Below the pieces are notes generated by a model. That model did no database searches and was not told the DNA's origin. It was given only the letters and a program-made list of their open reading frames with translations. A DNA stretch of 22,632 bases, taken from NCBI GenBank assembly GCA_001563335.1, contig LRSL01000034.1, positions 1 through 22,632 on the forward strand, given 5' to 3'. Position 1 is the stretch's first letter. The number at the start of each line of letters is the position of its first letter. A program made the position numbers and the translations under genes. Shown here piece by piece: positions 1-22,632 of this stretch. The DNA is from Candidatus Thorarchaeota archaeon SMTZ1-45 (lineage in GTDB: Archaea > Asgardarchaeota > Thorarchaeia > Thorarchaeales > Thorarchaeaceae).

Positions 1-341
1 GAGGAGAGGATAGAGCAGAGGATGCAGTAATTAATGCACTCCGGAATCCATTGATAGACGTATCAATCGAGAATGCAAGGAATATTTTGGTGAACGTCAG
101 TGGAAATGCGGACTTACAGTTATCAGAGGCGAAACGAGTGATTGAGATTGTCACAGAACAGGTCAATCCAGGTGCTGAGATTATCTATGGTGCACTTATA
201 GTGCCAGAGCTAGATGACAGATTAAGGGTGACTATTATTGCCTCAGGTGTGAGTTCTCCCTATGTCTTTGACAAAACAGAACCATTCACTCCTTTAGTGG
301 ATGACCTTAAGAGCGACCTTGGTATACCAAAGCTCACATAA
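1..341 (+). CDS. ftsZ: Cell division protein FtsZ, C-terminal part (truncated by window edge)
   Basis: Frame open from base 3: GEDRAEDAVINALRNPLIDV...ILVNVSG...IIYGA...LRVTIIASGV, the FtsZ C-terminal domain; standard archaeal ftsZ-secE-spt5 synteny. Confidence 0.93.
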   Translation, partial: GEDRAEDAVINALRNPLIDVSIENARNILVNVSGNADLQLSEAKRVIEIVTEQVNPGAEIIYGALIVPELDDRLRVTIIASGVSSPYVFDKTEPFTPLVDDLKSDLGIPKLT

Positions 342-431
342 CAAAATTTGGATACTCAGCAAATGTTAAAAGAGAACCAAGGTTGACTGCAACCGACTCC
401 TACGACTGTTTAGGCAGAATAATTCAAGGAC

Positions 432-623
432 GTGAAAGATATGGGTGTTGGTGAGTTCATCAACGAGAGCAGGCGTATTCTGAAACTGGCCACAAAACCA
501 TCCAGAAAAGAACTCTGGATGAGCACCAGAGTCAGTCTACTTGCTATGGTCCTTGTAGGAATGGTCAGCTTCATAATCCAAATTATCATGACCCTGATCA
601 CAGGTAATTGGGGCGTCTATTAA
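432..623 (+). CDS. secE: Protein translocase subunit SecE/Sec61-gamma (start may be ATG 441)
   Basis: RRILKLATKPSRKE motif followed by one TM helix; position between ftsZ and spt5. Confidence 0.93.
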   Translation: MKDMGVGEFINESRRILKLATKPSRKELWMSTRVSLLAMVLVGMVSFIIQIIMTLITGNWGVY

Positions 624-672
624 TAGACCACCTTTTGGAGCTTGAAGCTTCTATCATTTGGAGGGTTTTCCC

Positions 673-1368
673 TTGGAAACAGGCACAAGTATCTATGCAG
701 TGCGTACGACAATCGGACAAGAGCGCAGCGTCACGGATTTAATCACAACAGCAGTGATTGGTGAGACTGATGTGTGGCGATGTCCATTCTGCTTAGAGGA
801 ATTCTCATCTGAAAAAGCCACAAAGGATCATATAAAGAACTGCAAGAAAAAGAAAAAGAAAACGGGAGAACCTGAACTAGTATCAACGAATCAGCTTCTA
901 GGTCGTGTAAAAGCAATACTTGTTCCTGAAACACTCAGAGGTTATGTTTTCATAGAAACAACTGAGTTCAGAGATGTAGAGATTGCTATCTCTGGAGTCC
1001 CCCATGTTAGAGGTCGAGTTGGTGGTAAGGTCAGTATTGAGGAAATCGATAAATTCCTAGCACCTCCACCTGCTGCTGAAGGTATCTCAGTCGACGATGT
1101 GGTAGAGATCATCTCTGGACCATTCAAGGGTGAACGTGCAAAGGTTGTACGTGTGGATGCAGGGAAAGAGGAGCTTATCCTTGAACTACTTGATAGCCCT
1201 TACACCATACCTGTAAGGGTCCACGCTGATTTTGCTAAGATTGTGGAACGCGCGGCAAAGAAGGAAGAACCTGAGGTTCCTGAAGAAGGTGTGACAGTGG
1301 CAGTCATTGACAAAGACCAGCTAGATGATGAGGACTCATTCTGGGCTCATGAACCAGATGAGGAGTGA
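673..1368 (+). CDS. spt5: Transcription elongation factor Spt5/NusG with inserted C2HC zinc finger and acidic tail
   Basis: IYAVRTTIGQE and LRGYVFIE (NGN domain), VEIISGPFKGERAKV (KOW); TTG 673 preceded by GGAGG (ORF track starts at 658). Confidence 0.93.
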   Translation: METGTSIYAVRTTIGQERSVTDLITTAVIGETDVWRCPFCLEEFSSEKATKDHIKNCKKKKKKTGEPELVSTNQLLGRVKAILVPETLRGYVFIETTEFRDVEIAISGVPHVRGRVGGKVSIEEIDKFLAPPPAAEGISVDDVVEIISGPFKGERAKVVRVDAGKEELILELLDSPYTIPVRVHADFAKIVERAAKKEEPEVPEEGVTVAVIDKDQLDDEDSFWAHEPDEE

Positions 1369-1435
1369 AACTCTGAAACCTTCTGGAACTTTTGCGCTGT
1401 CACAATCCTTAAAACAGAATGTCGCACGAGCGAGT

Positions 1436-1587
1436 TCATCCTCTTAATCTGACATAGACGCATTGACGTCATGTCCGGGGTGAGAAAAGTGACAAAGAAT
1501 GCAGTAGACCTCGCAGGATTTACGATGAGTTCTGTCCTGATGGTCGACCCTATCGGTTGTGTTGCGTACGCACCGAGTGTACTGCAT
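1436..1587 (+). promoter_or_regulatory. Structured 5' leader of the rpl11-rpl1-rpl10-rpl12 operon
   Basis: Hairpin 1436-1483; multibranch element closed by ATGCAGTA (1499-1506)/TACTGCAT (1580-1587) next to SD AGGAG 1589-1593; TATA-like CCTTAAAA 1407-1414. Confidence 0.55.
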
Positions 1588-1604
1588 CAGGAGTCGTGCT
1601 AAAA

Positions 1605-2105
1605 TTGAGCGAAAAAGACGTAATTGTAGAAGCCATGGTAGAGGGTGGAAAAGCTAGCGGCGGTCCGCCCATTGGTCCTGCTCTGGGTCCAACTGGTGTG
1701 AACATCTTTCAGGTTGTGACTAAGATAAATGAAGTCACACAACCCTTTGCGGGATTGAAGGTACCTGTGAAGATTATCGTTAACCCAAACGACAAGAGCT
1801 TTGAGATAGAAGTTGGTACACCACCAACCAGTGCGTTGATACTAAAAGAAGTTGGAGCAGCCAAAGGTTCTGGAGAACCAACTACAAAGATAATTGGAAA
1901 TCTCACGATAGACCAATTGAAAAACGTGGCGAAAGGAAAGGCAAGCGATCTCTCTGCTCTTACGATGAAAACAGCCGCCATGATAATTTCTGGCACCTGT
2001 GGCCAGATGGGTGTGACAATCGAGGGTAAGACGGCCAAGGTGTTCCAAGCCGAAGTTCGAGAAGGCACCTGGGATACTCAGCTTGATGAACCACTTAGGG
2101 AGTGA
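1605..2105 (+). CDS. rpl11: 50S ribosomal protein uL11
   Basis: VEGGKASGGPPIGPALGPTGVN, EIEVGTPPTSALI; start placed at TTG 1605 after SD AGGAG (ORF track 1557). Confidence 0.96.
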   Translation: MSEKDVIVEAMVEGGKASGGPPIGPALGPTGVNIFQVVTKINEVTQPFAGLKVPVKIIVNPNDKSFEIEVGTPPTSALILKEVGAAKGSGEPTTKIIGNLTIDQLKNVAKGKASDLSALTMKTAAMIISGTCGQMGVTIEGKTAKVFQAEVREGTWDTQLDEPLRE

Positions 2106-2111
2106 TAGTAG

Positions 2112-2768
2112 ATGTCGTATTCAATTGACAAGATTGAGGCTGCAGTTGCCGAAGCTCGAGCAAAAGGTAATGAGAGAGGCATAAAGTTTGAACAGAGCTT
2201 TGATATGGCTGTCAACTTTAGGAAGAAAGAACTTGATATATCAAAGCCAGAGAACAGGCTAAATCAAGAGTTGGTTCTTCCCAATCCACTAATCCCACCT
2301 CCCAAAGTATGTGCTTTTGGAGATGGTGAGTTTGCTGAGAAGGCAACAGAGGCGGGTGCAGAACGCGTTATCTCAAAGGATGATATCCCAAGTATTGGAG
2401 AAGAGAAGAGAGAACGTAAATCATTAGCAAAGAGCTATGACTTTTTCATTGCAGCTGTAGATGCAATGCCACTGGTTGGACGTTATCTAGGACAAGCTTT
2501 GGGATCACGAGGTAAGATGCCACGACCATTCCCACCACAAGCAGACCTCAATGCCATAATGAACCAATACCATCGGACTGTTCGTGTCAGAATGAGAAAC
2601 ACACCCACATTTCATGTGAAAGTGGGACACATTAAGATGAGTGACAGAGAGATAGCAGACAATATCATTGCAGTTCTCAACTTTGTTGAAAGCAAGGGCT
2701 TTGCTGCAAGAGTAAGTAACATCGTGGTCAAGACAACCATGGGACCAGCAATAGAGCTGTCTGCATAG
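2112..2768 (+). CDS. rpl1: 50S ribosomal protein uL1
   Basis: FEQSFDMAVNF, LGQALGSRGKMP, VKTTMGP motifs; operon position. Confidence 0.96.
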   Translation: MSYSIDKIEAAVAEARAKGNERGIKFEQSFDMAVNFRKKELDISKPENRLNQELVLPNPLIPPPKVCAFGDGEFAEKATEAGAERVISKDDIPSIGEEKRERKSLAKSYDFFIAAVDAMPLVGRYLGQALGSRGKMPRPFPPQADLNAIMNQYHRTVRVRMRNTPTFHVKVGHIKMSDREIADNIIAVLNFVESKGFAARVSNIVVKTTMGPAIELSA

Positions 2769-2783
2769 AGTTGGTGATGAAGG

Positions 2784-3815
2784 ATGTCAGTATATGAAAA
2801 ATCAATTCCACAATGGAAGCAGGATGTTGTCGATAAACTGGCTGCAACTATCAACGATAGTGAGATGATTGGTCTTGTGGGCGTTGAAGGAGTTGGAGCA
2901 AAACAACTTCAAGGAATAAGGGACAGCCTAAGAGGGTCAGCAGTCATTAAAATGGCACGCAACACACTCATGATAAGGGCACTTGAAAAGAGCAGGAAAA
3001 AGGGGATAAAAGACCTGATTGAATATGTCAAAGGACCCGTTGCCTTTTTCTTCAGTAACCAGGATCCCTTTGTTCTTAGTAAGTTTCTGAGAGAGAATAA
3101 AACTGCAGCTCCAGCAAAAGGTGGTCAAGTTGCACCAAATGACATCATCGTTCCTGCAATGAACACAGGTGTAGCACCAGGACCATTCATCAGTGAGCTG
3201 GCTGGTCTCAAAATTCCATCTCGAGTAAAAGGTGGTGTGATTCACATCACTGATGATACAGTTGCTGTAAAGGCTGGAGCAATCATATCAAACGCGATGG
3301 CATTGATGCTCACACGTTTGGGAATTGAGCCAATGGAGCTACAGCTCAAATTGATTGCTGCATACAGCGATGGAGCGGTTCTGACTTCAGGTAGTTTCGA
3401 AATTAATCTTGAAGACCTATTGAGCCAGTTCTTTGCAGGTCATCAGTATGCAATCAATCTCTCGGTGAATACAGGTATAGTAACTGATGTTACTGCACCA
3501 CTCATCATCGCTAAAGCCAACATGGAAGCTAAGAATCTGGCTTTACACATAGGATTCTTTGTACCTGAAATGCTCAATGAGTTCCTGTCAAGGGCCAACT
3601 TGGAAGCATCTGCACTCATTGCGGCTATTGCTGAAAAGGATCCTGAGGCAATACCCTCCGAAATACTTAGTCAGGTTCAATCAGCTGCTGCGGCAGCATC
3701 AACAGCGGCTGCACCCGCCACAGACGCGGCTGAGCAGCAAGAACCGGACACAGCTAAGGATGATGAGGATGAAGAAGAAGAAAAAGTAGCAGGCTTGGGA
3801 AGCCTGTTTGGATGA
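2784..3815 (+). CDS. rpl10: 50S ribosomal protein uL10 (P0)
   Basis: PQWK, MARNTLM, APAKGGQVAPNDIIVPAMNTG, Ala/acidic hinge ending GLGSLFG. Confidence 0.96.
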   Translation: MSVYEKSIPQWKQDVVDKLAATINDSEMIGLVGVEGVGAKQLQGIRDSLRGSAVIKMARNTLMIRALEKSRKKGIKDLIEYVKGPVAFFFSNQDPFVLSKFLRENKTAAPAKGGQVAPNDIIVPAMNTGVAPGPFISELAGLKIPSRVKGGVIHITDDTVAVKAGAIISNAMALMLTRLGIEPMELQLKLIAAYSDGAVLTSGSFEINLEDLLSQFFAGHQYAINLSVNTGIVTDVTAPLIIAKANMEAKNLALHIGFFVPEMLNEFLSRANLEASALIAAIAEKDPEAIPSEILSQVQSAAAAASTAAAPATDAAEQQEPDTAKDDEDEEEEKVAGLGSLFG

Positions 3816-3836
3816 GTAATACAAGAGGTAACAAAA

Positions 3837-4148
3837 ATGGAGTACGTATATGCAGCACTTCTGCTCCACAAGGCGGGTCAGAAACTCACTGCCAAGGCAA
3901 TGGAGGATACTCTAACCGCAGCAGGCGTCACACCCGATAAGGGTAGGGTCAAAGCATTGTTAGCAGCCTTGAAGGATGTTGACATTGATGAGGCTCTTAA
4001 GAGCGCTGCAGCTATGCCAGTAGCAGCTGCCCCTGTAGCTGCTGGTGGTGCAGCAGCCGCTGAGGAGAAGAAGGAAGCAAAGAAAGAAGAGAAAGAAGAA
4101 GAGAAGGAAGAAGAGTTCACTGCTGGACTCGGCAGTCTTTTTGGTTAG
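3837..4148 (+). CDS. rpl12: 50S ribosomal stalk protein P1 (archaeal L12)
   Basis: MEYVYAALLLH start, Ala-rich hinge, acidic tail, GLGSLFG end. Confidence 0.97.
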   Translation: MEYVYAALLLHKAGQKLTAKAMEDTLTAAGVTPDKGRVKALLAALKDVDIDEALKSAAAMPVAAAPVAAGGAAAAEEKKEAKKEEKEEEKEEEFTAGLGSLFG

Positions 4149-4191
4149 AAAGGACAGCACATCCTCTTCACACATTTTCTCAAAAATCAGA

Positions 4192-4236
4192 GGGTGGATG
4201 GGTTGCGAGCCCGTCTGCCCGCTAAATCCTTTTTTT
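4192..4236 (+). terminator. Hairpin plus T-tract after rpl12
   Basis: GGGTGGATGGGTT-GCG-AGCCCGTCTGCCC 13-bp stem with G-U pairs (4192-4220), then T7 at 4230-4236. Confidence 0.65.
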
Positions 4237-4279
4237 CACTTAATGGATTTTCAACAAACCCAAGAACACAAATCCTCGA

Positions 4280-5080
4280 GTGATATCTGAAGAAACTGTG
4301 AAAATCGTTTATCATCCCTTAATGCAGGAACACTATGACAGGACTCCTGCTGGGGCTTCTGGAAGACTTGATACAGCGGTCGAGATTTTGGGAAGTCATC
4401 CTGATTATGAGTTTGTGGAGGCAAGACCAGCGACTGAGGAGGAGATTCTCCGTGCACACGGAACTCGTACACTTGAATCTGTGAAACATGACTATGACTC
4501 TACAAGGCCTGGTCTCCTCTATAAGATGGCAACACTTGCAGCGGGAGGTGCAATCATGACCGCGGAAATTGGGGCTGGTGGAGAGCCAACGTTCGGTCTA
4601 ATTAGACCTCCGGGTCATCATGCATCCTACGATTCATATTGGGGTTTCTGTTATTTCAATAACATTGCAGTTTCGCTACTCCATCTGAGGGCAAAAGGAC
4701 TCATAGAGTCTGCTTACATTCTAGATTTTGATCTTCATACTGGAGATGGGAACATCAACATCTTGGGTGATGATCCCAAGTTTGTCATCCATAACCCAAG
4801 TGGGAATGGTGATGAGCAGTTCTTGAGAGATATTAAGAGGTCATTTGACTCTGCACCGGATGTGGATATCATAGTGGCTTCCGCTGGCTTTGACCAGTAT
4901 GAAGATGATTGGGGAGGCAATATCTCGACCAATGCATTTCATAAGATAGGCAGAATGATGCATGATTTTGCAGAAGAGAGATGTGAGGGGCGTCGATATG
5001 GACTTCTTGAGGGCGGATATAATTTTGAAGATCTGGGAAAGAATGTTCTTGCGTTCTGTGATGGGTTAAGAGGTGTTTGA
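4280..5080 (+). CDS. Histone deacetylase superfamily (Zn-dependent deacetylase)
   Basis: RPPGHHA, GFCYFNN, DFDLHTGDG, ASAGFD, LEGGY motifs. Confidence 0.93.
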   Translation: MISEETVKIVYHPLMQEHYDRTPAGASGRLDTAVEILGSHPDYEFVEARPATEEEILRAHGTRTLESVKHDYDSTRPGLLYKMATLAAGGAIMTAEIGAGGEPTFGLIRPPGHHASYDSYWGFCYFNNIAVSLLHLRAKGLIESAYILDFDLHTGDGNINILGDDPKFVIHNPSGNGDEQFLRDIKRSFDSAPDVDIIVASAGFDQYEDDWGGNISTNAFHKIGRMMHDFAEERCEGRRYGLLEGGYNFEDLGKNVLAFCDGLRGV

Positions 5081-5538
5081 GCATGGTGTATGAATTACTC
5101 AGAGATGCTGTTAGACGTCATCTCGACGAAACAATGCCACTGATAGAGCAGCTCAGGGATGTCGATATTATGAGCAAACCTATCTCAGAGGGAAGGGAAA
5201 TTGGTGAAGTGGTCCTTCATCTCATACGGTCGTTAGAATACTATATGCGAGGGATAGTTGAGTCTTTTTGGGAACCTCTTCCTTACACGCTTGAAACGTA
5301 CAACACTCCGGAAGCGATTATCCAGCTCGCTGAAAATGTCTTCAAAAAAGTGAGCGAATACATGTATTTTGTACGTTTAATTAATCTTAAGGAGATATTT
5401 GACTCATTCAATAGATCAGCAACTTCGGCGGAGATTATTCTTGAGATGCTTGAACATAGTGTTCATCATAGGGGACAGATTACTGTATACTATAGACTCC
5501 TTGGCATCCCTCCAAAGTCCATATCCTACATTATCTGA
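5077..5538 (+). CDS. DinB family metalloprotein (start may be ATG 5083)
   Basis: IGEVVLHL and EHSVHHRGQITVYYRLLG His-triad pattern. Confidence 0.88.
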   Translation: MSMVYELLRDAVRRHLDETMPLIEQLRDVDIMSKPISEGREIGEVVLHLIRSLEYYMRGIVESFWEPLPYTLETYNTPEAIIQLAENVFKKVSEYMYFVRLINLKEIFDSFNRSATSAEIILEMLEHSVHHRGQITVYYRLLGIPPKSISYII

Positions 5539-5570
5539 GCGAAATAGATTTGCAAGATGTTTTCTCACAC

Positions 5571-5888
5571 CTAGGATGGTATGTCTTTGAGGACCTTCTC
5601 TATGGCATTACGATACTTCATGAATGCTTCACGACCTTTTAATGTCAATTTCAGAATGGTATGGGGTTTCTTGCCCAAGAACTCCTTCTGAACCTCAATA
5701 TATTCTGCTTCCTCAAGTTTACTCATGTGCGAAGAGAGATTCCCCCAAGTGAGTCCAAGCTGATTCATGAGAAAAATGAAATCAGCTGACTCCACAACAT
5801 ATAGTTGTGCCATTATTCTCAATCTTGAAGGCTCGTGAATAACCCTGTCAATCTCTGGTCCTGATTCAGGATCATTGCTATTGTTCAT
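5571..5888 (-). CDS. Winged-helix transcriptional regulator (ArsR/MarR-like)
   Basis: IDRVIHEPSRLRIM, LTWGNLSSHMSKLEEAEYIEVQK, LTLKGREAF. Confidence 0.9.
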   Translation of the reverse strand: MNNSNDPESGPEIDRVIHEPSRLRIMAQLYVVESADFIFLMNQLGLTWGNLSSHMSKLEEAEYIEVQKEFLGKKPHTILKLTLKGREAFMKYRNAIEKVLKDIPS

Positions 5889-6504
5889 TGCCCATTTCCT
5901 CCAAATCGAGGATTGGATACTTTCTTACGAAACGAGCCAGACTTGCTATGCCTACTAGGATGAAAAGACCACCAACGATAACCAGGTATACAGTCATTCG
6001 GGATACAGCAGTAGGGGACTCAAGGAGTGTGAAAACCATGCCAAGGATCGAAGAAACAATCCCAATTCCATAGTATCGATTAAGGCCTGATTTTGATACC
6101 AAGTACGCTGATGGTTGAATCAGACCAATCCCAACCAAGACTGGTGCCCCTCGAGCTATAAGATAGAGAATGTCGTTCTCATACACTGTCGAAAAAAAGA
6201 CTGATGCTAATGCTGGAATCATGATTAAAACAGCCAAAATCCATCCATATCCCGAGGGTGTTTCAGCCTCACCACGTAGTTTCACTTTGCCAATTCGAGG
6301 ATAGGTGAACTTCTCCTTTATCTTTTCATTAAACACAGCCTGAAATATGATAAGGATGGCTACAGTACCTACAAAAGCAGTGTGTATCAGTAAGAGAGAT
6401 ATAGCCAGTATCATGAGACCCATCCATAACTCAGTGAAGCCGTCTTGATTTGCAGTTCTGAATGTTGCTTGCTCCAGTTTTACTAAGTCAATTTTTTCAT
6501 TCAT
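5878..6504 (-). CDS. Multi-pass membrane protein, coupled to the HTH regulator
   Basis: About 6 hydrophobic segments, TYPRIG motif, 11-bp overlap with the regulator. Confidence 0.8.
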   Translation of the reverse strand: MNEKIDLVKLEQATFRTANQDGFTELWMGLMILAISLLLIHTAFVGTVAILIIFQAVFNEKIKEKFTYPRIGKVKLRGEAETPSGYGWILAVLIMIPALASVFFSTVYENDILYLIARGAPVLVGIGLIQPSAYLVSKSGLNRYYGIGIVSSILGMVFTLLESPTAVSRMTVYLVIVGGLFILVGIASLARFVRKYPILDLEEMGNEQ

Positions 6505-6520
6505 GGTTTATCAACATCGT

Positions 6521-6562
6521 AAAGTTCTTTGTGATACAAAGTACTTTGTATGCATATAAAGT
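6521..6562. promoter_or_regulatory. Tandem palindromic operator overlapping the TATA box of the membrane protein/HTH operon
   Basis: AAAGTTCTTTGT-GAT-ACAAAGTACTTT (6521-6547) and ACTTTGTAT-GC-ATATAAAGT (6543-6562), one mismatch each; minus-strand TTTATA at 6555-6560. Confidence 0.65.
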
Positions 6563-6635
6563 TTCGTTACTGAGCAACCTGTCAAAAGTCTGTTTTCAGG
6601 AGTTTATATGCCTCAATAGGAATGAAGGATTAGGT

Positions 6636-6893
6636 ATGGCGATGTTACTGTACCACATGCTTAGTCCACTGTCTGACTTTGTAACTATAATTACTACATA
6701 TTTCGCTGAGATTTGGGAGTTCCTAATCTTTATTGGAAATATCTCAGCAGTCATAGTAGTTATAGTTGGTGCGATTCTTTGGTTCACTGATGTGAATGCA
6801 GGCAGAGGTAAGGGTTTAGTCCTTAGTGGGATACTATTAGCGGTGGTTGTACAGTACTTCGTGATTTACCCACCAGCCTTTGTAATGAGCTAG
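6636..6893 (+). CDS. Small membrane protein, TrbC/VirB2 pilin-like architecture
   Basis: ATG 6636 about 26 nt after TTTATATG (6603-6610); two hydrophobic helices joined by GRGKG; the ORF-track extension to 6462 overlaps the divergent gene and is unlikely. Confidence 0.6.
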   Translation: MAMLLYHMLSPLSDFVTIITTYFAEIWEFLIFIGNISAVIVVIVGAILWFTDVNAGRGKGLVLSGILLAVVVQYFVIYPPAFVMS

Positions 6894-7050
6894 GTATTAG
6901 AGATAACTAGGGGAATGCAAGATTTGACTCCTTTATGCTAATCCACACCCAGTACTTACTCTGGACTGGTTTCACAAAAACACACCCAAAACGCCCGGGG
7001 TTCTCGTCTGAATCTCGGGCAACCTCTTTCCAACTTGTATCAATGCCAAT

Positions 7051-7066
7051 CGGAAACCTTTATGTC
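7051..7066 (+). promoter_or_regulatory. BRE/TATA promoter of tRNA-Arg
   Basis: CGGAAACCTTTATGT, TATA element about 26-32 nt upstream of the tRNA start. Confidence 0.55.
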
Positions 7067-7090
7067 CTTTGAGAATCGACGCTGACTGCA

Positions 7091-7199
7091 GGGCCCGTTG
7101 CCTAGCCCGGTGTTATACACAATCTGTGTATTTTGTGGTAAATAGGGCGCCAGCCTTCTAAGTTGGAAATCGTGAGTTCAAATCTCACCGGGCCCGCCA
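7091..7199 (+). tRNA. tRNA-Arg(UCU) with a 31-nt D-loop intron (7111-7141); CCA encoded
   Basis: Acceptor GGGCCCG/CGGGCCC, anticodon arm CCAGC-CTTCTAA-GTTGG, T arm GTGAG-TTCAAAT-CTCAC; removing 7111-7141 restores D arm GCCTAGCCCGGATAGGGC. Confidence 0.92.
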
Positions 7200-7205
7200 T
7201 TTCTT

Positions 7206-8933
7206 TCAAGACATGAAATCCATTGCTCTTGTTACCCAGTCAGGGAGATCCATGTCGAGCGATTTTGAAACATCTTGAATCGAATTCAGAGATTGAGCAG
7301 CCTTAATCCTAGTAGCACGTTTACTACCCACGCCAGGAATAACTCTCCATTGAGAGAGAGATGTTTGTGAGGGCTTGAATGGGAATGGAAGAACTGAGAC
7401 AGATCTTGGACCATGATCCACAATGAAGACATCTTGAGGCACAAAGTCATCCATCCCTCTTGGCATGACACATAACAATGGGTAGGTCCCCAATTGTCGA
7501 AGGAGATAGTTGTTACCAGCTTTGCCATCAATGAATACAGACTGGATTACAGTACCAAGAGGCGCAACCCGTTTTATCATAGCAATGTCAATGGTGTCAC
7601 GAATCTCTTCTCGATGTTTGAAGAGTTGATTTTTCTTGATCCTCGTTCCAACATCATGCTCCAGACGAGTACCTGGAAGACCAATTACTTGGCGAATGTT
7701 GATTCTTCGAACCATTAAATTCTCAGCAAGAAGTTGCTTCAAAAATTTCATGTTGTAGTCTAGAGTCTTTTTTGACTCACCAGGTAATCCATAGAGCAGA
7801 TTGATACCAGGCAGGAGATGTGGAAGTCCCCATGGCTCGCGATTGCTTCCGACAGCATTCAATATTCGAACAGCATCGATGACTTCATCCGAATCTGCTT
7901 TCAGGTTGTTCCTACGAATCACCTCAGGGTCTGTGGATTCAACACCAAATGCAGCTACATCCCCAGGGGTGTGATATTTCATGATAGATTTAGCTACTTC
8001 CCTCGATTCTTGAGGGTGATGCGAGATTGTACCAGGGTTAACATTGTCAATATGAAGCACATCTAGGTCAGGAGCACCTGTTCGAATCTTTGAAAAGAGG
8101 TTCTCAATTGCATCTGGATTTGGAGTTGGAAATTCAACCACGCCCATCTCTAAGGATCCAAATGTGAAAAGGTCTGCTTGGTGACCAATTCGAAAAGCTC
8201 TGAGTCCCAGTTCATACAATGTTTGAATCTCTTTGGCTATTGAAGTGGGAGTTCTTTCTTGAGGTGGTCCATAAGATGGTTCAACACAGAATGTACATCC
8301 ACCAGTCAGAAACCGAGGACACCCGCGATATGATTCAATTTCACAAATGATGTGGCCAATATGGAAACCAGGATGTTGTTGGACAATAGAAACTCCTTTC
8401 TTAATGAAACCCTCGATTTGATCCGCATTCTCACGGGTCAGAGATAGATTGACTGAGTCGAGGTCCTCCTTAGATTCGAGAGCCTCAGCTATGACCAGTT
8501 CTGGATCACCAGTAACAATGTAGTCAATAGGTGGTCTGAGTGCCTCTGAGCTTAAAGCAAGTTTTCCGCCCTCAAGACCACAACCAAACCTAGCCCATGG
8601 TCCTACGAGCATCTTAGGTATGTCTTCAAGTTCAGATGCTGAAAGAAGCTCTCTAGCCTCTCTGACCGAGATTGGAGTACCTCCCACATATTTACCAGGA
8701 ACAATCATTCCTGCGATGAGAATGATGAGATCTGTCTTTGACCAGAGGTGCTGTGCTTTTTGGAAGCTATCGCGGACTTGGTCAATTGTATGATAAAGAA
8801 TCTCAGTCCTTGGGGCTTTTGTCCAGATCGCACCAGCAATATAACGTGGGTAGATGCTGACATAGGGTGGAACACCAAGACATGTAGGCTCATCGACATA
8901 TCCATCGACCAGCGCAATACGTTCCACCTGCAT
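7206..8933 (-). CDS. Radical SAM protein with C-terminal helix-hairpin-helix
   Basis: VDGYVDEPTCLGVPPY N-terminus, CPRFLTGGCTFC (CX7CX2C), IPGVGSKRA HhH. Confidence 0.88.
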   Translation of the reverse strand: MQVERIALVDGYVDEPTCLGVPPYVSIYPRYIAGAIWTKAPRTEILYHTIDQVRDSFQKAQHLWSKTDLIILIAGMIVPGKYVGGTPISVREARELLSASELEDIPKMLVGPWARFGCGLEGGKLALSSEALRPPIDYIVTGDPELVIAEALESKEDLDSVNLSLTRENADQIEGFIKKGVSIVQQHPGFHIGHIICEIESYRGCPRFLTGGCTFCVEPSYGPPQERTPTSIAKEIQTLYELGLRAFRIGHQADLFTFGSLEMGVVEFPTPNPDAIENLFSKIRTGAPDLDVLHIDNVNPGTISHHPQESREVAKSIMKYHTPGDVAAFGVESTDPEVIRRNNLKADSDEVIDAVRILNAVGSNREPWGLPHLLPGINLLYGLPGESKKTLDYNMKFLKQLLAENLMVRRINIRQVIGLPGTRLEHDVGTRIKKNQLFKHREEIRDTIDIAMIKRVAPLGTVIQSVFIDGKAGNNYLLRQLGTYPLLCVMPRGMDDFVPQDVFIVDHGPRSVSVLPFPFKPSQTSLSQWRVIPGVGSKRATRIKAAQSLNSIQDVSKSLDMDLPDWVTRAMDFMS

Positions 8934-8952
8934 CTATTTCACCCATCGATAA

Positions 8953-9948
8953 TTAGTTCCATTCCTTGAAGCTATCATATCCTGCAAAAGGAATTGGCAC
9001 TGATCCCTCTTTAGATGCCCAGGTAACTTGGTTCCCCTTTGTAACATATCCAATTCTTACCAAGTTGACCTTTTTCTTTCTGGCAACATCAAGTGCATCA
9101 TCGTACTTCTCAGGAGGTATTGAAAGAACGAGGAGAAACTCTTCTCCACCCTGCATCACCATCTTCATGGTTGAAAGCTTCTTGTTTCGACAAAAGAACT
9201 CGATTTCAGAAGTGATAGGTAGATTCTCAATGATTATTCCGCATTTACTGAGCTTCGCAATTGTATGTAGTGTAATTCCTAAACCGTCACTGCTGTCCAT
9301 AGAGGCAGTCACAGCTTCAATATCTTTGAGTGCGGCTACAAAGTCTATGTCGATTTCTGGTCTAAATGCGGCTGCAAGAGCATCTTTGTGTAACTCAGGT
9401 TTGGCTTTTTGTCTTTTAATCAAGATTTCAAAGGCTACTGAGGTCAGACCGAAGTGTCCTGTGACTGCGATGACATCACCCTCTTTTGCACCATTTCGTG
9501 GTACGATATCCTCTGGCGCCGCTGTACCAAGTGCGACACCCGTGAGAACTACATCATCACACATTCCCACATCACCTCCAAGGTAGGGAATGCTAGATTT
9601 GAGCCCGTATTGTGAAAACCCTCGAACTAGTTCATTTGCATCCTCGACTTCATAATCTTCAGGGACACAAAGGGAGAGCATCGTGGCTATTGGTTTTACA
9701 CCTTTAGCAGCTAGATCACTAAGTGCCATCACTGCAGTCTTACGTCCAACTTGAGCTGGCGTCATCTCTGGAAGCCAATCAGTCTTCCTTACAAACGTAT
9801 CTACATTGATGACAAGATTAGTCTTATCGGAGATTGGAATGTCTGAGGCATCATCATCAAATCCTAGTTTTGCACCTCGAGGTATATTGACAAGACTGCT
9901 AATCTTAGCCAGAAAATTGCGTTCACCCATCTCACCGGTCCTCAACAT
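8953..9948 (-). CDS. thiL: Thiamine-monophosphate kinase
   Basis: DDDA, SDLAAKG, GGD, MDSSDGL, GGEEF motifs. Confidence 0.92.
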   Translation of the reverse strand: MLRTGEMGERNFLAKISSLVNIPRGAKLGFDDDASDIPISDKTNLVINVDTFVRKTDWLPEMTPAQVGRKTAVMALSDLAAKGVKPIATMLSLCVPEDYEVEDANELVRGFSQYGLKSSIPYLGGDVGMCDDVVLTGVALGTAAPEDIVPRNGAKEGDVIAVTGHFGLTSVAFEILIKRQKAKPELHKDALAAAFRPEIDIDFVAALKDIEAVTASMDSSDGLGITLHTIAKLSKCGIIIENLPITSEIEFFCRNKKLSTMKMVMQGGEEFLLVLSIPPEKYDDALDVARKKKVNLVRIGYVTKGNQVTWASKEGSVPIPFAGYDSFKEWN

Positions 9949-10025
9949 AAGACCTCCACTGTTCTAGCGTGCTGGTTCCATGATAAAGTTTTATTAGAGA
10001 ATTCCAAAGGTGAGCGTTGAGATGA

Positions 10026-10101
10026 GCCTCGGTGGCTTAGGGGTTATAGCGTCTGCTTCGTAAGCAGGTGATCGCGGGTTCGAATCCCGCCCGGGGCTCC
10101 A
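10026..10101 (+). tRNA. tRNA-Thr(CGU); CCA encoded
   Basis: Acceptor GCCTCGG/CCGGGGC, anticodon arm TCTGC-TTCGTAA-GCAGG, T arm GCGGG-TTCGAAT-CCCGC, discriminator U. Confidence 0.95.
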
Positions 10102-10447
10102 TTTTCCCTTCGAAGCTCCTTTTTTCATGTGCAGGTTTCCATTACTTTATACGCATTGTGATGAAGTTCCATGAGCTAGGTGAAAAAATATGAAAAATAA
10201 CACAAAAACAGACAAGCCCCAATATAGGGCTGACACAAGGCCAGGCTTTTTTGAGTGGCTGGCTGGAACTACCAGGTAATTGATGTAGTTCAACGAACTG
10301 GGAACAGATTGAATAGGTACTAAATTGTGACTCTTTCTGTTCCAATCATGACTTATCTTTTAACAAGGCATCCTCCCAATACAGAAATCCTTATCACAGG
10401 TTTGAGAACGGATGGAAATATCCCTCAAGATTAAATCTCTGTTATTT

Positions 10448-10535
10448 GCGGAGGTTGCCAAGCCAGGTCAAAGGCGCCAGGTTGAGGGCCTGGTTCAGTA
10501 GTGATTCGCGAGTTCAAATCTCGCCCTCCGCACCA
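10448..10535 (+). tRNA. tRNA-Leu(GAG); CCA encoded
   Basis: Acceptor GCGGAGG/CCTCCGC, anticodon arm CCAGG-TTGAGGG-CCTGG, long variable arm, T arm GCGAG-TTCAAAT-CTCGC. Confidence 0.96.
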
Positions 10536-10553
10536 TTCTCATTCTAGTTCAAA

Positions 10554-11030
10554 TTACTTCAGAGTCTTTTCGAACCAGATATTGTACCCCCACGGATTTT
10601 TCTTCTTCTTGAAAATTGAATACCCATGCTTCTTGTAGAAGTTCACAGCCCATTCCGCTTCACTGTCCGTTTCCAAGTGAATCTTAGTGAAGTGGAGGTT
10701 TTTCGCCTTCATTTCAAGGAAGCTCATTAAGGAAGAACCAATTCCTTTCCTTTGATGTTTTGAATGAACATGCATCAGTGGAATCCATGCTGTGTCTTCA
10801 TCTCTGGTTCCTAAAGAACCAACGGCAATGATTTTGTCCTTCCTTCTGTGGATAAAGAACTCCATGATAGTTGCCATCTCATCGAGCTGTTTTCGAGTTA
10901 GAAAGGGCTCTCGATAGTACTCTTTCGGGATAATCTTGCTGAACCATTCGCGATTAATTGTATTGATGAGTTTGAGAATCTCTTCCAAATCAGAATCTTC
11001 AGCGCTTTCAAACTTGATCGATATTTTCAA
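10554..11030 (-). CDS. GNAT family N-acetyltransferase (cassette 1)
   Basis: VHSKHQRKGIGSSLM motif A, AVNFYKKHGY motif B; TTG start and GGAGG SD lie inside repeat copy 1. Confidence 0.92.
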   Translation of the reverse strand: MKISIKFESAEDSDLEEILKLINTINREWFSKIIPKEYYREPFLTRKQLDEMATIMEFFIHRRKDKIIAVGSLGTRDEDTAWIPLMHVHSKHQRKGIGSSLMSFLEMKAKNLHFTKIHLETDSEAEWAVNFYKKHGYSIFKKKKNPWGYNIWFEKTLK

Positions 11031-11065
11031 ATCTCGCCCTCCGTACCATTCTCATTCTAGTTCAA
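11026..11065 (+). repeat. tRNA-Leu 3'-end direct repeat, copy 1 (att-like)
   Basis: 39/40 identical to 10513-10552 (TTCAAATCTCGCCCTCCGYACCATTCTCATTCTAGTTCAA). Confidence 0.95.
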
Positions 11066-11510
11066 TTCGTTCCATCTTGAATTTGCGCATTCGCTCATCA
11101 ATTCTTGAGTCAAAAGGAGCCAGAAATCTCTGGGCACATGTAAATAGATCATCAGGGACTTCTAATGCAATCTCAATGCATTGGGTAATATCCTCCTCTG
11201 AGAGATATTGAGTCAAGGGACAATGGACCAGATAATGTTCTTCTCCATTTGTTGAGAAAATAGGATATTTCCTACAAAGTATTGGACGTACTGGATAGAT
11301 CTCGCAGGCGGATTCTTTGAGATAGGGACAAACCAGGTCCTCTCCAAAATCTGTAATATAGCAGTTCTCCGAGATTTCAATGAACTTATTCGGATATCCA
11401 GCCTCAATGATTCGATTTACTTCCAACTTTGTTGCAAGAGAACCTCCTTGTTTGCAGCAGTATCCACCACATTCTTTGCAAATGTTCGAATAGTTGTGGA
11501 CTGTCATCAA
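11052..11510 (-). CDS. YkgJ-like cysteine-cluster (Zn/Fe-chelating) protein (cassette 2)
   Basis: CKECGGYCC, CPYL...CEIYPVRPILCRKYP signature. Confidence 0.88.
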   Translation of the reverse strand: MMTVHNYSNICKECGGYCCKQGGSLATKLEVNRIIEAGYPNKFIEISENCYITDFGEDLVCPYLKESACEIYPVRPILCRKYPIFSTNGEEHYLVHCPLTQYLSEEDITQCIEIALEVPDDLFTCAQRFLAPFDSRIDERMRKFKMERIELE

Positions 11511-11536
11511 ATAATCACAAACGTTTTACTCCCATA

Positions 11537-11558
11537 TCAAATCTCGCCCTTCGGACCA
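11537..11558 (+). repeat. tRNA-Leu 3'-end direct repeat, copy 2
   Basis: TCAAATCTCGCCCTTCGGACCA, 20/22 identical to 10514-10535. Confidence 0.88.
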
Positions 11559-11645
11559 TTATCCTTTCTCTTCTATTCACCTATCAGGGTTCTAGCAGCA
11601 AAGCAATACTAGCATAGATAATGGTGCTAAACATTGCATAATCAG

Positions 11646-12461
11646 TCAATCTTTGAAATAAACCATCTGAATACTGGACGCCAGTAGATCCCCTTCATCA
11701 CTCCATAGCTCAGCAACCTGATCAAAATAACCACGGTGGAAACGTTGGCCCCGAGCAAAAGCCAAAATCGGGCGATTTGCCTGACGCTCAAGGCTAGAGT
11801 AATCAGCATGAAAATGAGTTGTGATGGATACTGTACTTGCCACTCCTAGTTGCTGGCGCCGAATAAAGACACGAGGGAAAAAAACGTCGCTTATTGCCGC
11901 TAGAGAGAGAAAATCAAGCATCCGTTCCGGCGTGTCACGCACCCAGAGTAAACTCTCTGAGTCTTTCGCTAGCTGGTCTGAGAGAGTCAATTCACCACGT
12001 ATGAATTTGAAGTCGTAGCGGTGAATCCATTGAGGCACAGGTGGAGCCGGCCACGACTCAATTTCTTCAGGTCTCGGTGCATCAGGAGCACGTGCCTCAG
12101 ACATCATCCATGTTTCTTGCCGGATTGCAAGAACCGCAGTGGCTGTTGCAGCTACTTGTGAGCCTTGAGTGAGCTCAGCAATCCAATGTTGGTTCGAACG
12201 GTTTGTACGCATAAGACGAACTGCTAGGTCATATGGAGCATCCGCGATTGGACCAGCAAAGTTCACGGTTAGTGAGATAGGATTTCCCTGACGTTCTTTG
12301 TGACTCAGTATGCCATTCAGAATGACTGCTACAATGATACCACCGAATGGGCCCACCATATTAGCATAGGACTCAGGAATATGCCCTTGGTATGTATAAG
12401 GTGATGTTGGTACAAGTTCGACTGCTTGATTGAAAGGGTGTATTTGACTATTATCGGGCAT
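11646..12461 (-). CDS. Acyl-CoA thioesterase family, double hotdog fold (cassette 3)
   Basis: NMVGPFGG, LAAISDVFFPR, STVSITTHFH, GYFDQVAELWS motifs. Confidence 0.88.
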   Translation of the reverse strand: MPDNSQIHPFNQAVELVPTSPYTYQGHIPESYANMVGPFGGIIVAVILNGILSHKERQGNPISLTVNFAGPIADAPYDLAVRLMRTNRSNQHWIAELTQGSQVAATATAVLAIRQETWMMSEARAPDAPRPEEIESWPAPPVPQWIHRYDFKFIRGELTLSDQLAKDSESLLWVRDTPERMLDFLSLAAISDVFFPRVFIRRQQLGVASTVSITTHFHADYSSLERQANRPILAFARGQRFHRGYFDQVAELWSDEGDLLASSIQMVYFKD

Positions 12462-12564
12462 GGTCCTCTCCGTATCTAATCTATTCGGGTTTCTTATGGA
12501 TGTAATTATAACGCTGATTTAAATGGTCATGCCATAAGATGGACGCGGCAACAACTTGAGAGGC

Positions 12565-12586
12565 TCAAATCTCTCCCTCCCTACCA
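12565..12586 (+). repeat. tRNA-Leu 3'-end direct repeat, copy 3
   Basis: TCAAATCTCTCCCTCCCTACCA, 19/22 identical to 10514-10535. Confidence 0.75.
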
Positions 12587-12651
12587 TCTATTCCTTGTTT
12601 CATCTTGGTCTGCTAATTTATATTTATTAAAAGGAGATAGGGATTGTAACA

Positions 12652-12921
12652 GGACCCACCCAAGATGCGACGAGGCAATTCGCAGTCCTTGAACGGGTGG
12701 GTCCGAGGGAGGGAGTTGTCTTCTGAAGCATAATGGGACTTAGCGCGGCATAGTGATCCAAGATGTGAACTCTCTTTTTGGCTAGTCCCTGAAGGTGTTG
12801 TGAGTCTTGGATTCATACATCAATCCGCGGATTTCAATATAAGGTCGTCATAAGACTAATCGTCGATTTTTCATCCTGAAGATGCAAAAATTCCTGCAAT
12901 TTCAACACAATCTAGGGACTA
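12652..12921 (+). ncRNA. Candidate structured ncRNA of unknown family
   Basis: Three consecutive long stems (12652-12704, 12706-12779, 12783-12921); TTTATTAA at 12623-12630; no credible ORF. Confidence 0.6.
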
Positions 12922-12982
12922 TGGCAATGTATAAAGGTCATGAAGAACGGGAGAGGTCTGAAGCCCTTAAGAGTGGTTAATA

Positions 12983-13984
12983 ATGTCATCTCGAAGAATA
13001 GTAATCATTGGAACTGGGAATATGGGCAGAATACATGCTCGCATTCTTGGTGATCTGGGGGTTCTAGTGGGAGTGGCTGATAAAGATAAGGCCACAGTAG
13101 AACAGGTTGCTAAGGAACATGGCACTACAGCATTTACTGACTTTGAGAGGATGCTTAAAGAAACTGAGCCTGAGGGAGTTATTATTGCCACACCTACTTC
13201 AACTCATGCCAGCATCGCCCAAACCATTGCAACGAACTATAATGGCATCAAGGGAATCTTGATTGAAAAACCTCTGGCAAGTACACTGGAGGATGGAAAG
13301 AAGGTTGCAGAAATAATAAAGAAGCGTAACATTGTCACACTGGTTTCCCACTCTGAGATTTATAATCCAATAGTAAGTAGAGCATTGTTTCTCATTGAAA
13401 CTGATGCGATCGGAACGCCCCAAACAATAATTCATGATAGAAGGGGATTTGTTGCTCCTGCAAGGATTCCATCTCTGGGAGATGTCTTTGAAGACATAGG
13501 TGTCCATGATTTTGATATCATGGCAAGAATCAGCAATGGTCCAGCAAAGCTATATGCGCAAAGTAACACTGTGGGTGGGATTCACAATAGTGGAACTATC
13601 ATGGTGAAGTTTCATTCAGGAACTGAACACTTTTTCCACCTCTCTCGGCAATATGCAGGACGTCGCCGCTACATGGATGTATCAGGCACAATGGGAGTAT
13701 TAGTTCTTGACTTATTTGGCCAAATAATCAAAGTACAGCACCTAGACCAAGCTCCTGAAACGAGAGGCGATACAATACAGCTCCCGGAGAGAGGTGCTAC
13801 GATAAAGGTCTATGGTGAGCCAGTTCGGGAAGCTCTCAATGACTTTCTGAGATGTATCAAGACAGGGGCAACACCAAGAGTAAGCATTGATGATGCTCTA
13901 TGTGCCTTAGAGATTGTTGAGGCTGCAAGAAAAAGTGCAGAGTCAGGAAAAGTGGTTGATATTGAAGTCAGGTCTAGGAAATGA
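12983..13984 (+). CDS. Gfo/Idh/MocA family oxidoreductase
   Basis: IIGTGNMG Rossmann motif, IATPTSTH, IEKPLA, DIGVHDFD. Confidence 0.92.
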   Translation: MSSRRIVIIGTGNMGRIHARILGDLGVLVGVADKDKATVEQVAKEHGTTAFTDFERMLKETEPEGVIIATPTSTHASIAQTIATNYNGIKGILIEKPLASTLEDGKKVAEIIKKRNIVTLVSHSEIYNPIVSRALFLIETDAIGTPQTIIHDRRGFVAPARIPSLGDVFEDIGVHDFDIMARISNGPAKLYAQSNTVGGIHNSGTIMVKFHSGTEHFFHLSRQYAGRRRYMDVSGTMGVLVLDLFGQIIKVQHLDQAPETRGDTIQLPERGATIKVYGEPVREALNDFLRCIKTGATPRVSIDDALCALEIVEAARKSAESGKVVDIEVRSRK

Positions 13985-15272
13985 CTTCTCCATTCAAATG
14001 CGTTCGGTCCGATGATGTTATTTCAACATCCACAATGGTTCCTGGACTCAAGTCTTTATGAACGATAACTGTCTTGTAAGCCTCGTTACGACCAAGCATT
14101 CCACCTTTTGGACCGTTTTCTGTGATTATGATTGGACCAGACCATCCAATCCATGATTCATTCGACTCCTTTAAGATTTGATTTACAATCTTAGTCAAAA
14201 TCCTACTTCTCTCCTTCTTCAGTGAGGTTTCAACTTTTTCCTTCGATGTTGAAGCAAGTGTGTTGGGTCTATCCCCATACTTTGAGATGTTAGTGACAGA
14301 AGGTTTTACTCTTTGAATCAATTCCAGAGTCTGCTCGAAGTCTGATTCATTTTCACCTGGAAATCCAACGATTATATCAGTTGCAATTGTTGCATTCTTG
14401 AATCGCTTTCTAACTCTCTGAACAATACTCTCCCACTCGCTGACGATATAACGTCGTTTCATAGTCTTTAGAAGTCGATCACTGCCAGATTGGAGAGGTA
14501 TATGGAAGAATTTGAAGAAGTGTTCATTATCCATTGACTTCAGAAGACCATCGATTGAACTCATCACAATGTTTGGGTTGAACATACCTAAACGGAATTT
14601 GTGAGGACCTTCAATACTCCCTATTGACTGCATGAGACCTGAAAGAGTTTCACCAGTATCGCTTCCAAAGACTGCAGCATCTTGAGATGTCAGTCGTATC
14701 TCACGATACCCAAGATGAACGCATCGTTTGATTATTTGATGAAGATCGGCAATAGAATAGCTTCTGACCTTCCCTCGGGCAAATCTCACTGCACAATAGG
14801 CGCAACTCCCAAGGCAACCCTCACAGATAGGTATGGTGCAAATTACACTGTCAGGTGGTCCTGCAAACCATTTCAGTTTATAGGCATCATCAGATTCGAT
14901 GTGACGAATGCCCCTCTCGCCTCCCATAATACGTGGAATGATGGATGCAAGAGTTTCTATTGATTGGGGGCCAAGTAATGCGGCGTATCCTGGAATTGCT
15001 TTCTCAACACGATCTATGGAGATCTTTGGGAGGCATCCAGTCACTATAACAGGAAGGGTTCTTTGCCCTAATTCTTCAAGTCTGTGAATTATTTTGTCCT
15101 CTGTTGGTTCCTTGACTCCGCAGGTGTTCAACAGAATTAATTCTGCTTCTTCAATATCCTTGACCCGATGTCCATCAATTGCATCAAGACGACCTACTAT
15201 TATGTCAGAGTCAGCAGCGTTTAGCGAACACCCATATGTTTCAAGATAGTACTTGAGACCCATATATTCCAC
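13974..15272 (-). CDS. tRNA methylthiotransferase, MiaB-like (archaeal e-MtaB/CDKAL1 type)
   Basis: ETYGC, NTCGVK, VTGC (UPF0004 cluster ligands), CLGSCAYC radical SAM motif, TDIIVGFPGE, C-terminal TRAM domain. Confidence 0.92.
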   Translation of the reverse strand: MEYMGLKYYLETYGCSLNAADSDIIVGRLDAIDGHRVKDIEEAELILLNTCGVKEPTEDKIIHRLEELGQRTLPVIVTGCLPKISIDRVEKAIPGYAALLGPQSIETLASIIPRIMGGERGIRHIESDDAYKLKWFAGPPDSVICTIPICEGCLGSCAYCAVRFARGKVRSYSIADLHQIIKRCVHLGYREIRLTSQDAAVFGSDTGETLSGLMQSIGSIEGPHKFRLGMFNPNIVMSSIDGLLKSMDNEHFFKFFHIPLQSGSDRLLKTMKRRYIVSEWESIVQRVRKRFKNATIATDIIVGFPGENESDFEQTLELIQRVKPSVTNISKYGDRPNTLASTSKEKVETSLKKERSRILTKIVNQILKESNESWIGWSGPIIITENGPKGGMLGRNEAYKTVIVHKDLSPGTIVDVEITSSDRTHLNGEVIS

Positions 15273-15274
15273 AC

Positions 15275-15568
15275 CTAACCGCCTTGGACATGAGGAAGTA
15301 TGGCAACCTCATCCCCATCATGAACGACTATATCAATGCCACCTAAAGTTTCAACATCTCTCTTGTTGAGCATCACAATCAGATTACCACTGATAGCATC
15401 ATTGTGCATTATTAGCTTCCTGAGCTCTTCTCCCCCTAACTCGACTACAATGTTAATTACTTGTCGAACTGATGAGTCGGAGGGTGCCTCGACATCTATG
15501 ACCTTTTCTTTCAAGAGTCTTCGCACAGGTCCAAATGACTTGAATTTAATTTTCAAATATCCAACCAA
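15275..15568 (-). CDS. Ubiquitin-like SAMP / MoaD-ThiS sulfur carrier (start may be TTG 15556)
   Basis: Beta-grasp pattern ending DGDEVAILPHVQGG. Confidence 0.9.
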   Translation of the reverse strand: MVGYLKIKFKSFGPVRRLLKEKVIDVEAPSDSSVRQVINIVVELGGEELRKLIMHNDAISGNLIVMLNKRDVETLGGIDIVVHDGDEVAILPHVQGG

Positions 15569-15588
15569 TCTAGTTGAAAATCGCAGTA

Positions 15589-15960
15589 CTATTCAGCCTT
15601 TTGATAACGCGCAATAGCCTCCTCAACAAGAGCATCAACGACCGAGATGATCTCCTCAATCTCTTTTCTACTTGCATTGTCATAGTGAATACCTACAGTG
15701 ACAATGGTGGGAACCTCAAGAGCCTTGCAAATCTTCTCTGCCGCCGAGTTTGCCACGATATAGTCCTTATGTCCAGGCAAGGTGATTGTACTAACGCTAA
15801 TAGTCGTTGCATCTCTGTAATGGCTCTCTGTAGGATATGCAGTAGCTACACCACCAATATGGTGTTCATCGCCTCCATATATGGTAACTAGAAGGTCTTC
15901 CCCAATCTCCTTTGTATCAAGGTAGATAATATGTCGACCAGCTTTTTTCTCGAGAATCAT
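15589..15960 (-). CDS. LpdD-like / proteasome-assembly-chaperone-like small protein
   Basis: GEDLLVTIYGGDEHHIGGVA, LPGHKD, VGIHYDNAS motifs, recalled as the LpdD-like family. Confidence 0.65.
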   Translation of the reverse strand: MILEKKAGRHIIYLDTKEIGEDLLVTIYGGDEHHIGGVATAYPTESHYRDATTISVSTITLPGHKDYIVANSAAEKICKALEVPTIVTVGIHYDNASRKEIEEIISVVDALVEEAIARYQKAE

Positions 15961-16016
15961 TAATCCTAAGATGGTTCAACTTGCCTCTAACACTTTCGGT
16001 AGGTTAGGATATGCTT

Positions 16017-17582
16017 CTAATCGCCATCCTGTTTCTGATACTCTTGATACATTCTATAGGAGAGAGTCAAAGTCTTTGGATGAGCAGCTCTATACTCATC
16101 TAAAAGACCGACCGCTGTAGAGTGTGGAGCACGCTTCACTCTTTCAGGATCTTCATGAGCCTCTTCTGAGATTTTCTCAAGCGCTGAGATGAAATAATCT
16201 AGCTCTTGTCGAGACTCTGTTTCAGTAGGTTCAATCATCAGTGCTTCAGGAACAATGAGAGGAAAGTAGACAGTTGGAGCATGTACACCAAAATCAAGAA
16301 GACGCTTAGCTATGTTCATCGCTGTGACCTCAGTCCTTTCCTTCAGCTCCTCTGCAGAGATGACACATTCATGCATTCTGGGGGCATCTTGTGAATATGG
16401 TAGAGTGAATCCGGGTATCTTACGCACATGATGAGCTATGTAGTTAGCATTTAGTACTGCTACCTCAGATGCTCGTTCGAGACCTTCAGCACCAAGTGCA
16501 TATATATACGAATAGGCTCGAATTAACACTCCGAAGTTGCCGTAGAAGCTCTTTACCTTTCCAATAGATCGTGGATAGTCATAGTCCAAGTCAAAACTAC
16601 CATCGTCTTTCTTTATCACACGTGGGACAGGAAGGAACTCCTTTAGCTTCTCAGTAACACCAACAGGTCCAGCTCCTGGTCCGCCTCCACCATGAGGTGT
16701 AGAGAATGATTTGTGAAGGTTCAGGTGAACAACGTCAAAGCCCATGTCACCAGGTCGCACTTTGCCCATTATGGCATTGAAGTTTGCACCATCATAATAG
16801 ACCAATCCCCCAGCGTCATGCACAATGTCAGTGATTTCTCCTATGTCTTTCTCAAATACACCTATTGTGTTAGGATTAGTGAGCATAAGACCAGCAGTTC
16901 TTGAACCAGCAGCCTCCTTTATGGCGTCTAAATCCACGAGACCTTCCTTACTTGAGGGGATTACAACCACCTTATACCCAGCCATAGCTGCTGATGCTGG
17001 GTTGGTCCCATGTGCAGCATCTGGAATAAGCATCTCAGTCCTCAACTCACATTCCTCAGTGAAACAACGGTGATACTCTCGCATCATCATGACTCCAGTC
17101 CATTCACCCTGAGCTCCTGCGGCTGGTTGAAGTGTGACTGCGTCCATCCCCGTTATCTCACCAAGCCACCTTTCCAGCTCCCACATCATTTCAAGGGCAC
17201 CTTGGGTCATGGATGAGTCTTGTAGAGGGTGTAACCATGCAAATCCGGGAGTACTGGCAGCCCAATTGTTCTCAGCGGGGTTGTACTTCATTGTACAACT
17301 GCCAAGTGGATAGGTTCCGAGATTCACTGCAAAGTTCATCTGGGAGAGTCGTGTGAAATGACGGGCGATTCCTGGTTCTGACACTTCAGGTATTCTTGGT
17401 GGGTCTTTTCGAGTCATCGTACTGGGGATGATATCTTCAAGTTTTCCAGCCACATGTATTAAATCAGGTTCTGCTGCAGGGAAGACATGTCCTACAACTC
17501 CAGGAATGGATCTCTCAAAGATTAGAGGTTCATCCCATTTTGCCTGACTTACCTTGTTGTCATCTAGGTGATGCTGCTTCAT
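16017..17582 (-). CDS. gcvPB: Glycine dehydrogenase (decarboxylating) subunit 2
   Basis: YPLGSCTMKYNP, QPAAGAQGE, AHGTNPASA, PLP-lysine NLHKSFSTPHGGGGPG. Confidence 0.96.
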   Translation of the reverse strand: MKQHHLDDNKVSQAKWDEPLIFERSIPGVVGHVFPAAEPDLIHVAGKLEDIIPSTMTRKDPPRIPEVSEPGIARHFTRLSQMNFAVNLGTYPLGSCTMKYNPAENNWAASTPGFAWLHPLQDSSMTQGALEMMWELERWLGEITGMDAVTLQPAAGAQGEWTGVMMMREYHRCFTEECELRTEMLIPDAAHGTNPASAAMAGYKVVVIPSSKEGLVDLDAIKEAAGSRTAGLMLTNPNTIGVFEKDIGEITDIVHDAGGLVYYDGANFNAIMGKVRPGDMGFDVVHLNLHKSFSTPHGGGGPGAGPVGVTEKLKEFLPVPRVIKKDDGSFDLDYDYPRSIGKVKSFYGNFGVLIRAYSYIYALGAEGLERASEVAVLNANYIAHHVRKIPGFTLPYSQDAPRMHECVISAEELKERTEVTAMNIAKRLLDFGVHAPTVYFPLIVPEALMIEPTETESRQELDYFISALEKISEEAHEDPERVKRAPHSTAVGLLDEYRAAHPKTLTLSYRMYQEYQKQDGD

Positions 17583-18985
17583 GATTTGGCACCTCCCTGT
17601 GACATGATGTCCTTCACTGCTTGTATAAGCTCGTCAATGGTTTCTTTACTGTGAATTTCAGTCACACAGAACAACATTGATTCTCCAAGAGCAGGATACT
17701 CATCTGTGAGGATTTTCCCACCATGGAATCCTCTCGCGAGAAGACCTTCATGTACGTCTTTAGCAGAAACGTTCTTTTGAAATTGTACAACGAACTCCTT
17801 CCAAATTGACTCCCCAATGGCAGGTGCTTTTACGCCAGGGATCTTGTCAAGCATTTTTGCTGTATAGTTAGCATTGTATGCGATGGTTTCTCCAACTTGT
17901 TTCAAGCCAGCGGGTCCGAGAAGTGACAGGTAGATTGCTGCTGTAACTGCAGCAAGTGCCTGATTTGAACAAATATTACTGGTAGCTTTCTCTCGTCTAA
18001 TATGCTGCTCCCTTGGACTTAGTGTTAATACGTATCCATCTTCATAGGGCTCTTTTTCCGTTTTGGTCATTCCAACTAAGCGTCCAGGCATCTGATAGAT
18101 GAGTTTACGGTCATTTATGCAGCCAAAAATACCTAGCAACGGTCCACCAAACGACATTGGAGAGCCAAGATGCTGACCTTCAGCGATTACAATATCTGCT
18201 CCATAATTACCAGGAGGGCGAATGAGTCCCAAAGAGAGAACATCAACACCAGTCACTAGTAGCGCATCATAGTCGTGCACTATCTTGCTCACCTCATCCA
18301 CCTGACTCTCAATAAATCCTAGATAACTAGGATTTTCAATATAGACGCCTGCTACTTTCTCATTCATCTTAGACTCTAAATCTGAGAGCAACATCAACCC
18401 AGTCTTTTCATCATACTCGATTCTATCTAGCTGAATATCAGCAGGTTCTGTGTAGGTGTAGAGGACTTGATAGTGTTCAGGATTCATTGTTCCTGGGACA
18501 AGAAACTTAGACCGCTGCTTCTTGACACGAGCCGTCATTCTAGCGGCTTCAGCAACAGCAGTGGCCATATCATACATCGAGGAATTCACAACATCAATCT
18601 CTAGAATCTCAGCTAGAAGACTTTGATACTCAAATAAGGTCTGAAGCATACCTTGACTGACTTCAGCTTGATAGCTTGTATATGATGTGAGAAACTCAGC
18701 TCTAGTAGCAAGTGCAGGAACAATAGCTGGGACATAATGCATGCCTATTCCAGACCCAAGAAAGACTCGACCGTTGTCAGCTGGTTTATTCTTACCTGCA
18801 AGCTCTTGTATTCTTCTAGTGACTTCCATCTCACTGTGAGAACGAGGGAGATTCAAATCACGAGGTAGCTTGAACTTCTCGGGTATGTTTGAGAACAGAT
18901 CATCAAGACTTTTCTTACCAATTGACTCTAGCATGTCTTTCTCGGTGGCTTTTGTCATTGGTATCCAGGGATGCTTGTATTCCAT
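17579..18985 (-). CDS. gcvPA: Glycine dehydrogenase (decarboxylating) subunit 1
   Basis: YTSYQAEVSQGMLQ, FGGP, REQHIRREKATSNICSNQAL. Confidence 0.96.
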   Translation of the reverse strand: MEYKHPWIPMTKATEKDMLESIGKKSLDDLFSNIPEKFKLPRDLNLPRSHSEMEVTRRIQELAGKNKPADNGRVFLGSGIGMHYVPAIVPALATRAEFLTSYTSYQAEVSQGMLQTLFEYQSLLAEILEIDVVNSSMYDMATAVAEAARMTARVKKQRSKFLVPGTMNPEHYQVLYTYTEPADIQLDRIEYDEKTGLMLLSDLESKMNEKVAGVYIENPSYLGFIESQVDEVSKIVHDYDALLVTGVDVLSLGLIRPPGNYGADIVIAEGQHLGSPMSFGGPLLGIFGCINDRKLIYQMPGRLVGMTKTEKEPYEDGYVLTLSPREQHIRREKATSNICSNQALAAVTAAIYLSLLGPAGLKQVGETIAYNANYTAKMLDKIPGVKAPAIGESIWKEFVVQFQKNVSAKDVHEGLLARGFHGGKILTDEYPALGESMLFCVTEIHSKETIDELIQAVKDIMSQGGAKS

Positions 18986-19127
18986 TGGAGAATCCTCTAA
19001 ACAACTGGATGCATGAGGCGCAGCTAGTCACCCAAATAGCCTTTCGGGTTGAACACTTTGAGTACAGTTGCTAGAATGATTTTTAACGGCAACTGATTAT
19101 TCGACGCCAGCCACAGATGTGATATGA

Positions 19128-19442
19128 ATGAAACGCTGGTTGATGGACATACTCGCCTGTCCTGTAAGCGACTGTAGAAGTGAACTAGATTTAGAAGTCT
19201 TCACCTCACATGATCTAGAGTCTGAAGGTGAGAATATCGAAGAAATCGACGAAGCGTTAATAACATGTCCAAAATGCGGTAGATGGTATCCTGTCATTGA
19301 TGGGATTGCTTGTATGCTTCCCGACAATCTCAGAATGGATGGTAAACAAAGGATTGAAGAAACAGCGTTTCTTGAGAGATGGAAAGAACGAATATCTTCT
19401 GAAATCATTGAAAATGGAATTCCTTTCAGTTTGAAATCCTAG
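19128..19442 (+). CDS. trm112: Trm112 family methyltransferase activator
   Basis: LMDILACP...C and CPKCGRWYPVIDGIACML. Confidence 0.88.
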   Translation: MKRWLMDILACPVSDCRSELDLEVFTSHDLESEGENIEEIDEALITCPKCGRWYPVIDGIACMLPDNLRMDGKQRIEETAFLERWKERISSEIIENGIPFSLKS

Positions 19443-19466
19443 ATCTGGTTTTTCGGGTTCACCAAT

Positions 19467-19502
19467 AGCCCCGTGGTGTAGCGGTCCAGCATAGCGGGAC
19501 TT
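19467..19502 (+). pseudogene. tRNA-Gln-like 5' half (att-like remnant or split tRNA half)
   Basis: AGCCCCG-TG-GTGTAGCGGTCCAGCAT-AG-CGGGA-CTT: acceptor 5' strand, D arm and anticodon 5' strand; stops in the anticodon loop; no 3' half seen in the window. Confidence 0.8.
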
Positions 19503-19504
19503 CC

Positions 19505-20266
19505 TTATCCTTCTAGTATCCGAATCCAATCCTTGTACACTGTTTTTAATCGAGATATGTCATCATTTGAAAGCGGATTGCAGTGCATTATGGTGTTACG
19601 TAATCGTTCAATAATCTCACCTAGATACAGTTCAATCCAATTTGCATTAGGAATGACTGTTCCCTGAAAATATTGCCAATTGTGTTCCATGATTCGTCTT
19701 AAATCTGACATATCGGTATAGAAAATTGGGTGCGCACCTCTACGACCATGCCATTTGTTTTTTTCGTCATCACTCATACGCTTAATGATTGTTTTAGTTA
19801 CCTTACTTGAAATGTTGGCTAAGTTCCACCAATTTTCACCAAATACATCTGACAGAATCTTTGAGATGAAGTGTCTTATTGAATTCTCTAAGACATAGAA
19901 ATATGGATAAACTTGAGCCATCTTGAGAGCGTCATTCGCAACATTTGAAGGCAGATTAGCTTTGGGGATATCCTTCTCAGAAAAAGAAATGGCCACCTCT
20001 TTTTTCCTACGTTTTTGATTTCGTGGTGTTTCTTTCATTGTTTCAAACGTTCGTTTCTTCTGGGTAATAATTAGACGAATGCGTTCAACATCCTCAAAGC
20101 TTAGATACTTGTAAAGATCCTCACCTTGCTGTGCTGCAAGAATATAGGCTGCATCTTCAGTGGAAATCATATTGTCGAATTCTTTCCTCTTTCGAGCTAT
20201 TCTTTGATAGACTGATTGTCTGCTCCTATTTCCTTGTAGTCTTGTGAAAATCTCTTTATTGATCAA
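19505..20266 (-). CDS. Swt1-like HEPN domain protein (putative RNase)
   Basis: YVLENSIRHFI helix, GENWW, RNTIMH (RX4H) motif; about 100-aa N-terminal domain not recognised. Confidence 0.85.
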   Translation of the reverse strand: MINKEIFTRLQGNRSRQSVYQRIARKRKEFDNMISTEDAAYILAAQQGEDLYKYLSFEDVERIRLIITQKKRTFETMKETPRNQKRRKKEVAISFSEKDIPKANLPSNVANDALKMAQVYPYFYVLENSIRHFISKILSDVFGENWWNLANISSKVTKTIIKRMSDDEKNKWHGRRGAHPIFYTDMSDLRRIMEHNWQYFQGTVIPNANWIELYLGEIIERLRNTIMHCNPLSNDDISRLKTVYKDWIRILEG

Positions 20267-20282
20267 GCATCTAGCAGCTCCA

Positions 20283-20552
20283 CTAATGTTTTGTCTTTCC
20301 TTCAGCTCTACTCTTCGCTTTCGTTACTGTTCCAAGATGTACTCCTAGAATCATTGAAACATCCTTTGGTTTGAGCCCCAAATTCAATAGTGTTAATGAT
20401 TTATCCTTCACTTTTTCCATACCACTTATTGCTACGTGAGCTAATAGGCGATTTGTGAGATCAATTCTTTCACTAGCTTGGTTAATTGCAGCAATAACTT
20501 CTTTCATCATCTCATTCTGTTTTGCAATCTCTTTCAGCCAATCTTCAGCCAT
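20283..20552 (-). CDS. Small coiled-coil plus HTH protein
   Basis: LGLKPKDVSMILGVHLGTV HTH pattern; N-terminal amphipathic helix. Confidence 0.75.
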   Translation of the reverse strand: MAEDWLKEIAKQNEMMKEVIAAINQASERIDLTNRLLAHVAISGMEKVKDKSLTLLNLGLKPKDVSMILGVHLGTVTKAKSRAEGKTKH

Positions 20553-20870
20553 TTATAATCCCTCTAATGCAGGCGATATTGTTACTATTACCTCTTTACC
20601 AATTCTTTGACCTACTATTAATCCCTGGAATCGGAGTTCAGCTATGCGTCGTTTTACAGTCATTTCAGAAACATTAGTTGCTTGAGCAACTGCTGATACA
20701 ACTTCACCATAGGTTTTACCTTTGGCATGTGAAACAATCTCTCTAGTAACTAAATCAGTATCAGCTAATTCTTTTGTTTTCAATAATGTTTCATAATATA
20801 CTAACCTTAGAATATTGATGATTATGTCTAGCTTGTTTGAAATATCGTCCAGTACTTGTTTTTCAGTCAC
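20553..20870 (-). CDS. Small coiled-coil plus winged-HTH protein
   Basis: TYGEVVSAVAQATNVSEMTVKRRIAELRFQGLI plus wing hairpin. Confidence 0.8.
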   Translation of the reverse strand: MTEKQVLDDISNKLDIIINILRLVYYETLLKTKELADTDLVTREIVSHAKGKTYGEVVSAVAQATNVSEMTVKRRIAELRFQGLIVGQRIGKEVIVTISPALEGL

Positions 20871-21177
20871 TTGAAATCCACTCCTGAGGAATATAATCGA
20901 TTTTTCTTCGAGGATAGCCTCTTCTTTTGGTGTCTATGAGATTGTGTCCTGATAGCTGTTTTAGAAATCGTTGAACAGATCTCTGAGTGATTTTTAATTT
21001 GTCCGCTATTTCCGCTGTAGTCTTGGCCCCGTCGAGTAGTATCCAAATCTGTTTTCTTTCGGTTGTTGAAGCAACCTCACTCAAGTATATCTTGAATCGA
21101 TCTTCAACCATGAATTCAAGTGTTCTACGTATTCTGACTAATTCGTCAAGAATCGCATCTATCTTGTTTTCAGACAT
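20863..21177 (-). CDS. Small coiled-coil plus winged-HTH protein
   Basis: KTTAEIADKLKITQRSVQRFLKQLSGHNLI. Confidence 0.82.
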   Translation of the reverse strand: MSENKIDAILDELVRIRRTLEFMVEDRFKIYLSEVASTTERKQIWILLDGAKTTAEIADKLKITQRSVQRFLKQLSGHNLIDTKRRGYPRRKIDYIPQEWISSD

Positions 21178-21334
21178 AAGTACTCACTTGTGGTTATTAT
21201 TAGGAACATATGCGACATTATTATTTATAAAGGCGACGCCATTTAAGTGTTACTAATTAGTTTTGATTTGAGAGAAATAAACGTCTTGATTGAGAATGGA
21301 TGAGACCAAAACCCGCTAAGACCTGATTCTTCAT

Positions 21335-22632
21335 TCAGGAGTGAGTGAACTCCGAAAGAAACTTCTGTGTTTCACCCTGCTCACGACTACTGTCACCAGT
21401 TTCCAGATGACCGGAATCATCTGAAACGACGTGTGCTTTGTCCAAGATCATAGGAAAATCGTTCCTCCCTTTGCAACTGGTTTCTGTCCGCTGCGTACTT
21501 CCAAGACTACCAGTCATCTCGGACACAGACGGTTCTTCCACAGTACTTGCCACGGCTGGGTCTTCAGTGTTCACACACATCTCAAGAGATGTCTGTTTAT
21601 AACACTCAGCCACGGACTCTCCCACTAAGGTTGGCATCCTCTGAGAGAGTGAGGACTTCCTCTTAGAGCGTTTGCCCCTTGAGGTCTTCGGGATGGTCTT
21701 CTCACTAGGGAGAAGCCAAACTCCTAGTCCAGTCTTCTCATCTCTAAGTGAAGGGATGAGCTTGATAACACGCCGACCGATGTTTATGGCTCCATTCAGG
21801 TCAGCGTTAGCACGGAACCCACAGGTTCCACAGACGAAGAGGTTCTGTTTTGGTCGGTACCCTTTACTTCCACACTTATGACATTTTATTGAAGTCCATG
21901 CTTCATTTACTGCAAAGAACTTCGTGGAATCAAAGCCGAGGATTGAAAGCTTGTGTTGAAGGTAATCTCTCACCCTCGCAAATGACCAGCGATGAACCAT
22001 TCCTCGAAACTTTCGACCTCTAAAGTTCTCCTTTCTTGCGGTTCCCCGGATGCCCTTAAGTTGACCGATAACAATGTGGAGGTCATACTTCTCAATTAAA
22101 TCGAAGATATGTTCCGCAACATCCTTAGCGAGTTTTCGGTCATATTCTTGGCTAAGCCTTGCGCGTTTCTTACCAAGTTCTCTCAGTCGTTTTGTGACTT
22201 GGGTTGAGTCCTTACTCTGGGCAAGCAGTAACTCCTTCTTTTGTTGAAGAGAAGCTATGATGCTGTCGTAGTGTTCCATTCGTTTCAATTTGTCCTGTTG
22301 CTTCCAATAGCGAACATGCTTGTATCCCTGTTTGGTCAATAAGACAGTACACGCAGCCTTCTCAATTCCCAGATCTATTCCCATAGCCGCTGGTGGTAGA
22401 CTCGATGTGTCAACTGATTCAGTATCAATTGTCACTGTGAATATTGCCCACCACTTTCTTTGTCTATCCTTGAAGAGTCTGACTGTCTTCAGCTTTCCTT
22501 CGTTCAATCTCTTGAGATGATATGATGAGGGAGAGAGAGGTATCAGTAGTCGGTCATGGTTGAACCTCCTTTCTCTGGTTGAGTCAACCGAATAACGAAG
22601 GTTCAACCAGTGTTTGATTTCCTTCACAGGAG
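21335..22632 (-). CDS. tnpB: TnpB family RNA-guided endonuclease (IS200/IS605-IS607), 5'-truncated by window edge
   Basis: RuvC-I MGIDLG, zinc ribbon CHKC...CGTC, RuvC-III NADLNGAINI; frame open to the window end. Confidence 0.92.
   Translation of the reverse strand, partial: PVKEIKHWLNLRYSVDSTRERRFNHDRLLIPLSPSSYHLKRLNEGKLKTVRLFKDRQRKWWAIFTVTIDTESVDTSSLPPAAMGIDLGIEKAACTVLLTKQGYKHVRYWKQQDKLKRMEHYDSIIASLQQKKELLLAQSKDSTQVTKRLRELGKKRARLSQEYDRKLAKDVAEHIFDLIEKYDLHIVIGQLKGIRGTARKENFRGRKFRGMVHRWSFARVRDYLQHKLSILGFDSTKFFAVNEAWTSIKCHKCGSKGYRPKQNLFVCGTCGFRANADLNGAINIGRRVIKLIPSLRDEKTGLGVWLLPSEKTIPKTSRGKRSKRKSSLSQRMPTLVGESVAECYKQTSLEMCVNTEDPAVASTVEEPSVSEMTGSLGSTQRTETSCKGRNDFPMILDKAHVVSDDSGHLETGDSSREQGETQKFLSEFTHS

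Follow-up and report, generated by a model that had tools for sequence, protein, structure and literature searches.

A cassette array bordered by tRNA-Leu tails in a Thorarchaeota-type genome, with a 17-nt copy of a neighbouring gene end behind its tRNA

The tRNA-Leu(GAG) gene of a Thorarchaeota-type MAG heads a row of small gene cassettes, and the 17 nt directly past its CCA end are a derived copy of the beginning of a neighbouring cassette, where a CxxCxxCC (YkgJ-like) gene ends. We see an even chance that this copy arose by non-allelic patch transfer, from the junction between a tRNA remnant and the YkgJ-like gene to the junction between the tRNA and a GNAT acetyltransferase gene. The window, i.e., the whole stretch of 22,632 nt that was analysed, belongs to a 3.54-Mb genome in 119 contigs (87.7% complete, 5.8% contamination), called G000 below. 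The locus comprises the following features:

10026-10101, plus strand: tRNA-Thr(CGT), upstream anchor of the locus (ARAGORN; Rfam RF00005, 64.8 bits)
10448-10535, plus strand: tRNA-Leu(GAG), head of the cassette array (ARAGORN; Rfam, 50.7 bits)
10513-10552, plus strand: copy 1 of the 40-nt repeat, T-loop to CCA (23 nt) and the 17-nt extension (sequence, repeat search)
10536-10552, plus strand: the 17-nt extension, non-coding, in the slot of the GNAT's own spacer (copy counts, spacer comparison)
10554-11030, minus strand: GNAT acetyltransferase cassette gene, 158 aa (Pfam PF00583, E 9e-17)
11026-11065, plus strand: copy 2 of the 40-nt repeat, remnant 2 (22/23, GTACCA) and the native start of the YkgJ cassette (sequence, repeat search)
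11052-11510, minus strand: CxxCxxCC (YkgJ-like) cassette gene, C-terminus MERIELE* (Pfam PF03692, E 1e-7; 14 related loci)
11059-11065, plus strand: AGTTCAA inside the YkgJ coding end (sequence, word count)
11536-11558, plus strand: remnant 3 of the tRNA end, 3 mismatches in 23 (repeat search)
11646-12461, minus strand: acyl-CoA thioesterase cassette gene, 271 aa (Pfam PF20789 and PF13622; orthologues in other arrays)
12565-12586, plus strand: remnant 4 of the tRNA end, 3 mismatches in 22, distal end of the array (repeat search)
12613-12816, no strand assigned: conserved flank past the last remnant, present after the arrays of relatives too and probably non-coding (no Pfam family; comparison with relatives)

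Aligned with each other, 10513-10552 and 11026-11065 differ at a single one of 40 positions, with C at 10531 against T at 11044 (GCACCA and GTACCA). Each copy consists of 23 nt of tRNA 3' end followed by 17 nt past CCA. The 17-mer, TTCTCATTCTAGTTCAA, has exactly two copies in the window, at 10536-10552 and 11049-11065; 0.02 matches were expected with up to two mismatches, and two copies were reached in none of 100 shuffles. A search of the whole 3.54-Mb genome returned the same count of two. Copy 2 is made of a 3-nt spacer, the TGA stop (11052-11054) and the last codons of the YkgJ-like gene. Copy 1 is non-coding, and its last base lies 1 nt before the stop of the GNAT gene (TAA, 10554-10556), whose TTG start codon falls within remnant 2.

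Both ends of the 40-nt unit carry TTCAA. The T arm of tRNA-Leu(GAG) reads GCGAG-TTCAAAT-CTCGC, with CCA encoded at 10533-10535; the T-loop word here is TTCAAAT, and the genome's other two tRNA-Leu genes have TTCGAAT. On its right the duplicated block is bounded by AGTTCAA at 11059-11065, in the YkgJ coding end, the same seven bases as at 10511-10517 in the T-loop. On the plus strand of the window AGTTCAA occurs six times, including three at this locus, with a background of about three per strand. The longer word AGTTCAAAT is found at 10511-10519 and at 10546-10554. A first-pass annotation of this DNA had already reported the 39/40 match, the positions of both copies of this word and of the GNAT stop, and the stop and last codons of the YkgJ-like gene at 11052-11065; sequence and repeat search bear out all three.

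The repeat structure is real and no assembly artefact, since independent contigs cover the junction from the GNAT through the remnant to YkgJ without difference. These Logan contigs come from four runs of four studies (X1 being possibly the source) and show 0 differences; record 8 of X1 spans 10507-12700 and record 11 of X2 spans 10540-10694. In an assembly of 119 contigs with 5.8% contamination, a false join across short repeats may be considered. However, the exact runs common to the two repeat copies measure 18 and 21 nt, below the 31-letter words of Logan, and the shuffles speak against a chance resemblance, so that chance or mis-assembly is exceedingly improbable as an explanation of the pair.

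Further copies of the tRNA end follow downstream: those at 11026-11048, 11536-11558 and 12565-12586 were all unexpected from shuffles, remnants 3 and 4 are older and decayed, and each of the three intervals holds one minus-strand gene. The true start of the YkgJ-like gene is likely the ATG at 11505-11507. AIR-synthase-related and radical SAM genes lie upstream of the tRNAs. Two 67-aa ORFs (10142-10345 and 12613-12816) matched no Pfam family and have low-complexity translations; the conservation looks to be one of the DNA. Rfam returned nothing beyond the two tRNAs on 9800-13000 at E up to 0.1.

Arrays of this kind are widespread in the genus. The relatives of the YkgJ-like protein in named records come from Candidatus Thorarchaeota / Promethearchaeota MAGs, and rows of the 22-nt core TCAAATCTCGCCCTCCGCACCA after tRNA-Leu genes were found in these and in 27 other genomes of the genus, as well as in at least 136 stretches of metagenome contigs. 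Between two same-strand cores we counted 90 distinct units, with a median length of 579 nt, of which the longest ORF takes up 87% (median). The array is one of small, mostly single-gene cassettes, with the same 22-23 nt of tRNA 3' end repeated between them. Its place is constant, between the tRNA and the same oxidoreductase / MiaB-like genes. All 111 remnants start at the T-loop with a sharp left edge at TCAAATC; identity with the tRNA stops at CCA and is followed by about nine pyrimidine-rich bases (about 90% Y). Published literature, as far as the available text of the sources goes, yielded no description of these arrays.

Gene content is partly common across arrays, and order differs among species. 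The GNAT precedes YkgJ in G000 and in the distant G023; YkgJ comes before the GNAT in G002, G018, G009 and G021, and in L041 and L042 YkgJ and the thioesterase are swapped relative to G000. This order shuffling among relatives shows that the cassettes are mobile. Cassette proteins in G002, G013, G018 and G023 share 61-81% identity with those of G000, and flanking core proteins 56-84%. As the two keep in step, the cassettes are old residents shuffled in place rather than fresh imports. GNAT orthologues are present in 14 of the 27 other genomes of the genus.

The 17 nt belong to the YkgJ-like cassette. Among the 14 related YkgJ loci, 12 have a complete C-terminus, and all 12 end in I-x-L-x* (IELE* in 8); of the other two, one is truncated by its contig end, and in the other the stop has been lost and the frame continues into the antisense tRNA. 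The first-pass annotation had asked whether YkgJ homologues elsewhere end in the same residues, which they do, and had predicted a state in which the tRNA is directly followed by the YkgJ end. That state exists: a real tRNA stands there in 4 of 20 distinct contexts (L039, L045, L046 and L115). In 13 further contexts a remnant with another cassette lies ahead of YkgJ, and in 3 no remnant is found within 45 nt of the stop. A cupin gene adjoins YkgJ on its stop side in G002 and G018.

Outside these gene ends, the 17-mer is confined to G000. When 234 tRNA-Leu ends and remnants were compared, the full match was limited to the two copies of G000, and the best further sites not lying before YkgJ reach 14/17 and 13/17; a tRNA-Leu followed by the 17-mer in a genome without the YkgJ-like gene, which the first-pass annotation would have read as part of attB, was not seen among these sites. 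The exact 14-mer occurs four times in the 28 genomes of the genus: in the YkgJ coding ends of G000, G008 and G018, and in the copy behind the G000 tRNA. The spacer from CCA to the YkgJ stop varies by species (ttc, tccttt, ctcttt, acttt, cttcttc, ccatcgttt and others). With the 17-mer confined to the two copies of G000 and native at YkgJ ends, it is part of the YkgJ-like cassette and not attB, and the copy on the tRNA side is therefore the derived one.

What stood behind the tRNA before can be approached through the closest GNAT cassette, L161, a sole comparator of 463 nt from a 1574-nt metagenome contig with two masked bases. Its coding part matches that of G000 at 258 of 280 positions (92.1% nt identity), and the remnant preceding it at 23 of 23. 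The spacers, TATTCCTCTCTCTTCGAA in L161 and TTCTCATTCTAGTTCAAA in G000, are both 18 nt long and agree at only 9 of 18 positions; about 1.4 differences were expected, and the probability of at least 9 differences in 18 at 7.9% divergence is 3e-6. Both end in TTCRAA, then the TTA stop. Other GNAT orthologues have different spacers of 2 to 28 nt, none with the 17-mer. Because the L161 spacer differs at the same 18-nt length, the G000 GNAT cassette once had a spacer of its own, which was overwritten, with its length kept, by the first 17 nt of the right-hand neighbour. Copying over an existing spacer fits these data better than an insertion that duplicates its target. The metagenome contigs gave 0 matches to the ancestral or variant junction CCGYACCATTCTCATTCTAGTTCAA, and the contigs of the four runs, which drop rare variants, show the present form only, with no GNAT-less allele and no circle junction.

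Duplication past CCA is not the normal outcome of cassette turnover. When 228 sites were compared all against all, the G000 pair, with 17 nt, was the longest exact block past CCA between unrelated cassettes. The next longest measured 14 nt: the G000 copy against two YkgJ orthologues, L108 against L128, and L113 against L180. Within 20 nt after CCA, TTCAA was found 40 times against about 11 expected, an enrichment of about 2.5-4x that comes partly through YkgJ orthologues. By simple logic, a conservative reciprocal exchange sets beside the tRNA whatever lay to the right of the crossover in the incoming partner and so adds no new 17-nt duplication. Either the 17 nt were present in both partners beforehand, or DNA has been copied.

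We propose a single, local and non-reciprocal event between two junctions 513 bp apart. Remnant 2 and the YkgJ end would be the donor, and the tRNA end with the GNAT spacer the recipient. The 23-nt identity of the tRNA tail would serve as the left anchor, and a short T-loop-like TTCRA word, just before the gene in both spacers, as the right one. The GNAT spacer would be overwritten with its length unchanged. Gene conversion, templated break repair or a double exchange between misaligned copies, at the remnant and at TTCRA, are possible routes, each of which would yield exactly the present sequence. Normal cassette movement would instead proceed by recombination at the fixed core, through an enzyme not encoded in this genome, and would leave no duplication past CCA. 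Patch transfer accounts for why the length stayed the same, where both edges lie, why the event is unique and why no recombinase gene was found. The extension is probably a small accidental scar.

Several observations weigh against patch transfer. An L161-type spacer behind the tRNA in the same strain, as expected before the event, did not turn up. The right anchor is about 5 nt long, so a conversion tract ending there is unusual. T at 11044 faces C in the tRNA: either the tract began to the right of this base, or the base changed later, or T was selected against in the tRNA. TTCAA edges are equally expected from a recombinase acting at a T-loop-like secondary site. Finally, remnant 2 (22/23) is much better kept than remnants 3 and 4, which a recent GNAT insertion would fit too.

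Such an insertion is at the heart of a different account. YkgJ would have stood at the tRNA first, and the GNAT would have entered through cuts at TTCAA words 35 nt apart, whose fill-in produced a 40-nt target-site duplication; in a variant, the GNAT came as a circle already with the 40-nt block, made by imprecise excision that used the TTCAA of the YkgJ end as a secondary core. The TTCAA at both unit edges and the AGTTCAA common to T-loop and YkgJ end agree with such cuts, as do the T-loop start of all 111 remnants and the enrichment of TTCAA after CCA (partly through YkgJ orthologues), but no neighbour-derived duplication longer than 14 nt exists at any other of the 228 sites, and we know of no enzyme with a stagger of 35-40 nt. 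Also in its favour are YkgJ adjoining the tRNA in 4 of 20 contexts and remnant mismatches that rise with distance from the tRNA (1, 3, 3); the inserted body, however, must then have lost exactly its own 18-nt spacer, it has no terminal inverted repeats, and none of the recombinase and transposase families searched was found in G000. We consider this account unlikely in either form. The first-pass annotation had favoured it, with the GNAT added later and its target duplicated; that order of events is not supported, given that GNAT, YkgJ and thioesterase have diverged about as far as the core genes on either side, that their order is shuffled among species, and that the spacer was overwritten at unchanged length. 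Its preference for a TTCAA crossover or target duplication over a fixed attP survives in part: TTCAA does lie at both unit ends, but the 111 remnants show a fixed core, from TCAAATC to CCA.

The 17 nt could also be the stump of a larger rearrangement, in which a unit of YkgJ and GNAT was duplicated or re-integrated at the tRNA via remnants, after which a deletion between short repeats removed the tRNA-proximal YkgJ copy except for 17 nt, together with its remnant and the GNAT spacer. A unit of YkgJ then GNAT does exist in G002, G018, G009 and G021, cassette order varies among species as repeated rearrangement would have it, and short TTCRA words sit at both presumed breakpoints. Three events are nevertheless needed, and the deletion must stop 1 base from the GNAT stop and restore exactly the 18-nt spacer length, which makes this reading quite improbable. 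We find it very unlikely, too, that nothing was copied at all and that a cassette subfamily carries a fixed attachment site extended to about 40 nt, which includes the 17 nt and within which YkgJ merely ends. The motif TTCTAGTTC recurs at +5 to +7 after CCA in three non-YkgJ cassettes (L022, the GNAT of G005 and the cupin of G023) against 0.11 expected, and the L108 cupin cassette and L128 have TCATTCTTTTTCAA at the same offset, in a block that also ends in TTCAA; yet a similar motif is present at only about one in ten sites, and the closest GNAT cassette lacks it. The reverse complement, TTGAACTAGAATGA, as read from the sequence, has stop codons in all three frames. Against this, the 3-nt spacer TTC varies among YkgJ orthologues but is identical in both G000 copies, and an identity of 17/17, set beside a family resemblance of 12-14/17, calls for a recent copy.

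The search for a recombinase of these arrays turned up none. G000, at 87.7% completeness, gave 0 matches to PF00589, PF00239, PF01548 and PF01797. PF00589 was matched in 8 of 28 genus genomes and in none of the other 20, and a remnant lies beside none of the 12 integrase loci of the genus. The genomes richest in PF00589 matches, G020, G015 and G024, also hold many perfect remnants. Run against every array locus and G000, tblastn with the ORFs of the integrase loci hit only unrelated neighbour genes. Among 46 array proteins from seven loci, Pfam detected no recombinase, primase or polymerase; the domains present are of metabolic, binding and defence type only. Viral contigs, searched for a virus or plasmid carrier, contained 0 matches to the att core, and an autonomous element with this core was found neither there nor next to integrase genes of the genus. 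Read from the sequence, the 473-bp GNAT body (10553-11025) has no terminal inverted repeat. Normal turnover leaves the fixed core only, which is the signature of fixed-site recombination; the cassettes thus look as if they are normally moved by such recombination at the tRNA-derived core.

A bolder proposal, to which we attach little probability, is that of an undescribed Asgard cassette-recombination system with a bipartite site. This site would start with a T-loop core, TTCAAAT, continue through the tRNA tail and a pyrimidine tract, and reach another core, TTCRA, about 35 nt further along. If so, the G000 duplication would directly record strand exchange or cleavage at the two cores, by an enzyme that staggers its cuts by 35-40 nt or through replicative resolution, and this enzyme would lie outside all recombinase families searched.

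Two other mechanisms were tried and rejected. tRNA-primed reverse transcription, brought up by the purine tract that gives the remnant on the gene strand a likeness to a primer-binding site, is rejected for the mixed ORF strands (60 minus, 30 plus among the 90 units). Hairpins like those of integron attC sites were not found: three remnant sites, one of them on both strands, gave fold z-scores of 0.2, -0.4, 0.45 and 0.0, no better than shuffles.

Several known systems resemble these arrays. Archaeal elements of the pNOB8/SSV type are integrative elements of tRNA genes. The Islander database (PMC4383910), in its published description, collects genomic islands and integrative elements in tRNA genes, of the tyrosine-integrase type. 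As in such islands, an intact tRNA is followed by displaced direct copies of its 3' end as borders, and units build up in tandem at one tRNA; at the G000 locus, every unit lies between direct repeats taken from the tRNA 3' part, and the tRNA has stayed intact. Unlike them, the units here are single genes of about 0.5 kb (median 579 nt), lack an integrase and are old residents that were shuffled. Tycheposons of Prochlorococcus, in the account of the preprint (bioRxiv 10.1101/2020.12.28.424599), carry a tyrosine recombinase, often a replication module, and kilobases of cargo. Tycheposon-shaped islands, as outlined there, likewise lie beside tRNA genes with scattered partial tRNAs, newer arrivals pushing older ones inward. 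The modules named in that account have no counterpart here, as neither a recombinase nor a replication module was found in or beside the arrays.

Integrons, including integrase-less arrays, are rows of mostly single-gene cassettes with a repeated recombination site, and archaeal integrons are known. Small, mostly single-gene cassettes, a repeated site and an order that differs between relatives are shared with them. The site here, however, is a tRNA tail with no propensity to form hairpins, genes lie in both orientations (60 to 30) and there is no IntI: no IntI-type integrase was found near the insertion point, where the upstream genes are the AIR-synthase-related and radical SAM genes, and PF00589 has no match in G000. 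Cis-mobilisable elements, or accretion arrays, are recombinase-less units flanked by att sites and stacked at one site, presumably moved in trans. The units here are stacked and att-flanked in the same way, but no related autonomous element with this att core was found in viral contigs or at genus integrase loci.

Transposons leave target duplications of characteristic length, and here 17 nt was found in this pair only, with other unrelated pairs at 14 nt or less among 228 sites. As to transposases, the two families searched, PF01548 and PF01797, had 0 matches in G000, and inverted repeats were lacking at the ends of the GNAT body. Ectopic gene conversion and templated break repair between dispersed repeats are general mechanisms, and the event proposed here would be of this kind, with one junction taking on the sequence of a similar junction nearby and keeping its length; the flanking homology is very short (23 nt and about 5 nt). 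In sum, the locus resembles tandem tRNA accretion in its working and an integron in its layout, yet the features that define either are missing.

No closer relatives of eukaryotes are known than the Asgard archaea, whose gene shuffling is poorly understood. The locus offers an integron-like chromosomal array with a tRNA tail as cassette border and no visible recombinase, and the 17-nt extension may be the only place at which the otherwise invisible exchange left a scar. It would then reveal that junctions also interact by copying, and it suggests TTCAA, the T-loop word at the start of every remnant, as a preferred breakpoint. Should an enzyme come to light, archaea would have a new site-specific cassette system; should none exist, the arrays would give a measure of how far short-homology repair alone reorders genes.

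The remnants themselves vary. Perfect cores account for 57 of the 111, a share biased upward by most loci having been fetched with a perfect core. To see with which side of a gene its remnant travels, pairs of remnants with a homologous left flank only, or a homologous right flank only, were compared, and shared variants stayed at about the background of 23% (tRNA-Thr ends were set aside by eye). Core position 18 is T beside the GNAT in G000, G009, G021 and G005.

Read on the strand of the genes it separates, remnant 2, the copy of the tRNA-Leu 3' end lying between the GNAT and YkgJ genes (window 11026-11048, minus strand), is TGGTACGGAGGGCGAGATTTGAA. It provides a GGAGG seven bases ahead of the TTG start codon of the GNAT ORF in G000, the genome of the window. 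This TTG aligns to the ATG of the orthologues in two other genomes of the genus, G004 and G002 (MTxSI... against MKISI...); upstream of these orthologues, about 40 nt of native sequence stands in place of the remnant. Such an arrangement suggests that translation of the G000 GNAT may depend on remnant 2, and its transcription on read-through from YkgJ. Relative to its closest orthologue, that of locus L161, the G000 GNAT is 30 bases longer, the extra bases encoding a lysine-rich stretch in the KKKKNPWGYN region (window 10600-10640; the indel is uncertain, with two masked L161 bases there).

The 14-mer that ends YkgJ (window 11052-11065) and is repeated as non-coding sequence behind tRNA-Leu(GAG) (10539-10552) has the reverse complement TTGAACTAGAATGA, with stop codons in all three frames. 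Akin to it are the words TTCTAGTTC and TCATTCTTTTTCAA, found at an equal offset past CCA in unrelated cassettes (L022, L057, L216, L108 and L128); such words are coding in part of these cassettes and non-coding in the rest. A word of this type may serve as a boundary module in some of the cassettes. Across all remnant sites, the roughly nine bases past CCA are about 90% pyrimidine, in real tRNA-Leu genes and remnants alike, and the tract frequently reads CTTCTTCTT. The tract could act as a tRNA terminator or belong to the recombination site. Searches of the whole G000 MAG (87.7% complete) for recombinases of the tyrosine and serine families and for transposases of the IS110 and IS200/IS605 types gave no match, nor was a Xer-like gene found in it.

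At L046 (JBHLND010000089.1), a real tRNA-Leu directly adjoins the YkgJ orthologue, whose stop is lost (TGA to AGA), and the ORF extends 11 codons further, reading the tRNA 3' end in antisense. ARAGORN made no call for this tRNA-Leu; an insertion appears to follow its anticodon arm. At two loci, a cupin gene and YkgJ are adjacent with no remnant between them, forming a two-gene cassette (coordinates in tRNA-sense orientation; those of L215 are flipped relative to the stored locus):

7239-8047, tRNA-sense orientation, cupin gene and YkgJ two-gene cassette, L213 (G002)
5092-5900, tRNA-sense orientation, cupin gene and YkgJ two-gene cassette, L215 (G018)

The cupin gene forms a separate cassette in genome G023 and locus L108, with a spacer of 27-29 nt similar to the YkgJ end.

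On the other side of tRNA-Leu, the 346-nt spacer from tRNA-Thr (window 10102-10447) is conserved at about 80% in G005 and G010; Pfam and Rfam gave no matches in the G000 spacer. Contigs assembled from all four public sequencing runs compared with the window join tRNA-Thr to tRNA-Leu with 344 window bases replaced by 23 other letters (joint 10102 to 10447). The contigs with this short joint are probably from related organisms.

An array of a second kind, L211 (G015:C124:1-9136), lies behind another tRNA-Leu-like end. Its remnants are longer and retain the T-stem, its units measure 1.4-3 kb, and its cargo is of defence type: an AAA_21/OLD-like TOPRIM ATPase, an AbiV-like HEPN protein and a TPR protein.

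Follow-up and report, generated by a model that had tools for sequence, protein, structure and literature searches.

Comparative evidence indicates that a conserved, structured and apparently undescribed family of small RNAs is real in the Thorarchaeaceae. The copy described here lies in an intergenic gap of 521 nt (12462-12982) in the window, the whole stretch of 22,632 nt that was analysed, which is contig C34 of a 3.54 Mb assembly that is 87.7% complete. The RNA is probably encoded on the minus strand and most likely runs away from the neighbouring Gfo/Idh/MocA oxidoreductase gene. Its core is a GC-rich terminal hairpin with a C-rich word in its loop and an unpaired C-rich stretch at its 5' side. 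We infer the ends of the transcript and its mode of action from the pattern of conservation and from the design of other small RNAs.

Genomic setting

The gap is bounded by an acyl-CoA thioesterase gene and the Gfo/Idh/MocA gene (Table 1), after which comes a convergent radical-SAM methylthiotransferase gene. The Gfo/Idh/MocA ortholog adjoins the element in all loci that have enough flanking sequence. In every such locus the element lies 260-420 nt away on the upstream side of the ortholog, and the convergent radical-SAM gene comes next. The linkage was found in 24 same-genus loci, 2 further loci and 18 of 20 remote loci; one of the two remaining remote loci is at a contig end and the other is a spurious match. 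The gene on the opposite side of the element differs between loci, the thioesterase being there in only a few. The Gfo neighbour protein itself is ~60-85% identical across the four genera that carry the element.

A second TATA-like block (GTATAAAGG, CTATAAAGG or CTAATTAGGG) is found ~51 nt ahead of the Gfo start codon and is read as the likely Gfo promoter. Within the genus the block CATGGCAATGTATAAAGG is nearly invariant, and in other genera CTATAAAGG or CTAATTAGGG replaces it at the same distance from the Gfo start. Between the element and this block lie 75-105 unconserved bases. One metagenome copy (L078, 272-560) has kept the element and lost the Gfo gene, unrelated sequence beginning just before the CATGGCAATGTATAAAGG block. 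This break could be a rearrangement or an assembly chimera; its position, just before the Gfo promoter block, fits the element and the Gfo gene being two separate units.

The neighbourhood has some further features. Between the two divergent promoter-like boxes lies an A/T-rich inverted repeat, GATTTTTCATC ... GATGCAAAAATT (12866-12892), and similar TTTTYCA ... TGYAAAA repeats occur in many same-genus copies; the inverted repeat may be the operator of a shared regulator. The Gfo/Idh/MocA start at 12983 is ATG here and the same codon is ACG in most same-genus orthologs, in which an in-frame TTG two codons upstream is the likely start. On the other side, a 40-nt sequence is present in four direct copies (10513-10552, 11026-11065, 11536-11575 and 12564-12603) with 63-100% identity. 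The repeat starts inside the 3' end of a tRNA-Leu gene (10448-10535) and its copies bracket single genes, for a GNAT acetyltransferase, a CxxCxxCC protein and the thioesterase. This array, presumably the "cassette array" of the original prediction, looks like the result of serial integration at the tRNA gene; its last copy stops 26 nt short of the U-run of the RNA. Co-transcription of the element with a tRNA was considered and rejected, a word like the tRNA-Leu 3' end occurring within 100 nt of the element in only 5 of the 58 copies. In one locus of genus g22 (L116, 2942-3058, minus strand), a possible intron-containing tRNA gene adjoins the radical-SAM gene: its match to a 71-position tRNA model is 117 nt long.

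Table 1. Features of the element and its surroundings (window coordinates).
Feature	Position	Strand	Evidence or remark
Acyl-CoA thioesterase gene	11646-12461	minus	One flank of the gap
TTTATTAA, string of the original prediction	12623-12630	plus reading	Present
U-run UUUU, candidate terminator, ~20 nt past the hairpin	12629-12632	minus	Overlaps TTTATTAA
Predicted small RNA transcript, ~185 nt	12629-12814	minus	Ends predicted from sequence pattern; block reaches TATA-like box in 58 copies
Terminal hairpin, outer 10-bp stem 12652-12661 / 12695-12704	12652-12704	minus	Covariation
Inner stem of terminal hairpin	12665-12669 / 12680-12684	minus	Covariation
Apical loop, AUUGCCUCGU on minus	12670-12679	minus	GCCUC-type word
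Unpaired C-rich stretch ACAACUCCCUCCCUC, immediately 5' of the terminal hairpin	12705-12719	minus	CUCCC, CCUCC or similar word in 57/58 copies
Domain 2 strings, AGGGAGGGAGTT with AACTCTCTTTTT	12706-12717 with 12768-12779	plus reading	Present
Domain 2 strings, GTCTT with AAGAT	12718-12722 with 12760-12764	plus reading	Present
Mid helix GGGACU.AGC / GCUAGUCCC around a variable insert	12735-12744 with 12781-12789	minus	9 pairs, 23 copies
Domain 3 strings, TAGTCCCT with AGGGACTA	12783-12790 with 12914-12921	plus reading	Present
Domain 3 strings, GTGTTG with CAACAC	12795-12800 with 12903-12908	plus reading	Present
5' block GAAUCCAAGAYUC, possible short 5' hairpin	12802-12814	minus	Conserved in closest group, 23 copies
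TATA-like box, CTTATATT on minus (AATATAAG on plus)	12836-12843	minus	CTTATATY, CTTAAATT or TTTATATT in 58/58 copies
Conserved block CAT.A.G.., upstream (BRE) flank of the box	12844-12854	minus	Alignment, 58 copies
Promoter-like block of the Gfo/Idh/MocA gene, CATGGCAATGTATAAAGG, outside the RNA	12921-12939	plus	Nearly invariant in genus
Gfo/Idh/MocA oxidoreductase gene, constant neighbour of the RNA	12983-13984	plus	Pfam PF01408, E 3e-22

Distribution and conservation

A DNA search of 41 related genomes matched the segment 12644-12982 with 71-81% identity at 14 places in 13 same-genus genomes, and matched a short core (12693-12721) in most of the remaining genomes. To the left of 12644 the sequence is unrelated between genomes. 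A pattern consisting of the hairpin plus GGGAGG was then scanned over species-representative genomes, giving 28 loci (25 real and 3 high-GC chance matches), and over metagenome contigs, giving 25 loci, 3 of them chance matches. A covariance model of the hairpin domain matched in 45 of 86 genomes of the family: 26/27 in genus g1, 6/7 in g22, 9/17 in g25, 2/7 in g29 and 1/3 in g19. The g19 match sits in coding-like sequence and was discarded as spurious; the model had no match in the remaining 11 genera among these 86 genomes. After removal of duplicates there are 58 distinct copies from four genera of the one family.

The element is present as one copy per genome. In the few genomes that gave two matches, either each match lay on a contig with its own Gfo gene or the second was the first hairpin picked up again on the opposite strand. 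For example, two contigs of genome G010 (C127 and C209, loci L034 and L005) each carry the whole element-Gfo-radical-SAM block; the stated contamination is 7% and the two copies are probably two strains in one bin. In a search of 151 genomes sampled across the phylum, real matches to the hairpin model were confined to this family (f1). Four weak matches outside the family (E 1.4e-4 to 0.0084) were set aside, the two that were inspected having neither the hairpin nor a Gfo gene. A high-GC intergenic sequence of the Thermoplasmata, GGACCCAC ... GTGGGTCCGAGGGAGGAGTT (L036, 2001-2085), matches the hairpin model with 17.3 bits (E 7e-4); it has no nearby Gfo gene and no Rfam match and is probably a chance match.

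The four genera have in common the hairpin GGACCCRCCC ... GGGYGGGUCC, a GAGGC word in its apical loop (plus reading), GAGGGAGGG(AGUUGUC) or a variant directly beside the hairpin, and an invariant RATATAAGSYC..ATG block. They also share a middle part that varies by group: the closest group has a helix of 7-9 bp around an insert, g22 has short hairpins, and g25 has a long helix whose insert measures ~140 nt. The 5' half thus varies in length and fold, and the total length of the RNA is ~95 nt in one genus, ~175-185 nt here and ~225 nt in another.

Structure and covariation

The original prediction had described a three-domain RNA on the plus strand. All the strings that it quoted are present where it placed them or within one base. 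Its first domain holds: the 10-bp stem GGACCCACCC/GGGTGGGTCC is conserved in the 58 copies, with compensatory changes. Over 40 aligned copies 99% of the stem cells are paired, with compensatory changes at 2 pairs; 8 of the 10 pairs show no variation at all in these same-genus copies. When all 58 copies from the four genera are considered, three of the ten pairs are without any change, and none of the other seven is altered in more than 6 copies. Positions 3 and 7 are among those changed, from A-U to G-C, as are positions 8, 9 and 10, from C-G to U-A. The GCAA tetraloop proposed for this domain is not closed as such: an inner stem TGCGA/TCGCA closes a 10-nt loop with the conserved GAGGC. Both sides have changed at 7 of 8 pairs of the inner stem (40 aligned copies). 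The homologues thus showed covariation in both stems; the covariation score is 0.182 vs 0.113 for shuffled alignments of the 40 copies, and 0 of 500 shuffles reach it. With partners slid out of register the score is 0.03-0.09.

The other two domains fared differently. The four helices of domains 2 and 3 have 64.7%, 77.4%, 48.4% and 65.7% of their cells paired in 24 same-genus copies. The 12-bp helix of domain 2 leans on G.U pairs and has no pair changed on both sides, and two of the three same-genus groups lack its partner segment entirely. Domain 3 is closed by a helix that extends across what is most likely promoter DNA. Domains 2 and 3 are mostly specific to the window and are not conserved. 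The sole pairing of the middle region that is conserved, within the closest group, is the one suggested between GGGACT (12735) and AGTCCC (12785). Read on the minus strand in 23 copies, this mid helix contains 6 G.U and 2 A.C cells, and none of its pairs has both bases altered; in other genera, reading by eye, another helix or hairpin takes its place. The plus strand from 12640 to 12930 (291 nt) does not fold more stably than shuffled sequence: its energy is -85.7 kcal/mol (z -0.92), a value matched by 34 of 200 shuffles. The minus-strand fold in the window has a z of -2.45, with 2 of 200 shuffles as good.

The probable strand of the RNA

The strand of the transcript was assigned from wobble pairs, folding z-scores and the structure conservation index (SCI), which together make it quite likely that the RNA is on the minus strand. 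In the 10-bp stem all nine non-Watson-Crick cells of the 58 copies are C.A or A.C on the plus strand, with no G.U, and are G.U on the minus strand; at least seven lineages and five stem positions are involved. As read on the plus strand, an 11th stem pair is an A.C mismatch in 23 copies, against 19 copies where it is Watson-Crick. The inner stem read on the plus strand has 32 A.C vs 6 G.U cells, or 14 vs 4 when two pairs with a group-dependent register are left out. Minus-strand alignments gave 11 G.U vs 3 A.C cells in 23 copies and 26 vs 0 in 17 copies, the latter including two extra pairs that exist on the minus strand alone. The conserved helices of the two alignments thus have 37 G.U vs 3 A.C cells on the minus strand.

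The fold is better on the minus strand in 26 of 29 copies when compared with dinucleotide shuffles (mean z -3.1 vs -1.8), and the structure conservation index is higher on the minus strand in all five groups. When the wobbles of all helices predicted for the one strand or the other were pooled, the count did not favour the minus strand and was ambiguous, with 27 G.U cells on the minus strand vs 39 on the plus strand. Helices predicted on one strand only are biased towards their own strand; pairs predicted on both strands alone gave 13 vs 5 in favour of the minus strand. The original prediction had taken its G-U pairs to indicate the plus strand. That argument used pairings specific to the window, and the wobbles of the conserved helices fall on the minus strand. 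The case shows that G-U arguments from a single sequence can choose the wrong strand.

Predicted transcript boundaries and signals

The TATA-like box, present in every copy, has a conserved flank on its upstream (BRE) side and a variable one on the other. Going down the minus strand, ~18-22 variable bases follow the box and conservation then resumes (58 copies). A variable spacer is expected between a TATA box and a start site. The transcript would therefore start near 12813-12816, where conservation resumes after a gap of the box-to-start kind. The 5' block that follows could form a short hairpin, a weak possibility; its pairing includes A.C on the minus strand in the window and in one other copy.

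The two C-rich words are predicted to be exposed. The C-rich stretch next to the hairpin has a mean unpaired probability of 0.86 vs 0.50 for the whole RNA and is above the average of its RNA in 57 of 58 copies; for the GCCUC-type loop word the mean is 0.91 vs 0.50, and 54 of 56 copies are above average. On the DNA strand opposite the proposed RNA, GGGTGGGTCCGAGGGAGGG (12695-12713, plus) fits a four-tract G-quadruplex motif that is kept in the genus. The idea of a G-quadruplex was dropped, since the fourth tract is absent in genus g25.

On the minus strand, 36 of 58 copies have a T-run of at least 4 no more than 45 nt past the hairpin, vs 17 of 58 when the same windows are taken on the plus strand, which favours the minus strand only modestly; 22 of the 58 copies lack a U-run after the hairpin. 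The SRP RNA and RNase P RNA genes of the same genome have similar-looking ends. A 12-nt BRE+TATA promoter matrix was built from the upstream regions of 28 RNA genes of the genome (26 tRNA genes, RNase P and SRP). On the box its mean score was 1.6 for the minus and 0.7 for the plus strand, near the background mean of 1.7 in both directions. The minus score exceeds the plus score in 41 of 58 copies, and 3 of 58 are above the 95th percentile of the background. The promoter and terminator signals on the minus strand are no more than suggestive. The public sequencing runs that matched the stretch comprised 4 DNA runs and 0 RNA runs.

Relation to known RNA families

The Rfam models (4227 models, Rfam 15, both strands) gave no match in 12300-13200 even at E<=10, and at the gathering threshold the window's two tRNAs were their only matches. 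In 14,538 bases from five homologous loci, an unrelated tRNA was the one match at E<=1. The absence of RNase P, SRP, C/D and H/ACA signatures noted in the original prediction was borne out. Archaeal RNase P RNA (RF00373) has no match in the window and its genome copy is on contig C11 (168.5 bits); archaeal SRP RNA (RF01857) likewise has none, the best genome match, SRP RNA-like, being on contig C24 (85.5 bits). C/D box sRNAs have a C box RUGAUGA near the 5' end and a D box CUGA near the 3' end, joined by a terminal stem. When the 58 copies were read by eye on both strands, UGAUG-like and CUGA-like words were seen in some genera only and in the wrong arrangement. The hairpin of an H/ACA box sRNA contains a two-sided internal pocket, and its lower stem is followed at once on the 3' side by an ACA box; here an ACA lies 4 nt past the stem in one group only, and the internal loop is one-sided, 8-9 vs 1-3 nt.

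The trans-acting sRNAs of Methanosarcina, Haloferax and Sulfolobus are encoded by intergenic genes with their own promoter and an oligo-U end, and some mask ribosome-binding sites. The element would share with them the design of an independent intergenic small RNA gene; we know of no archaeal trans-acting sRNA with this hairpin or this pair of motifs. Among the titles and abstracts found for Thorarchaeota non-coding RNA and for Asgard small RNAs and transcription start sites, none mentions such an RNA. Like a riboswitch or 5' leader, the element is conserved, structured and non-coding, and it accompanies one particular gene, on its upstream side, in every genome. It differs in being most likely on the opposite strand, in having the probable Gfo promoter in between, and in matching no riboswitch family.

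The closest designs are found in bacteria. Unpaired UCCC words of RsaE bind Shine-Dalgarno sites and prevent formation of the initiation complex, according to PMC2790875. RsaE/RoxS and other Firmicutes sRNAs with C-rich boxes have a 5' hairpin, a most conserved part with unpaired C-rich (UCCC) words, and a terminal hairpin, a design like the one proposed here. They belong to another domain of life, give no sequence or model match, and their mechanism is only a prediction for the Thorarchaeaceae element, for which no conserved target was found. The cuckoo RNAs of alpha-proteobacteria (CcsR, RSs0680) are portrayed in PMC4615179 as 2-4 adjacent hairpins with CCUCCUCCC in each loop, stems that vary in sequence, and a genomic neighbourhood preserved in many members. 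Going by that account, the design is similar, both being small RNAs with a hairpin-borne C-rich motif and a preserved neighbourhood. The Thorarchaeaceae RNA has one loop motif, GCCUC[CC], and one linker motif, CUCCCUCCC, rather than 2-4 motif hairpins, its main stem is nearly invariant, and its host is archaeal, not bacterial. Membership in the cuckoo family was rejected on the single hairpin with a linker motif and the absence of an Rfam match.

Proposed function

The overall explanation that we favour, with slightly less than even confidence, is a minus-strand small RNA gene that acts as a base-pairing riboregulator. The single-copy gene would be transcribed from the TATA-like box at 12836-12843, from ~12814 down to 12629, divergently from and away from the Gfo/Idh/MocA gene. 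The 3' core of the RNA would consist of the unpaired ACAACUCCCUCCCUC (core CUCCCUCCC), the GC-rich hairpin with the second C-rich word, GCCUC, in its loop, and a U-rich tail. Through its two exposed CCUCC-like words the RNA would base-pair with mRNAs at their G-rich ribosome-binding sites and so prevent initiation. This mode of action is proposed because unpaired C-rich words, together with G-rich words at gene starts, make up the design of the bacterial C-rich sRNAs; taken by itself it is the most likely of the actions considered, yet still less probable than not.

Many genes of the window have words of the GGAGG, GGAGTG or GGTGA type ahead of them. The CCUCC-like words resemble the anti-Shine-Dalgarno sequence as it is generally known from 16S rRNA; the host's own 16S rRNA 3' end was not found in the assembly. 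A scan of the C-rich stretch against 2555 translation-start regions of the genome gave a mean of -12.3 kcal/mol (sd 3.6) and no conserved target. The upstream region of the Gfo gene scored -22.2 kcal/mol and was rejected as a target, the pairing being mostly upstream of the expected mRNA start and not kept in relatives.

Alternative explanations

The same minus-strand RNA might act mainly as a protein-bound RNA, as a scaffold, a sponge or an RNP component, in which case the stem and the C-rich words would be protein sites. This is possible and somewhat unlikely. The stem sequence is constrained beyond what pairing needs, with 8 of 10 pairs fixed in the 40 same-genus copies, and the scan found no conserved mRNA target. 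The exposed C-rich words, however, suit base-pairing equally well, and the neighbours, an oxidoreductase and a radical-SAM methylthiotransferase, offer no candidate partner. The near-invariance of the stem exceeds the need of a terminator or a seed scaffold and speaks for a protein partner, in addition to mRNA pairing or in its place. That the region encodes a small protein is hardly credible. An ATG-started frame of 67 codons (12816-12613, minus strand) is present in the window, but it has no Pfam match, and close relatives have frameshifting indels, other frames, or no frame of at least 25 codons. No reading frame is common to the copies on either strand.

An RNA on the plus strand would be either an independent ncRNA starting near 12651 or a leader or riboswitch of the Gfo/Idh/MocA gene, exposing GGAGG-like words, and is unlikely. 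In its favour, the element is constantly on the Gfo upstream side, and in the same genome the tRNA-Thr and RNase P RNA genes have boxes similar to TTTATTAA (12623-12630). The single-stranded parts are purine-rich on the plus strand, a G.U-rich helix of GGAGGGAGU with AUUGUCUUU is possible there in the closest group, and a T-run follows the box on the plus strand in 27 of 57 copies. Most copies, however, have TTTCAAAA or nothing TATA-like in place of TTTATTAA. On the minus strand this supposed promoter of the original prediction reads as the U-run after the terminal hairpin. The A.C cells of the two stems and the weaker z-scores also speak against the plus strand. A Gfo leader further conflicts with the gene's own conserved TATA-like box, downstream of the element and separated from it by unconserved bases, and no riboswitch or leader family matched. 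Of the original alternatives, an undescribed structured RNA or a Gfo leader, the former thus stands, as a conserved family, and the latter is disfavoured by that box. It is very unlikely that there is no RNA at all and that the block is double-stranded regulatory DNA of the Gfo gene, its inverted repeat binding a dimeric factor. The block does sit in a promoter region with TATA-like boxes, and the stem arms are nearly invariant. The arms, however, are at least 33 bases apart, the hairpin varies from 38 to 55 nt in length, and at five positions a change in one arm has its counterpart in the other. The inner stem, wholly different between groups, is still paired, and DNA recognition would not give rise to the strand asymmetry of the non-Watson-Crick cells.

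Implications

Asgard archaea are the closest prokaryotic relatives of eukaryotes, and to our knowledge almost nothing is known about their regulatory RNAs. A bolder form of the riboregulator proposal, which we consider quite improbable, is that the RNA is a lineage-specific Asgard riboregulator that mimics the anti-Shine-Dalgarno sequence, with its hairpin held by a dedicated, possibly eukaryote-like, RNA-binding protein, and that it exerts global control of translation initiation in Thorarchaeota. If true, it would be the first lineage-specific riboregulator family of Asgard archaea. The RNA also gives a specific sequence with which to probe metatranscriptomes and the few Asgard relatives in culture. 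It would be a test case for whether the C-rich sRNAs that occlude Shine-Dalgarno sequences, known in bacteria, arose independently in archaea.

Follow-up and report, generated by a model that had tools for sequence, protein, structure and literature searches.

Four tightly packed minus-strand genes, in the order A-B-C-D, fill positions 19505 to 21177 of a 22,632-nucleotide stretch of Thorarchaeota DNA (the window), according to the ORF listing and the minus-strand sequence. Our preferred reading, to which we give a probability of roughly 45%, is that this cassette moves horizontally as a toxin-antitoxin- or abortive-infection-type module, in which the helix-turn-helix (HTH) proteins encoded by A, B, and C would repress the operon and restrain a predicted RNase encoded by D. 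The HEPN effector family of D has already been catalogued as a defense candidate, and the cassette looks like an undescribed variant of such modules. Archaeal defense and toxin-antitoxin repertoires are thinly charted, and the cassette offers a compact testable module of one predicted RNase and three small partners. Its features are located as follows.

20863-21177, minus strand: gene A, ATG start, 104 aa
20553-20870, minus strand: gene B, GTG start, 105 aa
20283-20552, minus strand: gene C, ATG start, 89 aa
19505-20266, minus strand: gene D, TTG start, 253 aa, last gene of the cassette
20042-20266, minus strand: helical N-terminal domain of D, residues 1-75, DUF2240/AROD-like
19508-19948, minus strand: Swt1-like HEPN domain of D, residues 107-253, from Pfam, PADLOC, and the AF2 model
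21196-21237, minus strand: putative promoter/operator of the cassette, a TATA-like box and tandem repeat read directly from the sequence
19468-19504, plus strand: possible island edge, resembling a tRNA 5' half, from our own reading and an alignment to the tRNA-Thr of the window

The genes are coupled end to end, i.e., A and B overlap by 8 bp (20863-20870), the TAA of B abuts the ATG of C, and a 16-nt gap lies between C and D; this is the same-strand, four-gene layout that an earlier sequence-only reading had described. All four are real genes, with relatives found elsewhere for each, and their arrangement is that of a type II toxin-antitoxin system, with small, co-directional, coupled genes and predicted DNA-binding proteins upstream of a putative toxin. 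The operon had also been called AT-rich, and the GC content of the cassette genes is indeed 0.34-0.39, lower than in the window (0.435) and in the adjoining TnpB gene (0.46). The base composition of the cassette is foreign, and the low GC content and the mobile-element neighbors (TnpB here and Cas1 in a Nitrosopumilus locus, L002) fit a mobile module. Upstream of the operon, an archaeal TATA-like box (21222-21231) lies approximately 50 nt from the ATG of A, within a tandem direct repeat of 21-nt units (21196-21216 and 21217-21237) whose copies are 71% alike, two-copy short repeats of this kind often arising by chance. No ncRNA family was found by Rfam in 18900-22632. Scans for bacterial-type promoters and terminators, both ill suited to archaea, returned 11 sites against 6.9 ± 2.5 expected and 1 site against 1.4 expected, respectively.

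The att-like edge that had been proposed for the operon was not confirmed. Its sole trace is the 37-nt string at 19468-19504, which reads Gly-UCC-like and ends exactly at the stop codon of D. ARAGORN called no tRNA near the cassette, the Rfam tRNA model had no match on 19440-19560 or 19455-19505, and a search of the window for a 3' half matching the string found none beyond chance, with 2 matches against 1.44 expected. Flanking direct repeats were not convincing, the best being 12-18 nt long, 82-92% identical, and scattered.

Gene D is predicted to encode a Swt1-family HEPN protein acting as a ribonuclease and toxin. The Pfam family HEPN_Swt1 (PF18731) matched residues 123-249 of D with 51.9 bits (cut-off, 27.5; E = 1.1e-13), and it was matched by all 24 members of the D family. 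The R-x4-H motif, R223-N-T-I-M-H228, is encoded at 19583-19600, and R223 and H228 are each conserved at 90% or more among the 24 sequences of the D-family alignment (A1) and invariant in all six of the locus and window proteins, in agreement with the intact motif and Swt1-like HEPN assignment of the earlier reading. The TTG start is backed by relatives in the same alignment that open with the same N-terminal residues. In the AF2 model (pLDDT 89.5), D is all helical; residues 76-83 fall below 50, and residues 76-106 form a K/R-rich linker of low confidence. When this model was compared with PDB and BFVD by Foldseek, no match was obtained at E ≤ 1e-3. Among PHROGs, D matched phrog_24039, a family of unknown function, at 3.2e-5, and tblastn searches with D gave no match in phage records and one distant, cyanobacterial match among plasmids.

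Profile comparisons predict that A and B encode ArsR/SmtB-like proteins, each with an N-terminal helix followed by a winged HTH. Every HTH match of A, B, and C in Pfam and NCBIfam lies below the curated cut-off; these matches are mutually consistent and are backed by the ArsR/SmtB profiles, the C model, and Foldseek, with PHROGs giving weak generic HTH matches alone for the small proteins. For A, 26 Pfam HTH families were matched in this way, all at approximately residues 42-94 (best, HTH_29 at 8.7e-6), and an NCBIfam ArsR/SmtB profile was matched at E = 1.1e-5. The bit scores against NF033788, whose cut-off is 55, were 25.1 for A and 16.7 for B. The A-type profile aligned with CadC (1u2w) over nearly its full length (E = 1.4e-5), and B aligned with SmtB (1r1t; E = 0.0021). 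The only non-self relative of A, P0026, is 66% identical to it, and A had no tblastn match among plasmids. The B family, of approximately 105 aa, comprises 24 proteins at E ≤ 1e-3, including those of the window and L002, with the window protein divergent; mean column identity in the B-type alignment (A6), which leaves out P0058 (184 aa), is 65%, and the tree used 6 of 22 B-type relatives. By tblastn, the B type matched annotated ArsR/SmtB regulators on four plasmids, and its member P0041 matched no phage.

The C protein is predicted, from its model, to consist of a 40-residue helix and a LuxR/sigma-4-like HTH. The AF2 model (pLDDT 92.7) has a long helix at residues 2-41 followed by three helices; its Foldseek top list is uniformly made up of sigma-4, LuxR, and resolvase HTHs, none at E ≤ 1e-3 and with no PDB match at that threshold, and its atlas neighbors are LuxR/Sigma70_r4_2-like. 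Eight relatives of C were found among 1.84 billion representatives, and the C alignment leaves out P0028, P0031, and P0033 (598-6596 aa). Each small protein had been read as an amphipathic, coiled-coil-like helix followed by an HTH. The HTH stands; the amphipathic or coiled-coil character of the helix is weakly supported, its hydrophobic moment being reached by 88, 15, and 50 of 500 shuffles for A, B, and C, respectively. For A and B, the helix-plus-HTH build is the ordinary layout of ArsR/SmtB repressors, with no special coiled coil. The suggestion that the three are diverged paralogues fared better: hhalign aligned the A type with the B type at a probability of 91% (E = 9e-7) and with the C type at 92% (E = 6e-7), four controls giving at most 1.1%. 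The B-C comparison was weaker (44%; E = 2e-4). These alignments support a distant paralogy of A to B and of A to C.

The sequence-only reading had also made its case depend on these genes occurring together elsewhere, and they do. Four loci were found, three of them (L001, L002, and L004, all thaumarchaeal) with visible flanks, and in all three, same-strand A-, B-, or C-type genes adjoin the HEPN gene. The Nitrosopumilus locus L002 is collinear with the window, with an A-like gene (3970-4293; 36% identity, E = 1e-19), a B-like gene (9e-14), two extra A-like genes, a C-like gene (1e-3), and the HEPN gene; it adjoins a Cas1 gene, as the window cassette adjoins TnpB. Two soil thaumarchaeal contigs carry C-like and A-like genes beside HEPN, and a C-like gene adjoins HEPN in each of L001, L002, and L004. 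Run against all ORFs of 50 aa or more in the window and L001-L005 (301 ORFs, approximately 71 kb), the A-, B-, and C-type HMMs matched HEPN-adjacent ORFs alone. The HEPN protein of L004 bears an N-terminal wHTH that is weakly A-type-like (E = 4e-4), a possible fusion link between an A-like protein and HEPN. In L005, a cyanobacterial plasmid with a distant bacterial HEPN relative, no A-, B-, or C-type neighbor was found (0 of 1). An integrase reading of the L004 ORF at 3230-4384 was dropped, as the ORF had no Pfam or PADLOC match. The cassette rides different mobile elements, TnpB here and a casposon-type Cas1 in Nitrosopumilus, which bears on how cargo spreads in Thaumarchaeota.

The same neighborhoods permit an explanation that we hold to be rather unlikely, namely, that the HTH genes serve the mobile element as regulators, for maintenance or copy control, and that the HEPN gene is stand-alone cargo, e.g., an addiction or exclusion factor, with no complex between them and with D controlled at the level of transcription alone or not at all. 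The finding would then amount to no more than a HEPN cargo gene of the ordinary, stand-alone kind. HTH genes do vary in order and number among the loci, with three in the window, five in L002, two on each side of HEPN in L001, and three in L004, and A and B resemble ordinary ArsR/SmtB repressors. The B-type relatives (22 other members) sit, except in L002, on contigs that differ in size from those of the D family; many of their contigs are not common to that family, and B-type genes may also live without a D-type HEPN. In the casposon NitEve-C1, moreover, Cas1 is directly followed, without an intervening HTH gene, by a gene for a 'HEPN domain containing protein' (arCOG06139), which may or may not belong to the family of D (Krupovic et al. 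2019, PMC6563490, supplement file 1). What speaks against mere element regulators is that two distant archaea whose cassettes sit in different element settings (TnpB and Cas1) share the collinear order A-B-...-C-HEPN, that the cassette genes are translationally coupled, that A-, B-, and C-type genes occur nowhere else in the approximately 71 kb examined, and that an A-like wHTH is possibly fused to the HEPN of L004.

Residues 1-75 of D, a domain missed by the sequence-only reading, resemble the three-helix DUF2240/AROD domain otherwise known at the N terminus of archaeal RPA. DUF2240 (PF09999) was matched by 10 of the 24 D-family members (best, 9.4e-5, at residues ~5-58), one of which, P0007, reached the cut-off (22.5 bits versus 22.3); D itself had no match to this family at E ≤ 1. 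The profile of the D N-domain met Rpa1 (8aa9) at E = 0.07, Foldseek of the D model against the same structure gave a probability of 0.94 but an E value of 2.3, and the atlas structural neighbors of the domain are the N-termini of archaeal RPA-like and Hypoth_Ymh proteins. The leads from sequence and from fold thus agree. The idea that this domain is one more paralogue alongside A, B, and C was rejected (hhalign probability ≤ 0.5%). In the accessible part of the study of archaeal Rpa1 (Madru et al. 2023, PMC10122647), AROD/DUF2240 is likewise a three-helix N-terminal bundle of approximately 55-60 residues; there it is acidic and joins OB folds, whereas the domain of D is basic (pI 9.6; 15 K+R versus 11 D+E) and fused to HEPN. 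The literature searched yielded no DUF2240/AROD-like domain outside RPA.

With such a domain, D could instead be a nuclease linked to replication or RNA processing, recruited by it to RPA or other OB-fold proteins; the HTH proteins would then regulate specific genes, and no toxin would be involved; the part of the Rpa1 study available reports that the AROD of Pyrococcus RPA binds OB folds and not DNA (Madru et al. 2023, PMC10122647), as this explanation would want. We find it improbable: the basic charge of the D domain is opposite to that of the acidic AROD, the patchy distribution, foreign composition, and mobile neighbors speak against a housekeeping role, and the HEPN family was catalogued from defense contexts.

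The sequence-only reading had named no system with three HTH partners. The HEPN family is catalogued in PADLOC as the candidate PDC-M34B: D matched its three profiles at 7e-45 (residues 80-250), 2.4e-28, and 2.4e-24, and the HEPN proteins of the window, L001, L002, L004, and L005 matched all three, with best values from 7e-45 to 6e-55. The partner PDC-M34A was not found, its profiles giving no match among A, B, and C at E ≤ 1, among 12 small neighbors in L001, L002, and L004 at E ≤ 0.01, or among three neighbors in L005 at E ≤ 1e-3. We found no paper on PDC-M34 or arCOG06139. PDCs are described, in the accessible parts of the reports, as lying within BREX, DISARM, or type I RM systems (Payne et al., bioRxiv 10.1101/2024.01.29.577857) and as predictions from that embedding, most of them without experimental test (bioRxiv 10.1101/2024.01.29.577857; PMC12988326). 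Although all these HEPN proteins, D included, match PDC-M34B, a plain instance of PDC-M34 has little to recommend it, as PDC-M34A matches nothing among A, B, C, or the neighbors in L001, L002, L004, and L005, and the PDC-M34B profiles (147-192 positions) span the HEPN part alone, omitting the extra DUF2240-like N-domain of D.

As far as the part available of the HEPN survey shows, the Swt1/Abi2 clade occurs in defense and mobile contexts and includes wHTH fusions (Anantharaman et al. 2013, PMC3710099), and D is likewise a prokaryotic Swt1-like HEPN that looks catalytically intact. The architectures given there for the clade (AAA+ fusions, TM fusions, and giant helicase proteins) include neither a DUF2240-like N-domain nor an array of small paralogous HTH partners (PMC3710099). 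An array of two to five paralogous HTH partners was likewise not found in the literature searched.

Toxin-antitoxin systems with three components, including a separate DNA-binding regulator, are exemplified by omega-epsilon-zeta and PaaR2-PaaA2-ParE2. As is proposed for the cassette, they have one toxin and more than one small upstream protein, repression and neutralization being divided between them; they differ in that their toxins have other folds, whereas the cassette partners are mutual paralogues, two to five in number and all HTH proteins. In HEPN-MNT (HepT/MntA; cited in PMC12988326, of which a part was available), a HEPN RNase toxin is checked by the product of the upstream gene, as is proposed for D, but its HEPN belongs to a different family. 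Pfam and NCBIfam detected no nucleotidyltransferase domain in A, B, or C, and neutralization by AMPylation cannot apply to the cassette.

Returning to a toxin-antitoxin or abortive-infection module, D would, by analogy with other HEPN enzymes, cut RNA as a dimer via its R-x4-H site and arrest growth, and A, B, and C would repress the operon from its promoter region, to which they would bind. At least one HTH protein would keep the RNase inactive, most likely the C type, because it lies beside HEPN in every locus; infection or loss of the element might then remove or titrate this protein and release the RNase, with the DUF2240/AROD-like bundle possibly serving as a docking or sensing surface. 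A bolder version, to which we attach slight credence, would make the cassette an undescribed archaeal immune sensor: through a borrowed RPA-type AROD, the HEPN RNase would dock on host or invader ssDNA-binding proteins with OB folds and so read foreign replication, and a DNA-bound hetero-oligomer of a variable set of paralogous HTH proteins would restrain it until then. The hetero-oligomeric DNA-sensing or antitoxin complex put forward by the sequence-only reading is likewise conjectural. In favor of a module are the PF18731 match above cut-off, the PDC-M34B match, the gene coupling, and the conserved linkage. Against it, archaeal mobile elements often carry small HTH genes, and those of the cassette could be element regulators unrelated to the RNase, the informative loci are three and all thaumarchaeal, L005 has no A-, B-, or C-type gene, and the HTH matches are below cut-off. 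A complex prediction for D (A1) with C (A5), run without controls, gave 0.00 versus a mark of 0.32 and speaks neither for nor against binding. As a minor observation, the A relative P0026 lies on a contig of 7123 bp, and the contig of the D relative P0003 is also 7123 bp, an agreement in length that is suggestive only.

The window comes from an archaeal chromosome and carries housekeeping genes for Spt5 (NGN+KOW), ribosomal proteins L11, L1 and L10, the P-stalk protein and others, as well as two subunits of the glycine-cleavage P-protein. On its minus strand, 19505-21177 is filled by four ORFs with almost no spacing, and the features of this region are as follows.

19128-19442, plus strand: Trm112-like zinc-ribbon gene, converging on the cassette from the downstream side
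19468-19504, plus strand: putative 37-nt string resembling a tRNA 5' half (our own reading), terminating exactly at the D stop codon
19505-20266, minus strand: D, TTG start, 253 aa
20283-20552, minus strand: C, ATG start, 89 aa
20553-20870, minus strand: B, GTG start, 105 aa
20863-21177, minus strand: A, ATG start, 104 aa
21335 to beyond 22632, minus strand: TnpB-family RNA-guided endonuclease (NF040570, 6.8e-33), N-terminus cut by the window end

The junctions agreed with those described in the sequence-only reading: an 8-bp overlap joins A to B, the TAA of B directly abuts the ATG of C, and C lies 16 nt from D. The TTG start of D, though unusual, is credible because its relatives share the same first residues. 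An additional minus-strand ORF (19257-19529), overlapping the Trm112-like gene and the D stop, is probably spurious. The operon is AT-rich, as had been stated, with GC contents of 0.387 (A), 0.340 (B), 0.370 (C) and 0.369 (D) versus 0.435 for the whole window and 0.462 for the upstream TnpB gene; the cassette is compositionally foreign.

D matched Pfam HEPN_Swt1 at 51.9 bits over residues 123-249 (curated cut-off 27.5), and its R223-x4-H228 motif (19583-19600) shows conservation of 90% or more across the 24-member family alignment and is unchanged in all six proteins compared, the window's and five from the loci, bearing out the earlier call of a Swt1-like HEPN protein with an intact R-x4-H. 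It also matched the three PADLOC profiles for PDC-M34B, a component of a phage-defence candidate (best 7e-45, residues 80-250). To collect relatives, 5.8 billion proteins were searched through a word index; 210 candidates yielded 24 at E<=1e-3, the window's own included. Of the remaining 23, 20 align with 91% or more of the query and, except for P0003 (417 aa), are 241-274 aa long; this coverage and the similar sizes indicate that the two-domain build of D is conserved. The AlphaFold2 model made from the 24-member alignment (pLDDT 89.5) consists of a helical N-terminal domain (1-75), a K/R-rich linker of low confidence (76-106) and a helical C-terminal domain. Because Foldseek returned no match to this model at E<=1e-3 in the PDB or BFVD, the HEPN call is based on sequence profiles.

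The sequence-only reading overlooked the DUF2240-like domain at the N terminus of D. Four concordant leads weakly relate it to DUF2240, the bundle of three helices known as "AROD" in archaeal Rpa1. The Pfam DUF2240 profile matched 10 of the 24 family members, each at residues ~5-58 (best 9.4e-5), with one member reaching the gathering score and D itself giving no match at E<=1. The D-family profile matched Rpa1 chain 8aa9 at E 0.07, and Foldseek aligned D with the same chain over 53 columns (rmsd 2.1, probability 0.94), yet at E 2.3. The ESM Atlas structural neighbours of D 1-76 were N-termini of archaeal RPA-like OB proteins, DUF2240 proteins and Hypoth_Ymh proteins. In Madru et al. 2023 (PMC10122647), the only paper on DUF2240 found in the openly searchable literature, AROD is equated with DUF2240 and is described as binding OB folds, not DNA. 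Unlike AROD, the D copy is basic (pI 9.6).

For A, B and C, every HTH match in Pfam and NCBIfam fell under the curated cut-off, yet the positions were concordant. The A-type profile (6 sequences) matched the ArsR/SmtB repressor CadC over nearly its full length, N-terminal helix included (E 1.4e-5), and the B-type profile matched SmtB (2.1e-3); a typical B-type protein matched annotated ArsR/SmtB regulators on four plasmids. C was modeled by AlphaFold2 (pLDDT 92.7) as a single helix (2-41) followed by three short helices; its Foldseek list, in which no entry reached E<=1e-3, held exclusively sigma-region-4, LuxR and resolvase HTH domains, and its Atlas neighbours were LuxR/Sigma70_r4_2-like. 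The amphipathic label given to the helix preceding each HTH is weak, the observed hydrophobic moment being reached by 88 (A), 15 (B) and 50 (C) of 500 shuffles of the first 40 residues. Members of the B-type family (~105 aa), named only "hypothetical" or "biotin operon repressor" in the sources, are unusually well conserved, with a mean column identity of 65% and hardly any variation in the N-terminal helix motif and the wing; the window's B diverges from them (~35% identity).

The suggestion that A, B and C are diverged paralogues was upheld by hhalign, with probabilities of 91.3% for A-type versus B-type (E 9.4e-7, 85 columns), 92.2% for A-type versus C-type (E 6e-7, 64 columns) and, more weakly, 43.6% for B-type versus C-type (E 2.4e-4, 63 columns), each alignment taking in the HTH as well as the N-terminal helix. 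Four controls, involving an unrelated wHTH at 5571-5888 and the HEPN family, gave at most 1.1% and E of at least 0.05. A tree of 27 small proteins set the C-type members apart from a group uniting A and B (support 94/81), in which A formed two subclades.

The cassette is real and recurring. A scan of genome contigs found four loci, L001 to L004, and the genes co-occurred elsewhere, a point the sequence-only reading had left to be checked: the HEPN gene is associated with A/B/C-type genes in 3 of 3 informative archaeal loci, L003, from a Thorarchaeota MAG, ending inside the HEPN gene and being uninformative upstream. The Nitrosopumilus chromosome (L002) encodes on one strand, in order, A-like (36% identity, 1e-19), B-like (40%, 9e-14), two more A-like, C-like (34%, 1e-3) and HEPN proteins, with neighbouring genes overlapping by up to 11 bp or separated by up to 40 nt. 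In the soil thaumarchaeal contig L001, a weakly C-like gene (C-type HMM 5e-4) and an A-like gene lie upstream of HEPN, and a C-like gene and a wHTH gene lie downstream, then a helicase of 919 aa. This DEAD/Helicase_C/HhH protein (3623-6382), on the same strand after a 15-nt gap, matched PADLOC HamB (1e-44) and PDC-M23B (2e-46), and L001 may be a larger composite defence locus. In the second soil contig, L004, two of three small genes upstream of HEPN are C-like, and in the HEPN protein (5662-6507) an N-terminal wHTH, weakly A-type-like (hmmsearch 4e-4; hhalign probability 33.6%, E 4.4e-4), replaces the DUF2240-like domain. Domain swapping is seen around the HEPN core, also in L003 (2-751) and P0003, which carry a C-terminal extension of ~150 extra residues; in P0003, this extension matched no Pfam family at E<=0.01.

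When the window and five loci were scanned with the A/B/C-type HMMs (301 ORFs, each 50 aa or longer), no matches lay beyond the HEPN clusters. P0026, the only other relative of A (66% identity), and P0003, a relative of D, come from contigs of equal length (7123 bp), which is suggestive of linkage and no more. Evidence against obligate linkage came from the cyanobacterial plasmid L005, where no A-, B- or C-type neighbours were found beside the HEPN relative, and from 22 other B-type proteins, whose contigs, L002 excepted, match none of the D family in size. The main rival explanation holds that the HTH genes are regulators of an element and HEPN a stand-alone cargo gene.

The best-supported reading is that the cassette would be a mobile toxin-antitoxin or abortive-infection-type module, with the HEPN RNase as effector and the small HTH proteins repressing the operon and restraining the enzyme, a restraint that at least one of them, probably C-type, would exert. 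Beyond the established parts list, catalytic motif, paralogy and linkage, we infer the activity, toxicity, repression, contact and trigger of this module. Upstream of A, a TATA-like box lies within a 21-nt tandem direct repeat (21196-21237, 71% identity), which may be a candidate operator or due to chance. In its mode of working, the cassette presumably comes closest to toxin-antitoxin systems of three components, one of them a separate regulator.

PDC-M34B is listed as a guilt-by-embedding candidate. Identity as PDC-M34 was set aside: D matched the B profile, whereas PADLOC profiles found the required PDC-M34A component neither in A/B/C nor in the L001, L002, L004 or L005 neighbours, so the cassette is not filed there. 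HEPN-MNT identity was ruled out because the cassette has no nucleotidyltransferase. No mention of PDC-M34 or arCOG06139, and no description of the gene set, was found in the openly searchable literature; the effector family is already catalogued, and the gene set is without earlier description in the literature searched.

The att-like edge proposed earlier was not recovered, with no tRNA (ARAGORN), flanking repeat or Rfam match at the cassette edge; any island would have its far end beyond the window. The string at 19468-19504 would comprise an acceptor strand, a D-arm with GG, an anticodon-stem strand and a loop beginning C-U-U-C-C; neither ARAGORN nor Rfam called it, and a matching 3' half was not found in the window. 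TnpB extends ~140 residues beyond its Cas12f-like TNB domain, its GC (0.46) is unlike that of the cassette, and the 157 nt between its stop and A may hold the element RNA and right end. In L002, a Cas1 gene (2299-3531; Pfam 6e-59) immediately precedes the five HTH genes and HEPN, with no CRISPR context in view and with PolB and terminal repeats absent from the stretch examined. This casposon-like setting recalls the thaumarchaeal family 1 casposons; in an entry of supplement file 1 of Krupovic et al. 2019 (PMC6563490), Cas1 of casposon NitEve-C1 is immediately followed by a gene for an arCOG06139 HEPN protein.
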